Positions 1 through 64,000 of a stretch of 64,000 bases of DNA are shown here, in pieces; the stretch's first letter is position 1, and each line of letters starts with the position of its first letter. A program made the position numbers and the translations under genes. Below the pieces are notes generated by a model. It saw nothing but the letters and a program-made list of their open reading frames with translations, was not told the origin of the DNA and did not search any database. Origin of the DNA: Candidatus Krumholzibacteriota bacterium (GTDB taxonomy: Bacteria > Krumholzibacteriota > Krumholzibacteriia > JAJRXK01); the NCBI GenBank assembly GCA_963764625.1, contig CAVXTH010000002.1, forward strand, positions 1 through 64,000. The letters run 5' to 3'.

Positions 1-112
1 GGGGTTTCAGCGCAAAGGGAAGAAACAATGCACTTGCCCTGGTTCAGTAGACACTTCCCAGCTTACAATTGAGCCTGGACTAGAGGAGGGGGCGCTGAAA
101 TCGAGAGGATAG

Positions 113-526
113 CTACGTCGGACGCTGAATGGAAACTCGGGTCCCAGCCTGTACCCAGTCCAGAGCTTCGTTCCGGGTCCGGAAGACTCGCATCTCAAAT
201 TCTCTATAACCACTCAGTTCCACCATCATTTCCCACGCGCGTACCAGACCGTACTGGAGATCATTGGCAACGACGTGAGCGCACTTCCTTTTCCCGATGA
301 AATCCTTGAGGGAGACGGTGACGTTGCTCAGGGTCCGCACTTCATCCATGGTAATCGTGCCGGCATTCAATTGCGAATGATCGACGATGATATTGGCGGA
401 GCGCTTTTCACCGCACAATTCAGCGATATGTCGCACCATCGCCACCAACTCTTCCAGGTCGGCAATTCCATCCGTCGTTGCATCGATGGTACCGACGCTC
501 GAATTGTACTCGTATTTGCACGTCAT
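113..526 (-). CDS. hypothetical protein, STAS/SpoIIAA-like
   Basis: ATG at 526 with GGAGG upstream. IIVDHS, CAHVV, YGLVRAWE and VFRTRNEALDWV resemble SpoIIAA-like proteins. Confidence 0.6.
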   Translation of the reverse strand: MTCKYEYNSSVGTIDATTDGIADLEELVAMVRHIAELCGEKRSANIIVDHSQLNAGTITMDEVRTLSNVTVSLKDFIGKRKCAHVVANDLQYGLVRAWEMMVELSGYREFEMRVFRTRNEALDWVQAGTRVSIQRPT

Positions 527-810
527 GATTCCTCCAGTCTGACGGCCCACCCAGGCCGGACGAACGGGGACGTTCGCGTGCCAGGGACTCCGAAAGCCGG
601 GCCTTGGTCCGTCCGTGGGGGAAAGAGACGTGTCCGGACAGACCTTGGGACCACCGATGAGGGGAGAATTGGCGGTCATTCTACCACATTCCCGACGGGG
701 CCGGGGGAAGTCGGATAAGACCACCTCCACCCTCGACCCAAGGGGGCCTGACGGGATACCCGCCGGGGCTTTAGGGGGCTTTTCCCTACCCCAAAGGACC
801 CTCAGTGGTC

Positions 811-840
811 TTGACCTTGAGTAATCAGATGCTGTACCAT
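811..840 (+). promoter_or_regulatory. putative sigma70 promoter
   Basis: TTGACC-N18-TACCAT upstream of 898. A similar element lies at 3312-3340. Confidence 0.45.
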
Positions 841-897
841 CGTGATGGTATGGCTCCAGAGAGGTGGAGTATTCAGAAATTAAGGAGAACGAAACAT

Positions 898-1569
898 ATG
901 AAGAAGCTAATGATTCTCGCCGCGGTTCTTGGCATCCTCGCCATGGCTTCCATGTCGTTTGCCCAGAACATCGGTATCACCTTTGATGAGGCCGGTACGC
1001 AGACCACTCTTGATGGCCGTACGGGTCTCCTCCCAAACCCGGCCTTGGGGAATCTGCCGTCGGCGTTCGTGTACGTGATCGCCTACGACATTCCCGAGGT
1101 CTTCGGGTACGAGTACTTCATCAGTTCGACTGATGCTACCGCAATCGCCGGCACTCCTGTCTTCTACCCCACCGCGACTAGTGCCAATTTCGGGGTCGGC
1201 GGTGACGTACGTGTGGGTACGGGTGTGTGCTTCGGTGCGGGTAGCGCCGATGCTGGTCCGGTTGCGACCCAGATCCGTCTAGCCAAGCACGTGTTCTCTT
1301 TCTTCGCCACCCCCGCCGACGATATCATCTATACGATCGGCCCCTCGACGGGAGCAGGTGGGACGGCCCCGCATTACACCGAGTGTGTCAGCAGTCCTAC
1401 GCCGCTGGACTTCGGTCTCGCGAACCACTCCCTCAACCTCGGTTGCGCGCCTGATGGTGCCGCGGTCGTCATTCTGCAGTGGACCGCCCAAAACACTCCT
1501 GCGCGCTGCGATCCTCAGGTCGTAGGTTCGAAGGAGACGAGCTGGGGTGCTCTGAAGTCCGGCTTCTAA
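898..1569 (+). CDS. secreted Cys-containing protein with C-terminal SWGALK motif (paralog 1)
   Basis: TAAGGAG RBS, Sec signal MKKLMILAAVLG...SFA, ends TSWGALKSGF. Clearly homologous to three downstream ORFs. Confidence 0.9.
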   Translation: MKKLMILAAVLGILAMASMSFAQNIGITFDEAGTQTTLDGRTGLLPNPALGNLPSAFVYVIAYDIPEVFGYEYFISSTDATAIAGTPVFYPTATSANFGVGGDVRVGTGVCFGAGSADAGPVATQIRLAKHVFSFFATPADDIIYTIGPSTGAGGTAPHYTECVSSPTPLDFGLANHSLNLGCAPDGAAVVILQWTAQNTPARCDPQVVGSKETSWGALKSGF

Positions 1570-1606
1570 GCCAGGATTGGAACGAATCCTCCTCCTGGAG
1601 GATGAC

Positions 1607-1641
1607 AACGCGGCTCCGAGGAATCGGAGCCGCGTTTCTTT
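1607..1641 (+). terminator. rho-independent terminator
   Basis: Perfect stem AACGCGGCTCCGA-GGAA-TCGGAGCCGCGTT followed by TCTTT. Confidence 0.8.
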
Positions 1642-1685
1642 ATGGCGTCTGGCCACGGTTCCGCAGGACGAGAGGTGGGCGTTCT

Positions 1686-2297
1686 CTACGAAATCCGCTT
1701 CAGGCGGTAGACGCGGGGATCGACCTTGCGTAGCGGTCGCGGGAGTCCGGAGACGTCGAACGGAGACTCTTGGACAACGTTCCAACGCGGGAATGCCTCT
1801 TCGAGCTCTTCACGGCTCATGCCCCGGGGAAGGGGGCCCCTGCGTCCCGGAGACCAGGCGAGGAAAAGCAAAGTGGCGTCGTGAGCGGCAACTGCATCCA
1901 CCTCGCGGCCCACCGCCAGGCGCTGGTCACGAGTCAGTCCATGAACGGTACCGAAGTCCCACACCAGTTCGAATCCAGGTTCCAGTCCGAGACCACGGAG
2001 GGCGGTGATGTCGCCCTGGATGACCTGTGCCTCTACCTTGGCTTCCCGAACGCGCTTCTCCGCTGCTTTAGCCGCCTTGGTGACGAGCTCCACTCCAGTG
2101 ACAGACCACCCCCGACGCGCCAGTGACACCGTCCAATGCCCCCGACCACACCCCAGATCGAGCGCGCGACCGTAGGGTGGTTGCCGCTCGCTCTCCTCTC
2201 GATCGAACAGGGCCACGATGTGTTGAAGCGCCGCGGGATGGGTCGCCGCGTTTTCCCATGGGGTGATCCCAAACCGATAGGCCAATTCATAGAACAT
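1686..2297 (-). CDS. class I SAM-dependent methyltransferase (TPMT-like)
   Basis: ALDLGCGRG motif I, TPWE, VTGVE. Confidence 0.85.
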   Translation of the reverse strand: MFYELAYRFGITPWENAATHPAALQHIVALFDREESERQPPYGRALDLGCGRGHWTVSLARRGWSVTGVELVTKAAKAAEKRVREAKVEAQVIQGDITALRGLGLEPGFELVWDFGTVHGLTRDQRLAVGREVDAVAAHDATLLFLAWSPGRRGPLPRGMSREELEEAFPRWNVVQESPFDVSGLPRPLRKVDPRVYRLKRIS

Positions 2298-2311
2298 GAT
2301 CGGAATCCTTC

Positions 2312-3256
2312 CTATACTCGATCGACAGTGTGCACCCGCTCGGATCTCTCGGCGGATGGACACTCCTGAATCTCGATGGAAACGTGCACCAATCCCAGAG
2401 TATCGGGAATACGGGACTTGTACTCGGCTGGAGTCGCTGGATTGTGCGCTACCACGGAAATGAGTGCCGAGAAGATCTCAGGACCGATCGACCATACGTG
2501 GAGATCAGTGACCCGTGTGTCCTGGTCCGCTTCGAGTGCGTGCTTGACGGCTTGAGCGAGATTCTCCGGAGCCTGCCGGTCGAGCAAAACGGAGGCCGTC
2601 GTGCCGAGTAAGCCGAATGACCAGCGCGCCACGAGGATCGAGCCCACGATGCCCATGATCGGATCCATCCAGACGAAGCCGAAGTATTTGGCGGCCAACA
2701 GGGCCACGATGGCGGTGATCGAGGTCAGGGCATCCGCCAGAACGTGGAGATACGCGGATTTCAAATTGTGATCGTGGTCATGGTACGCATCGGAAACGGC
2801 TCCGGCACCGAGAATCAGAGCGGAGATTCCGTTTACCGCCAATCCCGCAACCGCGACGAGAATCGCTTGGTCGAAGACAATGTGAATGGGATGGAGCAAT
2901 CGCCCGATGCTCTCGATCGCCATGAAGAGAGCGAAGACGGCCAAGAGTACCGCCCCGGTGAAACCGCCCAACGCATTGACTTTTCCCGTCCCGAAGCTGA
3001 ATCGTCGGTTCCCGGCGTTACGCCGTGCGTAAAGGTAGGCAACGGCAGTGATACTCAGCGCGACCGCGTGGGATGCCATGTGCAGACCATCGGCGAGCAG
3101 AGCCATCGATCCGTATCGAAGGCCGGCGACGATCTCGATTAGCATCATGGCCGCGGTGATTGCGATCACGATCCGCGTACGGGATTCTCCTGGTTTGCGT
3201 CGGTCCTGCGCAAAAACGTGATCGTGGCGCCAGTGCTCCAGTTCATGGTCGTGCAT
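2312..3256 (-). CDS. dmeF: CDF family Co(II)/Ni(II) efflux transporter
   Basis: SMALLADGLHMASH, His-rich loop, NLKSAYLHVLADALTS, DLHVW. Confidence 0.85.
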   Translation of the reverse strand: MHDHELEHWRHDHVFAQDRRKPGESRTRIVIAITAAMMLIEIVAGLRYGSMALLADGLHMASHAVALSITAVAYLYARRNAGNRRFSFGTGKVNALGGFTGAVLLAVFALFMAIESIGRLLHPIHIVFDQAILVAVAGLAVNGISALILGAGAVSDAYHDHDHNLKSAYLHVLADALTSITAIVALLAAKYFGFVWMDPIMGIVGSILVARWSFGLLGTTASVLLDRQAPENLAQAVKHALEADQDTRVTDLHVWSIGPEIFSALISVVAHNPATPAEYKSRIPDTLGLVHVSIEIQECPSAERSERVHTVDRV

Positions 3257-3311
3257 GGTCCTCTAGGGTTACAAAATCCGGCTTTGAGCGCAACCGCAGA
3301 ATGCGGGATTC

Positions 3312-3340
3312 TTGACGCCTTCCGGTGGATCCTGTACGCT
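3312..3340 (+). promoter_or_regulatory. putative sigma70 promoter
   Basis: TTGACG-N17-TACGCT upstream of paralogs 2-4. Confidence 0.45.
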
Positions 3341-3374
3341 CATCCTCGAATGGCTCCTGAAAACGAGCTTCGTC

Positions 3375-4052
3375 ATGAAGAAGCCAGCGGTTCTCCCCCT
3401 CGCCCTGAGCGTTCTGCTTCTCGCCACCGTATCGTCCGCCCAGAAGGTCGGTATCTACTTTACCGAGAGCGGAACTCGTTACGTGATTGATGGTCGCTCC
3501 GAACTTGTATCCAATCCCGATCTAGGAAATCTGCCGTCGACGGTGGTGTATGTGATCGCCTTCGACATTCCCGAACTCTTCGGCTACGAGTACAACCTGA
3601 CTTCGTCGGACACGACCGCAATCGCTTCGACACCTGTCATCTATCCTTCGACGGGCTCGGATTTCAGCAGCGAACCGGGTGATGTCCGTGTGAACACTGG
3701 CATGTGCTTTCACGCTGGGGACGCCGAAGCCGGTTCCGTGTCAACTCAGATTCGACTCGCAAAACATACATACAGCTGGGTCAGCCTTCCCACGGTTGAC
3801 GTGTGGTTCTGCATCAGGCCTTCGATAGGATCTGGCGCCACCACCCCGCAATATACTGCGTGCGTCGAAAATCCGGTTCCTCTCTCATGCGGGGTTGCGC
3901 CCGATTATTTCGACAGTTGCCAGCCTGATGGCTGCATCGGTGTCTACTTCGAGTGGCAGGCGGATGGAGTGACCCTGACCCACTGCCTTCCGGGCCTCCT
4001 GAAAACACCCTCTCGATCGACGAGCTGGGGCGCATTGAAGGCGGCGTACTGA
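3375..4052 (+). CDS. secreted SWGALK-motif protein (paralog 2)
   Basis: Signal peptide, shared GNLPS, PELFGYEY, GDVRV and IRLAKH blocks, ends TSWGALKAAY. Confidence 0.9.
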   Translation: MKKPAVLPLALSVLLLATVSSAQKVGIYFTESGTRYVIDGRSELVSNPDLGNLPSTVVYVIAFDIPELFGYEYNLTSSDTTAIASTPVIYPSTGSDFSSEPGDVRVNTGMCFHAGDAEAGSVSTQIRLAKHTYSWVSLPTVDVWFCIRPSIGSGATTPQYTACVENPVPLSCGVAPDYFDSCQPDGCIGVYFEWQADGVTLTHCLPGLLKTPSRSTSWGALKAAY

Positions 4053-4095
4053 GAATTCTCGTCGGAGGCGGATGCCCTCTGGAAAGGAGCTCGGC

Positions 4096-4767
4096 ATGAA
4101 AAACCTAACGGTCCCTCTTTCGATCCTGAGTATTCTCACTTTCGCCTCAGCGTCGTTTGCCCAAAACATCGGCTTGACCTTCGATGAGGCCGGCACCAAG
4201 CCATGCATCGATGGCCACACTGAACTCGTCCCGAACCCGCAGTTCGGGGATCTTCCGTCCGCCGCGGTCTACGTCGGTGCTTGGGGCCTCCCCGAGCTGT
4301 TTGGGTATGAATACAAGATCACCTGGAATGAAGCCTCAGCCATCGCCGGGACGCCCGTCTTCTATCCCTCGACCAGTGCGAACTTCGGAACCAACGGCGA
4401 CGTGCGGGTGGGAACGGGGATGTGTTTCCACGTTGGGGATGCCGAAGCGGGTCCGGATCCGAGCCATATCCGTTTGGCGAAGCATACCTTCACCTGGGTC
4501 ACTCTTCCCGCCGTAAACGTCCTCTACTGCATTGGACCCTCGGCAGCATCTGGTGCCGCGGCACCGCAGTACACCGAGTGCGTGCAGACTCCCGTTCCCT
4601 TGCCTTTCGGGGTCTATAACCTCTACGGACCATACACTCTCTATCTTCCCGATGGGTGCATTTTCGTTCTCTTCGAGTCGGCAGGGAATAACTACTCGCC
4701 CGCAAATTGTGACGAAGTCGTCGCGGCCAAGGGCCGGAGCTGGGGCGCGCTGAAGGCGGCCTATTGA
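4096..4767 (+). CDS. secreted SWGALK-motif protein (paralog 3)
   Basis: AAGGAG RBS, signal peptide, same conserved blocks, ends RSWGALKAAY. Confidence 0.9.
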   Translation: MKNLTVPLSILSILTFASASFAQNIGLTFDEAGTKPCIDGHTELVPNPQFGDLPSAAVYVGAWGLPELFGYEYKITWNEASAIAGTPVFYPSTSANFGTNGDVRVGTGMCFHVGDAEAGPDPSHIRLAKHTFTWVTLPAVNVLYCIGPSAASGAAAPQYTECVQTPVPLPFGVYNLYGPYTLYLPDGCIFVLFESAGNNYSPANCDEVVAAKGRSWGALKAAY

Positions 4768-4827
4768 GAGGGCCGTCAGTGGGAATTCACCGCCGATCGA
4801 AACTTACCGCAGAAGGGACCACCTGCA

Positions 4828-5526
4828 ATGAAGACAAGGACCATGATCTTCGGAGCTCTTCTTCTCTTGTGTATGGTCGCTGCGAAGGTTTCCGCGCAGA
4901 CCATCACCCTAAGCTTCAATGAGGAAATTATCGTTCATCACCTGGATGGCCGGTCAGGGCTCATACCCAATCCGGACTTTGGAAATCTACCTTCGGCGTA
5001 TGTGTACGTGATTGCCTACGACCTTCCCGAGCTCTTCGGGTACGAGTACAAGATCACCTCGACAGACTTTTCGGCTCTCAACGGCGGAGAGACCTTTTAC
5101 CCCTCGACTTCTGCGAACTTTGGCACCAACGGTGACGTGCGAGTGGGTACTGGTGTCTGCTTTCACGCCGGTGATGCCCAGGCAGGCCCAGTTCCGACGT
5201 ACATCCGTCTGGCCGAGCACATCTTCACCTGGTTCGTCCCTCCCCCCGTAGATGCCCTGTATTGCCTCGAACCTTCGGTGGGATCTGGGTCCAGTGCCCC
5301 ACAGTACACCGAATGCGTAGACACTCCCGTGCCGCTGCCCTTTGGTCTCAGCGGTGAACCCTGCGACGACTTTGGCAGCATTTTACTCAAGGATGACACA
5401 AACAGCGGCTGGCTCGGATGCGTTGCCGTTCTCTTCCAATGGGAGCCAGACGGAACACCTGCCCACTGCCCATTCTCCATTGCCGCACAGTCGACGAGCT
5501 GGGGCGCGCTGAAGGCGGCGTACTAG
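4828..5526 (+). CDS. secreted SWGALK-motif protein (paralog 4)
   Basis: Signal peptide, same conserved blocks, ends TSWGALKAAY. Confidence 0.9.
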   Translation: MKTRTMIFGALLLLCMVAAKVSAQTITLSFNEEIIVHHLDGRSGLIPNPDFGNLPSAYVYVIAYDLPELFGYEYKITSTDFSALNGGETFYPSTSANFGTNGDVRVGTGVCFHAGDAQAGPVPTYIRLAEHIFTWFVPPPVDALYCLEPSVGSGSSAPQYTECVDTPVPLPFGLSGEPCDDFGSILLKDDTNSGWLGCVAVLFQWEPDGTPAHCPFSIAAQSTSWGALKAAY

Positions 5527-6053
5527 GTGTTCTTCGGAGGAAAATACATCTCGGGCGTGAGTTCGTAGACCCAGATCTCCTCGCCCTGGGAATCGGTGGT
5601 CTTCTGGGCAAATTTGCCACCGATCTTCTCGACGGCCTTCTGCGACCGAATGTTCCTGGGACCGATACGGAAGATGACCCGCTTTACCGAATGAAAGGCG
5701 TGCTGGAGCATGAGCTGCTTCATCTCACCGTTGGTTCGGCCGCCCCAGTAGTCGCGCCCCAGGAAGGTCCATCCGATCTCCACCACACTCTGCTGTGGAT
5801 CGTAGCCGTGGAAGCGGGAGGAACCGATGATCTCACCCGTGGCTCGATCCACAGCCACCAGCGCTCCGCCCGACTCGAGGGCCTTGGAGAAGAACCGCCG
5901 GAACACCGCCTCCTGGTAGCGGTCACTCTCGGGATGCTGCTCCCAGATGAGCGGATCGGAAGCCACGGCAAATAAGCCAGGGAAATCGTCGGTACGGAGA
6001 GGCCGTAGCTCGAGGAGCTGTCCGACAAGATAGGGCTGACGATCGAGAGTCAT
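5523..6053 (-). CDS. GNAT family N-acetyltransferase (RimJ/RimL-like)
   Basis: VEIGWTFL, YWGG, NIRSQKAVEKIG. Confidence 0.85.
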   Translation of the reverse strand: MTLDRQPYLVGQLLELRPLRTDDFPGLFAVASDPLIWEQHPESDRYQEAVFRRFFSKALESGGALVAVDRATGEIIGSSRFHGYDPQQSVVEIGWTFLGRDYWGGRTNGEMKQLMLQHAFHSVKRVIFRIGPRNIRSQKAVEKIGGKFAQKTTDSQGEEIWVYELTPEMYFPPKNT

Positions 6054-6061
6054 GGGTTCTC

Positions 6062-7592
6062 CTAGTCGTAGTGTTTGAGGCGCGGCCAGAGACCGGTAGC
6101 AGAGACCTTCAGGCCACGCGCCACCCACAGGGTCTGGTTGCTCTCGTCGGGCATGCAATCTTTACAGACGAATCGCCCACCCTCCTCCACGCCCACAAAG
6201 AGAGTCTCCAGATCCGAGCGCTTGCCTCCGACGACGATGAGAACCTGGCCATCCCACTCGCCCGGACCCCACTGCCAGTAGCTGTTGTGATCGCAGATCA
6301 CCGGTGGTAGATCGAATTCGGACCGGAAGAAATCGATCGCGCCGGCATCCCCATAGTTCGAGGCAAAGACGTAGGCATGGCTTTGCTCGGGGGCTGGCAG
6401 AGTGTGATAGATCTTCGCCACCGATCCGGCCAGTTCACGCCAACCGTGCATGTCGGCGAAGAACTGAGGCAGCCGACCAAGTTCGTGCTGCTCATCCGAT
6501 CCTGGCGCCACGCCCAGAGCCGAGGCATAGCGCACGTAGTTGTCCTCCGAGAGCAGAGGTTTCGCGAGCGGCGCCAGGGCCAGACCCGAGAGTGCAATCA
6601 GCGCAAGGCTGGCCGGTTGCAACCATCTCCAGGGGCGTCCTCTCGCTGCGCGCTCCACCATTACGGCTCCTGCCGCCAAAAGCATCGGATAGATAGGCGT
6701 GAGGTAGTAGGGCTTGGCATGCCGCAGCACCATCACCACGAAGACCACGAGATAGGCGAACCCGAGGGTCCGGTAGGGCTTCGCCGCCTTTACAAAGAGC
6801 AGATACAGAAGTCCCCCGAGCCACAACGGCAGCGCGATGGGGTTCATGATCAGTACCTGCCGGGCAAAGAATTGCCCGGGCGAGAGGGCCACGTTCTTGT
6901 GTTCGGTCGCATTGCGGATGAACTCGAGCGTCGGCCACCCATGCGTCACTTGCCACAGAATGTGGGGCAGGAAGAGAAGCACCGCGATCCCGAGACCGAA
7001 CCAGAGATTGCGCTCTTTGAGCTGTCTCCATTCCCGGGCCGCCACCAGACCCACCGCGATTCCAAAGCCCAGGAAGAGCACACTCAGCTTGTTCTCGAGC
7101 CCGATGCCCGCGACGAGCCCGAAGACGAGCCACAGCTTTGGATCGCGGCTCTTGAAGATCAGGATCACGATCCAACAGAGGGCGGTCCACACCAGCAGGT
7201 CGAAGGCATTCATCGAGAAGATCGACAGCATGCCCAGGTATTCCGGGGTTAAGGCCACCGAGAGGCCGGCCAGGAACTGCGCGAACCGTCCCCCCTCGAG
7301 CTGGCGTACGATCATGGCGCTCAAGAGAACCGTGGCTCCAGCGATTAGCGCGGGCAACAGGCGCAGAGCGTAAAGGGAAGTGCCCAGCGTATGGCGAATG
7401 AGCCATGCAGCGAGAGCCACCAGAGGCGGTTGATCCACGTATCCCCACGCGAGGTGCTTGGAGCACGCAATGTAGTAGAGTTCATCACGGAAGATCCCGT
7501 AGCCTTTGGCAGTGATGATGTGGATCAGCGTGAGTCACCACCGCGAGGATCACGGTTTCGCGGCTGACGCGCAGGGACTTTCCGGGATTCAT
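6062..7592 (-). CDS. glycosyltransferase family 39 / ArnT-like membrane protein (frameshift near 7535)
   Basis: The frame upstream of the listed ORF reads GYGIFRDELYYIACSKHLAWGYVDQPPL, followed by many TM helices. The ATG at 7592 is in another frame. Paralog at 32920. Confidence 0.8.
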
Positions 7593-7621
7593 CTCCGGCC
7601 CCGTCGCCGAGCCATCTGAGA

Positions 7622-8026
7622 TCATTGCCTCAACTCCTCGGCCGACCCGGTGGGTGGCTCCCACAACTCCACGCGATTCCCATCGGGATCCATCACCCAG
7701 CCGAACTTGCCGAACTCCGACTCTTCGGTCTTTTCGTCGACCTCGCAACCTTCGGCCCTCAAGGCCTCCAGGAGCGCATGCAAATCCTCAACCTGATAGT
7801 TGATCATGAACCGTGCTTCACTTGGCGCGAAGTAGGGAGAGGACTCTTCGAAGACGCTCCAAACCGTTGCACCATCGGGATTCGGGTTCTCCGGGGTGCT
7901 CCATTGGAACTTCATCCCGCCCCAATCCTGGATGTCCATGCCCAGGTGCGTCTTGTACCAGGTCTTGAGCGCCTCCGGGTTCTTGGACTTGATGAAGACA
8001 CCGCCGATACCCGTTACGCGTTTCAT
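7622..8026 (-). CDS. VOC family (glyoxalase/bleomycin resistance) protein
   Basis: RVTGIGGVF, FMINYQV, GKFGWVMDPDGNRVELWEP. Confidence 0.9.
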   Translation of the reverse strand: MKRVTGIGGVFIKSKNPEALKTWYKTHLGMDIQDWGGMKFQWSTPENPNPDGATVWSVFEESSPYFAPSEARFMINYQVEDLHALLEALRAEGCEVDEKTEESEFGKFGWVMDPDGNRVELWEPPTGSAEELRQ

Positions 8027-8083
8027 GAAATCCTCCGATCATCCAGACAAATTCTTCATTGAGAGTAGAGCCCGGTCGACTCT

Positions 8084-9688
8084 TCAGTCGAGAGCACATT
8101 TCGTACATCGAATGTCTTCGACCGGCTTGCCGTCGATAAGCTTTTCTACCCAGTCCTTCAAGAAGACGCCGTTGGCTTGATACCGATAGAAGGCATCGGT
8201 TGGGAGAAGGCCGTGGTTGGTGCCTTCGACGATGAAGCTCCGAAACGCAGGGATGTTCTTCTGAACGTCCGCCAGAATCGTATAGGTGGAATCCCTCCAC
8301 CCCGGGGATCCTGAAACCAGGTAGAATGCGCCTTGGACCGCGTCCTGATCACTGAAGATCTCGGCGAGACGAACTCGATCTCCTGCGGCGGCGACTTGAC
8401 GATAAGCCTCGCGCAGTGGGTGCTGCCGCGCGCTTTTCCCCGCTTCCTCTTGCCAGATTTTCTGCAGGACCCTATCCGCACCCCAGGTGTGGAGAACCGA
8501 AGGGGTGTCCTTGAGAAGCGGAACCCCAGAATCTCCCAACATGACGATCTTGGCCTTCGGGAATTGTCGCTCGATCACAGGAGCGTAGAAGAGGGCGCCG
8601 TAGGAGCCAGCGCTCGTTCCCGCCACCACAACTTCGCCGGGATGCAGGTCCTGCCGGGCCATCCAAGCGAAAACCGCTTCAACATTCGTGAAGCCACGGT
8701 GGGCAATGGGGCGCGAGGACGGATCATCGCCGTAGTGCTGCTTGGCATCACCCACGAAGACATCGCCCGTGCAGTAAGGAACGAACACGATTTCGAAATC
8801 CTGAAAAGGATTCTCGGGATTCGTTGCATCGAAGATCCCGCCATACTCGGACAGTTCGTCGTCTTGTACGGTGGAATCAAACAATCCCGAGCAACTCACC
8901 CAATCCCAGCAGGCGCCGCCACCCTCGAAGTAAATGAGAAGCCGCGACGGATCGGCCCCATTCCGATGAAAGAAGCTGTACGGAGTTCCCAGCGCACAGT
9001 ACGTCTCTCCCTTCGTGGCAATGCGCTCCCAGCCGCCGGGTATCCCTGGGGAATCGCTTGTAGTGTGGGGACCCGCTGCCACTTTCATCGGGAGCAACAA
9101 GAAGCAGAGCAATGCACAGGTGAGCACGCGCTCGATCCGTCGGTCGGGAATGAGCCACAAGAGGGCGACGAGAGTGTAGATGCTCATCGCCGTCCACGGA
9201 CGCCACAGGGCCAGAGGGATCGCAATCGCATAGAGAATCGGCGACACTTTGCCCTTCCAGTCGTTGCCGATGGCTCGCTTGAGTAGGGAGTCTTCTCCCT
9301 GCGAGGCGATGATGGCCTGCTGGAGGAGAAAGTAGGAAATGGCCGCCATCAATAGAATCACGCCGTACAAGGTGGCCGGAACCGACTGAAAGCGGTTCTC
9401 CCCCATCCACCCGGTGGCAAAGGGTATCAACGACAACCAGAACAGAAGATGGAGGTTCGCCCAGAGAATGGGTGCGGTGACCCTCTTGCAGGTGTGAATC
9501 ATGTGATGGTGGTTGTTCCAGTAGATGCCGAGGTAGACGAAGCTCAAGACGTAGCTGAGAAAGACCGGAATCATCGGCCGCAGCGCGCCGAGATCCGCTC
9601 GGTGGGGGACCTTCATCTCCAACACCATGATGGTGATGATGATGGCAATCATGCCATCGCTGAACGCTTCTAGCCGGTTCTTGCCCAT
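8084..9688 (-). CDS. TMEM175 (DUF1211) K+ channel fused to a pectin-acetylesterase-family hydrolase
   Basis: N-terminal RLEAFSDG and YWNNHH. C-terminal LLIYFEGGGACW, VPYCTGD, GTSAGSYG and DSG. Confidence 0.8.
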   Translation of the reverse strand: MGKNRLEAFSDGMIAIIITIMVLEMKVPHRADLGALRPMIPVFLSYVLSFVYLGIYWNNHHHMIHTCKRVTAPILWANLHLLFWLSLIPFATGWMGENRFQSVPATLYGVILLMAAISYFLLQQAIIASQGEDSLLKRAIGNDWKGKVSPILYAIAIPLALWRPWTAMSIYTLVALLWLIPDRRIERVLTCALLCFLLLPMKVAAGPHTTSDSPGIPGGWERIATKGETYCALGTPYSFFHRNGADPSRLLIYFEGGGACWDWVSCSGLFDSTVQDDELSEYGGIFDATNPENPFQDFEIVFVPYCTGDVFVGDAKQHYGDDPSSRPIAHRGFTNVEAVFAWMARQDLHPGEVVVAGTSAGSYGALFYAPVIERQFPKAKIVMLGDSGVPLLKDTPSVLHTWGADRVLQKIWQEEAGKSARQHPLREAYRQVAAAGDRVRLAEIFSDQDAVQGAFYLVSGSPGWRDSTYTILADVQKNIPAFRSFIVEGTNHGLLPTDAFYRYQANGVFLKDWVEKLIDGKPVEDIRCTKCALD

Positions 9689-9720
9689 TTCTCTCCTTTC
9701 TGGGTGTCGGGGGGACCGCA

Positions 9721-10320
9721 TCAGATGATCTTGCAGACCTCGTCGAACTCGAGCCGGGGCGCCCGTGGATGCAGCTTGGAGGCATCTCCATACCCGAGGT
9801 TCAACAGGAAATTCGACTTGTAGCGGCCATCGGGAAAGAATTCGGCGTCCACCTTGTCATTGTCGAAGCCCGACATGGGCCCGGCATCCAACCCCAGGGC
9901 CCGCGCCGCCAGAATGAGGTAGGCCCCCTGGAGCGACGAATTGCGGAAAGCGTGGATCCGGGTGGACTCCGCATTCTCCGGCTTGGCGAAGTGCTCGCCC
10001 GCCTTGGGATTGTGAGGAGACAATTTCGGCATGAGCTCGTGGAACCGACTGTCCTGGGCCACGATTGTGCATACGGGCGCCGCCATCGTCTTGTCCACGT
10101 TTCCGGGGCTCAGAGTCGGTCTCAGTCGCTCCTTCGCCTCCTTCGACTTCACGAAGACCACGCGCATCGGGCACATGTTGGACGAGGTCGGCCCCCACTT
10201 CGCCAGTTGATGGAGTTGGTGGAGTAGATCGTCACTGACCGGTCGGTCGAGCCATGCACGGTGGGTGCGCGCCTCGCGGAAAATGGTGTCCAGGCCTTCT
10301 GGAGTGAGTGGTGTTGCCAC
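9721..10320 (-). CDS. rutE: nitroreductase, malonic semialdehyde reductase RutE/YcdI-like
   Basis: [44 protein letters not shown] start with GGAG. Confidence 0.8.
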
Positions 10321-10488
10321 GTCTCCTCCCCTCTCGAGAAAGGTCATGTAGATCGCGGGGGAAGCTCTCCACTCAATCTATCTGCTCAGAAGCGATACTG
10401 CACCCGCGTGCCCCAAGTCGTCTTTTCACCCTTCCACGGGGAGTCATCATACTTCATTCCGCTAGATGATCCAGCACAGCCCTGTTCC

Positions 10489-11073
10489 TCAGCACATGAG
10501 CCACGCCGCCAGCACCATCCCGAAGTCGGCCAAGAGGTGGGAGAGCATGGGCGCCAGCAGACTCTCTCGACGCCGTGCCATCATGTCCCAACATAGAGAA
10601 GCCGCCGTCAAAATCACAAAGCACAAGAGCAGCCCAGGAGCCTTGAGCAGGGAAATCAGTACAAGCATGTGGTAACCCGCGAACGCCCCATGAGCCCAGG
10701 GGGTGGTTCGGCGCAGAGGGTCCCAGTGCAGTTGCTCCAAGACCGGATGAACAAGCCCGTAGTAGGGGATCATCAAAAGGAAGGGAAGTCCCGCCAGATG
10801 GTGCGCGGCCAGCCAGCCGGAGAGGCTTACTTTGAGGAAGAACGGCAGGACGAAGTAGGTCAGAGGTCCGGTCGCAACCGTCGGCAACGCCACCAGGAGT
10901 TGCCACTTCGAGATGGGTTTCCAGGGGCTTGCTCCCTCCCTACGCATCCAGAACAGAATCTGCGCGTGATAGGCCGCGATGGTGAGCCAGGCGTTCGACA
11001 GGCCGATCCAGAACACCAGCACCGCGACATACGGCGCGAGAAGTCTGAGGAGGAGTTCTCTTCTGTTCAGCAT
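10489..11073 (-). CDS. membrane protein, CPBP/Abi-like
   Basis: Multiple TM helices with LEQLHW, FAGYH and SHLLAD motifs. Confidence 0.55.
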   Translation of the reverse strand: MLNRRELLLRLLAPYVAVLVFWIGLSNAWLTIAAYHAQILFWMRREGASPWKPISKWQLLVALPTVATGPLTYFVLPFFLKVSLSGWLAAHHLAGLPFLLMIPYYGLVHPVLEQLHWDPLRRTTPWAHGAFAGYHMLVLISLLKAPGLLLCFVILTAASLCWDMMARRRESLLAPMLSHLLADFGMVLAAWLMC

Positions 11074-11132
11074 GGAGAGCGGTCGTGCAGTTCAAGTCTT
11101 ACGGGATGATCCAGGTGAGCCGACAGCAGTTT

Positions 11133-12047
11133 TCACTCTCCCAGACACTGCTTGATACCTTGCTCATAAGGCGTTGCCTTCAATCCGAAGGCGGCTTCGA
11201 TCTTACCACTATCGAAGCGATAGTCATGCTCGAATTGATACATCATCTCGTCGTTTTCGCGAAGAATGGGGACGAAGAGCCCCATGAGCCTCAACATCCA
11301 TCGGGGAGCAACTTGCAGTTTGAAAGGCCGTCCCGCGAGCTCACAGGCCATTCGGACGAAACCCTCCCCCGTCAGCGGTTCCTTGCTGGTTGGTACGTGC
11401 CAGGTTTGGCCATAGGCTTCGCTCGATCGACCCAGCACGGCCGTTGCCCGGCCGGCGTCGGGGGTGTAACTGAAGGTGTGGACTTTGCTTCCCTTCCCAA
11501 CCCACTGCGGCGTCTTGTTCGCCCGTAACTTTTCGAACACAGTGGAATGGGTCAAACTCAAGAGGGCGCCGGGGCCGTAGAAGTCGGCCGCGCGCACGAT
11601 CATGGCCTTCAGGTTGCCGGCCTTCATCTCGCCGAGCAAGGTCGTGGCGATCTGGGCGCGCACCTCCCCCTTCTTGCTGGAGGGGTTGAAGGGGGTCTCC
11701 TCGGTCATCACACCTTCGACCAGGCCGTAGGCGTAGACGTTGTCAAAGAACACCAAGCGGGTACGGTGCCGCTTGCAGGCGTCGATCACGTTGCGCATCA
11801 CCTTCGGCCACTGCTCGCGCCAGACCTTCGTGCTGTACTGGAGTCCCGCCACCAGATAGGCAACTTCACAGCCTTCTACGGCGCGGGCAGTCGCCCCCGC
11901 ATCGAGGAGGTCGGCGGAGAGCGTCTCGTCGCTGGGGAGGACCTTGCGCGGGTGCCGGCTGACCTGCCGGATCCTGGCACCAGATTCGGCGAGTGACCGC
12001 GAAAGCCCCTGTGCAATGACGCCGTTGGCGCCGAGAATCGTGTGCAC
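11133..12047 (-). CDS. NAD-dependent epimerase/dehydratase family protein
   Basis: ILGANGVIA Rossmann motif, FFDNVYAYG, RAADFYGP. Confidence 0.85.
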   Translation of the reverse strand: MHTILGANGVIAQGLSRSLAESGARIRQVSRHPRKVLPSDETLSADLLDAGATARAVEGCEVAYLVAGLQYSTKVWREQWPKVMRNVIDACKRHRTRLVFFDNVYAYGLVEGVMTEETPFNPSSKKGEVRAQIATTLLGEMKAGNLKAMIVRAADFYGPGALLSLTHSTVFEKLRANKTPQWVGKGSKVHTFSYTPDAGRATAVLGRSSEAYGQTWHVPTSKEPLTGEGFVRMACELAGRPFKLQVAPRWMLRLMGLFVPILRENDEMMYQFEHDYRFDSGKIEAAFGLKATPYEQGIKQCLGE

Positions 12048-12070
12048 TGTTCCTTCCCCTTTCCGGATGC

Positions 12071-12460
12071 TCAGCCGAGCCATCGTGAGACTCGTGAGCT
12101 CTTACTCTGCTCTGAAGACATCTTTCGCGGTGACGGAATAGCCCGCACCCTCGCGATCTCAGTGAGGCCATACTGAATCTGATCGCGGTGATTCTGGATG
12201 TCGCGCTGATAGGCTTTCCGGTAGGTTTTGTCGCGCACCGACAGTGTCTGGGAATCGAACGATACGAATTCCGCCTCGAAGGACTCGCCATCCATGGTCC
12301 AGACTTCAATGCGCTGGCCGGGTTGAAAGAAAGAGAGAACTTCCGGAAGCCGCTCGGGATTTGTAGTCTCCGTGTCGGTCTCCATGAGCGGCGGCCCGCT
12401 CGACGCGCACCCCATTGCCGTCAGAGTTCCGATCAGGATCCACGAGACCAGATGCCGCAT
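12071..12460 (-). CDS. hypothetical lipoprotein
   Basis: MRHLVSWILIGTLTAMGC lipobox-like start. Confidence 0.55.
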   Translation of the reverse strand: MRHLVSWILIGTLTAMGCASSGPPLMETDTETTNPERLPEVLSFFQPGQRIEVWTMDGESFEAEFVSFDSQTLSVRDKTYRKAYQRDIQNHRDQIQYGLTEIARVRAIPSPRKMSSEQSKSSRVSRWLG

Positions 12461-12476
12461 GATCACCCCTTCCGGT

Positions 12477-13088
12477 TCATCTCGATTCGCGCTGTTTGGG
12501 CGACCGCTTCCGGGACAAGTACTGCGGGATTCTCTCCCCATTGGTCGAGCAGTCGATCAACTGCTCCAGGCGACGCAGCCGAGTCTCCTCCCTCTTGGCG
12601 CTGACGATCCACCAACTCACCGCCTTGCGATAGGAAGGTGGCTGCGCCTGAAAGAACTCCCACGCCCTCTTCTTTCGCTTCAATTTACTCGCATAAGGCT
12701 CTTCTAGTTGCGGCTTGCGCTGTTCGTAGGAGTAGATGCCCGACTTGTTTTCCTTGCGAAGCTTGTAAGCGGCCCGGCCGGACGGTTGCATCCGTCCTTC
12801 CTCGATCAGCGCCTGAGCGCGTGTGATGTTCACCTTGCTCCAAGTACTGTCGGGCTTGCGCGGAGTGAAGCGAATTGTATAGCTGCGATCGTCGATCCGT
12901 TTGCGGATGCTATCGATCCAGCCGAAACAGAGCGCTTCGTCCACCGACTGCGGCCAGGTGATGGAGGGCTCCCCGGAGTCTTTCTTGTAAAACCCGACGA
13001 GCAATTCACTCTCGGTGGCGTGATTCTTCTCGAGCCAGGCGCGGAACCGAGCAGGCGTACGAAAGAACCTGGGCTTGCTGCCGCTCAT
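12477..13088 (-). CDS. YdeI/OmpD-associated family protein
   Basis: FRAWLEKNH, EALCFGWIDS, FTPRK, SAKREETRLRRL. Confidence 0.9.
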   Translation of the reverse strand: MSGSKPRFFRTPARFRAWLEKNHATESELLVGFYKKDSGEPSITWPQSVDEALCFGWIDSIRKRIDDRSYTIRFTPRKPDSTWSKVNITRAQALIEEGRMQPSGRAAYKLRKENKSGIYSYEQRKPQLEEPYASKLKRKKRAWEFFQAQPPSYRKAVSWWIVSAKREETRLRRLEQLIDCSTNGERIPQYLSRKRSPKQRESR

Positions 13089-13123
13089 CCTGTTCCCCAC
13101 CGCGACTGGGGGTGAATTTTCTC

Positions 13124-14083
13124 TCAGCCCGCGGGCTCGAGGGGAATCTGATCCTTGTTCTGCGCTAGCCACTCCTTGAAGCTCTGCAGCTCGGGGTTGA
13201 GGCCTCTGGCTACATCCACCCTGCGCGCGCCACAGAACTCCTGGTTGAAGTCGCGCTTGTACTGATACATATTGCCCATCTCATCCGCGCCCGGGAATCC
13301 AAAGCTGCGATAGGTGTCGGCGGGCACCGCGTTGTACCGCACTTCCTTTCCCAGTGCTTCGGTGAACGCTGCCGCCATCTGCTTACCGGTCAGATGCTCC
13401 CCTGCGATCCCGACCGTCTTGCCAACATATGAGGTGCCTTCCCGGAAAATCCCGTAGGCGGCTCTGCCGATGTCTCCGACCGCCATGCTCGGCAGCTTTG
13501 CGTCCCCCATCGGCATGGTCAGCGCGAGCACGCCGTCCGGCCCCGGCTGAGGACCCGCACCAAAGTGAATGAAATTTTCCCAGTAGAAGGACGTCAGCAA
13601 GAGCGTCGTCGGCACGCCTTCGCCCTTGAAGAACTGGTCGGCTTCGCCTTTGGCATCGAAATGCGGCACGTTGTACTTGTCCTGCAGGACTGGCATGCGA
13701 TCGTCGCTGATGGGAAGCAGCTTTCGGGTATCCTCGAGGGTGGACCAGATCACGTGCTTCAAGCCCGCCGCCTTGGCGGCCTTGGCCAGGTTTGCGGCCT
13801 GTTCCTTTTCCTTCTCCGCCGAGAAGTGTTCCCAGAAATTCGTCACGCAGAATGCTCCGTAGCAGCCGGCGAACGCTTTCTTCAAGCTCTCCACGTCGTC
13901 AAGATCGGCTTGGACGACTTCAGCGCCCTGCTGGGCCAGCTTTTGAGCCTTTTCGGATGTGGGCTTACGCGTGAGAGCGCGGGCGGAAAAGGGGCTTTCC
14001 GAATCGTTCAGGATGGCTTGGACGAGGCCGCCACCCTGGGCTCCAGTGGCCCCGACGACGGCGATGATCTTCTTTGCAGCCAT
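13124..14083 (-). CDS. NmrA/HSCARG family protein
   Basis: VVGATGAQGG, VTNFWE, PHFDAK. Confidence 0.9.
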   Translation of the reverse strand: MAAKKIIAVVGATGAQGGGLVQAILNDSESPFSARALTRKPTSEKAQKLAQQGAEVVQADLDDVESLKKAFAGCYGAFCVTNFWEHFSAEKEKEQAANLAKAAKAAGLKHVIWSTLEDTRKLLPISDDRMPVLQDKYNVPHFDAKGEADQFFKGEGVPTTLLLTSFYWENFIHFGAGPQPGPDGVLALTMPMGDAKLPSMAVGDIGRAAYGIFREGTSYVGKTVGIAGEHLTGKQMAAAFTEALGKEVRYNAVPADTYRSFGFPGADEMGNMYQYKRDFNQEFCGARRVDVARGLNPELQSFKEWLAQNKDQIPLEPAG

Positions 14084-14193
14084 GGGATCCTCCTAATTTC
14101 GGGGGTTGGAGAGACCCACGAAATCTAAGGGAATCCGATCCGGCTCGCAGCCCCCTCGACGGGGGCTCGATGGAGCGGGAGACTGGTAGCCCC

Positions 14194-14638
14194 TCAGCGA
14201 TTTTCCTTCAGAAGTCTCTTGATCCGGCCTTCCAACTTTCTCTCCCAGTTGCGGTTATAGCCGTAACCGTTACGGCAATCCACGACACGACCGTTTCGAT
14301 CGATCAAGATCTCCACCGGTAAGCCCTGGACATCGTCGATCCTCGGCAGAGTCTCGGAGAACGAATCCGTCGAACCCATCCTCTGCATAATGAGTCTGGA
14401 GACGATTGAGCGCGGGGATCTCGCTCACGCAAGGAGGGCACCAGGGACCCCAGAGGGTGACCAGAAGCACCTCCTTCTCGAATCGCCCATCCGACGAACT
14501 GACGATCTCGTCTTGTAGATTGGGCAGTTTGAAGTCGAGCTGATTCCCTGTGACGCGGGGCTGCTTCGCGGCAGCCAGCGCGGCCCAGAGTACGAGAGAA
14601 AGCGCGATGATTCCGGCGTTGAACGTACGCGTGCTCAC
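14194..14638 (-). pseudogene. TlpA/redoxin disulfide reductase with internal deletion and frameshift
   Basis: Signal peptide and LWGPWCPPC in one frame. GLPVEILIDRNG C-terminus is in another frame, and the middle is missing. Confidence 0.7.
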
Positions 14639-14715
14639 GTGGGCTCCCCCCTGGCCTGGATGTAGGGCATGATCAGCTACTACGGCCGCAGTGTGCTGGA
14701 GGTTGCCCTGTTAAA

Positions 14716-15900
14716 CTAGGGAGTATCAACGGAGCTTGGAGGTGGACTCTCGCCGAGCCCTCGCACGCGCCAGTGGACCAGATGGTGACCTTCGTCGGTC
14801 GACTGGACTCCCCAGATGTTGCTTCCGACGATGCCCGCTTCCGAGACTTTCGTAAAATCGGGAAGCTCGACTGTTCCCAAGAATTCCCCTTTGGCGGAAA
14901 ACACATCAAAGACCGTCGGTTCACGCCAGGAGGCGAGTGGCCGTTCATCGCCCGGCTCGCGAGGGGGAGCATGGGTATCGATGGCCTCCACGTAACGATT
15001 CACCCAGATGCGCCCATCGGGGTCGGCATAGAGTGCCCGGTACGCTGGCTTCTGCTCGGGAATGGCATAGTCCTTCTTTTCCGGCCAGTTCTCGTTGAAA
15101 TAGTCCGCCCACGCCTTCCACTGGGACCGTTCGTCGCGTCCGAGTCTTACTGGTGGAGTATCCCATGAGACGTGAATTGCGTCCGGTCCAGAGCCAAGTG
15201 TGAAGGAGTACTCGTCGTTACGGCCGCTCACGAGATACCCCAGGGGGCTGTAAGTCGAGCAGGTCTCGATCACGAAATTCCGGCGGGAACCCTCAGGAAA
15301 CTGGATCGCCATGAGTTCGGATGAAGCATTTTCTTTGGGAATCGCAACGCGTCCGACGCTCTTTCCTGTCTGATCGAACTTGATCCAGGCGAAGCTCCAT
15401 TCTTGGTTGGGCTCCGGCTTGCCCTCGGTCGCTTTCATGTAGAGGAACCCATCGTCGTCGTACTCCAACATCCGAGGACCATGGAAAGTGATCTGGGTGT
15501 CGAAGTCTCGAAGATACTTTCGGCTCTCGATGTCGAAGATGGTGATCCGAGCGGGAGAACTGAGCACCACGAGCTGACTATCCGGCAACCCTCTCATCCC
15601 ATAAACCTGCCGGTACTCGCCCGGTCCCTCTCCTTGACGCCCAAATTCCCCCACGTACACCCCGGACGAATCGTACTCGCGGATCTGTTCGAGTTGCCAA
15701 TCAACGGCAATGACTCCACCATTTCGCAAGGCCACTACGTATGAAATCTGACCGATAGTGTATTCTGGGGCGCCGTTCAGCGCTCCGACCCGGGCGATCT
15801 CCTCGAGTTCGACGCCGGCCAGGGCGTTCGTTGTGAATACCACGAACATCGCCAACCCGAGTGGCAACAATCTCACTTGCACTCCTATTTCTGTGACCAA
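14716..15900 (-). CDS. secreted 6-bladed beta-propeller protein
   Basis: Signal peptide, FGRQGEGPGEY, DPDGRIWV, FDVFSAKGEFLG. Confidence 0.75.
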   Translation of the reverse strand: MVTEIGVQVRLLPLGLAMFVVFTTNALAGVELEEIARVGALNGAPEYTIGQISYVVALRNGGVIAVDWQLEQIREYDSSGVYVGEFGRQGEGPGEYRQVYGMRGLPDSQLVVLSSPARITIFDIESRKYLRDFDTQITFHGPRMLEYDDDGFLYMKATEGKPEPNQEWSFAWIKFDQTGKSVGRVAIPKENASSELMAIQFPEGSRRNFVIETCSTYSPLGYLVSGRNDEYSFTLGSGPDAIHVSWDTPPVRLGRDERSQWKAWADYFNENWPEKKDYAIPEQKPAYRALYADPDGRIWVNRYVEAIDTHAPPREPGDERPLASWREPTVFDVFSAKGEFLGTVELPDFTKVSEAGIVGSNIWGVQSTDEGHHLVHWRVRGLGESPPPSSVDTP

Positions 15901-15928
15901 TCAGCTTCCTGGATGGACAGGATATGCT

Positions 15929-16372
15929 CTATTGCAGTTCCCGAGCGAGACGTCTCGCTTCGGTCTCCGAGAAATCTGCCGTGATCACCGCCCGGCCACT
16001 TCGGATGGGGTCGAGAATGCGCGGCGAGGAGACGAGCTTGCCATTCAAGATGACTCCGCATCGCTTACCCACGTTTTGTTCGGTGACCTCCGCCAGCCTA
16101 TGCGCTCCCGCGGGAGTGAGCCGGACTGCGATTCCGGTCTGTCCCTCCAGCGTGACGACCGCCGCGGAGTCGACGTCGGCTTCGCTCACGAAGACTTCTT
16201 GATGGAGATACAGATGAGTTCCCGAGGGTTCGGAGACGAATTCCGTCAGATCAGGACCTGGTGCTTCTTCCGCAATTCGAAATTCCAGTGTCACTGGCTT
16301 CAGGTGCGAACATCCGAACATGGCAAACAGGGCGAATGCGAACGCCAGGATGCGCAGTTTCAGGATCATCAC
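15929..16372 (-). CDS. lipoprotein with SecD/SecF head-subdomain-like fold
   Basis: MFGC lipobox, LEFR, LTPAGA...VGKRCGVILNGKLVSSPRI, FSETEARRLA. Confidence 0.7.
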   Translation of the reverse strand: MMILKLRILAFAFALFAMFGCSHLKPVTLEFRIAEEAPGPDLTEFVSEPSGTHLYLHQEVFVSEADVDSAAVVTLEGQTGIAVRLTPAGAHRLAEVTEQNVGKRCGVILNGKLVSSPRILDPIRSGRAVITADFSETEARRLARELQ

Positions 16373-16396
16373 CTCGGATCTTGCGCCGAAACGAGT

Positions 16397-16621
16397 TCAG
16401 GCCTCTGACGAGGGCCCCTTCGATTTCCCGCAGGTCGAAATCCCCAAGGGGAGATAGCCGGGACAAGAGCCCATGAGACTGGTGATCAGGAAAACCGCGG
16501 CCACGATCAAGAGCACGATGCCCAACGCGCCGTGGACTCTACCAGTGAAGTACAGCAGCGCCACGCACAGCGCGATGAGAATGCGAATGATACGATCGGT
16601 GGAACCCATGTTCTTCGTCAT
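16397..16621 (-). CDS. DUF2892 (YgaP-like) membrane protein
   Basis: NMGSTDRIIR, two TM helices, CPGYLPLGISTC. Confidence 0.85.
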   Translation of the reverse strand: MTKNMGSTDRIIRILIALCVALLYFTGRVHGALGIVLLIVAAVFLITSLMGSCPGYLPLGISTCGKSKGPSSEA

Positions 16622-17036
16622 CGAGATCCCCTCCAAGATGAGAGCATCGACTCGAGCCTGTAGGGAGTATGGCACGAGCGGGATTCGGCGCCAACCACGC
16701 CAATTTCAGCGGCTGCATCCTCACGAGAAGCACTTGCCGTCGCCGACAGGGCCGAAAGCGCCGCCAGAATCATGAGTCTCTTCACGATGGACCGTCGAGC
16801 GGAATGACGGGCGGCCCCTCTCCAAGGCGCACCACGAGTAGACGATTCCGCGTGGTGCCAGGGTTGACTTCTCGATGGGGTGTTCCGGGAGGAATGATGT
16901 GCAGCGAGCCGTCCGCGCCCGCCTCCAGCCGTTGATTCCCTCCTGGTCCGAATTCGACGACAGCCTCTCCCTCGAGTCAGTGTCACGGTGCGAATGGTCT
17001 GCTTCATCTCGGACATGATTCGGTTCTCCCGGGTTC

Positions 17037-17972
17037 TCAACGCGCTGCATAGAGGCCCGTCGAAAGATACTTGAGTCCGCTATCGCATGCGAGTGTCGCG
17101 ACCGTATGCCCCGACCCGAGTTCGGCAGCGACTCTCAACGCCACCACGACATTCGCCCCGGTGGATGTTCCCGCGAAGATGGCTTCTTCTCTTGCGAGAA
17201 GTCTGGCCATCTCCTGGGCCACGGAAGTCGAAACCTGAGAGATTTCGTCCATGAGCTCAGGCTTCCACAGAGGCGGCACGAATCCGGGCCCCACGCCCTC
17301 GATCTCGTGCGAACCGGAAGCACCACCGGAGAGTACCGGCGACTCGGCCGGCTCCACCGCGGTAATGCGAATCTTAGGGTTCTTTTCACGCAGGATACCG
17401 GCCACGCCAGTGATGCACTGCGCGGTGCCCACCGACTGGACGAAAGCGTCCAGGCGATGACTCGACTGTTCCCAGATCTCTTCGGCCATCGGCGCGTAGC
17501 CGTCGGCCGCATCGGGATTGTTGAATTGGTCGGCGGCGAAAGTATTCGGCGCCGCGCTAATCGCGGCTGTCCTGGCGATCATGCGCCGGATGAGTTCCTT
17601 GGTCGTGTGGCCGCCGTCACTCTCGAGCTCGATCACCTCGGCCCCAAGCGCGCGCATGTGATCGCGCTTCTCCCGGCTGAAAGCATCGGAGGTGACGAGA
17701 GTGATGGGGTAGCCCATCGCTGCACAGACAAAGGCCAGCGAAGTTCCCGTGCTGCCTCCGGTGTACTCGACTACCGTTCCCCCTTTCGACAGCTCTCCGC
17801 GCGCGATCGCTCCTTCGATCACGGCACGTGCCATCCGGTCTTTCATGCTTCCCGTGGGATTCTGGCTCTCGAGCTTCACCAAAATGCGGGCGGATCCGCT
17901 GGGAACCACGTTCAGCAGCTCGACGAGCGGGGTTTGACCGATGGAGTCGAGAACGTGACGGCGATGTGTCAT
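17037..17972 (-). CDS. PLP-dependent cysteine synthase family protein
   Basis: IGQTPLVEL, KLESQNPTGSMKDR, HEIEGVG, DSGLKYLS. Confidence 0.9.
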   Translation of the reverse strand: MTHRRHVLDSIGQTPLVELLNVVPSGSARILVKLESQNPTGSMKDRMARAVIEGAIARGELSKGGTVVEYTGGSTGTSLAFVCAAMGYPITLVTSDAFSREKRDHMRALGAEVIELESDGGHTTKELIRRMIARTAAISAAPNTFAADQFNNPDAADGYAPMAEEIWEQSSHRLDAFVQSVGTAQCITGVAGILREKNPKIRITAVEPAESPVLSGGASGSHEIEGVGPGFVPPLWKPELMDEISQVSTSVAQEMARLLAREEAIFAGTSTGANVVVALRVAAELGSGHTVATLACDSGLKYLSTGLYAAR

Positions 17973-17995
17973 GATGGATGCCTTCTCGGGATCAG

Positions 17996-18733
17996 CTAGT
18001 TCTTCTGCTTCTGTGGGGCCGGCATACGCCGGGGAACGAAGGTCGGCGTGAACTTGGAGAGTTCGTGGATGCCGAGTTCGCGCTCGATTGCCGCAACCCG
18101 GTCTACGATTTTGAAGAAGCCCTCATTTCCAAAGAGCTCATCCTCTTTGCGTTCAAAGTCCTCGCCGAGCGATTCGAACTCCTCCTCACTGACTACACTG
18201 CGGAACGCCGGGAACAATACGGTATCCTCGCGAGCCTCGTGCGGTCGGTACATGCGGATGAATTGCCTCAGGGAATCCTTTAGCTCACGCTGATCGTCTC
18301 CGCTCTCGAGCCCGTTGTGTGTCGCCAAGCGAATTGTAGTGTCCGTCAGGCGCCTACCGGCCTGGTGCTGTTCCAGGAGCACGTCGACCAGATCAACGAG
18401 CTTGTTGGCCTTCTTGATTCGCGGGAAGACATACTTTTCCTCCAATTTCTCGTGATAGTCCTCCACGAACTCACGCACGAGTTGGGCCGACGCCCGCAGG
18501 GGCTCGGGGGGCATTTCTTCCCCGGCGTCCATCCGTCGCAGTGCCTCTTCGTAGATCAGGAGAATTCGATTCAGCACGCCGTGCTCGCGCATCAGATCTT
18601 CCGGGGGAGAGATTCCCTCGGCCAAGTCGCTCTTCTCGTCATCAGCCCAGACGGGACGGCTCAGGACTGAAGCGGCGAGCAGCATGCCCCCACGGGCGAG
18701 AAGCTTTCTGCGGCTGAGTTGAGTTTCCTTCAC
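17996..18733 (-). CDS. hemerythrin (HHE) domain protein with Tat signal
   Basis: SRRKLL Tat motif, LMREHG, YHEKLEE, EQHQAGR, HEAREDTVLFP. Confidence 0.85.
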   Translation of the reverse strand: MKETQLSRRKLLARGGMLLAASVLSRPVWADDEKSDLAEGISPPEDLMREHGVLNRILLIYEEALRRMDAGEEMPPEPLRASAQLVREFVEDYHEKLEEKYVFPRIKKANKLVDLVDVLLEQHQAGRRLTDTTIRLATHNGLESGDDQRELKDSLRQFIRMYRPHEAREDTVLFPAFRSVVSEEEFESLGEDFERKEDELFGNEGFFKIVDRVAAIERELGIHELSKFTPTFVPRRMPAPQKQKN

Positions 18734-18831
18734 TTCGACTCCCCTTTCTGGTTCGCTGATAGTTCAAGCAGACCAAAGTCACTGCCATGCATCGCGGCGC
18801 ACCGGGGATAAGGAAACGGTAGCACCTGGTG

Positions 18832-19842
18832 TCAGATTGATTCCCTTCCGGAAGTCTCGTCCTCGTTTTCACATTCGGTGATGAACGGACGCGGTGCCCG
18901 TACGACCTGAAGATGAAATACGTCCGGTCGCGCGTAGTGCCCCGCGGTATCAAGCTGCCAGCGTGGCCCGACGAGCTGTTCCGCCGTACCATCGGCGTAG
19001 AGGATTCCCTCCTCCGAATCCAGCGGGCCTGCGATGATCTTCCCGTCAGGATCGACGATCACACTCATTCCGGGATTGATCCAGCCCTCAAGCTTCGAGA
19101 GATACTCGCCCTTGAACTCGAACTCGTCGGGAATGTCGTTCATGTGAAACGCCTGGCAAACCCCGATCACGAAGCAACGCCCCTCCTTGGCGGAGTGTCG
19201 CATGGTCGAGATCCAGGGTTCTCCGCGGTCCCAGGTGAGCGCCACGTGGACTTGTTCTCCCCACGCACTCAACGCGTACCTGGCGAGCGGCATGTAGTTC
19301 TCCCAACACAAGAGCCCTCCCACCCGGGCAAACGGCAGATCGAACACCTCGAGGTCACAGCCCGGGGCTTGCGCCCACACCAGCCGTTCTCCCGCGGTTG
19401 GGATTAACTTACGGTGTTTCCCGAGAACGGTTCCATCGGCACCGAGGTAGAGCAGGGTGTTGTAGAGCGTCGAGTCGCTCGCCTCGGAATTTCTCTCGTT
19501 CACCCCCATCGCAACCGTCACCTTCAAGTCGCCCGCTGCCTGCGCCAGTCGCTGCACCTCGGGGCCTGGAATCGCGACCGAATTGGCGTGAAGCCTCGCG
19601 TAGAGGGCGCGCAGGGGGTGCGTGTGGCCGGGTGGGATGAACCACGCCCACACGGGATAGCCGGGAAGAAACGCCTCGGGGAAGACGATGAAATCCGCTC
19701 CACCGCTTGCCGCTTCTTCGATCAAGCGACAGGCCTTCTCGACCGTCCGTTGCAAGTCAAGGAACACTGAAGCGGCCTGTACTGCCGCCAATTTGAATTT
19801 CTTAGTCGTACTCAAGAGGTCCCTCAGCCGGTTGCGAGTCAC
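18832..19842 (-). CDS. nitrilase (carbon-nitrogen hydrolase)
   Basis: E-K-C triad in FPEAF, HRKLIPT and LCWEN, plus GHYARPDVF. Confidence 0.9.
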   Translation of the reverse strand: MTRNRLRDLLSTTKKFKLAAVQAASVFLDLQRTVEKACRLIEEAASGGADFIVFPEAFLPGYPVWAWFIPPGHTHPLRALYARLHANSVAIPGPEVQRLAQAAGDLKVTVAMGVNERNSEASDSTLYNTLLYLGADGTVLGKHRKLIPTAGERLVWAQAPGCDLEVFDLPFARVGGLLCWENYMPLARYALSAWGEQVHVALTWDRGEPWISTMRHSAKEGRCFVIGVCQAFHMNDIPDEFEFKGEYLSKLEGWINPGMSVIVDPDGKIIAGPLDSEEGILYADGTAEQLVGPRWQLDTAGHYARPDVFHLQVVRAPRPFITECENEDETSGRESI

Positions 19843-19857
19843 TCGATGTCTACGAAC

Positions 19858-20565
19858 TTATCCTTTCTTCCCGATCTCCGACAATAGATCAAGCTGAATC
19901 TCCTGAATTCTCGTGAGGCGATCCCATTGGTGCGAGAGAAGGTGATCAATCTTCTCGTTCAGATGACGGATTTCCAGCTCCGCCTTCAGGTTCACCTGAT
20001 AGTCGTGTTGCGAACGCATCCGGTCCTTCATCTCTTGCCGATTCTGGCTCATCATGATGACCGGCGCTTGGATCGCGGCCAGGCAGGACAGGATCAGATT
20101 CAAGAGAATGAAGGGATAGGGATCGGGGGGATGCACCGCCAGGACAACTGCATTCGTCCCGATCCATAGAGCAATGAAAGCGCCGAAGCTGATGAGAAAG
20201 GCCCAACTCCCACCAAAGGTCGCGATGCGGTCGGCAAGTCTTTCGCCAAAGGACCACGTTTGCTCGAACTCCGCGTCGACGTTCTTCGCGAGAACTTCGT
20301 GCTCTCGCATGCTATCCAACACTTCGTGTTCGAGGCTGGAAAGCTCACCTTTTTCAGACTGAAGCAGCTTACCCACGTATTCCATGCGGTAGCGGGCTAG
20401 ATCGGGCCGGCAGATGAAGCTCTCGGCAGACCACTCCGGATGGTCACGGAGAATCTCCGCCGCGATCAAGTCGCGAACCGCTCCTCCAGGAACCAGGTTT
20501 CGAGGCGGAAAGCTCTGACCGCAGACAACGCACTCGTGCAGATTACTCTTCTTGTTCATAGCCAT
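19858..20565 (-). CDS. DUF1003 domain protein
   Basis: LADRIATFGGSW, DPYPFILLNL, QAPVIMMSQNRQ. Confidence 0.9.
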   Translation of the reverse strand: MAMNKKSNLHECVVCGQSFPPRNLVPGGAVRDLIAAEILRDHPEWSAESFICRPDLARYRMEYVGKLLQSEKGELSSLEHEVLDSMREHEVLAKNVDAEFEQTWSFGERLADRIATFGGSWAFLISFGAFIALWIGTNAVVLAVHPPDPYPFILLNLILSCLAAIQAPVIMMSQNRQEMKDRMRSQHDYQVNLKAELEIRHLNEKIDHLLSHQWDRLTRIQEIQLDLLSEIGKKG

Positions 20566-20636
20566 CCCTTTCAGCTGCGCTGAGGATGAGCCTCTTGGGA
20601 GAGGTCAAAGGAGTACGTCGCCGATGAGGGCGCATC

Positions 20637-21104
20637 CTAGGAGTACGCGATCATCAACGCGTTGAGGGCACCCAAAAACGCTGCGGCCAAGAGAGCCACC
20701 CGAACTAGATTACCCTGGGTCCACTCACGGGCCGCTCGGCGTAAGCGCTCTGCTTCAACCGGCTCGGTCGTCTTGAACATGATCTTCAATCTCGGATAGT
20801 GAAACAAGAAGGTGATCGCGTCGAGCAAGATCAGCACGATGAGCACGGCGCCAGCGGACCAGCGGGTTCCTGGGGTTTTCCATCCCACCAGAGTACTCGC
20901 CAGAAGAAGCAACTGAGTGACGGGAGAGAGCACTCGAAAGTAGTGCGCGGGGGTTCGCGCTTGAAAGAAGGCTCGCGCCGTATCGACTGAAGCTGGGATC
21001 TCACGCTCGTAGTTGGGCGCCATCACCACTGCTTCGTACGCGGCGCCGCCAAGGAGTAGCGCGATGCCGAGCAATGCCAGGATGAGAAGCAGAACGATCG
21101 GCAT
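20637..21104 (-). CDS. DUF1772/anthrone oxygenase-like membrane protein
   Basis: Four TM helices, PNY, W...NLVR. Confidence 0.6.
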   Translation of the reverse strand: MPIVLLLILALLGIALLLGGAAYEAVVMAPNYEREIPASVDTARAFFQARTPAHYFRVLSPVTQLLLLASTLVGWKTPGTRWSAGAVLIVLILLDAITFLFHYPRLKIMFKTTEPVEAERLRRAAREWTQGNLVRVALLAAAFLGALNALMIAYS

Positions 21105-21152
21105 CGTTACACTCCTTCGGCTGGTGAGTAGCTGGGGGAAACTGAGTTTCCT

Positions 21153-21829
21153 TCAACTCCAAGTGTCTCGCAAGGTTCCCAAATCGTCCACGACATCGTT
21201 CACCACTGCAGCCGGAATGTCGAAGCGGTCCGAAATGAGTTGAGCCACCTCGGTTCGGCTCGCCAGCGTCCGCACTTTAGCGTTTCTGCCCTCGTATTCG
21301 GTTACCGTCAGGTTCCGAATCACGACAGATCGCTCGCGAGAAAACCGCGTCACCAGAAGAGCATTCATAAAGGTGGCATCGTCTCGGAAGGAATCTCCGA
21401 TAGCACCCTCGAACTCGTGAATGTTCCGAGGTTCCGGTTTCGCCAGATAGCCATGTCTGCGAATTCCATCCTGGTAGAATTCCATGCGCGAGCGGCGCAG
21501 CCTGTCCTGAGGCTTCAGGACGTAGCGCTCGCTTCCCAGCCCGATGCTGTAGTCCCTTCCCAAATTGCGGGGTATGGGCGTCCAAAAGGGTGATCCATAG
21601 CCAACATCGATCAGATACTCCCGGTCTCCCACAGTGACCATGCTCACCACATGAAGGTCGGGGTTCGACATGTCCGCCCCGCACAACTTGGCCTGATACC
21701 CCAGGCTCCTCATAAGCTCGTAGAGATAGTAGTTGTTGGTATAGCACGTCCCGCCAAAGTGAAACCGCTCGATCCCCTCCAGGAACACCTCCAGGCTGGG
21801 GATTCCACGTAGGTGGCGATGGTGTTCCC
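21153..21829 (-). pseudogene. arylamine N-acetyltransferase, 5' truncated
   Basis: C-H-D triad in GGTCY, LHVV and LIDVGYG. The N-terminal PFEN region and start are absent. Confidence 0.7.
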
Positions 21830-22009
21830 TCAATCCTTGCGGAGTTGCATGCGCTCTTCGAGCTCGGTTCGCTTCAGCTTCGCACCGAGCTTGTCCAGCA
21901 TCCCGTGCTGGAGGTCGCAGGCAATCACCCTTCCGGACGCTGCTACGCATTCCGCCATGGGAATGGTGAACAAGCCGGGACCGCAGCCGAAGTCCGTGAC
22001 GGTCAGCCC
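21830..22009 (-). pseudogene. class I methyltransferase fragment
   Basis: An unlisted frame reads GLTVTDFGCGPGLFTIPMAECVAASGRVIACDLQHGML..., then a stop. Confidence 0.65.
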
Positions 22010-22112
22010 TCAGAAGTTTACCCCCTGCCCCAGCACCGCAGAACAGCGTGTAGCCTACCCCGAAGAGGAGACTGTAGGCTCCGAACACCCACAGATAAAA
22101 TGAAAATGGCTC

Positions 22113-22970
22113 CTACCGGTAGCGTCGTTGGAGCCGTTGCTTCTCCACGATCACGAGAGCGATTCCACCCAGAATCGTTGCGGACGCCACGACCAAGCGG
22201 AGAGTGATGGTTTCCTGGAGGAAAATGATCCCACCCAGCGCCGCGATGATGGGCACGCTGAGTTGGACCGTGGCCGCACTGATGGCTCTCAGGGCGGGCA
22301 ATGCCGTGTACCAGATGGCATACCCCAGCGCGGACGCCACGGCTCCGGATGCGATCGCGTAGACGAGGCCCGTGGCGTCCATTGAGAAATCCCGAAAGGT
22401 CACGAGGCTCAGCACGAGTGCGATCGGCGCGGCACGCAGGAAGTTCCCTCCGGTCACCCTGATGGGATCGCCCTTGCCTTGCCCTCGCAAGGAGTACACG
22501 CCCCATGCGATGCCGGCTCCCAGCATCAGAATGGAGCCAAGAAGTGGAGGCGCCGTGAGACCGGGCAGAAGGAGACCGACCAGGCCCCCGAGGGCAAGGA
22601 CAAGCCCAACGAGTTGCAACCGCCGGAGCCGTTCCCCCACCCAAAGTCCTCGGCCGATCATGGTGGCCTGTACCGCCCCAAACAGGAGCAGCGCCCCCGT
22701 CGACGCGGGCAGACTCACATACGCGTAGGAAAAGCCCACGGCATAGGCGCACAGCGCCAGAGCCGACGGCCAGCTCCCCTTCCCGAGCTCTTGGCCTCGT
22801 GTCGTCTTGACGATGAGCCACAGCATTGCGGCCCCGGAAACCAGCCGAATCGACGTGAAACTCCCCGCGTCGATCGCGGTTTCCTTGAGGGCGAGTCGGC
22901 ACAGAATCGAATTGCCCGCGAAGGCAATCATGGTCAGTGAAGTCAGAAAGACGGCTCGTGAATACGTCAC
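22113..22970 (-). CDS. DMT/EamA family transporter
   Basis: About ten TM helices, AFAGNSILCR, QLSVPIIAA. Confidence 0.9.
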   Translation of the reverse strand: MTYSRAVFLTSLTMIAFAGNSILCRLALKETAIDAGSFTSIRLVSGAAMLWLIVKTTRGQELGKGSWPSALALCAYAVGFSYAYVSLPASTGALLLFGAVQATMIGRGLWVGERLRRLQLVGLVLALGGLVGLLLPGLTAPPLLGSILMLGAGIAWGVYSLRGQGKGDPIRVTGGNFLRAAPIALVLSLVTFRDFSMDATGLVYAIASGAVASALGYAIWYTALPALRAISAATVQLSVPIIAALGGIIFLQETITLRLVVASATILGGIALVIVEKQRLQRRYR

Positions 22971-23176
22971 TGCATGTTCTTCACAATTGGGGAATGAGGC
23001 GCCCGTGAAGATCCTCCGGGCCGATGGCAGGCGCTAAGGCTCTGCGGCAGCTAGCATGCGGGGCCAGGGACTCGATCGTCAAGAACGTCCGTCACCACCC
23101 TCCCCAGCGTATGAGCCATGGGTCCTCGAACGAGATCCTCACGATCTGAAGCTGGAGAGAGAAAGGCTCCGCGAAT

Positions 23177-23210
23177 AATTACTTGACTAATCAAGTAATT
23201 TGAGTATCCT
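23177..23210 (+). promoter_or_regulatory. MarR operator overlapping promoter
   Basis: Perfect inverted repeat AATTACTTGA-CTAA-TCAAGTAATT overlapping TTGACT-N16-TATCCT. Confidence 0.7.
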
Positions 23211-23217
23211 GGATTTC

Positions 23218-23703
23218 ATGAAGACCCGCACGCACAGTGTCCAGCGCGAGATCAAGCAGAGCCGCCCCTTCCCCTCGGTGGCCCAGGAGGCCGTGGTGGC
23301 CCTCTTTCGGACGGCGGACTTGCTCCACCGGGAGATCGCCCGCGTGCTGGAACCCGAGGGCATCACTTCCCAGCAGTACAACGTTTTGCGCATTCTGCGG
23401 GGTGCGGGTCCCGAGGGGCTCCCCACTCTCGAAATCGCCGAGCGCATGATCGAGCAGACCCCGGGAATCACCCGCCTGCTCGACCGTTTGGAACGTAAGG
23501 GTCTGGTGGCGCGGGAGCGCTGTCCCGAGGACCGCCGCCAGGTCACCTGCCGGATCACCCCCAAGGGAACCTCCCTTTTGGCGAAGCTCGACAAGACGAT
23601 CGACGCCACCGATAAGCGTCTGGTTCCGCTCGGTCCGAGAAACACCCGAAAACTCATCGATCAATTGGATTTGATCCGCGCGAAGCTACGCGGAGCCGAA
23701 TAG
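23218..23703 (+). CDS. MarR family transcriptional regulator
   Basis: QQYNVLRILRGA, ITRLLDRLE, DRRQV. Confidence 0.9.
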   Translation: MKTRTHSVQREIKQSRPFPSVAQEAVVALFRTADLLHREIARVLEPEGITSQQYNVLRILRGAGPEGLPTLEIAERMIEQTPGITRLLDRLERKGLVARERCPEDRRQVTCRITPKGTSLLAKLDKTIDATDKRLVPLGPRNTRKLIDQLDLIRAKLRGAE

Positions 23704-23812
23704 CCATGGCCTGGTGGCGCTGCTCGAGACGGAACAGAAATAGTTGCGTGACTCGTCATCCATTGACCGGTCCTAACCATGGAAGGCCTGCGGGCCGAAA
23801 GGAGTTACAGTC

Positions 23813-24274
23813 ATGATTCGCAAGATTCTCAGCACAGGTGACGATCGGGTCGCTCTGTTGTTGCGCCTTGTTCTGGGCGCAGTGATGTTTCCCCACGGCG
23901 CACAGAAGATGCTGGGGTGGTTCGGTGGGTACGGTTTCTCGGGAAGCATGGGCTTCTTCACCCAGCAGTTGCACATCCCGGCGTTCTTCGGTGTTCTGGC
24001 CATTATCGCCGAGTTCTTCGGATCCCTCGCCCTGCTGGCAGGATTTGCCACACGGGTGGCTGCGGCTGGTATCCTCACCAACATGATCGTGGCGGTACTC
24101 ACGGTGCACGCCAGCATTGGGTTCTTCATGAACTGGACCGGCCAGCAAGCCGGAGAGGGCTTCGAGTACCATCTCTTGGCGATGGCGATCGCCGTGGCAC
24201 TCATCATCCGCGGTGGCGGAACCGCGTCCCTCGATCGAGCCCTGTCCCGGGGGCCTGCGAAGACGCATGAGTAG
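23813..24274 (+). CDS. DoxX family protein
   Basis: LRLVLG, HGAQK, EFFG, GEGFEYH. Confidence 0.9.
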   Translation: MIRKILSTGDDRVALLLRLVLGAVMFPHGAQKMLGWFGGYGFSGSMGFFTQQLHIPAFFGVLAIIAEFFGSLALLAGFATRVAAAGILTNMIVAVLTVHASIGFFMNWTGQQAGEGFEYHLLAMAIAVALIIRGGGTASLDRALSRGPAKTHE

Positions 24275-24333
24275 ATGCTGGTCTGTAGAGTCGTCGCGGG
24301 CAAATGACTCAGGGTGAGTTCAGTCGGATCGAA

Positions 24334-25434
24334 TCACTTCCCCGTCGGATCGAATAGGCGGGCCAGAGTGATCGCGACTCGCGCAATCCGCGCCTCGGTC
24401 ACGTTCGTCATGACCGCGACGACCATGCGTGTTTCCGGGAAGATCATGAACGAGGTCCTGCTTCCCATGGATTTGCCCCCGTGGCCGATGACACGCTGGT
24501 CGCCCAGTTTCCGGACGAACCATCCGAGGCCGTAGCGCGTCGACTTGCCCGATTCGAGTTGCAGGGGTGTCCACAGGAGGTCGACGGTAGTGGGCTCCAG
24601 AAGCTTGCCGTCCAGCATCGCGAATCCGAAGCGGACCAGGTCGGAAGGAGTGGAGAGAAAGCCGCCACCTGCCCATTTGTCACTCTGGTCCACGTAAGCG
24701 GCGTTCCGGAGATGCCCGTCGGCATCCATCTGGTAGAAGTTAGCCCGTTCGGAGACGATGGTAGAGGGAAAGTCAGGGACGGTCTCCTGCATTCCCGCCG
24801 GCACGAAGACCTCCCGCTGCATGAATTCCAGGAAGCTCTCCCCCGCCGCACTCTCGACCGCCGCGCTTACTAGATCCCAGGCGAATGTGGAGTACTGGTA
24901 GCTCGTTTCCGGCTGAAACAACAACGAGTCGGCGGCGAAAATCTGTAGGGATTCGAGAATGCTGTCGTAGTGCACGGTGCTCAGCATCTCTTCTTCGTCC
25001 CGATAATCCCGGATGCCCGAGACGTTTCCCATCAACTGGCGCAGGCATATCGGCCATCGCTTCTTGGGAAAATCAGGCACGTACTCTTGAATGGGGACAT
25101 CCAGATCGAGACGACCGCGTTCGTACAAGATCCCGACTGCGGCCGAGGTGAGCGACTTCGACACGCTGCCGATGCGGAAACGCGTCGACGGGGACACCGG
25201 TACCTGTTGTTCGAGGTCGGCCAACCCGAAGCCTTCCGCCCAGACGAGATCGCCGCCGATCCCAACCGCTGCCGAGACCCCGGGCAAATCGTCGTCCGCG
25301 AGCCACTGGCGAACGAGCTCACGCGCCTGTACCACGGCACGTGAATGCCCAGAGCTCTGAGGCTGCGGCGCAGACGCCACTTCCTGCCCCAGTACGGCTC
25401 CAACATCCAGGATGAGGATGAACATCGGCAGCAA
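24334..25434 (-). CDS. serine hydrolase, beta-lactamase class C-like
   Basis: FRIGSVSK (SxxK), YQYST, GHGG. Confidence 0.85.
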   Translation of the reverse strand: MLPMFILILDVGAVLGQEVASAPQPQSSGHSRAVVQARELVRQWLADDDLPGVSAAVGIGGDLVWAEGFGLADLEQQVPVSPSTRFRIGSVSKSLTSAAVGILYERGRLDLDVPIQEYVPDFPKKRWPICLRQLMGNVSGIRDYRDEEEMLSTVHYDSILESLQIFAADSLLFQPETSYQYSTFAWDLVSAAVESAAGESFLEFMQREVFVPAGMQETVPDFPSTIVSERANFYQMDADGHLRNAAYVDQSDKWAGGGFLSTPSDLVRFGFAMLDGKLLEPTTVDLLWTPLQLESGKSTRYGLGWFVRKLGDQRVIGHGGKSMGSRTSFMIFPETRMVVAVMTNVTEARIARVAITLARLFDPTGK

Positions 25435-25552
25435 TCCGCAAACGATCCGGCGAACGAAGGTCCGGCCGAACGGGGATCCGGGCGGGGCGCGCTTCCTTCA
25501 TTCGAGCGACCTCCCACTTGGGCGACTCCCGGGGCTGAGCCCGAGCTTTCAG

Positions 25553-25588
25553 ATACATAGAAGTATTATACATAGAACTACTATGTAT
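25553..25588. promoter_or_regulatory. putative operator with direct and inverted repeats
   Basis: ATACATAGAA occurs twice (25553, 25568), followed by inverted CTATGTAT (25581-25588), in an AT-rich patch. Confidence 0.5.
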
Positions 25589-25633
25589 TCAAGAGGGAAA
25601 TTGCCAGCTCCGGTGCCGGCCGGAAGCGTATGT

Positions 25634-26029
25634 TCAAATTCCTCTAATGGGTTGGCCGTGCGTGAATTCCACCAGATGGCCGCTGGGCTCGCGGAGCAAG
25701 ACGAAGTATCCCACGCTTCCCCCGAGGTCTCTTGGACCGTCGACGAGCGTCCCGTCGGCGCGGGCCCTTGCCGCGATCTCATCGACTTCCTCCCGCGTCT
25801 CGCATTGGAAGCCGAAATGATCCAGGGGTGCTTCGATCTCACCTTCTGCGATGACGAGTACGAACTCTGGATCGGCTCCGGCCACGGGCTTGGGACCAAT
25901 CCAAATGGTAGAGCCTCCCTCCAGGCGGCGATCACGCACCACGGAGAGACCACAGACGCCCGTGAAGTAGGCGATCGAGCCCTCCAGGTCCGTCACCGGA
26001 ACGGTGATATGAGTCCAACGTACCGACAT
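25634..26029 (-). CDS. VOC family protein
   Basis: WTHITVPV, LDHFGF, EPSGHLVEFTHGQ. Confidence 0.85.
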   Translation of the reverse strand: MSVRWTHITVPVTDLEGSIAYFTGVCGLSVVRDRRLEGGSTIWIGPKPVAGADPEFVLVIAEGEIEAPLDHFGFQCETREEVDEIAARARADGTLVDGPRDLGGSVGYFVLLREPSGHLVEFTHGQPIRGI

Positions 26030-26254
26030 CGTATCTCCTCGATCAACGAGCCCGATCGCTCTCCACTATCCCCGCTGGATAGATGCGATTGTGATGCTCG
26101 AGATCGCTTGCGAGGGAAAGGCCGAAGCTTATGCGTCTGCGGTGAGCAATTCGACGACAGCCTCGGGATGCCGAAGCCCGCGGACAGCGCCCTGAGCTTG
26201 GTCCTATTCTGCACCCGGCGCACCTGCCATGACAAGCGGCCCGATCGCCGCCGA

Positions 26255-29200
26255 TCACCGCACGAGACTCATCTTCTGGGTGAGTGTTCCGTTCACCGAC
26301 ACCAGACGGGCGAAGAACACGCCCGAGGCCACGGAGTTGCCTGAGTCATCCCGCCCGTTCCAGGCTCTCGAGTACCTTCCCGCGGGCAGGTCTTCCTGTA
26401 CCAGCGTTCGCACCGCGCGTCCGGCGGCATTGAAGATGACCAGACGAACCGGGCCGGCATCGGGCAAATCGAAGGCGATCGTAGTCCGCGGGTTAAAGGG
26501 ATTCGGTACGTTCGCGTGCAATGCCAGATTGGTGACCGCGGCACCAGGCGGAACATCTGTCACGGTGGCCGGCGCCACCGCCGCACTTTCGTTGCCGGCG
26601 TCATCGACGGTCGAGACCCTGTAGAACCAGCCGAAGGGATTCGCCGATCCGTCCAACCAAGAATTGTTGGCAATTTCAAAAATTAGCGAGCCCGCGTCGG
26701 CGACAAAGTCAACCGCGCTGCCCCGATAGATCCGGTAGTACTGGAAGTCCGGTTCCGGCGCTGCATTCCAGCTCAACTGGTTCCCCGACGGAGCATAGTG
26801 CACTGCGAATCCGGTGGGAGCCGCGGGAAAAACATTGTCCACAGAAAAGCCGCTGTCCGGACTGCTTTCGTAGAACACGCTCGGCGTGGTGGAATGGGCC
26901 GAAACGAAGTAGACGGTAGGCACTGAACTTCCCGTGGAATCGGCTAGAGTTGGAACGAGTACGGTGTACTCCGACGATTGGGTCGCATAGACGGTGCCGA
27001 CGACCTCCCAGGTTCCCGGCGGAACCACGGCCTTGGCCGCCAATGCATCTTGCATCTTCTCGCTGGCAGGAATTCCCCGTAGAAAAAGCCGCCCGTCGTA
27101 GCGCATCAGAGTGCCGAGTTGGGCGCTGCGAGCACCGTCGTGCAAGATCTGCTCGGCTTCGGTGGCTGTCACGGCTTCGCCTTGGGACAGAATCCGGGAC
27201 GCGGTCGCGGCATTGTCGATCCGACGATGGATGTTGTAGCCGGCGATGGGCGCAAACGATCCGGTATCCAGGCGATCGTAGGCTGACGGTGTGAAACGCA
27301 GCCGCGCCCAGCCTCCTTGATCGTCGGGAACATCCGTGATGCTGGTGATCTCGGGCTCCTGGATGAGCCAGTCGATGGTGAGGGAAGTCAGGGTGGACGG
27401 CGTGGACACGTTCGTGGGCAGAAACGCATCCCAGATGAGATCGGTCCCCGGCAAATTGAGAGTCTCAAATCCGCCGTTGTAGGGGACGAAATTGCCAGTG
27501 GGATAGCCCACCGCCGACACGTTGATCTGGGGGTTTCCAGTTCCCGTGACCTGCAAGCGGAAAGCCGCAATCGTCTTGTCTTCTCCGTCGACGGGCACCG
27601 ATTGTCCGTAGTTTTGGGTGGGATCCCAGTAGGGGTTTACCAGGTCGAAGACCTGCAGCTGGCCTGAGAATCGGCTCAAGGTGTAGAGACGGGTTCCATC
27701 TACCCTGAGGACATCTTGCAGGACACTGCCATAGCTCGATCCCATGACCGGCGCGGTCGGATCCGCGACCTCCATGACGCGGATTTCAGTGCTTCCGGCC
27801 AAGTAGACGCGGTTGCCCGCCTTCACGATTTTCGTGTAGGCCTGCGGTCCCACTAGCGTTCCGACTTGGGTTTCGGAGGTGAGATCATAGATCACCAGCC
27901 CGCCGGTACGAGCCGCACAGTAGGCGTGGTGCCCGTCTACCACCACATCGGCGATCGCCCCGACGGTAACGGGAAGGGTTGACTTCACCACCGGCGCGGT
28001 AGGATTGCCCACATTCACCACCCACAATCCATCGCTCTCAGCGGCGATGCAGACCACGTCCCCATCAACGTCCAGGGACTGGAAGGTGCTGGGGGACGAG
28101 ATGAACATCGTATCTACCACCGCGACTGGGACGGTCGGGGTGCTGATATCCAGAATACGAAACCCGGCTCCGCCGCTCGCGCCCGCGGTGCTCCACACCT
28201 GATAGAGCTGGTTTCCCTCGACGACGGCCTTTCTCGATGTCGAGGACAGCCCGAGGATTCCGGACACGAAGGGAACCGTTGGCTGAGTAATGTCCACGAC
28301 CTGTAGTCCGCTCCCGGATACATCGATGTAGGCATTATTGCCCGCGAGGTCGAGAGTTGCCGCTGTCCCTGATAGTGCCAGAGTATGCGCGATGGAGGGG
28401 ATCGCGGGGTTGCTGAGGTCGACGATCTCGAAGTTCGAATTGCTGATGAAGTAACCCCAATCACCTCGAATCACGAGTTCTTCCGGAAGCTGAAGGGTGA
28501 GATTCTCCACCGACCCAATGGAAAGAATTCCCGTGTCCCTCGCCCACTTCCTCAATACGAGTCCGCCGTTTCCATCGGCGATCAGAAGATGCTGAAGCAC
28601 CGGAGCTACGCCCTCGCTGGAACCTGTGGTGGGATGAACCGTGGTCTCCACGGGAAGTGATGGGTCGGTGATGTCCACCTGATGAACCCCACTTACCCCC
28701 GCGGCGACAAAGGCCACGTCGGAAGATACCGCCACGTCAACCGCGTTTCCGGAGAGAGCCAAGGAGCCGCCGACGGCCATCGAAACGGGAAGGGTGATGT
28801 CGAGGGCCTGCAAGCCGTTCGTTCCCGCAGCGGCGTAGAGCCAGTTTCCCGAAAGTTCGAGCGCCTCGGCACTGACGCCGACCGAAACCGCCTTCATGAG
28901 GACGGGAGCCTGCGGATTGGTGATGTTCAAGGCCTCGACCTGACCGTTGGCCAGGGCCAAATACGCTTCGTCTCCATCGATTACCACGTCCTGGACCGCC
29001 GCGGTAGCGGTGTAGTAGTCGGTGCTTCCCGCGGTGATGTTGAACACCGCGAGTCCGGCGGAGCCCGCCGCGATGAAGACGTCGAAACCATCCACCGCAA
29101 CGGCGTGGGTCGATCCCCCGATGGAAAGAACGAAATTCAGCATGGGGGCCGTGGGATCAGAAACGTCCACCACCACGAGATCACCGCTGCCCACAGCCAG

Positions 29201-29599
29201 GAGAGCCATCTTCCCGACAAAGGCGATGTCCTCGATGTTGTTGTAGGCGGTAAAGCTACCGACGAACACGGCAGCCGAAGGATCTGCGATGTCATAGATC
29301 TGTAGGCCGGATCCGGTGGTGCCGATGTAGGCCAGACCATCATGCACGGCTACGGTATGAGCCGGCGAGGCGAGTGCGATGGACCCGGCAGTGGAGGGTG
29401 TGAACGGAACCAACCGCAATTCCCCGGCAAGGGTATCCCAGACCGCGCTGGTGGGACCGCTGTCTCGATAGGCCGTGGTCGTGAAGTCTTCAGTGAAGGT
29501 CCGTTGCGCGAGGGCGACGCCCGGGAGCAAGAGCACGGTGAGTAGGAAATAGAAATGAACAACACGTAGGCGCAATCCTGCGGACATGAAACGCTCCAT
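26255..29599 (-). CDS. secreted LVIVD-repeat protein with FN3-like and C-terminal FlgD Ig domains
   Basis: Signal peptide, many LxVxDxSxP repeats, DVPDDQGG, and NVPNPFNPRTTIAF...WNGRDDSG...ASGVFF. Confidence 0.85.
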   Translation of the reverse strand: MERFMSAGLRLRVVHFYFLLTVLLLPGVALAQRTFTEDFTTTAYRDSGPTSAVWDTLAGELRLVPFTPSTAGSIALASPAHTVAVHDGLAYIGTTGSGLQIYDIADPSAAVFVGSFTAYNNIEDIAFVGKMALLAVGSGDLVVVDVSDPTAPMLNFVLSIGGSTHAVAVDGFDVFIAAGSAGLAVFNITAGSTDYYTATAAVQDVVIDGDEAYLALANGQVEALNITNPQAPVLMKAVSVGVSAEALELSGNWLYAAAGTNGLQALDITLPVSMAVGGSLALSGNAVDVAVSSDVAFVAAGVSGVHQVDITDPSLPVETTVHPTTGSSEGVAPVLQHLLIADGNGGLVLRKWARDTGILSIGSVENLTLQLPEELVIRGDWGYFISNSNFEIVDLSNPAIPSIAHTLALSGTAATLDLAGNNAYIDVSGSGLQVVDITQPTVPFVSGILGLSSTSRKAVVEGNQLYQVWSTAGASGGAGFRILDISTPTVPVAVVDTMFISSPSTFQSLDVDGDVVCIAAESDGLWVVNVGNPTAPVVKSTLPVTVGAIADVVVDGHHAYCAARTGGLVIYDLTSETQVGTLVGPQAYTKIVKAGNRVYLAGSTEIRVMEVADPTAPVMGSSYGSVLQDVLRVDGTRLYTLSRFSGQLQVFDLVNPYWDPTQNYGQSVPVDGEDKTIAAFRLQVTGTGNPQINVSAVGYPTGNFVPYNGGFETLNLPGTDLIWDAFLPTNVSTPSTLTSLTIDWLIQEPEITSITDVPDDQGGWARLRFTPSAYDRLDTGSFAPIAGYNIHRRIDNAATASRILSQGEAVTATEAEQILHDGARSAQLGTLMRYDGRLFLRGIPASEKMQDALAAKAVVPPGTWEVVGTVYATQSSEYTVLVPTLADSTGSSVPTVYFVSAHSTTPSVFYESSPDSGFSVDNVFPAAPTGFAVHYAPSGNQLSWNAAPEPDFQYYRIYRGSAVDFVADAGSLIFEIANNSWLDGSANPFGWFYRVSTVDDAGNESAAVAPATVTDVPPGAAVTNLALHANVPNPFNPRTTIAFDLPDAGPVRLVIFNAAGRAVRTLVQEDLPAGRYSRAWNGRDDSGNSVASGVFFARLVSVNGTLTQKMSLVR

Positions 29600-29872
29600 G
29601 GAAGAGTAAACGAGTACGGTCCCGGCCTCAGATCAGGCCTGGACAACCATCATGAGGGAGGGGAATGTGCGGCACTTATAGCAAATATTACGCAGCATGG
29701 CGCTACAATTCTACGACACGATCGGCCTGTCAGATATTGAAGAAGCCGCTCTCTCTGATTGCCGCGAGACCGGTGGGGTACGCAATTTTCTTGGCTCCGT
29801 TGAATCAAACCTGCGAGCGCTTGACCACGTGCTTATGAAGAGACCACAATCGCCTCCTCAGGAGGTCGATCG

Positions 29873-32588
29873 ATGCTGCGGAATCCGCGATTTCAGATGC
29901 GTCTGCTCGCCCTTGCCATATTGGCCCTGTCCTCTCAGCTCTTCGCGCCGACGCGAGAGCCTTAGATCTGGCTCCGTACGTCAACCCCTTCATCGGCACG
30001 GACGACAGCAAGTCACCCCATCCGGTGCCGGGCGGAGCCGGCGGCGCTACCTTCCCCGGGGCGACGGTACCCTTCGGCATGGTACAGCTCAGTCCCGACA
30101 CTCCTACTGCCTCCCCGTCGGGCTACCGCTACAGCGATACCAGCATCGAGGCCTTCAGTCTCACCCACTTCAACGGCGCCGGCTGTCCCAACAACGAAGA
30201 CCTTCCCTTCCTGCCGGTCGTGGGAGAGCTGAGCCTTTCGCCCGGGACCCACTGGTCCGACTACGCCTCCAGCTTATGTGAAGGACACGGAGCTCGCCTC
30301 GCCCGGGTACTACGCCGTGAAGCTGGGCAACTCTGAGCATCGAAGTGGAACTCAGTACGACCACCCGCACCGGCTTCGCGCGGTTCACCTTTCCTCCCAC
30401 TACCGAAGCCCACTTCCTCCTCCACACCGGGCGCAGCGCCACCGGCGTGCGCGAAGGTAGCATCGAAATCGTCTCGCCCAACCGTATCGAAGGCTCGGCA
30501 ACGGCCGGAGGATTCTGCGGATCACACACTAGCTTCCAGATCTACTTCGTGATGGAGTTCGACCGCGATTTCACCGGGTTCGGTACCTGGCTGGGTGACG
30601 AAGTGTCCCCGGATCGGGCCAGCGCGACGGGCTCCCCCTCGGGTGGCTACGTCAACTTCGACACCACGGAAGAGCCCACCGTGCAGATGAAGGTCGGCCT
30701 GTCCTACGTCAGCATTGCCAACGCCGAAGCGAATCTCCGGGCCGAGTCTCCTGGCTGGGACTTCGAAGCCGTAGCGCGCCGATGCCGCGGCGCGCTGGAA
30801 TTCCGTTTTGGGTCGCATCGAGGTGAGCGGGCGGCAGCGAGGAAAACCTGACCAAGTTCTACACGGCCCTGTACCACGTCTTCGAGAACCCCAACGTCGC
30901 CAGCGACGTCAACGGCGAGTACATGGGCTTCGACGAGGTGGTGCACACCGCCGATCGGCCCACCTACCAGAACTACTCGGGCTGGGACATCATCCGCTCC
31001 TGGACCCATCTCATCGCGGCCATCGCGCCGGAGGCGCCAGACATCTTCGCCTCGATGGTAGAGGATGGCGTCGAAGGCGGGCTGCTTCCCTTCTGGTCCC
31101 ACGAAAACGTCGAGACCCAGGTGATGGTGGGCGACCCGGGCACGGTCAACGTGGCCAATGCCTACGCGATGGGCGTGCGTGGCTTCGATACCGGAGCGGC
31201 TCTACAGCTCATGAAGAAGTCCGCGGACGATCCGAACGACACCCAGCGCTGGGGCCTTACGGACTGGCTGAATCTGCACTACGTGGGCAACGCGGCCATC
31301 TCGCTTGAGTACGCCATGGCGGACTTCGCGCTGTCGCGCTTCGCTGGTGCGCTGGGCGACACGGCCGACGCGCGACGCTTTCTGCAGCGATCAGGCAACT
31401 GGCGCAACAGCTGGAACGCGGACGACGGCTTCATCGAGCCTCGAGTCGGAAACATCGACATGGGGGCGGACGCGGCGCGGATCTACGAGCTCGAGGTCTA
31501 CGGTCCCGCACTCTCCGATTCCAATTTGGCACGACAGGGAACGGCCACCGCCAGCGGCGCATGCAATGATCACGAAGGCCCCGAAAAGGCGATCAACGGA
31601 AGCTGGGACGGCGGGACTTCGGACAAGTGGTGCGACAACAGCAGCACCGGCATGTGGTGGCAGCTCGATCTGGGGTCCGTTCGCCGCATCGACCGCATCG
31701 TGATCCGTCACGCCGGCGCGGGCGGTGAACCATCCGACTGGAACACGCAGGACTTCGACCTTGCCGTGAGCACCGATGGCAAGAGCTTCACGACCGTCGC
31801 CGAAGTGCGCGGCAACACTGCTGACGTTTCGACCCACCGCTTCGCAGCGGTCTACGCGCGCTTCGTGCGGCTCGACATCATCACCGAGACCCAACGCGGC
31901 GTCGTGAAAGGCGACTGGGACTGCCAGCCCTTCAATCCCGCGGCCCAATGCGGCTTCGTCGAAGGCAACGGAGCCCAGTACCTGTGGATGGTGCCCCACG
32001 ACCTGGCGGGGCTGATCGAACTGGTGGGCGGACCCGCGGCGGCCAACCAGCGGCTCGACGAGCTGTTCTCCGAGCTGAACGCCGGGAACGAACCGGCCTT
32101 ACTTCTATATAGGGAACGAGCCGGAGCACGGGACTCCGTGGACCTACAACTTCAGCGGTGCGCCCTGGAAAACGCAGGCGGTCGTGCGCCGGATCATGAA
32201 TGAGGAGTTCGGGACCGGTCCTGGCGGATTGCCGGGGAATGACGATCTCGGCGCCACTTCAGCGTGGCTGGTGTGGGCCAGTCTCGGTTTGTACCCGATG
32301 ATCCCGGGCACCGATGCGTTAGTGCTCTCCGGCCCGATGTTCCCCTCGGTTGCGCTGCACTTGGCCAACGGGAATACACTCACGATCGTGGGCGACAAAG
32401 CCGGTCCAAACGCGCCGTACATCCAGGGAGTGCAGGTCGGAGAGAAACCTCTGAAACGGAGTTGGATCCGCTACGCAGACCTCAGCGGCGGAAACACTCT
32501 GAAGTTCACCATGGGGGCTGAGGCCAACAAGAACTGGGGAAGCACGGGAGAAGGTCTGCCGCCGTCGTTCGGTCCGGCGGGTCGCTGA
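29873..32588 (+). pseudogene. GH92 alpha-1,2-mannosidase with inserted F5/8 domain (multiple frameshifts)
   Basis: YVNPFIGT, FPGATVPFGMVQLSPDT, FSLTHFNGAGC, FVEGN...WMVPHD and GLPGNDDLG are spread over several frames. Confidence 0.85.
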
Positions 32589-32589
32589 G

Positions 32590-32853
32590 TTACGACGCTA
32601 CGTAGATCTCCACGCTGTCCGGATGCACTCCATCGTTCCTCATTGCCGCGGCTGCCTCTGGAGTTTTGAGGGCCGCAGTAAGGGCCTCGACACTCGGCAC
32701 GTTTTCGATGATGACTCCTACCTTCTTGCCTCCAGCGGGATCGACGAACGTCCTTACAGTCATCCCGTGTGCACCGAAGAACTCGGCCCGCTTGGACGAG
32801 GCCAGCCAGTGGGCAACATCATCGACCTCGTGCACTGCGATCACCGTCTTCAT
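32590..32853 (-). CDS. small hypothetical protein (cyclase/ferredoxin-like)
   Basis: HEVDD..HW...AAAAMRNDGV, RBS GAGGA. Confidence 0.65.
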   Translation of the reverse strand: MKTVIAVHEVDDVAHWLASSKRAEFFGAHGMTVRTFVDPAGGKKVGVIIENVPSVEALTAALKTPEAAAAMRNDGVHPDSVEIYVAS

Positions 32854-32919
32854 TCTGATATCCTCTCTTTGGGGGGAAATTCAAGCCGAGATACTAGCAC
32901 GTTCCTGCACATGCATTCT

Positions 32920-34419
32920 TCAATCGAAATGTCGGAGCACGGACCAGAAGCCGGCGGCCGGCCGCTGCAGCCCACGGCAGTAGGCGATTGGGCCCCCTGT
33001 GTCCTCGTTCTTGAACTTCCCAACCCCCTCGACATCACCCAGTGGCCTCACTTCGGAGTATTGCTTCCGGAGCCAATCGAGGTCGTACCCGATGGTAATG
33101 AGCGGGTCGAGAGAGGGCACCTCCTCCCAGAATGTGTAGCCATTGTGGCCGCAGACCGCCGCCGGAAGTCCACGCAAGGAGCCGTAGACATCCACCGCGC
33201 CTGCAATTCCGTAGTTGGAGGCCAGGATTTTCATGCCGTCCCGCTCGGTTGGAGGCAGTTGCTCGTACAGGTCTACGGTCTGAGCGGCAAGCTCTTTCCA
33301 CCCGAACATGTTTTGCCAGTCGTCGTGCGGCAGGTGCTCGACCAGACGGCCCAACTGCGCCTGAGGAATCACAGGGAGGAAGAACGGCAGCATCCATACC
33401 TGCGAGGCCAGCAACAAGACGGCCCCTCGTTTCGCTCCTCGATCCGTACTCCGGGCCAAGTGTCGCTCGACCACCACGGCACCACCGGCAAACAAGAGCG
33501 GCAACGTCGGCCCCACGTAGTAGGGCTTCCCGCCAGTCACCAGGAAGACAGCCCAGACCACCGCCGCGGCCACCCCCAGAGCTCGCCAGCGGAGCCCGGC
33601 ATCCCGGCCCAGCAGGAACTTGAAACCACCGCCCAACAGCAGCACACCCATGATCGGTCCGGTCATGCCGGCAGCAAGCGCCAGGAAGGTCCACGGTTTA
33701 ACCTCTTCGCCGGCACGATTGTGAGCGATGAACTGCAGCAGCGGCCAACCGCGCTCCGCCTGCCAGAAGAGCGTCGGCGCAACCGCGATCGCTGCGAGTA
33801 AAGCGCCAGCCCAGAGCCAGGGGGATCGCAGCAACGCCCGCTGGGGCGTCACCAGAAGACCGACCAGCAGACCGAATCCCCATGCCAGGATCGTCAACTT
33901 TGCCAAGAGACCCAGGCCGAGCAGAAGGCCGAACAACAGGAAGAGTCGCTTCTCTCCCCCGTCGATGATCGCGACCAGGACGGCAGCGCTGGCCGCCCAC
34001 CACAATTGATCCAGCGAGACAGTCTGTAGCATCGAGTTCGACAAAAGGAATAGCGGTGAAACCACGACAGCAAGTGCCGAGAGGACTTGGGCCAGGCGTC
34101 CACCACCGAAGCGCCGTGCCATCCAACCGGCAAGAACGACCAGGATCGCGCCCGCCAGGGCCGGCCAAAGACGTAACCAGAACGGCGAGACCCCACGCAG
34201 GTGTTCGGTAACAGCCGCGAGCCACGGCACCAGAGGAGGATGGTCGGGGTAGCTCCAGGCCAGATGCCGACCGCACATCACATAGTACAGTTCGTCCCGG
34301 TGCAGCGGATAGTGGGCCGCCGTCAACAAGTGCAGAAGCAGCTTGAGTCCTCCGAGGGCGAAGACAAACCGCGATAGAGGTGCTGAAGGAGCCTCTTCAA
34401 TCTCAATCGTATGGGACAT
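32920..34419 (-). CDS. glycosyltransferase family 39 / ArnT-like protein
   Basis: HRDELYYVMCGRHLAWSYPDHPPL, many TM helices, GKPYY, SNYG. Confidence 0.85.
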   Translation of the reverse strand: MSHTIEIEEAPSAPLSRFVFALGGLKLLLHLLTAAHYPLHRDELYYVMCGRHLAWSYPDHPPLVPWLAAVTEHLRGVSPFWLRLWPALAGAILVVLAGWMARRFGGGRLAQVLSALAVVVSPLFLLSNSMLQTVSLDQLWWAASAAVLVAIIDGGEKRLFLLFGLLLGLGLLAKLTILAWGFGLLVGLLVTPQRALLRSPWLWAGALLAAIAVAPTLFWQAERGWPLLQFIAHNRAGEEVKPWTFLALAAGMTGPIMGVLLLGGGFKFLLGRDAGLRWRALGVAAAVVWAVFLVTGGKPYYVGPTLPLLFAGGAVVVERHLARSTDRGAKRGAVLLLASQVWMLPFFLPVIPQAQLGRLVEHLPHDDWQNMFGWKELAAQTVDLYEQLPPTERDGMKILASNYGIAGAVDVYGSLRGLPAAVCGHNGYTFWEEVPSLDPLITIGYDLDWLRKQYSEVRPLGDVEGVGKFKNEDTGGPIAYCRGLQRPAAGFWSVLRHFD

Positions 34420-34464
34420 GAAGCTCCTTGCAAGCCAGCCGACAAGCGCCAACAGCCCGCACCG

Positions 34465-34827
34465 CTACGGTAGCAACGATCGCAACGCTACAACCTCGTC
34501 GGCGCTCATAACGATTTGGGTTTCGCGATTGTCCAGATCCAGCTGCACCAAGAACTCACGACACGCCCCACATGGCGGAATAGCTACGCCATTGCTATCC
34601 ACGGCTGCAACCATGGATACTTTCGTTTCGCCGCTCTTCAGCATCTCTGCCGCCGCCGCTCGTTCCGCACAGAATCCAAGACCACATCGAAGGTCCACGC
34701 ATATCCCCGTAAATAAGTTGCCGGAGTGCGTATAGAGCGCCGCCGCTACAGTGGCGCATGACCCGCCGGGTAGCGCGCGCGGAGACGCAAGCTGGGCTGC
34801 TATTCGAATCAGCTCTCTCGCAGTCAT
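34465..34827 (-). CDS. cdd: cytidine deaminase (homotetrameric type)
   Basis: CAERAA and PPCGACRE Zn motifs. Confidence 0.8.
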   Translation of the reverse strand: MTARELIRIAAQLASPRALPGGSCATVAAALYTHSGNLFTGICVDLRCGLGFCAERAAAAEMLKSGETKVSMVAAVDSNGVAIPPCGACREFLVQLDLDNRETQIVMSADEVVALRSLLP

Positions 34828-34946
34828 CTTAGCACCGACTCCCCACGCAACCAGGACTATACTGTGCGACTACTTTCCGTTTCGGGTACGAGCCACGTGG
34901 CCATTCCCGAAAGCCTGACGTCGGCTTCATCTGCTAGAAGCTCCTG

Positions 34947-35354
34947 CTAGACTCCGCCACTTTCACCAATCCGTCGGAGCGGCCTGTCTCGAACTATCAG
35001 GAAGCCGGAGGCGGCAGCAAAGAAAGCATACACGGCCACAATGAGCCAACCCAATGCGTTCAGAACGCTCGACAGAGTCGCCTGAAGGGTTACTACCATA
35101 GCAATCGCATCATAGACCAGGAGATAGAGAAGGATCGCGCCTCTGGCGTCAGAGGCCCGGACGTCTTTGGCGAACCACATCAGGAGTAGTGCCCCCATGA
35201 GGGCAGAGCCGTACTCACGACCCGTGAACGCTCCGCCGGCGCCCAGGTTTGCACCCAGAATGCCGAGCAATGTCGTTGGCGCAGCAAGCAGGAAAACTCC
35301 AAAGACCAAACAGACCGCGGCCTTTGCGACGAGCAACATTCGGTATGACACCAT
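34947..35354 (-). CDS. hypothetical membrane protein
   Basis: ATG with GGAGG, four TM helices. Confidence 0.65.
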   Translation of the reverse strand: MVSYRMLLVAKAAVCLVFGVFLLAAPTTLLGILGANLGAGGAFTGREYGSALMGALLLMWFAKDVRASDARGAILLYLLVYDAIAMVVTLQATLSSVLNALGWLIVAVYAFFAAASGFLIVRDRPLRRIGESGGV

Positions 35355-35664
35355 CTGCCTCCCTTCAGGTAATACTCTCGGGAGCCCAACGTGAATTCTA
35401 CAGCCTCGTGCAAGGAGCCCGCTACGAGGGACCAACACCAGTAGGGATCCTACGTGGATCCCAGGGACCAAGCAAGCCGTCGGTTGCCAGGGGCCTGCAT
35501 TCCATGGCGTTCTTGCCGGTGCGCCTTGAGTCAGAGCTGGGTACGTGGCAGCGATCAGATGCACTGCAACCTTTCGGTTCCCTCTCACGTCCAACGGATA
35601 GATGCCAAAAGATCAGTATCCCCCGTGAGCTGCTGAAGCCTCCGTTGAGTCGGAGGCTTGGCCC

Positions 35665-38400
35665 TTGGAGGCAATCGTGAGCCCTCCCTCAGCCAACCGA
35701 GAGGTCCACACCATTTCTGCGGTGCGTTGGGCCGCCGCTGTCGTGTTCCTTCTTTTCCTGTTCATCTCGGGCGGCACGGCGTGGGCTCGCCAAGGTGGCC
35801 CGGGTTCGACGAGCGAGCTGCACGTCGAGCCTCTGAAGTCCGTCAAGGCCCACCGTCTTAACGACACAGTCAAGATCGATGGCGTACTTGACGAAGCCGA
35901 TTGGCAGGGAGAAGGCACCGATGGCTTCGTCCAGAACGAGCCGAACAATGGAGCCGCGCCCGTGCACCAGACGCGCTTTTGGGTCGGTTACGACGCGGAC
36001 GCGATCTACCTGGCCATTCGCTGTTTCGACGACGCCCCCGACTCCATCGATACGGCCATCGGCCGCCGGGACAGCGGAATCGATACCGACAAGGTCTACT
36101 TGGAGCTGGACACCTATAACGACGACCGTACCTGCTTTGAATTCATGGTCAGCGCCGGCGGCTACATTCTCGATGCTTCCGAGTACAACGAAGGCTGGGA
36201 GGATATGTCCTGGGACGGGGTGTGGGATGCCGCGGCCCGCGTCGACGACCAGGGATGGGCGGCTGAGATGCGCATCCCCTTCTCGCAGCTTCGCTACAGC
36301 AAGGACGACGACCAGGTGTGGGGGATCAACATCACGCGCTTCATCAAACGCGATCATGGCCGGGAGGATCTGTTCTGGAAGGAGCGCAACGAGTCGGGTC
36401 ACATCAGCCGCTTTCCCGATCTGGTGGGCATGCATGGACTACATGTGGACAGACAGCGTGAGGCAATTCTGTACGGGGTGGGCAAGGGTGAGTATCTGCA
36501 GACTACAAACGGCGACCCGTTCAACGACGGCTCCAAGTACCTATACGACGTCGGCGGTGATCTCAAATGGGCTCTGGGAAGCAATCTCACTCTGAACGCC
36601 ACCGTCAATCCCGATTTCGGTCAGGTCGAGGTGGATCCCGCCGTGGTCAATCTCTCGGATGTGGAGACGTTCTTCGATGAGAAGCGCCCCTTCTTCGTGC
36701 AGGACAGCAATACCTTCCGGTTTGGCCGCAATGGGACCAACAACAACTGGAACTTCAACTGGAGTGATCCGACCCTGTTCTACAGCCGCCGCGTAGGACG
36801 CACCCCGCAGTTAGGCGTGACCGACAATGCCGACTACACTGACGACCCGGCGGGCACCACCATCTTGGGGGCGGCCAAGCTCACCGGGAAGGTGGGTAGC
36901 ACCAGCATCGGTGGACTCACGGCGCTGACCTCGGCCGAGTTCCACGAGCTGGCGTCGGGTCCAGTGCGATCGCGGCAGCTCGCCGAGCCCCTCACCAGCT
37001 ATACTGTCCTGCGGGCCAATCGGACTAATGCCGATGCCAGCCACGCCCTGGGGTTCATGTTCACGGCTACCGAGCGCAATCTCAGCGATCAAAACGCGCG
37101 CCAGTCGCTGACCCGCCAAGCGTATGCCACGGGCATCGACGGCTGGACCTATCTGGACAGCGATCGGCGCTGGGCGCTGCGCGGCTATCTGAGCGGCAGC
37201 CTCATCCAGGGCGAGACCGCGGCCATCCAGGCGCAGCAGCTGTCATCGAGGCGTTACTACCAGCGGCCCGACGCCGGCTATCTGCATTACGACCCCAATC
37301 GCACCCAGCTCAGCGGATGGACCTCGCGTCTGATGCTCAACAAGCAGAAGGGCGCCTACACACTCAACACCGCCTTGGGAGCCGTATCACCGGGATATGA
37401 GATCAACGATCTGGGCTTCCAGTGGCGCGGCGACGTCGTCAACTTCCACATGGTCGCGGGTCGGCGTTGGACCGAACCCAACCGCGTGTTTCGCAACCGT
37501 GGCGTTACCCTGGGCGGGTACTCGACCTGGGATTTCGGTGGCACTCGCAACGGCGGCGGCGTGGGTCTGTTCTGGAACGCCACGCTGGCCAACTACTGGT
37601 GGGCCGATGGTCAGTTCTTCTACAACCCCCAGTCCGACAACACGCGTGCCACCCGGGGCGGCCCCGTGCTGCGCAACCCCACCAACCGCGAGTTCTATCT
37701 GGAAGTGGGTACGGACTCGCGGCGCTGGTATCAGCTGTCGAGCGAAGTGGCGTCCTCGTGGATGGGAGACGGCACCCGCACCGCCAACGGTGGCCTGAAC
37801 CTAAATCTGAAACCCACCCCCGCCCTGCAGATCAGCATGGGGCATGAACTGAGCTGGACCTACGACAGGAGCCAGTACGTCGACACGCGGGAGGATCCCA
37901 TGTCGGCCACCTATGGTCATCGCTACCTGTTTAGCGACCTCCACTATCGCGAGCTGAGCATGAGCATGCGCGTGGACTGGTCGTTCACCCCGCAGCTCAC
38001 GCTGCAGACCTACGTGCAGCCTCTCATCGCCGTGGGCCGCTACAGCGAAATCAAGGAGTTCACCGATCCCGGTGGTTACGCATTCAAGACCTACGGCAAG
38101 GATGGGGGCAGCAGCCTCGCCTACGACGCCGCCAGCGACGTGTACACCATCGATCCCGGCGATGGCGGTGATCCCTTCACCCTGGACAACCCTAATTTCA
38201 ACTTCAAGTCGCTACGGCTGAACATGGTGTTGCGCTGGGAGTATCTGCCGGGCTCGACCTTCTACCTGGTGTGGACGCGCAACGGCACGAACTTCGATCA
38301 TCCCGGACAGCTCGATCTGAGCCGTGACATCGACGCGCTGCTCAAGGCGCCCAGCGACGACGTGGTGTTGGTCAAGCTGACGCGGTGGTTCGATTTCTAG
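35665..38400 (+). CDS. CBM9-like / DUF5916 outer-membrane protein
   Basis: IDGVLDEADW, AEMRIPFSQLRY, NPDFGQVEVD, FFDEKRPFF, terminal Phe. Confidence 0.85.
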   Translation: MEAIVSPPSANREVHTISAVRWAAAVVFLLFLFISGGTAWARQGGPGSTSELHVEPLKSVKAHRLNDTVKIDGVLDEADWQGEGTDGFVQNEPNNGAAPVHQTRFWVGYDADAIYLAIRCFDDAPDSIDTAIGRRDSGIDTDKVYLELDTYNDDRTCFEFMVSAGGYILDASEYNEGWEDMSWDGVWDAAARVDDQGWAAEMRIPFSQLRYSKDDDQVWGINITRFIKRDHGREDLFWKERNESGHISRFPDLVGMHGLHVDRQREAILYGVGKGEYLQTTNGDPFNDGSKYLYDVGGDLKWALGSNLTLNATVNPDFGQVEVDPAVVNLSDVETFFDEKRPFFVQDSNTFRFGRNGTNNNWNFNWSDPTLFYSRRVGRTPQLGVTDNADYTDDPAGTTILGAAKLTGKVGSTSIGGLTALTSAEFHELASGPVRSRQLAEPLTSYTVLRANRTNADASHALGFMFTATERNLSDQNARQSLTRQAYATGIDGWTYLDSDRRWALRGYLSGSLIQGETAAIQAQQLSSRRYYQRPDAGYLHYDPNRTQLSGWTSRLMLNKQKGAYTLNTALGAVSPGYEINDLGFQWRGDVVNFHMVAGRRWTEPNRVFRNRGVTLGGYSTWDFGGTRNGGGVGLFWNATLANYWWADGQFFYNPQSDNTRATRGGPVLRNPTNREFYLEVGTDSRRWYQLSSEVASSWMGDGTRTANGGLNLNLKPTPALQISMGHELSWTYDRSQYVDTREDPMSATYGHRYLFSDLHYRELSMSMRVDWSFTPQLTLQTYVQPLIAVGRYSEIKEFTDPGGYAFKTYGKDGGSSLAYDAASDVYTIDPGDGGDPFTLDNPNFNFKSLRLNMVLRWEYLPGSTFYLVWTRNGTNFDHPGQLDLSRDIDALLKAPSDDVVLVKLTRWFDF

Positions 38401-38444
38401 GGGCGAGGTGGCGGGCGAGAGGCTGACTCGTCGTCGCAGTAGGA

Positions 38445-38636
38445 TCATTCATCCTCCGACTTTGCTTCGATGCTCACTACCTCGCCCTCAGATGTAACCA
38501 CGGTGATGACGATCGGTCGACAACACACACTGCAGTCTTCAACGTATTCCTGGCGCCTCACTGAGCAGTCGACCACCACCTCGATCTGCTCCCAGCAGTA
38601 CGGGCACTGGATCGATGCGGATTGGAGATTCGACAT
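38445..38636 (-). CDS. CPXCG-motif cysteine-rich protein
   Basis: CPYCWE...YVEDCSVCCRPI. Confidence 0.85.
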   Translation of the reverse strand: MSNLQSASIQCPYCWEQIEVVVDCSVRRQEYVEDCSVCCRPIVITVVTSEGEVVSIEAKSEDE

Positions 38637-38791
38637 CTTGGTTCCCAGAGGGTCCAGAAGAGTGTGCGCAGTCAGTAGCTTGATGATTCTGCTCAGATCT
38701 GCCTCACTGATCAAGCTAGTATCAACGGCGTTGACCGTGGAGTTCGTACGTCGGAACGGGAGCATCCGGGGCCAGGTGGACCCCGAGACCC

Positions 38792-39454
38792 TCATTGCCT
38801 CCAGCGCTCCAATCTGAGATGCGGCCACTGCACACGCTCTGGCTCCATGTTCAGTTCAACCGATATGCGCTTGCGCAGAACCTCCTCATCAACGAGGGAA
38901 CTGCTCAGCGGATCCTCACTTGGATATTCGGGTGCCAGCGCCACCCAGAGTTCCGCGATCTCCAGCTCCGTCGCGTTCAGTGAGCCGCGGGTCGCCAAAA
39001 CACCCCACTTCGCCCTGTAGTCGGGGTCCGCTCCCGGTAGGCCCTGTCCGGCCTTGCCGTCGGCCGCGAAGAAACCATCCGCATACCTCGCAGTGGATCC
39101 CACCAGGGACTTGCTCGGAAAGAGTGTGACCTGCGTGAGATCGAGACCGTACTCCTCGTGGAGCTCCCAAGCGGCCCTCGCCAGAGTCTGGGCATGCTCC
39201 TGGAAGGTCGATGAATCAGACACAATGTTCCAGTGTCGTGCCGTCCGCTCGTTCGATGGATTCAACTCGTTGCTGCTCACGACCTGGTAGGGGCGCGCTT
39301 CTGACGTGGAGATACCAAAACCAGCTCCCGATAAGCACATGGCCAGCGGTACAACGACGGCGAATGCGAGCCGGTGGCTCCACACTATCTCGTCATCTCG
39401 TTGGCCGACCAACTGATAGCCGCCAACTTCCACTTTCCTGAAATCTTTTGCCAA
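38792..39454 (-). CDS. hypothetical exported protein (start uncertain, probably near 39340-39390)
   Basis: Long ORF with a hydrophobic segment. The 5' end overlaps the next gene. Confidence 0.5.
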   Translation of the reverse strand: MAKDFRKVEVGGYQLVGQRDDEIVWSHRLAFAVVVPLAMCLSGAGFGISTSEARPYQVVSSNELNPSNERTARHWNIVSDSSTFQEHAQTLARAAWELHEEYGLDLTQVTLFPSKSLVGSTARYADGFFAADGKAGQGLPGADPDYRAKWGVLATRGSLNATELEIAELWVALAPEYPSEDPLSSSLVDEEVLRKRISVELNMEPERVQWPHLRLERWRQ

Positions 39455-39876
39455 ACACCCAAATACTTGCCGACGGCCACCGTTCTTTCGCCCGATATTT
39501 CGAGCGCCATTTGGCTTCTCCCGTCGAAATACGCCAAGTCGCCCGAAGACCCCGCCACAATTGCTTCAGGCGTTCCAGATATTTCGATGAAGGGGAACTT
39601 GAACCATTGGGTGTCATAAAACACCCTGATGGCCTCATACCCCACAATTGGTGAATGCCCCGGAGGCTGAAAGACGGCGTGAGGAGCAATAAACTCCATT
39701 ACACCGTCCAGGTCCCGTTGCTCTTCAGCCCGTAGAAGAGCCAGATCAGCTTCACGGATCTGCGCCTCTATCGATTCAGTATCAACTGAACGGCCATTGG
39801 TACTGGCACAGCCACCTAACGTCGCGACGGCTACCACCAACAGGGTAAAAGCTAAATGTCGACTCATTATTGGCAC
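39385..39876 (-). CDS. SnoaL/NTF2-like (DUF4440) lipoprotein, gene cassette
   Basis: LGGC lipobox, SGDLAY, GKYLGVWQK...WK. Confidence 0.8.
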   Translation of the reverse strand: MPIMSRHLAFTLLVVAVATLGGCASTNGRSVDTESIEAQIREADLALLRAEEQRDLDGVMEFIAPHAVFQPPGHSPIVGYEAIRVFYDTQWFKFPFIEISGTPEAIVAGSSGDLAYFDGRSQMALEISGERTVAVGKYLGVWQKISGKWKLAAISWSANEMTR

Positions 39877-39910
39877 CCCTCGTTGTCTTCTACGTCGTTG
39901 ACTTCCGATG

Positions 39911-39976
39911 GTATAACGCTAGAGCTAAGTGGCTGAATCGCCACGTGGCACAGTCTATTTGAGCGAATTGTCATGC
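39911..39976. mobile_element. attC site
   Basis: GTATAAC...GCTAAGTGGCTG / CAGTCTATTTGAGC...GTCATGC imperfect palindrome. Confidence 0.65.
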
Positions 39977-39995
39977 TACCTCCACAAGATATTGC

Positions 39996-40306
39996 TCAGC
40001 CGCGCCACTTTGATAAGAGCCAGAAAAGGGCGGCGGAATTCATGATTGTAATAAGTGATGAAAACAACATCGGACGCTCTTTCCGAAATAGCGATATGCA
40101 TCCCAATATGAACCCTAGTAAAAGAACACCGCCGAAACCGACCAACCCGGCGGCAATACCTTCATAACCCAGAAGATCCTCGGATGGACAAAAAGGGCCG
40201 CACTGATTCGACCAAATGGAAACGCTGCTATCAAACAAGCTAACCCTACGAAAGCAAAACTTGGCTTTTTCAAATAACCGATTACTTGCTCATCATTTTT
40301 TGGCAT
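39996..40306 (-). pseudogene. small membrane-protein cassette (frameshift near 40185)
   Basis: Two overlapping hydrophobic ORFs. The ATG lies inside a GTTATGC core site. Confidence 0.5.
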
Positions 40307-40375
40307 AACGTTGGCTTCACCTGCAAGTGCGGATGGCGAGTTACAGACATCCAGCGAATCAAGCGCCTCTTATTT
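40303..40375. mobile_element. partial attC site
   Basis: GCATAACGTTGGCTTCACCTGCAAG matches the arms at 40812 and 50127. The other arm is degraded. Confidence 0.6.
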
Positions 40376-40533
40376 CGATTCAGCCGTTCCCGACTTACAA
40401 TGTTCGGCAAATGCCAAAACGTGGCCGTCGGAATCCATGCTGTATACCAGAAAACACCGCAAGCCGATCAAGAGTGGACTGACTTCCTTCGCGCCATTTG
40501 CAATTGAACGACTATGATACACTGACGCGTAAT

Positions 40534-40788
40534 CTACGACCGAGTCGACTCGGCGCGAGGTACGCCTGAGGCCGTGGCGGGATCCGGAATCGCCCTGCCG
40601 GTCGCCGACAACTCCCTCCCTGGCATCAAACCCAGATTTCCGCCACTTACCAACGGAAACTCGGTCATGCCCGGGACGTTAAGAATCGGTTCAACACCGA
40701 GTACTGCGCGATAGAATTCACAGCTACGCTCCTGGCTTGAAACGTAGAACACGATAAGCGCTCGATGCACTGGACCCGTCAAAGTCAA
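40534..40788 (-). pseudogene. VOC/glyoxalase cassette, 3' truncated
   Basis: FYVSSQERSCEFY...PILNVPGMTEF...GVPRAE ends prematurely. Confidence 0.6.
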
Positions 40789-40811
40789 TCCTCCGTCAAT
40801 TCCCTACGTCC

Positions 40812-40908
40812 TCATAACGCTGAGTTCACCTGCAAAGACGATTGGCGCGCCCCTCGTCCCACCAGGGTCACAACGAGCGGCTTTGGCAGGTGCAAGCTCC
40901 TGTTAGGC
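40812..40908. mobile_element. attC site (97 bp)
   Basis: TCATAAC...TTCACCTGCAAAG / CTTTGGCAGGTGCAA...GTTAGGC. Confidence 0.85.
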
Positions 40909-40980
40909 AATTCCAAGGTCCAAAGAACGGGTCCAACTGCTGCTCACATCCTCGCAAAGGTTCCATAAGGTCACTGTCAC

Positions 40981-41295
40981 TCATGCTAAAACAGAACTCC
41001 CAAACCGATCGCAAACAGCCCCGGCAAAGCACTCCAGTATCCTATCCTGTTCACCCTTGTCCAAGGCCAGAAGTTCTGCCAACCCAGCTATTTTATCCGC
41101 GTCTAGCTCAGTTAGCAATTCAGCCGGGCATTGATCAATGTCAGCTTGAGTCGAACCACCGCGATAGCCACCTAATTCACAGACTCGAGCAAGCAAGTCA
41201 TCAACTGTTGTGAGCGCCGAAGTCCCTTGTGTGAGTGAGTCGTCGTCACTACAGGCTGATATCAGTAAAAGCAGAAGTCCAACCCCTAGATTCAT
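40981..41295 (-). CDS. hypothetical lipoprotein cassette
   Basis: LLISAC lipobox, located between attC sites. Confidence 0.6.
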   Translation of the reverse strand: MNLGVGLLLLLISACSDDDSLTQGTSALTTVDDLLARVCELGGYRGGSTQADIDQCPAELLTELDADKIAGLAELLALDKGEQDRILECFAGAVCDRFGSSVLA

Positions 41296-41356
41296 TCTTA
41301 GGATTTACATTGTGCCCTCCTACTGAGAAATCATCAACTGCCCAACATTGAGATTT

Positions 41357-41453
41357 GTCTAACGTCTGTTTCAGCTGCAAAGCTGGCTAGCGGACCGTTG
41401 GCCCCGCCGAGGCCGTGACAGATGCGATTGTCGGCTGCAAGCGCTTTTTCGAC
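41357..41453. mobile_element. attC site (97 bp)
   Basis: GTCTAAC...TTCAGCTGCAAAG / TTGTCGGCTGCAA...TTTCGAC. Confidence 0.7.
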
Positions 41454-41475
41454 ACGTTCAGACGGCATGATTGGG

Positions 41476-41859
41476 CTATGAAGTCTGTCCTAGCCAGACG
41501 AGAAATCCGCCACTCAGGACTCGACCACCAACGCACCGGCAATCAACCCTTGTGCGGCGTCGCCCAGCAAGGAAAAAAAGAGTGCCGTCATGCCGTAGGT
41601 GACCGCGCTCATCCAAATGCACCAGCCAGCCTTTGGAGAATGGCGCCTTAGATCCGCTGTCTGAATTACCCCCGCCAACGCGCCGGCGATAATTCCGATG
41701 GGGACCAGCCACGCAACGGGCACTACAATAGCGTCGAACCAGGCCTCCTCTAATAACACATCGAAAGTGAACGGAAGCCCGAACCCGACTATCACACCCC
41801 TCGTGCTCCGCAAACTCATCAGGTGGATTCAGTTTCAAGCCGTTCTCTCCAGCCTCCAA
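41476..41859 (-). pseudogene. membrane protein cassette, probably frameshifted
   Basis: Hydrophobic ORF 41514-41819 overlaps a second frame and lies next to an attC site. Confidence 0.4.
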
Positions 41860-42065
41860 AAACCTCCAGGACTACCGCTGTCTTCCTCTTTGCCGTCCAT
41901 CGTTGAATCTCAAGCGTCTCATCCGTCATCGTTTACCTCCATAACTAAGACCCTGCTATCTTAGCAGCTGTCCAGTCTCAGGGGGGACGCTATACCCGCT
42001 CGCAACGCCACGGGGCTGCGCGATCGTTGGCCTGTGGGGGACACGATGGATATTCCCGCACCAGT

Positions 42066-42971
42066 TTATTTGTTAACAGTGAAATTGAACACATCAGGTC
42101 TTGCATAATGCCCAACTACATCGAACCTGCGTTTTGCAGCAATGATTTCGCTTAAATCGATATCTGCGTATAGGATCAATTCTCTTGAATCTATGGGGCC
42201 AGAAATTATTTCACCTTTTGGATTAATAATGCAACTCTGTCCTTTGCTTATCCATTCTTTCCCTTTTGGGTATATCGTTTTTAATTCTTCGGGTACATCA
42301 TCTATATGCAAGGTCATGCAGTTACTTATGACAAACAAGCCACCTTCTCTTGCAATATGCCGCACACTTTCCAACCAATCATCACCTTGATCCCAAGTTG
42401 GAGAAGCAAGTATTTGAGCTCCAGATTCATAAATTGCATTTCGTGCCAAAGGCATGAAATTTTCCCAACATATAAGGCCACCAATCTTCCCAGCAGATGT
42501 GTCATAGGATTTAAGTGTACTGCCATTTCCTTGGCCCCATATCAACCGTTCACAATTTGTGGGCATTAATTTTCTATGTTTCCCAAGTATTTCACCAGCA
42601 TCATCTATAAATAGAATTGTGTTATAGAGGCTGGAATTACTAGTCTCGGAGTTTCGTTCGTTCATCCCCATGACCACATTGATATTTGCTGACTTTGCCG
42701 CTTCAGAGAGCCTTCTAGTTGTATTGTCGGGAATTGATACCGCATTCTCTACTAGCTTTACATATAGGTCGTTTAGTTGCTCAGTTTGGTTGGCAGGAAT
42801 ACACCATACCCAATCCGGATAACCGGAAATAAACGCTTCGGGAAATACAATTAACTCTGCTCCATTTTTTCCGGCATCTAAAATAGCTGAACATGCTTTG
42901 TCAACCGTTTGTTCCTTGTTCAAAAATACTGGTGTAAGTTGAGCTGCTGCTATTTTTGTTTTCTTAACCAT
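42066..42971 (-). CDS. nitrilase, AT-rich
   Basis: FPEAF, HRKLMPT, ICWEN, GHYARPDVF. DNA is strongly AT-rich. Confidence 0.9.
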   Translation of the reverse strand: MVKKTKIAAAQLTPVFLNKEQTVDKACSAILDAGKNGAELIVFPEAFISGYPDWVWCIPANQTEQLNDLYVKLVENAVSIPDNTTRRLSEAAKSANINVVMGMNERNSETSNSSLYNTILFIDDAGEILGKHRKLMPTNCERLIWGQGNGSTLKSYDTSAGKIGGLICWENFMPLARNAIYESGAQILASPTWDQGDDWLESVRHIAREGGLFVISNCMTLHIDDVPEELKTIYPKGKEWISKGQSCIINPKGEIISGPIDSRELILYADIDLSEIIAAKRRFDVVGHYARPDVFNFTVNK

Positions 42972-43242
42972 GTTGTTCCCTTCTTCTAATTGCCTGCTAC
43001 GCAGGTATATATTCCAGCGCTCCTAACTGTCAACATTAACAGTAAAAGCGCTGGGGCATGTAAATACTCTCCGGGTATTCCAGAACCTCCGTTACGTGAG
43101 TACCACCTCTCCGGCTGATTCGGCCGGTCTGCCGTGAAGACGCATTTCACGAGATCGGCAAGACTCTGCAAATCGGCTCGACCCCGTACTCGCCTCGACT
43201 CCGATACACACCTAACTGCCAGATGCGGAGACCGCATCGAGT

Positions 43243-43707
43243 CTACGCAGTCGGCCGTTGGACATTGCTACGTCCTTCGGGTGGTAAGTCCAACCAGAGA
43301 GCCGTAAGAGACAGGTTAATGTCCCAGAGGAAGAGCAGGAGCGCAGATATGAGGCAGAGCATACAGAGGATGAACGCGATGGAGAGGACAACTCCGACCG
43401 CAAGCTCAAACAAGGCCCCTAGGAACAGGCTGATGATGAGGAACGCCGCGAGAAGGGCGCTGAGGGCCGCGAGGGCAACGCTTGTCCGGACTATTCTTCC
43501 CCTACTCGAGAGAATCCTCAGCTCCGCCAGAATCGTGGCTCGTTGCATTTCGGATGCCCCATGCAGGTCGTAGTTGAGGAGCCGGGATCGGTCGATAACG
43601 CGGCCGAAGCGGTTGGTCATACTCAAGAGGATCAGTCCAATACCCGAAATCAGGATGACCGGACTGATAGAGAGCTGCAGTGTAGGGATGAGGTCAGTGA
43701 GTGACAT
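43243..43707 (-). CDS. DUF2721 domain membrane protein
   Basis: ISPVILISGIGLILLSMTNRFGRVIDRSR. Confidence 0.8.
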   Translation of the reverse strand: MSLTDLIPTLQLSISPVILISGIGLILLSMTNRFGRVIDRSRLLNYDLHGASEMQRATILAELRILSSRGRIVRTSVALAALSALLAAFLIISLFLGALFELAVGVVLSIAFILCMLCLISALLLFLWDINLSLTALWLDLPPEGRSNVQRPTA

Positions 43708-44012
43708 GAAAACCCCCGTCAGCCGCAATGGCTGGTATGTTGATCGTCGGTCGAGCGTGCGGCCTCGCTTCTGCCGGGCCCTACTCTCGGAAATGTCTGG
43801 CGTGAATTCGACCGCCCCATGAAAGGGGCCTGCAAGGAGTCGTCCAGCACCGATACTGACCTTACCCCGCTCGAGGGAACCGAGCAAGTCAATACATTTC
43901 AATGGCTTACAAGACAAGGAAGTCCCCTAAGAAAACGTGATCGATTCCGCTCCGGTTCCGTGCGTCTTCCTCCGAGCGAATTCACCGGACCCGTCTGTGA
44001 AAGGAATTGATC

Positions 44013-45647
44013 ATGAAGACCCCAAAGCGGCTGAGACAACTCTGCGGCTGCCCCCCCTTGTGCCTCCTGACGCTGCTGGCCGGCCTGGCCCTGCTCGGCC
44101 TCGGCTGCAGCAAGAGCGGCCCCACCGATCCCGGCAACACCGACCCGATCGATCCCGCCCAGGTCAACGCCTTCGTCAATGACCTCCCCGACTGGGAGGT
44201 CCCGTCGACGGTAGAGGATCCCCCCGTCGATTTGCCCGACGAGCAGGACCTCGAAGACAACCAGTACTACCGCTGCCATCTCGTGCAGTACGACATGAAG
44301 CGGAACTTCGACAGCATCGTCGCGGTGGGCGCCAACGCGACCGCGCTCAAACCCGGCATGATGGTGCAGGGCAACGGAGTGAAGGACGGCTCGCTGTCGA
44401 CCATCGGCCTGAAGCGCTCGCCGCTGCTATTGTCAGTGAACCTTGCCCTCGATACCCCGTCGCGGCGGGTGGACGTGCCCACCAGCTCGTCGATCCAGGA
44501 CGCGATCGCGTCGCTGCAGCGCGAGGCGGACACGCGACTAGGCTCGCTTCCGGTCGTGCCGGCAATGATCAACTTCAAAGTCCAACAGGCCTACTCGTTC
44601 AGCCAGGCGATGCTATCGGCAGGGATCAGCCTCAACTATGACGCAGTCTTCGCGAACGGCTCGGTCAGCTCGACCTTCAACCAGAATAGCTCGGTAAAGT
44701 CCCAATCGGTCGTCGTGAAACTGCTGCAGCCGATGTACACGATCTCGTTCGCCGACGACGAGATGGCCGAGCCAGGAAACTTCTTTGCCGAGGATGTCAC
44801 CCAGGCCGACTTCGACCGCCAGCGTCAGCTCGGCACGATGGGCCCCGGCAACTTGCCGTGCTACGTGCAGTCGGTCACCTACGGCCGCATGCTCGTCTAC
44901 ACCATGACCTCGACGGAAGCGACCAGCGCCCAGGAGCTCCAGCTCGCCGTGCAGGCATCGTACGGCGCCTGGGAGGGCTCAGGCCACGTCGACAGCCAGC
45001 AGCAGCAACTCGTGAACAACTCGACCATCCAGGTCCAGGTGTTCGGTGGCACGCAGGAGGATCAGCTCGACGCGATCAAAACGGCGCTGCACACCGGTGA
45101 CTTCAGCGCCTTTCTGACGCCGGTGCCAGCAACCACGGCGGTGCCTCTTTCCTATCGCATCAACGACTTGAAGAACCGGCAGCCGGCGGTGATCGGCGAC
45201 GCGACGAAGTTCTCGATTAAAGAGTGCGAAGCCGTCAATGACATGATGTTCACCGTATCGCTGGACAGCATCACTGTCGTCGACGGCTGCACGGACCAGA
45301 CTCTCTTCGACATCGAGAGCTACGTCGACGTCACGGACAACGGCGAGTACTGGCTGATGCACCGGAGCGGTCCTGCCTTCACGCGCGAGGATCTGTTGAA
45401 CGCGTACCACCAGGCCATCTTTACGGTGACGGCGAGTGCCAACACGACGATCACCTTCACGACGAACTTCAACGGCGCCGGCGGTACGCACGACTACCAC
45501 TGGTGGTCGAAGGTAACGACCTTCCAGTATCCATTCGACTTCCCATCAAATCCCCTGCACTTCAGCCATCTCGACACGACGACGAACGATCTGTACGACG
45601 GCTGTACGATGGAGATGCACTACACAATCCAGTGGGAATTGCAGTGA
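44013..45647 (+). CDS. thiol-activated cytolysin (CDC-like) lipoprotein
   Basis: AAGGA RBS, LGLGC lipobox, and CDC core motifs LKPG, RSPLLLSVNL, YTISF, NFF...YVQSVTYGR, FGG and VPLSY...LKN. Confidence 0.85.
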   Translation: MKTPKRLRQLCGCPPLCLLTLLAGLALLGLGCSKSGPTDPGNTDPIDPAQVNAFVNDLPDWEVPSTVEDPPVDLPDEQDLEDNQYYRCHLVQYDMKRNFDSIVAVGANATALKPGMMVQGNGVKDGSLSTIGLKRSPLLLSVNLALDTPSRRVDVPTSSSIQDAIASLQREADTRLGSLPVVPAMINFKVQQAYSFSQAMLSAGISLNYDAVFANGSVSSTFNQNSSVKSQSVVVKLLQPMYTISFADDEMAEPGNFFAEDVTQADFDRQRQLGTMGPGNLPCYVQSVTYGRMLVYTMTSTEATSAQELQLAVQASYGAWEGSGHVDSQQQQLVNNSTIQVQVFGGTQEDQLDAIKTALHTGDFSAFLTPVPATTAVPLSYRINDLKNRQPAVIGDATKFSIKECEAVNDMMFTVSLDSITVVDGCTDQTLFDIESYVDVTDNGEYWLMHRSGPAFTREDLLNAYHQAIFTVTASANTTITFTTNFNGAGGTHDYHWWSKVTTFQYPFDFPSNPLHFSHLDTTTNDLYDGCTMEMHYTIQWELQ

Positions 45648-45789
45648 CCGGATCTTGGACGATCGGCGGGCCCGACGGGTCCGGGACGGTCCGCCGCGCG
45701 GACGGGGGCGGCCAAGCGTCGCCCCCGCTGCGTAGCCGACCCAATGAAAATACTCTAGTATTCCATCTACCCCCTCTGGAAGGTGGACG

Positions 45790-46353
45790 ATGGATCCCGA
45801 TCGCGCCGAGATCACCTCCCTGCTGTTGGAGCTGTCCGGCAACAACCGCGGGACCGTTGACGCCCTCATGCCGCTCGTCTACGACTCTCTCCACGGCATC
45901 GCCCGCCGCCAGCTCAGCTTAGAGCGTCGCGACCACACACTGGCGCCAACCGCACTGGTCCACGAGGCCTACCTGAAGCTCATCGACCAGGACCGCGTCC
46001 GCTGGCAAAACCGGGCCCATTTCTACGCGATCGCCGCGCGCGCCATGCGCCGCATCCTCGTCAACCACGCCCGCGACCGCCTCGCGCAGAAGCGCGGCGG
46101 TGGCCTGGTCACGGTGACTTTCGACGAGGAGTTGGCCCCCGCCGTTACGGGCCCCGAGGAGATGCTGGCGCTCGAGGACGCCCTGATTCGCCTGCAGGAG
46201 CGCGACCCACGCCGCGCCCAGGTGGTCGAGTGCCGCTTCTTCGGCGGCCTGACGCACGAGGAGATCGCAGAGGCACTCGGTGTGTCCGTGCCCACGGTGC
46301 AGCGCGACTGGCGCTTCGCCCGAGCCTGGCTCGCTAAGGAGCTGGCCTCGTGA
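45790..46353 (+). CDS. ECF sigma factor, Ser/Thr-kinase-associated type
   Basis: HTLAPTALVHEAYLKL, AMRRILVNHAR, KRGG, RFFGGL, RDWRFARAWL. Confidence 0.9.
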   Translation: MDPDRAEITSLLLELSGNNRGTVDALMPLVYDSLHGIARRQLSLERRDHTLAPTALVHEAYLKLIDQDRVRWQNRAHFYAIAARAMRRILVNHARDRLAQKRGGGLVTVTFDEELAPAVTGPEEMLALEDALIRLQERDPRRAQVVECRFFGGLTHEEIAEALGVSVPTVQRDWRFARAWLAKELAS

Positions 46354-49300
46354 GCGACTCGCACTGGGATCGTCTCGAGGCGCTGTTCGAAGCCGCCTGT
46401 GCTCTACCACCGGGGGAGAGAGACGCATTCCTGGAACGCGAATGTGGCGATGACCTCGGCCTGCGCGACGAAGTGCAGTCGCTGCTCGACGCCGACCGGT
46501 CGAGTAACCACCTACTGGACGGCAGCGCGCTGGACCTCGCTCCTCCGCTCGCGGCTCCGCTGACCCCTGGCCGCCAGATCGGTCCCTACCGCGTGACCGC
46601 CGAGCTCGGCGAGGGCGGTATGGGAGCGGTATACCTGGCCGAGCGCTGCGACGGACAGTTCGAGCAGCGCGTGGCGCTGAAGGTCGTCCGTTTCGGCCTG
46701 GCGTCTCCCACGCTGGTGCGCCGGTTCGGGGAGGAGCGGCAGATCCTCGCACGCCTGGAGCATCCCGGCATCGCGCGGCTGCTCGACGGCGGTGTCACCG
46801 ACGGCGGCCTGCCCTGGTTCAGCATGGAGTACGTCGAGGGCGAGCCGATCGACCGCTGGTGCGACCGCCGTGGCCTCGGCGTCCGCACGCGCCTCGAGCT
46901 TTTCGCCGCGGTCTGCGACGCTGTCCAATACGCGCAGAACAACCTGGTGGTTCACCGCGACCTCAAGCCCAGCAATATCCTGGTGACCGGCGACGGCGCC
47001 GTAAAGCTGCTGGATTTCGGCATCGCGAAGCTGGTCGCGACCAACTCCGAGGTCGATGATCGCGCCCTGCGCACCCTCACGGCTGCTCCGTTGATGACCG
47101 CCAGCTACGCGGCGCCCGAGCAGCTGCTCGGTGGGCGCATCACCACCGCCACCGACGTCTATGCGCTAGGGATGGTGCTCTACGAGCTGCTGGCCGGTGG
47201 TCGTGCCTACGAGGTGGCCGGCCTCACCCCGACCCAGCTCGAGCGTACGGTTTGCGTTGATACCCCGGCGCGGCCAAGCTCCACGGTCCGCGATTCGCGC
47301 CGGCGCCGGCACGTGGCCGGCGACCTCGACAACATCTGCCTCAAGGCGCTGGCCAAGGAACCCGAGCGCCGCTACGCAACCGCCGGCCAGCTCGGCGAGG
47401 ACATCCGCCTGCACCTGTCCGGCCTGCCGGTACGCGCGCGACCGGCGACCTTCGGTTATCTCGCTCGCAAGGCGATACGGCGCTACCGTCCCCAGCTTAC
47501 CGTTGCCGCCGCCGCGCTCGCCGTGTTGATCGTCCTGGGCGCCTGGTTCACGCACCGCATCGCGCACGAGCGCGACCTGGCGCGACGCGAGGCCGCGCGC
47601 ACGACTCAGGTCGCGAAGTTTCTGTCCTCGCTGTTCCGGGTGTCAGACCCCGAGGAGGCGCGCGGGGAAGACATCAGCGCACGCGAACTGCTCCAGCGTG
47701 GCGCCGCCCGGGTAGGCACCGAGCTGGCGGGGCAGCCGGACTTGCAGGCCACGATGGACGGCGTCCTGGGCAACGTTTACCTGAATCTGGGCCTGCACGA
47801 GGAGTCCGACAGCTTGCTCACCCGCGCCGTGGCGTTGAATCAGAAGCTGAACGTGCGTGACGGACCGGAGTACGCCGAGCAGCTCGCGAACTTGGGCCAA
47901 CTCCGCGTGGAGCAAGGACGGTATGCGGACGCCGACTCCGTGCTGACGGCGGCTCTGACCATCCAGCGGCGTGATCGCCGGCTCGAGGACACGCGCATCG
48001 CCGCGACGATGGTCTCGCTCGGGCACGTCATGGACTTGACGGGGGATTACGCGCGCGCGGAGACGCTCTACCGCGAGGCCATCGCCGTCTGCAAGGCGTC
48101 GCCGAAGCCCGACGAGCTCCGGCTCTCGACCGCCATGGGCGCGTTGGCGCTGGAACTCTTGGATCGCGACCAGCTGGACGAATCCGAGAATCTGTTCCGC
48201 GAGACTCTGGCGCTGCAGCGTCGCACTCTCGGCGAAGACCACCCCGAGGTCGCCACCACCCTGTTCAACCTCGGGTTGTTGCTGAGTAACCGCGGCGACT
48301 TCGCCGGTGCGGAGAAAATCCAGCGTGAGACCATGGCGCTGGACCGTAAGCTCTACGGCGAGGAACATCCCAACGTCGCCTATGATCTGAACAATCTCGC
48401 GTTCCTCGAGCGGCAGAAAGGCAATTTCGCGGAGGCCGAATCGGTGGCGCGCCAGGCCTTGGCGATGCGGCGCAAGCTTCTAGGTGACGACCATCCTCAA
48501 ACGATCGAGACCGAGGCAAACCTCGCGCAGATCCTCCAGTCTCGAGGCGAGTACGCCGCGGCTACCCAGCTGGCCCACAAAGTGCTGGACGCGAAGACCC
48601 GCATCTATGGCAGCGACAGTCCGGCTCTGTGCGCCGCCATGAACCAATTCGGCTGGTTCCTCTACGACCTGGGACGGTTCGCTGAGGCAGACTCACTCCA
48701 CCGTCGTTCACTCGCGCTCGGCATCGAGAAGCTGGGAGCAGACCACAAGTCCGTCGCGATCAGCCGCCTGCAGCTCGCGCGCGACCTCGTTGCCGAGCAC
48801 CAGCTGGCTGCGGCCGATAGCGTTCTGCAACCGGGCCTGGCGGCGGCCCGCCGTCTTTACGGAGACAGCAACATCTTTACCGCCGCCTTCCACATGGAGG
48901 AGGGAAGGATTCGTCTCGAGCAGGGACGCCTTAGCGCCGCGCTGACCGAAACCCGCACCGCGATGGCAGTCGCGGACAGCAGGGAGAAGGGCAGCCCTCG
49001 CCGCGCGGGGGCTCTGCTGCTGACGGCGGAAATCCAGCACGAGCAGGGGCACGCCGCCTCCGCCGATAGCCTCTACCGCGAAGCGACGCGGATCCGCGAA
49101 CTCACCGTTCCCGCCAGCCATCCGGAGGCGGCGTGGATCAGGCTACGCCACGGAGCACTGCAGCTCGAGCAAGGCAAGGTCGCGACGGCTCGCACCCTGA
49201 TCGTACCGGCAGCGGAGGCGCTGGCGAAGGCGCTGCCGCCCGATCACTGGCGGGTCGCTTACGCCCGGACCCTGGCGGCCGCCTGCCACCTGGACACGCG

Positions 49301-49406
49301 CGAACCCGGGGCCCGAGCGGAACTCGTCTCGGGGCGTGCGCGGGTCGCGGCGGACCTGGGAGCTGACAATCGCCTGGTGAAGGCGCTTGCCCGGATTTCC
49401 GATTAG
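46350..49406 (+). CDS. membrane Ser/Thr protein kinase with TPR domain
   Basis: GEGGMGAVY, VALK, HRDLKPSN, DFG and APE, then one TM helix and LGEDHP-type TPRs. GTGA overlap with the ECF gene. Confidence 0.92.
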   Translation: MSDSHWDRLEALFEAACALPPGERDAFLERECGDDLGLRDEVQSLLDADRSSNHLLDGSALDLAPPLAAPLTPGRQIGPYRVTAELGEGGMGAVYLAERCDGQFEQRVALKVVRFGLASPTLVRRFGEERQILARLEHPGIARLLDGGVTDGGLPWFSMEYVEGEPIDRWCDRRGLGVRTRLELFAAVCDAVQYAQNNLVVHRDLKPSNILVTGDGAVKLLDFGIAKLVATNSEVDDRALRTLTAAPLMTASYAAPEQLLGGRITTATDVYALGMVLYELLAGGRAYEVAGLTPTQLERTVCVDTPARPSSTVRDSRRRRHVAGDLDNICLKALAKEPERRYATAGQLGEDIRLHLSGLPVRARPATFGYLARKAIRRYRPQLTVAAAALAVLIVLGAWFTHRIAHERDLARREAARTTQVAKFLSSLFRVSDPEEARGEDISARELLQRGAARVGTELAGQPDLQATMDGVLGNVYLNLGLHEESDSLLTRAVALNQKLNVRDGPEYAEQLANLGQLRVEQGRYADADSVLTAALTIQRRDRRLEDTRIAATMVSLGHVMDLTGDYARAETLYREAIAVCKASPKPDELRLSTAMGALALELLDRDQLDESENLFRETLALQRRTLGEDHPEVATTLFNLGLLLSNRGDFAGAEKIQRETMALDRKLYGEEHPNVAYDLNNLAFLERQKGNFAEAESVARQALAMRRKLLGDDHPQTIETEANLAQILQSRGEYAAATQLAHKVLDAKTRIYGSDSPALCAAMNQFGWFLYDLGRFAEADSLHRRSLALGIEKLGADHKSVAISRLQLARDLVAEHQLAAADSVLQPGLAAARRLYGDSNIFTAAFHMEEGRIRLEQGRLSAALTETRTAMAVADSREKGSPRRAGALLLTAEIQHEQGHAASADSLYREATRIRELTVPASHPEAAWIRLRHGALQLEQGKVATARTLIVPAAEALAKALPPDHWRVAYARTLAAACHLDTREPGARAELVSGRARVAADLGADNRLVKALARISD

Positions 49407-49421
49407 AGAGAGTCGCCCCCC

Positions 49422-50036
49422 TCAACTCTTTTTCGCTACAACATGAAAAATCTGCCAGTGCTTTGGTTTTCGCAGCTCCGGCGGGTCATCTTTCTCTTCT
49501 TCGTTCAACAACTCGATGTCGAAGCCTTTCAATAGCTCAAAAAGCTCTTCCTGAGAGTGGTGAGTCCGACCGGGGAGCGACGCCCATGTGTCGCGGTCCC
49601 CGAAGAACTGACCAGCGAACCGTCCCCCTGGACGGATCGCCGTTACGATCCGGCCCCAAAGTGATGGAAAGTGCGCCTGCCTGCAGAACGGCAAGGCAAA
49701 GCTCGCATTCACCAGGTCGCAGTCGGGAACCTGCATCTCCGCGAAGTCCACCTCCACTGTAGTCAGCCGCGGCTTCAGCTCCGTACGCACGCGGGGCAGC
49801 AGGAGCCTGAACGAATCCGGGTGGCCATCCGTCGCCACCACCCGCCAGCCACGTTCGAGCAGCTCCAGCGTGTCCCGTCCCTCGCCCGCAGCAATGTCGA
49901 TTGCGAGCCCCTCGGTGAGGCCCTCCCGTGCGAACAAGTCCAGCGCCTCAATCAGCGTCTCGCGCGCCCCTTTTCCCAGGACCGACCCGAAGTACCCCGG
50001 CCAGTCTTCTGCCTCAGAATAGTCCTGCGACTTCAT
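49422..50036 (-). CDS. class I SAM-dependent methyltransferase (TehB-like) cassette
   Basis: IDIAAGEGRD, NASFALPF, GGRFAGQFFG, KHWQIFHVVA. Confidence 0.85.
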   Translation of the reverse strand: MKSQDYSEAEDWPGYFGSVLGKGARETLIEALDLFAREGLTEGLAIDIAAGEGRDTLELLERGWRVVATDGHPDSFRLLLPRVRTELKPRLTTVEVDFAEMQVPDCDLVNASFALPFCRQAHFPSLWGRIVTAIRPGGRFAGQFFGDRDTWASLPGRTHHSQEELFELLKGFDIELLNEEEKDDPPELRKPKHWQIFHVVAKKS

Positions 50037-50126
50037 GGACGGAAAACCCAGGTCGTTCGAGCGTTTTGGCTCTAGCATCCATCCCCTCCAATACGCAGTG
50101 GATACCCCGCGATGCCTACCGACGCT

Positions 50127-50224
50127 CTCTAAGGTTGGCTTCAGCTGCAAGCGTGGCTGGCGCCAACCTGGCGCATGCCAGGTGCGTGCTAGGCGGCTTT
50201 GTCGGGTGCAAACTCCTGTTAGCT
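50127..50224. mobile_element. attC site (98 bp)
   Basis: CTCTAAG...TTCAGCTGCAAG / TTTGTCGGGTGCAA...GTTAGCT. Contains the stop codon of the upstream gene. Confidence 0.8.
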
Positions 50225-50815
50225 GGCAACACCACTAACCACAACATCCGCCCTTTCGTCAGGCTTATGCGCCTCTACGTACCGATCTTCACTTGGCATC
50301 CAGTTTTGTTCCCATGTCTCCCGATAAGCTTCTCCATCGCGTGCGATTCCTCGGCTCAACCGCAAGTGACGTGGGCAGTCGACCCAAATACGTAGATCGT
50401 ACAGCGCTGCCAACTCGCGGCGGCTAGAAGATACACCTTCAACAATGACTATGGCCCCAGGAGAGACTTCCAGAGTCTCCGCCAAAACGTCCTCCGTCCA
50501 GTCATACCTAGCAAAGCGGGCAACGTCCCCCCGACGAAGGGGGGCGAGAACTTGATCGCGGAGACGTTTCCAATCGAAATTGCCACCAATTGGTTTCTCG
50601 ACAACCGCTCCTTTTGGTTGAAGCGATGAAGGCAGGTAAAAATCGTCGAAGTGGACGATCTCTGCACGCCGACCGGTCGCTTCCAACTCCGAAGCACAGG
50701 CAGCCGCAAACGTAGATTTGCCAGCGCCACCTTTCCCGTCGACGGCAAGTAGTACCGTCGAGCAACCGGTGTCCATGGCTACAATCCGCTGAACAACTTC
50801 AGACGCTTGGTTCAT
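50219..50815 (-). CDS. uridine kinase-like P-loop protein cassette
   Basis: DGKGGAGKST, HFDDFY, IVEGV, RGIARDG. Confidence 0.85.
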   Translation of the reverse strand: MNQASEVVQRIVAMDTGCSTVLLAVDGKGGAGKSTFAAACASELEATGRRAEIVHFDDFYLPSSLQPKGAVVEKPIGGNFDWKRLRDQVLAPLRRGDVARFARYDWTEDVLAETLEVSPGAIVIVEGVSSSRRELAALYDLRIWVDCPRHLRLSRGIARDGEAYRETWEQNWMPSEDRYVEAHKPDERADVVVSGVAS

Positions 50816-50828
50816 CGATCCCCTGCCC

Positions 50829-50937
50829 AGCTAACGCGTTCGCTCAGCTGCGAGGCCCCTTGGCGGGTCAGGTGCTGAGCCACAATCCTTCGATGCCCCT
50901 AGTCTGCACCCGAAGCACCTGGCATGACAAGGGGCCG
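50829..50937. mobile_element. long-type attC site, one arm deleted
   Basis: AGCTAAC...GCTCAGCTGCGAGGCCCC. Near-copy of 53998-54132. Confidence 0.7.
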
Positions 50938-51236
50938 GCTGGAAGATTGGTGACGCCGCAGACTTCTTGGAGCTGACCACCGAGGAAGTCGCATTCATCG
51001 AAAGGAAGCTGGCGTTGAGTAGAAGCCTGCGGCAGGAACGCGAGAAACAGGGAATTACCCAGGTCGCGTTGGCAAAACTCATCAGTTCAAGTCAGTCATG
51101 TGTGGCAAAGATGGAAGCTGGAGACTCAAGTGTGACGATCGACCTGCTGATGCGAGCCCTACTGGCTCTCGGATTGACGAAGAAAGACCTGTCAAAGATT
51201 GTCGCGAGGGCAGACCATATCGCGACCGCTGTCTAA
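50937..51236 (+). pseudogene. XRE-family HTH antitoxin, 5' truncated
   Basis: GWKIGDAADFLEL...TQVALAKLISSSQSCVAKME. Oriented opposite to the cassettes. Confidence 0.7.
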
Positions 51237-51330
51237 CGTCGGGGATCAGCTGCAGGCGAAAGTGGCGCGCGCTTTGCGTATGCAAAGGGCGTGAGAACCG
51301 CTCCTGGCGGTTCGGCGGTCAGCGGCAATT
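51231..51330. mobile_element. attC site, degenerate
   Basis: GTCTAACGTCGGGGATCAGCTGCAGG arm resembles the other sites. Confidence 0.55.
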
Positions 51331-51844
51331 AGTCGTGCCACTCGGCGGGCGGTCTTCCAAGCCAGACCCAAGCGATGTAGTCCACGAATGGAGGCTCGCC
51401 TCCTACCTCTCGGAGCCGGCGATTGATCTGCCCACGATGGTACGTGCAGTGCGAGACCACCTGATAGAGCGTCTCACCCAGCGTGGTCGGCGCCGGCGAT
51501 CGGCCGAGTCGCTCCCCTATTCGGCTCGCCCACGGCAGGTCCAGCCGTGAATTCAGGTCGTTGTCCCTGAGTTCGCGGATGAACGCGGCTGCGGAACGGT
51601 AATAGGCTTGAGCCCACCCATGGAGCCCTTCATACGTAGTGAGTTGCTCTGCCGCCGACATATCCAGCGGTTCGTGGCGCCACACCATCATAAAAGCGCG
51701 CTGAGCCGAATGGAGATGCAAGAGCGTATCGAAGAGCGCCGGGTCGCGCGCACCGGATTGCGCCGCCCGGATTTCTTTCCAGACGAGCGAGTCGGCCCAT
51801 TCCATGTGCTCGTACAGGTCTTTTAGCAACGTCAATGTCATCAC
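51329..51844 (-). CDS. DinB family protein
   Basis: HMEWAD, LLHLHSAQ, HCTYHRGQ. Confidence 0.9.
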   Translation of the reverse strand: MMTLTLLKDLYEHMEWADSLVWKEIRAAQSGARDPALFDTLLHLHSAQRAFMMVWRHEPLDMSAAEQLTTYEGLHGWAQAYYRSAAAFIRELRDNDLNSRLDLPWASRIGERLGRSPAPTTLGETLYQVVSHCTYHRGQINRRLREVGGEPPFVDYIAWVWLGRPPAEWHD

Positions 51845-52169
51845 AATTCAACTCGACCCAAGAAGGCTACGGTTTGATACACACCAGCCGACGCATTCGA
51901 GTCGGCCTCAGCGACACCTAACTTGAATTATGCGGTGCACGTCCTCACGAACACGCCCGCTAGTTCCAGAACTCTCACCACTTCTTGTTTCGCCGTCGTT
52001 CCTCTTCCGCTTCTTCATCTGTCTCGATCTCCGCACCGGCTCGCCCCCGATCCATCCTGAGCATACAACAATCACGCCAAATTTGCCCGACATCCCCGGT
52101 TCGATCCAGCGAGATATTGGGGAGAGCGACCGGTGCCATTATGAACAGCTGGCACGATCGACGAGTGGT

Positions 52170-52682
52170 TCATTCGGCCTGTGGAAGCGACCGGACGTAT
52201 GATGCCCAGTTCTCCGGTAACCTTTCTTGGCCGGTAATCTCCAGGAAGCGTTCGACCGTCACAGACACTTCTCGAAAGCGGGCAGAGGCGACCAGCTCGC
52301 CGTTTTCGCCCCTCGCCTCTGCGTAAACGATCATGGAGTTTCCGGTTTCGGGTCGTTCAACCACCTCTCCACTTAGCATGAGTTTCTCGGAGGTCTTGCC
52401 AGGATGATGATAGGTTGTCTCCGCAGATTGAAGGAGCCAGATCCTTTCGGCCTGCCCTGCAGCTGTCATGGCCACCCAAGTCGAAAGGCAATCCAGGACA
52501 GTGAAGATTGCCCCACCATGAACTACTCCTGGAAATCCCGCCATTTCTTCGGTCGGCTTGAATGATCCGAGTAGCCTGGTTGGCACATCTTTATCTTTGA
52601 ATACCTCAATCCTAAGACCCTTAGGATTCTCGTGCCCACATCCAAAGCAAGTATTTCCTTGGAGCAGCTCTAGGTTCAGCAA
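52170..52682 (-). CDS. PaaI family thioesterase
   Basis: CFGCGHENPKGL, GFPGVVHGG...LD. Confidence 0.85.
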   Translation of the reverse strand: MLNLELLQGNTCFGCGHENPKGLRIEVFKDKDVPTRLLGSFKPTEEMAGFPGVVHGGAIFTVLDCLSTWVAMTAAGQAERIWLLQSAETTYHHPGKTSEKLMLSGEVVERPETGNSMIVYAEARGENGELVASARFREVSVTVERFLEITGQERLPENWASYVRSLPQAE

Positions 52683-52775
52683 TCCAGATGTTATCCCTGT
52701 CTCACTTTCTCCTCAGATGGGTGATCGTTGGCCAACGAGGGGTGCGGTAAACCAACACCCATTCTTACGCGCTCT

Positions 52776-52865
52776 CCCTAACGTTCCCGCGCTCAGCCGT
52801 GGGCATGGCATGATTTCCAAACAGCTAGCAGCCGGCGGCCTGTCGGCTGCAGCGGCATGTTAGGC
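52776..52865. mobile_element. attC site (90 bp)
   Basis: CCCTAAC...GCTCAGCCG / CGGCTGCAGC...GTTAGGC. Confidence 0.85.
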
Positions 52866-52890
52866 GGCTCGTTCCCTCTTAGGGCCTTAC

Positions 52891-53529
52891 TCATTCACGT
52901 AGCTCGGTCTCCCGATGTGAACGGGCTAGACTCCCGAAGTAAAGGCAATAGAGTTCATGGCTCTTACCCAAATAGAGCCTCTGCCGCTCGTGCATTGGCA
53001 ACCCCCTAAGCTCACGAGTATCTATGAACGGTGGCAGGACGATAGCCACGTCCGGAGTCAATCCCAAAGCCCTCTCAAGTAACACGTCCGAAGGGGGCTG
53101 CGTATTCGATCGACGGAACCGATAGACATGGCTGGGACCGCTCGCAGCCCAATCCGGATCGAGAAAAGCCGCATCAAGCTCTGGGCATGCATCCAGTGTG
53201 CCCTCGTCCAGCACGTCCCCCAAGACAAATGTAACCTGACTTATCAACCCAGCTTTCTCAACGTTTTGACGGGCCTGCGCCTGATACATCGGATTGATCT
53301 CAATCGTCACCACCTGAGCCGCCTCTCGTGCGAGCGCAATAGTCGTGAAACCGGCACCTGTACACGTCTCAAGCATCCGCCGACCCGTGAAGCGCACAGC
53401 CATGTGCTTCGCGAATCGACGGTCAATCCCCATTGTGTAAGCCTGGGTGTTCGCGACGTAGTCACCTCCAAACTTCGCACGGACTCTTTCAGGGTCCACA
53501 ATCATCCCATCACCTCGGCCAGCATTCAT
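52891..53529 (-). CDS. SAM-dependent methyltransferase, Tgs1/RsmD-like, cassette
   Basis: ETCTGAGFTTIALA, TIEIN, FLDPDW. Confidence 0.7.
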   Translation of the reverse strand: MNAGRGDGMIVDPERVRAKFGGDYVANTQAYTMGIDRRFAKHMAVRFTGRRMLETCTGAGFTTIALAREAAQVVTIEINPMYQAQARQNVEKAGLISQVTFVLGDVLDEGTLDACPELDAAFLDPDWAASGPSHVYRFRRSNTQPPSDVLLERALGLTPDVAIVLPPFIDTRELRGLPMHERQRLYLGKSHELYCLYFGSLARSHRETELRE

Positions 53530-53578
53530 TGCCGCCTAACTTGAATTGAGCTGCTCGAGTTTATTGTAGGATCTCCCA

Positions 53579-53983
53579 TCAATCCGAACCTACCCGCGAC
53601 GTAGGATCTCTGCAATCCCCCGCATGACCTTGTGCCACGGCGAGATCGAGCGCTGTTTTCCCATGGAAACCGTACGCGCCTGTTCCCCGGATTTCTTTGT
53701 CAGCCCCCGAGGCCACCAGAACTCGCACGATTTCTTCATGACCGCCAATGACGGCTAACATGAGGGCGCTCAGGTGATACTTCGCCGTGTGATTTAGGTC
53801 GGCATCATGTTCTATCAGAAAGCGAACGACATCGGTGTGGCCTCTGTGTGAGGCGATCATGAGCACGGTCTGGCCATGCCGGTCGCGCGCGTCAATGTCA
53901 GCACCCTTAAGAAGAAGATCCTGCAAAGCACCAACATCAGAGGCTTCAGTAGCAGTTTCCCAAGGGTTGTCCAAGTTACTCAT
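53579..53983 (-). CDS. ankyrin repeat protein cassette
   Basis: GQTVLMIAS..GH..VV..L, SALMLA..GH, GKTALDLA. Confidence 0.85.
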   Translation of the reverse strand: MSNLDNPWETATEASDVGALQDLLLKGADIDARDRHGQTVLMIASHRGHTDVVRFLIEHDADLNHTAKYHLSALMLAVIGGHEEIVRVLVASGADKEIRGTGAYGFHGKTALDLAVAQGHAGDCRDPTSRVGSD

Positions 53984-53997
53984 TCTCGGAGAAGTCA

Positions 53998-54132
53998 GCC
54001 TAATGTGTACGCTCAGCAGCGAGGCCCCATTGGCGGGGCAGCTCCTAAGCCTGAATCCTTCGATAGCTCTAGTCTGCCCCCAAAGCACCTGGCGTGACAA
54101 GGGGTCTTGGCTGCTGGAGCGGAGGGCTAGAC
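53998..54132. mobile_element. long-type attC site (135 bp)
   Basis: GCCTAAT...GCTCAGCAGC / GCTGCTGGAGC...GCTAGAC. Contains the stop codon of the upstream ORF. Confidence 0.75.
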
Positions 54133-54417
54133 GTCCGGCCCAGATCCCATGGAGTCCATCATCCGCATCGCCGACTTAGCGAGTCCACTATATGGGAAGC
54201 GCTCGAGGCAGCTTTCGTAGTGGTGCCGCGCTCGATGGCCGTAACCGATCTGGCTGTAGCAGAAACCAACATTGGCCAAGGCCATTTCGCGATAGCTCGC
54301 GGCCGACGACGAGAGAAGCACGACCACGCGAAATCGGTCGATCCACGATTGGCGGTCGAGAAACGCTAGGCTGCTCAGGAACCGGGGAATCGCAGACTCA
54401 AACTCCTGCTTCTTCAC
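54127..54417 (-). CDS. TPR-like protein (possibly a fragment)
   Basis: YREMALANVGFCYSQIG...ARHHYESCLERFP. Confidence 0.6.
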   Translation of the reverse strand: MKKQEFESAIPRFLSSLAFLDRQSWIDRFRVVVLLSSSAASYREMALANVGFCYSQIGYGHRARHHYESCLERFPYSGLAKSAMRMMDSMGSGPDV

Positions 54418-54676
54418 GAGCCCAATGCCGTTGTTAGGCGGAGTCTACCGCCAGTAAGAGAACCCTTCTTGAGCACGGTGCGAGTCTCTTCGAGAGCCTC
54501 GGGCGGACTAATGTGCCCTCGTGGCACCACGGTGACGTTCAGGCCCGGTGGCTCACCCACACAGTCCGATTGGCCCACCACGGCGAGCGCGGGCCCCATG
54601 TGCTGGCATGTCGATGAAGACCCCGGGCATGAAGACGATCGGCATGTCTGAGTGAAGCGATACCCGGGCCGGCCGC

Positions 54677-55819
54677 TCAGTCCGGCTCCCCTCCCAGTTC
54701 GATCGGTGCGACATCGGCGGGCCGACCGGCAATGACTGCCCTCACCCGATCGGTCGCGTCGGGGCCGGCATCCAGCCAAATCGCAACGATCTCCGCCACG
54801 GTCCGGTAGACCTCCGCGGCGCGCGCTGCCGGACGGGCGGGCTCGCCGCGCGGATCGGGTACCTCCAGAGCAGTGGAGTAGACCGGCCAGTTCTGGAAGT
54901 CGAAGTGCGTGATGATGTCCGGCGGACGAACGCCACCGACCCGCAGCACCGTTCGATAGCGGGAACCGACCTGCTTCACCTTCGAGAGATCACGCACGGA
55001 ATTCGCGACGCGATAGATATCGAGAAAGGGAACCCGCAGGCTCGCAGGCGACCATCCGAGAGAATCGAGGACCGCGACGCCATCGCGCGTCCCGGCCGAT
55101 CCGTCCAGCGCGACGACCCCACCGATGCCATCCAGTCGCGATGCGAGCAGAACCGCCTCCAGCCCACCGCTGGAGTGACCCATGAGGGTCACGTCCTCGG
55201 ATCGGGCGCCGGGAAAGCGCCGCAGGGCCGCCAAGCCTCGCTCCGCATCCGCCATCTGGCGCTGGATGGTCGCGACCCCGAAGCGGAAGCCGCCCTCGAT
55301 CGTCTCCGGCACCTGACTCACGACGCCGACGATGAATCCCTCCGAGGCGAGCCGCTCCCAGAGCAGGGTGCTCTCGAGCGACCAGTCTCCCAGACCCAGC
55401 AGGTGGAGGACCAGTCGATGGGCCCCCGGCGCCGGCGGGGGATCGCGCCTGGCGGCGACGGGCAGCCTCGCCAGGGCAGTCCACAACGAGTCACTGGCGG
55501 GCGAGAACTGCCGTCGCCCTGTGTCTAGTTCCCGCGCGGTGAGGGCCGCCGCCCAGTCGGTCGGCCCCCCCGATCCACCGGGTGCCAAGTAGTCCCCGAA
55601 TCGCAGCAACTCACCACCGGTGTCGGCCGGATACCAGATCAGGAGCCGGCCCGGTCGCCCGGTGCTGTCAGGATCGATCCAGCGGACCGTGAAGCCGACC
55701 CGGTGTGGCCCGTGATGTTCCGGGCTGAGCGGCGCGACAGACTGCCCGAGGGCGGCTGTTGCCGCCATGGCTATTGCCAGGACAAGGATCACCGGACCGC
55801 GGATCGACAGCTGGTTCAT
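54677..55819 (-). CDS. secreted alpha/beta hydrolase
   Basis: Signal peptide from MNQLS, GPHRVG, IWYPA, GHSSGG, ALDG, HFDF. Confidence 0.75.
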   Translation of the reverse strand: MNQLSIRGPVILVLAIAMAATAALGQSVAPLSPEHHGPHRVGFTVRWIDPDSTGRPGRLLIWYPADTGGELLRFGDYLAPGGSGGPTDWAAALTARELDTGRRQFSPASDSLWTALARLPVAARRDPPPAPGAHRLVLHLLGLGDWSLESTLLWERLASEGFIVGVVSQVPETIEGGFRFGVATIQRQMADAERGLAALRRFPGARSEDVTLMGHSSGGLEAVLLASRLDGIGGVVALDGSAGTRDGVAVLDSLGWSPASLRVPFLDIYRVANSVRDLSKVKQVGSRYRTVLRVGGVRPPDIITHFDFQNWPVYSTALEVPDPRGEPARPAARAAEVYRTVAEIVAIWLDAGPDATDRVRAVIAGRPADVAPIELGGEPD

Positions 55820-56062
55820 ATCACGCTCGCTCCGACAGAAGAAGAAGGAGGGAGGATCGCGGGCATCGCATCGAGGACGACCGTCTTCGAATGCTAACAT
55901 CGACCTTCTAGTCGCACAAGGGCGGGGTGACGACAACTGGCGCGGTACCGGAGGTTGCCGGGCGCGCTGCAGACCGTCGAGTCGCCCGACACTCCGTGCC
56001 ACCGGCACGTTGTCGTGCTCATCCTCGCTTCCGCAGACGAAGAGGGCCGGCACCGTGGAGTG

Positions 56063-56212
56063 AGCCCGCGATCAAGTCCATGGGTGTAGATCATGGTCGT
56101 CTTCACACTCGAATGACCAAGAGCTCCTGGACGATGCGAATGTTGGCGCCATCCTCCAGCAGGTGTGTGGCGAAGCTGTGGCGGAAAGTGTGGCAGCTGG
56201 CGCGCTTCGAAT
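56063..56212 (-). pseudogene. intI: integron integrase C-terminal remnant
   Basis: Reads [29 protein letters not shown], then after a 1-bp shift [19 protein letters not shown]. This is tyrosine recombinase box II with an IntI-like tail, next to the attC array. Confidence 0.7.
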
Positions 56213-56745
56213 TGAGAGTCCAGAGGCCGATTTCTCATTCTTCCTCTTGCACCAAACGTATATTTGTATAACTTGAAGTTGCCTCCCCGATTACTCAGGG
56301 CTTTCCGTTCCACCGAGCGCGTTGAGCAGGGCTGCTCAGTGCGAGCGGGCCTGCACCTGCTCACAAGCTTGGGAGAGGTTTCGTGAGCCAGAGAAGGCTG
56401 AATCCCTGGGAAGAAACGACAATTTAAAGCAAATCCCACGCGTCCGCTGGCCGTGAGGGGGAACCCTATGCGCTGCGGACCCGGCTGGAAGGGCATGGAA
56501 CTAGCCGGGCAGCAAAGCGCAGATTTGGTGAATAAACATGAAAACTCAGATACGAGGAAGTCTCAGAGGAATGTCAACCAACTCCGAACGTCGAGACACT
56601 TTGGAACGGGCACGGACCAACCCCGAACCGGCAACCACGACCTCCTCTCAAGGACCATGACCTGAAGCGCGGGAGAGGACGTATGACACACATTCGAATC
56701 CTGACCCTTAGCTCTATCGCTCCATGCGGGCTCTGATGCTCGATA

Positions 56746-57330
56746 TCACGCTTTCAAGACCTGATCGAATAGAGCGAGCAAGGTGCTCCAATGACGTTCA
56801 CCGGCCGCTGCATCGTAGTTTGCAGTATCCCTGATCACAAAACCGTGACGGGCTGAATAGGTCTCGAGCTCGTAGTCCACCCCGGCTTGGGACAGGGCCT
56901 GATCGAGTCGGGACTTCATCTCCTCGGGAAATGACGCAGCCGCGAGTGAGGCGGCCCCACCCATGCAGTAGCCGGTGGTTCCGATGCCTCCCGGCCTGAC
57001 TTCGGGCTGAGACTCGAGATAGTCCAAGAATGCTCTCGTGTCGGACATGAGATTGGGAAGTGTCGCGGGCGCAAAGAACTTCTCCATGAGGACCTTGCGC
57101 TCTTCCGGGATGCGGAACACGGTCTTTGCATTCATCGGTGCGTAGGGACCAGAGCGATAGAACAGATCTGGTAGGAGCACAAAGTAGTCGTGGGATGCGA
57201 GACGCTGTCCTATCTCAAGCATGGCGGCGCGGGATGGTAGACGTAGCTCGGACATGAGCCATCTCTGGTCTTGACCATGACCTTCGAATACGTCATGACA
57301 ACTCTCCCCTACTGCCCGAATCGAGTGCAA
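56746..57330 (-). pseudogene. dienelactone hydrolase with internal deletions
   Basis: LPDLFYR, GYCMGG and HGF are present. The segment between AAA and SFPEE and the N-terminus are missing. Confidence 0.7.
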
Positions 57331-57354
57331 CTGGGTTCCAGCCTGGCTCCATTC

Positions 57355-57642
57355 TCACTTCTTTCCCCACCGCCAACGGAGCGGTTCTCCCTTCCACCAG
57401 CAAACGGCGAACAGCCCAAGCGTGACCACCAAGCTGTAGAGACCGAATCCCATGGCTCCTTTCTCGGGGTGCAGCGCGGGAATCGCTCCCAGGATCAAGA
57501 CGAAATACACTGCCAGAACGAGCCAACCCTGCCAGGTCGCCGGGAAGCTCCAGCCCCAGCCATACCGTTTCGCCGAAAACCAGTACCGCTTCTCGGCGTG
57601 CTCGCTCAGCCCTCGATGAGTGCTCTCTCTGAGAGTCATCAA
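57355..57642 (-). CDS. small membrane protein
   Basis: WFSAKRYGWGW...WQGW, KGEP.RWRWG. Confidence 0.75.
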   Translation of the reverse strand: MMTLRESTHRGLSEHAEKRYWFSAKRYGWGWSFPATWQGWLVLAVYFVLILGAIPALHPEKGAMGFGLYSLVVTLGLFAVCWWKGEPLRWRWGKK

Positions 57643-57855
57643 TTGGGATACCTCCTTCAGAGCTAGTTGATCCTCAGCAAAATCTCCCCGGGTTCCTCGC
57701 TGAACCGAAGCGATGCGAAGCCGAAGGAGCCGTCACCACAGCGGAAGACCTGCACCTTCCACTTTTCGTCAGGCGCGAGCAGTTCCTCATAGCTGATTGA
57801 TCGTTGTGTGGCGGACAAGGCTGAGGTGTCTTCACGCGTTGTGGTCTTGACGGAG

Positions 57856-58779
57856 TCATCCGTCATCGCTTTTCGCCACCTCCACCCGGTTGCGTCCATT
57901 CTCCTTCGCGCGGTAGAGGGCTTGGTCGGCCCGCTGCACCAGCGCGTTCACATCTACCTGCCTCATCCCGTCATTCACGGCAACCCCCAGGCTGACGCGA
58001 ACAGGGATCATTCCCTTCGACGTGTCCACGCGGTCGGCCGCGATACCGGCGCGGAGCCGCTCCGCCAGGGCGGCGCCACCCTCCCTGCCGCACCCCGGCG
58101 CGACGACGAGGAATTCCTCGCCGCCATAGCGGCCCAGCGCATCGTACTGGCGAAGGAGTGCGAGCATACGTTGCGCCGTCGCGCGGAGCACGGTGTCACC
58201 GGCCATGTGGCCGAAGGTGTCGTTGACTTGCTTGAAATAATCCAGATCGACCATGATCACACCCGTCGGATGGCGGCCTTCCCGCTTGTCTCTGGCCAGT
58301 TCCCGTCCCAGGATCAGAAGTATCTCTTCATGGTTCCAGAGATCGGTGAGAGGGTCGTGAGTAGCCTTCACCCGCTGGATCTCGCGCGCCGCAATCAGCT
58401 CGGTCTGCAGCTCGACGATCCGGCGCCCCGCGCGCAGACGCACCTTCAGTTCGCTCGAGTTGAACGGCTTGGAGATGTAGTCGTCGGCGCCTGCCTCCAT
58501 CCCCGCGACGAGAGCCTGTTCACCGATCTTGGCCGTGAGGAGAATGATGTACGTGTAGGAATTTCTCGCTTCCTTCCGCAGAGCGCGGCATACGCCCACA
58601 CCGTCCATTCCCGGCATCATCCAGTCGAGGAGGGCGAGCTGCGGGGCGTCATTCGCCTGCAGCACCTGCAGCGCCGCCAGGCCGTCCGAGGTGGCAATTA
58701 CTTCGTAGCCCCACTTGCCCAGCTTGGCTTCCAGCAAGCGACGGGTAACCGCGTCATCCTCGGCGATCACAATCTTCAT
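57856..58779 (-). CDS. response-regulator diguanylate cyclase (REC-GGDEF)
   Basis: LDWMMP receiver, DLDYFKQVND, RQYD I-site, GGEEF. Confidence 0.92.
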   Translation of the reverse strand: MKIVIAEDDAVTRRLLEAKLGKWGYEVIATSDGLAALQVLQANDAPQLALLDWMMPGMDGVGVCRALRKEARNSYTYIILLTAKIGEQALVAGMEAGADDYISKPFNSSELKVRLRAGRRIVELQTELIAAREIQRVKATHDPLTDLWNHEEILLILGRELARDKREGRHPTGVIMVDLDYFKQVNDTFGHMAGDTVLRATAQRMLALLRQYDALGRYGGEEFLVVAPGCGREGGAALAERLRAGIAADRVDTSKGMIPVRVSLGVAVNDGMRQVDVNALVQRADQALYRAKENGRNRVEVAKSDDG

Positions 58780-61700
58780 GATGGGGTCCCCCCCACGTAT
58801 GCATCCAGCTCCTGGGTGAGCTTTCCGAGTTCCAGAGCGAGGGCACTCGCCATTTCCTCGGCGCCGGCCAGGTCCTGTTGTTTCCCCATCTCCTCCAGCG
58901 CGAGGGCGAGCGCGGCGGCGGCATGCCCTCCGAAAGCTCCGACCGATCCCTTGAGCGTATGGGCCCTGCGGTGAAGGTCCATGGCATCCCCGTTGCGGAT
59001 GGCGGCTTGAATCCCCGACAAGGTGCGCAGGCTGTCCCTCTTGAATAGGGATGCAACTTCCGCCAGGAGCTCCCTATCGCCATCCACGCTGGTCATGGCC
59101 ACATCGCAGTCGAAACTGGCCGGCGGATCCTCTGAAGCCGGGGAAGCGGTCGGCGGCTCGCGGCGCAGTGCGGCCATGGCGTCGAGCAACGCTTCGATGC
59201 GAAGGGGTTTGGAGACATAGGCATCCATGCCCGCCGCCAGGCACTCTTCTCGGTCACCCTTCATGGCGCGGGCGGTCAGCGCAATGATCGGGATGTGCCC
59301 GCCGCCGGTCTTCTCACGCTCCCGGATACGTGCTGTGGCCTGGAACCCGTCCATCACGGGCATTTGTATGTCCATGAGAATGATGTCGAACGAATGCGCG
59401 TCGTTTTCTTCGAGATGGGCCAGCACCTCGACGCCGTTCGTGGCGAGCGTCACACTATGACCGCGTTTCTCAAGCATGTTGATCGCGATCTTCTGGTTGA
59501 CCAGATTGTCCTCGGCGAGAAGCAACCTGAGCGGACGGATGGCTTCCCGCAACGTGTGTTCGGGTTACCAGGGGCGCCGTGGCGTCATTCGGTTCCGCTC
59601 TTCCAAGTACGGTCATGATCGCGTCGAGGAGGGTCGACTGCTTGATCGGTTTGGTCAGGTAAGCGGACACGCCCAGCTCTTTGCAGCGGGCGGCGTCACC
59701 GCGCTGGCCCGCGGATGTCAGCATGATGATGGCAGGGGTGATGTCAGGAGCCTGCTGTACGTGCTCGGCCACTTCGTAACCGTCCATACCCGGCATATTG
59801 GCGTCCAGCAACAACAGGGGGAAGGGGTCGCCGGCCTGCGTTGCCTCGGCGAGCATCTCCAGGGCCGACTGCCCCCCGTCAACGGCAACCGGCTGCATGC
59901 ACCAATTGGTCAACATGTCGGTCAGGATACGCTGGTTGGTCAAGTTGTCATCGACCACCAGCACCCGCAGTGCATCCGGAGGCGGCGAATTCAGCATGCT
60001 CGGGCTCGCCACAGGCGCCTGTTGCAACCCCATCCGCACGGTGAAATGACACGTGGTGCCCTGACCCAGCTCACTTTCCATCCATATCCGACCGCCCATC
60101 AATTCAACCAGACTGGCCGAAATACTCAGACCCAGGCCGGTCCCACCGTACTTGCGAGTTGTGCTGGCATCGGCCTGTGCGAACGCGTTGAAGATCCTGG
60201 CCTGCGTATCGGCCGACATGCCAGCGCCAGTATCCGTCACGGAAAACTGCAACATGACGGATGACTGATCACCGACCGCTGCTGACAGTTCCCCCGCGTT
60301 CTCTACCCGCAGCACGACCTCGCCGCGGTCCGTGAACTTGATGGCGTTCCCCACCAGGTTGACAATCACCTGGCGCAGCCGGTCGGAATCGCCCACAACG
60401 GCATCCTCGACATCCGAGCGCACGTCGTAGGCGAGCTCCAACGACTTCCTCGCGGCCCGCAGGGCAAGCGACTGGAGTATGTCTGCCAGAGAGTCGCGCA
60501 GGTTGAAGTCAACCGGGTCCAGCTCGAGCATGTGTGCCTCGATCTTGGAGAAGTCGAGGATGTCGTTGATGACGGCCAACAGCGATTCGGACGACGATTT
60601 GATGGTTTGGGTAAACTCCCTCTGTTCGCGCGTCAAGACCGTGTCCATGAGCAGATCCGTCATGCCCATGACACCATTCATCGGGGTACGGATCTCATGG
60701 CTCATGTTGGCCAGGAACTCGCTCTTGGCCAGGTTAGCCGCATCGGCTTCGGCCATTGCCGCCAACAGCTTCTCCTGGGTCCGCTTGTGCTCTGTGACGT
60801 CCCGGCTGATGCCTCTGAAGCCACTCAACATGCCGTCTGCGTCCAGAAACGGAACCCCGCCGACCTGAAACACCACCTCATGTCCATCGCGGTGCAGAAC
60901 TGTGACCTCAAAACCGTCGAAAGCTTTCTCTATCTGAGCTTGCTCACCGAAGAACTTCTCTGTTCTGTCAGTTTCAGCTTCCGGCAACAGCGCAAACAGT
61001 CTCTTGCCGACAATCTCCTCCGGAGCATAGCCAAGGGAATCCCTGACCTTGGGGTTGCAGTACGTGAAGACGGCACTTGAATCGACTTCCCATATCCAGT
61101 CGCTCGTGCTCTCGGTCAGTGCCCGGAAACGCTCCTCGCTTCTCTGCAACTCCCGCTCCGCCCGTTTCTGGTCGGTTACGTCGCTATAAATGCCCAAGAG
61201 GCCGGAGACTCTTCCCTCAACGTCGCGCAGCGGTACCTTGGAGGTTCGCAGCCAGATTGTGCTCCCGTCACTCGTGGTCTGAGGTTCCTCGAAGTCGAGT
61301 TTCGGTATGTCGGAATCCATCACCCGTCTATCATCGGCGCGGTACAGCTCGGCCTGTTCGCTCCAACTCATCTGGAAGTCATCCTTGCCGAGCAGGTCCT
61401 CGGGACGCGAAAACCCCGCATCTCGCGCAAAGGCGCTGTTGCAGCCGAGATAGCGACCTTCCCTGTCCTTCCAGAACACGCGCACGGGCACGGTTTCCAG
61501 GATGGAGCGGAGCATGTCCCTCGATTCGGCGAGTGCAGCCACGGTCTTCGTGCGCTCGGTCACGTCGCTGAAGAAGCCAACGACACAGGGCAGGCCTCCA
61601 ATCTCAACCGGCGCCGTGTTGATGTCCGCGAACAGGATGGTTCCGTCCTTGCGGATGCACGGGAGGGTCGCGGCCTGTTGAGTCTCTTTGGATGCCGCAT

Positions 61701-63083
61701 GCGCATCGAATGACGCGATCACGGCGGGCAGACTCTCGACGGGATGGATGCTCTCGACTGCCATTCCCGTCAGTTCTTCCACTGTATAGCCGAGCATCTT
61801 GCATAGCGTCGGATTGGCGTACTGGAACGTGTGCGACTCCTCATCAGCGACCGCGATGCCTTCGGCCGCACACTCAAACAGAACACGGAATCTCTGCTCC
61901 GAATCGCGCAGGGTGACGCCTAAGGCAGCGAGCTCGTCGAACGCCTCGGCGCGCTGAAGGGCCAGCTCCCGCTGGCGCCCTGCCGCGCGCAACATGCCGC
62001 CCATGGCGACCGCGACAAGGACCGTAAAGGCCAGTAAGGCTGCGGCCAGAGCTTCGTCCTGCCAACCCGGGAATTCCGCCGCGAACGCCGGGGCGGGGCG
62101 GGAAACCACCGTCCACCGCCGGTCTGCCACCGCCAGGGACACCCGATCCTCAATGTCCAGGGTGTCCTCGAGGGCCGTCGCCGGGGTGTCGATTGGCTGA
62201 GTCCGGGATCGGGATGCGTGGAAGTGGAGCAATCGCTCGCCTGCCGGCAGACCGTCGTCGACCAGGTACAGGTCCAAGCCGGCAGTTTTCAGCCCGCTGA
62301 ACGCTGCCTCGGCCATGTCGGCAATATGGGTTACGCCAACCGCAAAGCCGACCAGGGCCTGGCGGCGTTCCGCCATGCTCACCGGAACCGCGCCATGCTC
62401 GTATACAGGGAGCACGAAGCAGGAGTTCCAACTCGCCATCCACCTCGTGCTGCGGAGGCAAAGCAGACCGAAGCCGTCAGCGTCCCCGCGTCCCGCGCCT
62501 TCTCGAAATCGGCCATGAGCGCGGGATCTGACCCAAGGTCGAGTCCCAAGACAGCCCCATGCCCTGTCGCCGGTTCAAGGTAGTACAGTGGGAAGTACTC
62601 GTCTCGCCTCGCCGCCGGGGTCGGTGTACCGTCTTCGCCTCGCTCGGTGATCATGAATCCGGGCAGGCCATCTTCCCGCGCGTCGGTCTCGAAGGCCTCA
62701 CGATGGGCGTCGGGTACCCGCGGAATCCATTCCATGGAGTGGAGTTCGGTGTGCCGTTCGAGCGGCATGCTACAGAAGCTGTGGAACTCCGCTCGGGTCA
62801 CGTTCTCCGAGCCGCTGAAATAGCTTCCGACCCCTTGAACGATCTCGCATTGCACATCGATCATGCCCTGCAGCACCGACGCATACGCCTGGGTGCGACG
62901 GTTGAGCTCTTGGTGCATGAAGGCCTGCTCCCGCCGGTTCAGGTCCCGGTAGAGAAACAGCGACATGGCCAGACCGGTCAGGAGCACCAACCCCACGGCC
63001 ACGCGGGCCCGGATCTTGGCCCGTCTCCTCGCTGGTTTCCGGTTCGCTGTTGAATGATCATTGGTCATCGACACTTTGCTCAC
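58776..63083 (-). CDS. hybrid histidine kinase CHASE-PAS(x3)-HisKA-HATPase-REC-REC-HPt (frameshifts near 59558 and 62420-62460)
   Basis: EWIPRV and LGLDL (CHASE), three PAS domains, MSHEIRTPMN, NAIKFT, GGTGLGL, two receivers and AHTLKGS. Split into ORFs 62379-63083, 59470-62439 and 58776-59552. Confidence 0.85.
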
Positions 63084-63142
63084 TTCCCTATTCGGGATCT
63101 ACAATCGAAATATCAAGATGAAACCGTGTCCACTGTCCCTGC

Positions 63143-63203
63143 TCTGCACCCGAAGCAGCTGGCATAACAAGAGGTGCTCGCCTGCTGTCGCGGAGGGTTA
63201 GGA
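63143..63203. mobile_element. partial long-type attC site
   Basis: TCTGCACCCGAAGCAGCTGGCATAACAAG...GCGGAGGGTTAGGA matches the 50829 and 53998 family. Confidence 0.6.
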
Positions 63204-63447
63204 TGATTCGCACTCGAGGAGCCAAGCACTAGCCCCCTTCGGCCTGGTCGCCATCGGGATCGGCCATCCGCATCCCTATCCAGCATCTAGCTGACGATCG
63301 CGTAAATCGTGCCCGTAAACCCGATATGGGTTGGAACTTTGGAGTTATCCAAGTAGATATGCTTATGTTGACTATGTTTCGTGTCCAACTTCCAAACTTT
63401 TAGTTGCTGCTTCTGCCTGACCCTCCCAGCCTTTCGTAGACACACAG

Positions 63448-63778
63448 TTAGGTCAGGTTTCGCATACTCTTCTCGTATTCGACAGGGCTGACCGCCGGGA
63501 CGCTGAGTCTTCTCGCCTGCGACGGAGGCGGCGGAAGCCCCACCGGCCCCGCGATGTTCAGCGTCGACCAGGCCATATTAGCCGAACCTCGAGCAGCGAG
63601 TACCGACCCGCATGGAGCCCGGTCCGGTAGGATCAGCGCCATACGAAACCACAACACTTCGCCGATGTGCACGCGGTAGATCGGATAGCATTGCAGGCCC
63701 GACAAACTCTGGGTGAAGACCCTTCTTGGTGAAAGGAGACCGATCCATAAGCAGAGCGTAGACGAAGATCTTGCTCAT
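63448..63778 (-). pseudogene. gamma-glutamylcyclotransferase-like fragment
   Basis: IFVYALLMD...GPAML, continuing as YRVHIGE in a shifted frame. Confidence 0.35.
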
Positions 63779-63812
63779 GGGTTCGGGGCTGTTCGTTCAG
63801 CGGGGCGACTCG

Positions 63813-64000
63813 CTATCCGGCATGCCCTGGCGGGCTGAACACCCCGAGCTGTTGCCACATGCCGAGCAGATCCAGCTGCTCCCAAGCCTCGACGATCTTG
63901 TCACCTGAGAAGCGGTAGATGGTGATTCCACCAAGAGCGATACGCGTGCCACGTGGCTCGAGACCCGCCAGGGGGCCGGTGTGAGTCCCGGTGGCGCTCC
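63813..64000 (-). CDS. ester cyclase (SnoaL-like), partial at window edge
   Basis: TGTHTGPLAG...GITIYRFSGDKIVEAWEQLDLLGMWQQLG. Confidence 0.8.
   Translation of the reverse strand, partial: SATGTHTGPLAGLEPRGTRIALGGITIYRFSGDKIVEAWEQLDLLGMWQQLGVFSPPGHAG

Follow-up and report, generated by a model that had tools for sequence, protein, structure and literature searches.

Recurrent pairing of CDC-like lipoprotein genes with ECF43-type sigma factor and Ser/Thr kinase genes in Krumholzibacteriota, and an associated promoter-like element

The window analyzed in the present study is a stretch of 64,000 nucleotides from an uncultured sediment bacterium of the phylum Krumholzibacteriota. In the ORF listing, three co-oriented ORFs on the + strand occupied positions 44013-49406 and encoded a CDC-like lipoprotein, an ECF43-type sigma factor and a Ser/Thr kinase. 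The flanking ORFs (43243-43917 and 49422-50150 onward) were on the - strand, and the G+C content was 0.61-0.70 in the 44-50 kb region versus 0.41-0.56 at 40-44 kb and 0.55-0.59 at 50-54 kb. The ORFs, the flank strands and the G+C profile thus confirmed the initial annotation of this DNA, which had described three co-oriented genes in a GC-rich block opposite in strand to its surroundings. Contigs of a public run, which may be the window's own source, spanned 42933-44984, 45344-47685 and 47895-49514; therefore, the block and its flanks are joined in that run. Among RNA runs, none was listed as containing 43800-49500. A scan of 43200-50200 found no sigma-70-like promoter and no T-tailed terminator between the three genes. 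No tRNA or Rfam family was detected in 40000-54000, and no anti-sigma family was present among the Pfam matches of 15 neighbouring ORFs.

The first gene of the block (44013-45647, + strand; ORF 44007/44013-45647) encoded a protein of 544 aa and was identified from the ORF, PF01289, a PDB profile search and Foldseek. The ribosome-binding site AAAGGA (44000-44005, +) was located 7 nt upstream of ATG 44013, and GAAAGGA was conserved with genome G094. A signal peptide with a lipobox-like LGLG-Cys32 was encoded at 44013-44108 (+). Cys32 was invariant in 22 aligned homologs. Of the 91 family members with listed N-termini, almost all showed a hydrophobic stretch followed by Cys. The core of CDC domains 1-3 (residues 96-402; 44298-45218, +) was delimited by the Pfam envelope, the motif positions and the invariant columns. 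Over these residues, the PF01289 (Thiol_cytolysin) match had an E value of 3.7e-27. When the protein profile was compared with the PDB, listeriolysin O was matched at E 4.4e-29, and Foldseek of the protein model matched listeriolysin O (4cdb) at E 3.6e-22. The initial annotation had predicted a CDC fold, and the modelling results were in agreement with it. The core motifs and the lipoprotein signal that it had named were all located, namely LGLGC with Cys32, (K)PG at 113-115, FF at 257-258, YGR at 290-292, (F)GG at 344-346 and PLSY at 378-381. Among the 22 aligned homologs, Y290, G291, R292, F344, G345 and G346 were invariant.

The C-terminal part of the protein (45231-45644, +) was assigned as a C2-like beta-sandwich that replaces CDC domain 4, based on the domain model, Foldseek and a wide VIA-align search. 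The model of this domain had a pLDDT of 87.3, and its best Foldseek matches were C2 domains (E 2.1e-4). In VIA-align, almost all of the 50 matches listed were C2 domains, with a best Z of 8.8 and a Z of 8.2 for the perforin C2 domain, where a Z of about 8 is middling by the program's own scale. Besides PF01289, no Pfam family was found in the protein at E <= 0.01, and neither domain 4 nor the undecapeptide nor PF17440 was detected. Since domain 4 with its undecapeptide/cholesterol-recognition motif was not found and the C-terminus was C2-like, the protein is CDC-like rather than a CDC sensu stricto. The available portion of PMC7527733 defines CDC-like proteins by the motif F/Y-F/Y-Xn-YGR; the window protein carried this motif, a CDC-type core and a non-CDC C-terminal region.

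Compared with the CDCs (listeriolysin O, perfringolysin O and pneumolysin), domains 1-3 of the window protein were homologous by profile to 25 CDC chains (E 4.4e-29 to 1e-17), and both the fold and the F/Y-F/Y...YGR motif were shared. It differed from them in lacking domain 4, the undecapeptide and PF17440, in its C2-like C-terminus, and in being a lipoprotein of a Gram-negative-type phylum. By profile score, it was nearer to the CDCs than to the CDCLs of Bacteroidota (8g32, E 6e-9). The two-component CDCLs of Bacteroidota (EaCDCL, and BfCDCL with its immunity protein BcdI) are described in the accessible parts of PMC7527733 and PMC11169675 as having a CDC-like core, a lipoprotein signal and a non-CDC C-terminal domain, all of which were also found in the window protein. 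Those systems combine a long and a short component in one operon with protease activation and an immunity lipoprotein, whereas the window gene was single and neither a short partner nor an immunity lipoprotein was found in its operon. The 96%-complete genome held one PF01289 match, and no second CDC-like component or immunity gene was seen in the genome or the neighbouring ORFs, where the neighbours were unrelated small genes. The protein resembled perforin in that its pore-forming core, which belongs to the MACPF/CDC superfamily, is continued by a C2-type beta-sandwich. The C2 domain of perforin (4y1s) gave the Z of 8.2 mentioned above; the whole-protein model matched perforin at E 1.6e-7, but the two proteins had no sequence relation.

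The second gene (45790-46353, +) encoded a sigma factor of 187 aa, which matched TIGR02999 with 222.9 bits (cut-off 126.15) and PF07638 with an E value of 2.6e-55. We take these two families as proxies for the ECF43 group. In agreement with the earlier claim that the usual DAED is replaced, region 2.2 read HTLAPTALVHEAY and had no acidic DAED. A kinase gene adjoined the sigma gene and no anti-sigma gene was recognized among the 15 neighbouring ORFs, as is characteristic of the ECF43 type. Thr54 (45949-45951, +) in the sequence APTA is the predicted phospho-acceptor, placed by eye against QTTA/STTA, the consensus given in the consulted sections of PMC13147305 and PMC8999054.

The third gene (46350-49406, +) encoded a Ser/Thr kinase of 1018 aa, identified by Pfam/NCBIfam, motifs, hydropathy and a PDB match. 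Its start overlapped the sigma stop by 4 nt (GTGA), with AAGGAG 7 nt upstream. The protein consisted of an N-terminal extension (46350-46574, +), a kinase domain (46587-47378, +; Pkinase, residues 80-343, E 1.8e-36), a single hydrophobic helix predicted by hydropathy to span the membrane (47496-47549, +; residues 383-400) and a TPR region (about 47757-49349, +) with eight TPR_12 stretches. The catalytic motifs GEGGMG, ALK, HRDLKPSN, DFG and APE were complete. The best PDB match was 9EED (PknS 1-364; E 2.8e-54) over query residues 4-353; the alignment starts at residue 4, and therefore the N-terminal extension is included in the match. The window kinase thus showed the full PknS-type order, in which an N-terminal extension and a kinase domain are followed by a TM helix and by extracytoplasmic TPRs. 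The translational coupling, the TM helix and the C-terminal TPRs reported for the kinase in the initial annotation were supported by the GTGA overlap, helix 383-400 and TPR_12, as was the ECF43/PknS-type identity of both regulators by TIGR02999 and 9EED.

Two systems of this type served for comparison. In Xanthomonas citri, the ECF43 sigma EcfK and the Hanks-type kinase PknS control a T6SS directed against amoebae, according to the available text of PMC13147305. The window resembled this system in its ECF43-type sigma beside a membrane-spanning kinase that combines an N-terminal extension, a kinase domain, a TM helix and periplasmic TPRs, and in the Thr in the region 2.2 motif, as far as it is described in that text. 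The likeness would extend to regulated cargo encoded beside the pair, the regulation of the window cargo being predicted by analogy. The cargo in the window was one lipoprotein gene of the pore-forming type instead of a secretion system, the TPR region was about 600 residues long in contrast to the three repeats of PknS, and the window system belongs to a different phylum and is known from sequence alone. In Vibrio parahaemolyticus, EcfP, a sigma without the acidic DAED, is activated by phosphorylation at the second Thr of STTA, and PknT is its kinase (PMC8999054, in the portion available). The window sigma had APTA at the corresponding place, by motif and not by alignment; unlike the window, the output of EcfP/PknT is polymyxin resistance. 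T6SS and polymyxin resistance are the only known outputs of ECF43/kinase systems in the consulted parts of PMC13147305 and PMC8999054. The accounts of EcfK/PknS, EcfP/PknT and the Bacteroidota CDCL pairs with immunity on which the initial annotation drew agreed with what the available parts of PMC8999054, PMC13147305 and PMC11169675 state.

The neighbourhood of CDC-like genes was then surveyed across 59 genomes of the phylum. An ECF43-type sigma gene or its kinase gene was located within 1000 nt of 24 of the 96 CDC-like genes, mostly within 130 nt; loci L137, L152, L155, L163 and L170, which gave no tblastn match of at least 45 bits with the window protein, lie outside the 96. When the count was restricted to genes with at least 4.5 kb of flank on both sides, 17 of 46 adjoined a sigma or kinase gene. 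The adjacency was present in 21 of the 59 genomes and in 10 of 21 genera. Four gene orders were observed (6 tandem, 14 convergent, 3 divergent and 1 sigma-kinase-CDCL), and three sigma clades were involved. When 91 CDC-like proteins were placed on a tree, the genes linked to a pair were scattered over several distinct clades, with no fewer than 11 state changes. Because a genome of 3.57 Mb, that of the window, held only 4-5 such sigmas, chance adjacency was estimated at well below 1% per gene. These results indicated that the pairing of CDC-like genes with sigma-kinase genes is not due to chance. With the homologs recurrently syntenic with sigma-kinase pairs, the objections to the initial annotation that could be settled by computation, namely the lack of a CDC fold and of any such synteny, fell away. 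Literature searches found no publication that links CDC-like proteins with ECF43 sigma-kinase pairs, and in the searched portions of PMC7527733 and PMC11169675 the terms 'sigma' and 'kinase' revealed no such link.

The pairing was not universal. Six orthologs (in G107, G115, G173, G020, G123 and G093), each with about 9 kb of kinase-side flank, had no sigma-kinase pair nearby, and the only matches near the ortholog in G022 were two kinase-less sigmas 6.4 kb away. A profile search found no CDC-like gene within about 9 kb of unlinked sigma-kinase pairs of the same clade in G115, G173, G093, G128 and G107. At 10 CDC-like loci of other phyla (L032-L041; several contigs short), no sigma or kinase match above 50 bits was found, and one locus had a TPR-only match. 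The initial annotation had proposed a self-contained three-gene module in which sensing by the TPRs would drive expression of a surface-anchored pore-former aimed at predators or competitors. Its association of the genes stood in view of the recurrent adjacency, but its self-containment did not: the pair-less orthologs, together with the same sigma clade beside cargo that is not CDC-like, suggested that the module is a sensor cassette whose lipoprotein cargo can be exchanged, and not a set of three genes that always occur together. Proteins with FlgD_ig and T9SS tails near the orthologs were considered as a specific partner and rejected, as they clustered only through a common C-terminal tail.

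Upstream of the CDC-like gene, a conserved bipartite element, P1 (CGTGATC-N19-GCGTC; 43936-43966, +), was found, with TGATC at 43938-43942 and GCGTC at 43962-43966, ending 46 nt before the ATG. It lies within the region 43920-44012 that had been proposed for a reporter, and it was conserved in the upstream alignments of G094 and 9 other orthologs. A two-block layout with fixed spacing, fixed position and a CGT-containing downstream block is typical of ECF promoters. Thirteen P1 sites had identical spacing. The pattern TGATC-N19-GCGT[CT] occurred in 12 of 83 upstream windows of 220 nt (13 of the 96 CDC-like genes, without a recognizable lipobox, were left out), whereas its density in 2 x 1.35 Mb predicted 0.19; these figures are descriptive, because the loci are related and served both to define P1 and to count it. 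The sites were located 32-70 nt before start codons, with the exception of L151, where the frame was open almost from the site. Genome-wide, the pattern was not enriched: it had 21 matches, and of the six control patterns, scrambled or re-spaced, five had 27-32 and the sixth had 1. In the window genome, 31 of the 33 other matches were inside open frames of at least 200 codons, which fits a one-promoter regulon.

P1 tracked the clade of the window's sigma, a group of 16 sigmas with an SH-aLRT of 86 (moderate support from a quick tree search). P1 was present within 7 kb of 10 of these 16 sigmas versus 4 of 32 outside the clade. Beside sigmas of this clade, it preceded the CDC-like genes L151 and L154, which are 25-28% identical to that of the window, as well as two sigma genes (L178 and L179) and genes for unrelated lipoproteins of about 200 aa (L176 and L177), in which no similarity to the CDC-like protein was detected. 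A second sigma clade (10 rows) was associated with a P2-type motif, TGCAC-N17-CGCA[TC], in 8 of 10 cases versus 2 of 38 outside. The CDC-like orthologs of three genera had a different upstream motif.

Collectively, we consider it reasonably probable that phosphorylation gates the sigma/kinase cassette of this locus and that the adjoining CDC-like lipoprotein gene is its local, and probably its only, target. The kinase would place its N-terminal extension and kinase domain in the cytoplasm and, beyond one TM helix, about 600 residues of TPRs outside it. Upon sensing an envelope or external cue, it would phosphorylate the intrinsically inactive sigma at Thr54 in region 2.2. Phosphorylation may then allow the sigma to associate with core RNA polymerase and to initiate transcription from P1 (TGATC-N19-GCGTC, 43938-43966). 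The product would be exported as a lipoprotein and oligomerize into beta-barrel pores in a foreign membrane, presumably recognized via the C2-like domain and not via a cholesterol-binding domain 4. Because the pairing recurs across the phylum, the pore-former is probably made only upon an outside signal. CDC-type rings could form from a lipid-anchored monomer only if it were released or delivered by vesicles, which counts against this explanation.

A different and rather unlikely reading is that the pair controls its neighbour while the CDC-like lipoprotein is not offensive, and instead acts on the cell's own envelope (vesicle release or programmed lysis) or serves as a ligand or co-sensor of the periplasmic TPRs, closing a feedback loop. 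TPR domains are protein binders, and no immunity gene was seen. Moreover, in G093 and G128 the same sigma clade and P1 precede small unrelated lipoproteins, and therefore the cargo may be defined as a lipoprotein and not as a toxin. On the other hand, the domain 1-3 core and signature motifs were invariant across the family, which points to selection for pore formation, and a C2-like, putatively membrane-binding domain is attached in the fashion of perforin. In addition, the characterized relatives are all toxins in the accessible text of PMC7527733 and PMC11169675.

We regard it as improbable that P1 is not read by the neighbouring sigma but is bound by another regulator or serves a different alternative sigma as promoter, with the sigma-kinase pair controlling genes elsewhere. 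P1 was retained in the pair-less orthologs of G107, G173 and G093, and it was missing upstream of 43 of the 45 sigma genes examined, where either another of the three motifs or none of them was present. However, these three genomes each encode, at another locus, a sigma from the clade of the window's (L179, L175 and L176), P1 followed the sigma clade over unrelated cargo, the second clade had its own motif, and the layout of P1 is that of an ECF promoter. Least probable of all is that the three genes are neighbours merely through a shared, variable and horizontally acquired patch with no functional link: its G+C exceeds that of the flanks, the CDC-like gene was absent in 4/4 same-genus genomes, where the DNA of both flanks gave matches of 27-103 nt only and no empty site was demonstrable, and the closest whole-block copy was in G094, of a different family (identity 76/79/61%), but the block entered G000 and G094 as a whole, and the adjacency, with its four gene orders and several CDC-like and sigma clades, was far above the estimated chance.

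The favored reading of a sigma-kinase cassette that targets the CDC-like gene provides a concrete wiring diagram of kinase, sigma, 31-nt promoter-like element and pore-former, and four parts would be enough to reconstruct it in E. coli. The comparative data suggest a weapon used in defence or antagonism, in a phylum for which metagenomes are the sole source, and the combination of a CDC core with a C2-like domain echoes the architecture of perforin. To our knowledge, no regulation or role is known for CDC-like proteins outside Bacteroidota. The matching of sigma clades with distinct promoter motifs bears on the evolution of ECF specificity and offers orthogonal expression switches. More tentatively, Krumholzibacteriota may possess a family of portable sense-and-strike cassettes, each with a phospho-activated ECF43 sigma and TPR kinase, a private promoter type (P1, P2 or others) and a perforin-like lipoprotein. 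Their sigma-promoter pairs might have diversified into mutually insulated channels, through which one cell could deploy different pore-formers in response to different cues from outside, for instance protists that graze on it or competing bacteria. If so, they would represent the first signal-gated regulation described for a CDC-superfamily toxin outside Firmicutes and a natural set of orthogonal kinase-sigma-promoter triplets.

Between the CDC-like and sigma genes, a G+C-rich hairpin without a U tract was located at 45688-45741 (+). It was not called as an intrinsic terminator, and read-through past it could provide feedback to the genes of the sigma and the kinase. The region 45640-45760 folded at -60.1 kcal/mol (z -1.81), and the stem was kept in G094 via changes on both sides.

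The three-gene block (44013-49406) lies on the + strand, its neighbours on both sides lie on the - strand, and its G+C content is 61-70% vs. 41-59% in the flanks, in agreement with the initial annotation of three co-oriented, GC-rich genes opposite in strand to their surroundings. Gene 1 (44013-45647, +) starts with an ATG with AAAGGA 7 nt upstream and encodes a predicted 544-aa lipoprotein of the cholesterol-dependent cytolysin (CDC)-like family (PF01289). Gene 2 (45790-46353, +) encodes an ECF43-type sigma factor (TIGR02999, PF07638), and gene 3 (46350-49406, +) encodes a Ser/Thr kinase with Hanks-kinase motifs and TPRs (TPR_12). The stop codon of gene 2 and the start codon of gene 3 overlap as GTGA, with AAGGAG ahead of gene 3, as expected from the translational coupling claimed earlier. 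Contigs of a public metagenome run, which may be the source of the window, spanned both block edges as well as the junctions of gene 1 with gene 2 and of gene 2 with gene 3. The gap between the first two genes contains a G+C-rich hairpin without a U tract (45688-45741), which was kept in the genome G094 with changes on both stem sides. With only these two sequences compared, a role in attenuating read-through or in stabilising the RNA ahead of the hairpin is a lead.

The CDC core proposed for gene 1 was recovered by sequence and structure comparison. Residues 96-402 matched PF01289 (E 3.7e-27), and a profile of 22 gene 1 homologs retrieved 25 CDC sequences of known structure, with E from 4.4e-29 (listeriolysin O) to 2e-17 (streptolysin O), vs. 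weaker matches to Bacteroidota/Elizabethkingia CDC-like chains (6e-9 to 9e-7). The AlphaFold2 model of the product (mean pLDDT 72.9) matched listeriolysin O, perfringolysin O, pneumolysin, and others in Foldseek (E 1e-22 to 1e-17). The product also carries FF...YGR, by which PMC7527733 delimits the wider family of CDC and CDC-like proteins, and YGR was invariant in the 22 aligned homologs. The genome that contains the window (3.57 Mb, 96% complete) has only one PF01289 gene; therefore, the product is single-component, unlike the Bacteroidota CDC-like toxins, which PMC11169675 describes as long/short pairs with an immunity lipoprotein. CDC domain 4 was absent, PF01289 being the sole Pfam match at E ≤ 0.01. 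The last 150 residues, modelled separately (pLDDT 87.3), resembled a C2 domain. The top Foldseek match of this C-terminal domain was the cPLA2 C2 domain (E 2.1e-4), and C2 domains made up almost all of the 50 matches shown in an exhaustive VIA-align search (best Z 8.8), including perforin C2 (Z 8.2). Because VIA-align grades Z around 8 as middling, a C2-like domain is likely rather than settled; with the CDC core, it would give a domain layout like that of perforin. The signal peptide ends at LGLG-Cys32, and Cys32 was invariant in the 22 homologs. In most CDC-like family members across the phylum, S/G and then a stretch of acidic residues come directly after the Cys (CSSDD, CGGDD), a pattern reminiscent of the lipoprotein surface-export signal of Bacteroidota; the matching stretch of the window's protein is CSKSGPTD.

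Gene 2 scored 222.9 bits against TIGR02999 (cut-off 126.15) and matched PF07638 (E 2.6e-55). As had been claimed, this ECF sigma lacks the usual DAED, and it carries HTLAPTALVHEAY at the position of the acidic residues in canonical ECFs. According to PMC13147305 and PMC8999054, ECF43 members are phosphorylated at the Thr within QTTA/STTA; Thr54 of the gene 2 sigma stands at this place, as judged by eye and not by alignment. Gene 3 encodes a complete Hanks-kinase motif set and one hydrophobic helix (residues 383-400) followed by eight TPR_12 stretches, all C-terminal to it, which confirmed the described kinase with a TM helix and C-terminal TPRs. The top match of its first 353 residues was 9EED (E 2.8e-54, from residue 4), and the match to M. 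tuberculosis PknB gave E 3e-45. In the depositors' paper, 9EED is PknS 1-364, the kinase phosphorylating the ECF43 sigma EcfK, and our match takes in the N-terminal extension highlighted there. Elsewhere in the window's genome (G000:C6:435293-435839), a TIGR02999-type sigma was split over two frames (123.9 + 61.8 bits) beside a kinase gene and is likely a frameshifted copy of another sigma-kinase cassette.

Relatives of gene 1 (E ≤ 1e-10) were found in 59 of 208 genomes of the Krumholzibacteriota, the phylum to which the organism belongs, and in none of the 4 same-genus genomes. Up to about 9 kb was fetched on each side of every match, and TIGR02999-type sigmas and kinases were located by tblastn. 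The initial annotation had suggested a search for conserved CDC-ECF-STK neighbourhoods, and these proved recurrent. An ECF43-type sigma or its kinase lay within 1000 nt of 24 of the 96 CDC-like genes, mostly at less than 130 nt, and 1.2-7.1 kb from 7 further ones; of the 46 genes flanked by 4.5 kb or more on each side, 17 were adjacent. Adjacent genes occurred in 21 of the 59 genomes, representing 10 of the 21 genera, and in four orders: sigma-kinase convergent on the CDC-like gene (14), CDC-like-sigma-kinase (6, including the window and G094), divergent (3), and sigma-kinase-CDC-like (1). Since the window's genome holds 4-5 such sigmas per 3.57 Mb, we estimated chance adjacency at well below 1% per gene. 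In a tree of 91 CDC-like proteins, linked genes were spread over several distant clades, and the linked state changed at least 11 times; these adjacency and tree figures describe and do not test, because the genomes are kin. The closest copy of the block, in G094 of a different family, kept the order with 76/79/61% identity in the three proteins. This copy, the base composition, and the absence from the same-genus genomes suggest that the three genes move together. Orthologs with 57-65% identity in G107, G115, G173, G020, G123, and G093, which lack a sigma-kinase pair in the roughly 9 kb on the kinase side, and the G022 ortholog, with just two kinase-less sigma hits 6.4 kb off, argue against a fixed three-gene unit. 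The ortholog in G093 (L088 9176-11932, +) has an open frame of 918 aa counted from its first start codon, or 942 between stops; the extension beyond the usual end is rich in Gly/Arg and results either from fusion or from loss of the stop codon. In G189 (L090 9821-11426, +), the ortholog was broken into two frames near residue 350, probably by a frameshift or assembly error, and the convergent sigma-kinase pair was kept at the locus.

A bipartite element upstream of gene 1 is conserved and co-varies with the sigma clade. In the alignment of the gene 1 upstream region with G094, CGTGATCG and GCGTCT were kept and the remaining region had drifted. The ungapped pattern T(G/T)ATC-N19-GCGT(C/T) was common to 10 of 16 orthologs; the other 6, from three genera, had a different pair, TGCGC(A/G)...CGCAT. 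The expression TGATC-N19-GCGT[CT] (P1; 43938-43966 before gene 1) matched 29 sites in the fetched DNA (2 x 1.35 Mb), and 12 of them were within the 220-nt windows taken ahead of 83 CDC-like genes vs. 0.19 expected, a count that is partly circular because the motif was discovered on the same loci. Three further observations are less circular. P1 also preceded CDC-like genes just 25-29% identical to the window's (loci L151, L154, L101, and L112), and in G093 and G128 it preceded an unrelated ~200-aa lipoprotein gene directly upstream of a sigma-kinase pair. In a tree of 48 sigmas (quick search), the window's sigma fell in a clade of 16 (SH-aLRT 86) that holds exactly these distant and lipoprotein cases; P1 occurred within 7 kb in 10/16 of this clade vs. 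4/32 outside, and most of the misses are on contigs cut off too soon. For a second sigma clade (10 rows), the associated motif was TGCAC-N17-CGCA[TC], in 8/10 vs. 2/38 outside. In the window's own genome, P1 matched 34 times, and apart from the gene 1 site all but two matches were inside open frames of at least 200 codons. Most sigma genes had none of the examined motifs upstream, and no sigma-70-like promoter was found in 43200-50200. The ~200-aa lipoprotein (L176 8817-9422, +; L177 9499-10089, -; P1 38-45 nt upstream) is conserved and belongs to no known family; it replaces the CDC-like gene before sigma-kinase pairs of the window's clade, and no similarity between the two proteins was found. 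A third sigma clade is convergent to three-gene operons encoding a ~700-aa unknown protein, a ~700-aa Big_5/PKD protein, and, last, a CDC-like protein whose C-terminus is ConA-like (L140 5309-11750, -; L169 8264-14387, -; also L167 and L160); promoters of these operons were not found. Their CDC-like proteins form a separate clade of ~610 aa with a weak ConA-like/Laminin_G_3 C-terminal match.

Alongside the observed gene identities, folds, and recurrent adjacency, we propose a mechanism. If it works like its homologs in the EcfK/PknS and EcfP/PknT systems, the gene 3 kinase would sense an extracytoplasmic cue via its TPR region and phosphorylate Thr54, which would license the sigma to bind core polymerase. 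The comparative data suggest that the sigma may initiate transcription at P1, with gene 1 as its putative main or only target. As a member of its family, the gene 1 lipoprotein would form beta-barrel pores in a foreign membrane, possibly recognised via the C2-like domain. Candidate targets are protists, bacteria, or the producing cell itself.

The ECF43 sigma-kinase cassette and the CDC-like family are already known kinds. What appears to be new is the class of cargo for the cassette and, for the CDC-like protein, the proposed regulatory context and the likely perforin-like domain layout. In the available text on ECF43, CDCL, TIGR02999, and Krumholzibacteria, we found no link between a CDC-family protein and an ECF/kinase pair. 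In their available parts, the CDCL papers PMC7527733 and PMC11169675 lack "kinase" and use "sigma" only as a supplier's name, and the ECF classification paper lacks "cytolysin".

The surrounding 40-54 kb is a series of small unrelated genes (DUF2721, methyltransferases, uridine-kinase-like, HTH, DinB, thioesterase, and ankyrin). A nitrilase-type carbon-nitrogen hydrolase gene (42066-42971, -) lies in a patch of 41% G+C in a genome of about 60% and looks like a separate acquisition. At 51752-52135, the summed contig depth was 151x, 35x, and 101x in three runs vs. about 2-10x around it, with numerous loose contig ends at 52040-52055. No tRNA or Rfam family was found in this stretch, which is single copy in the genome (blastn) and may be sequence common to other, more abundant organisms.
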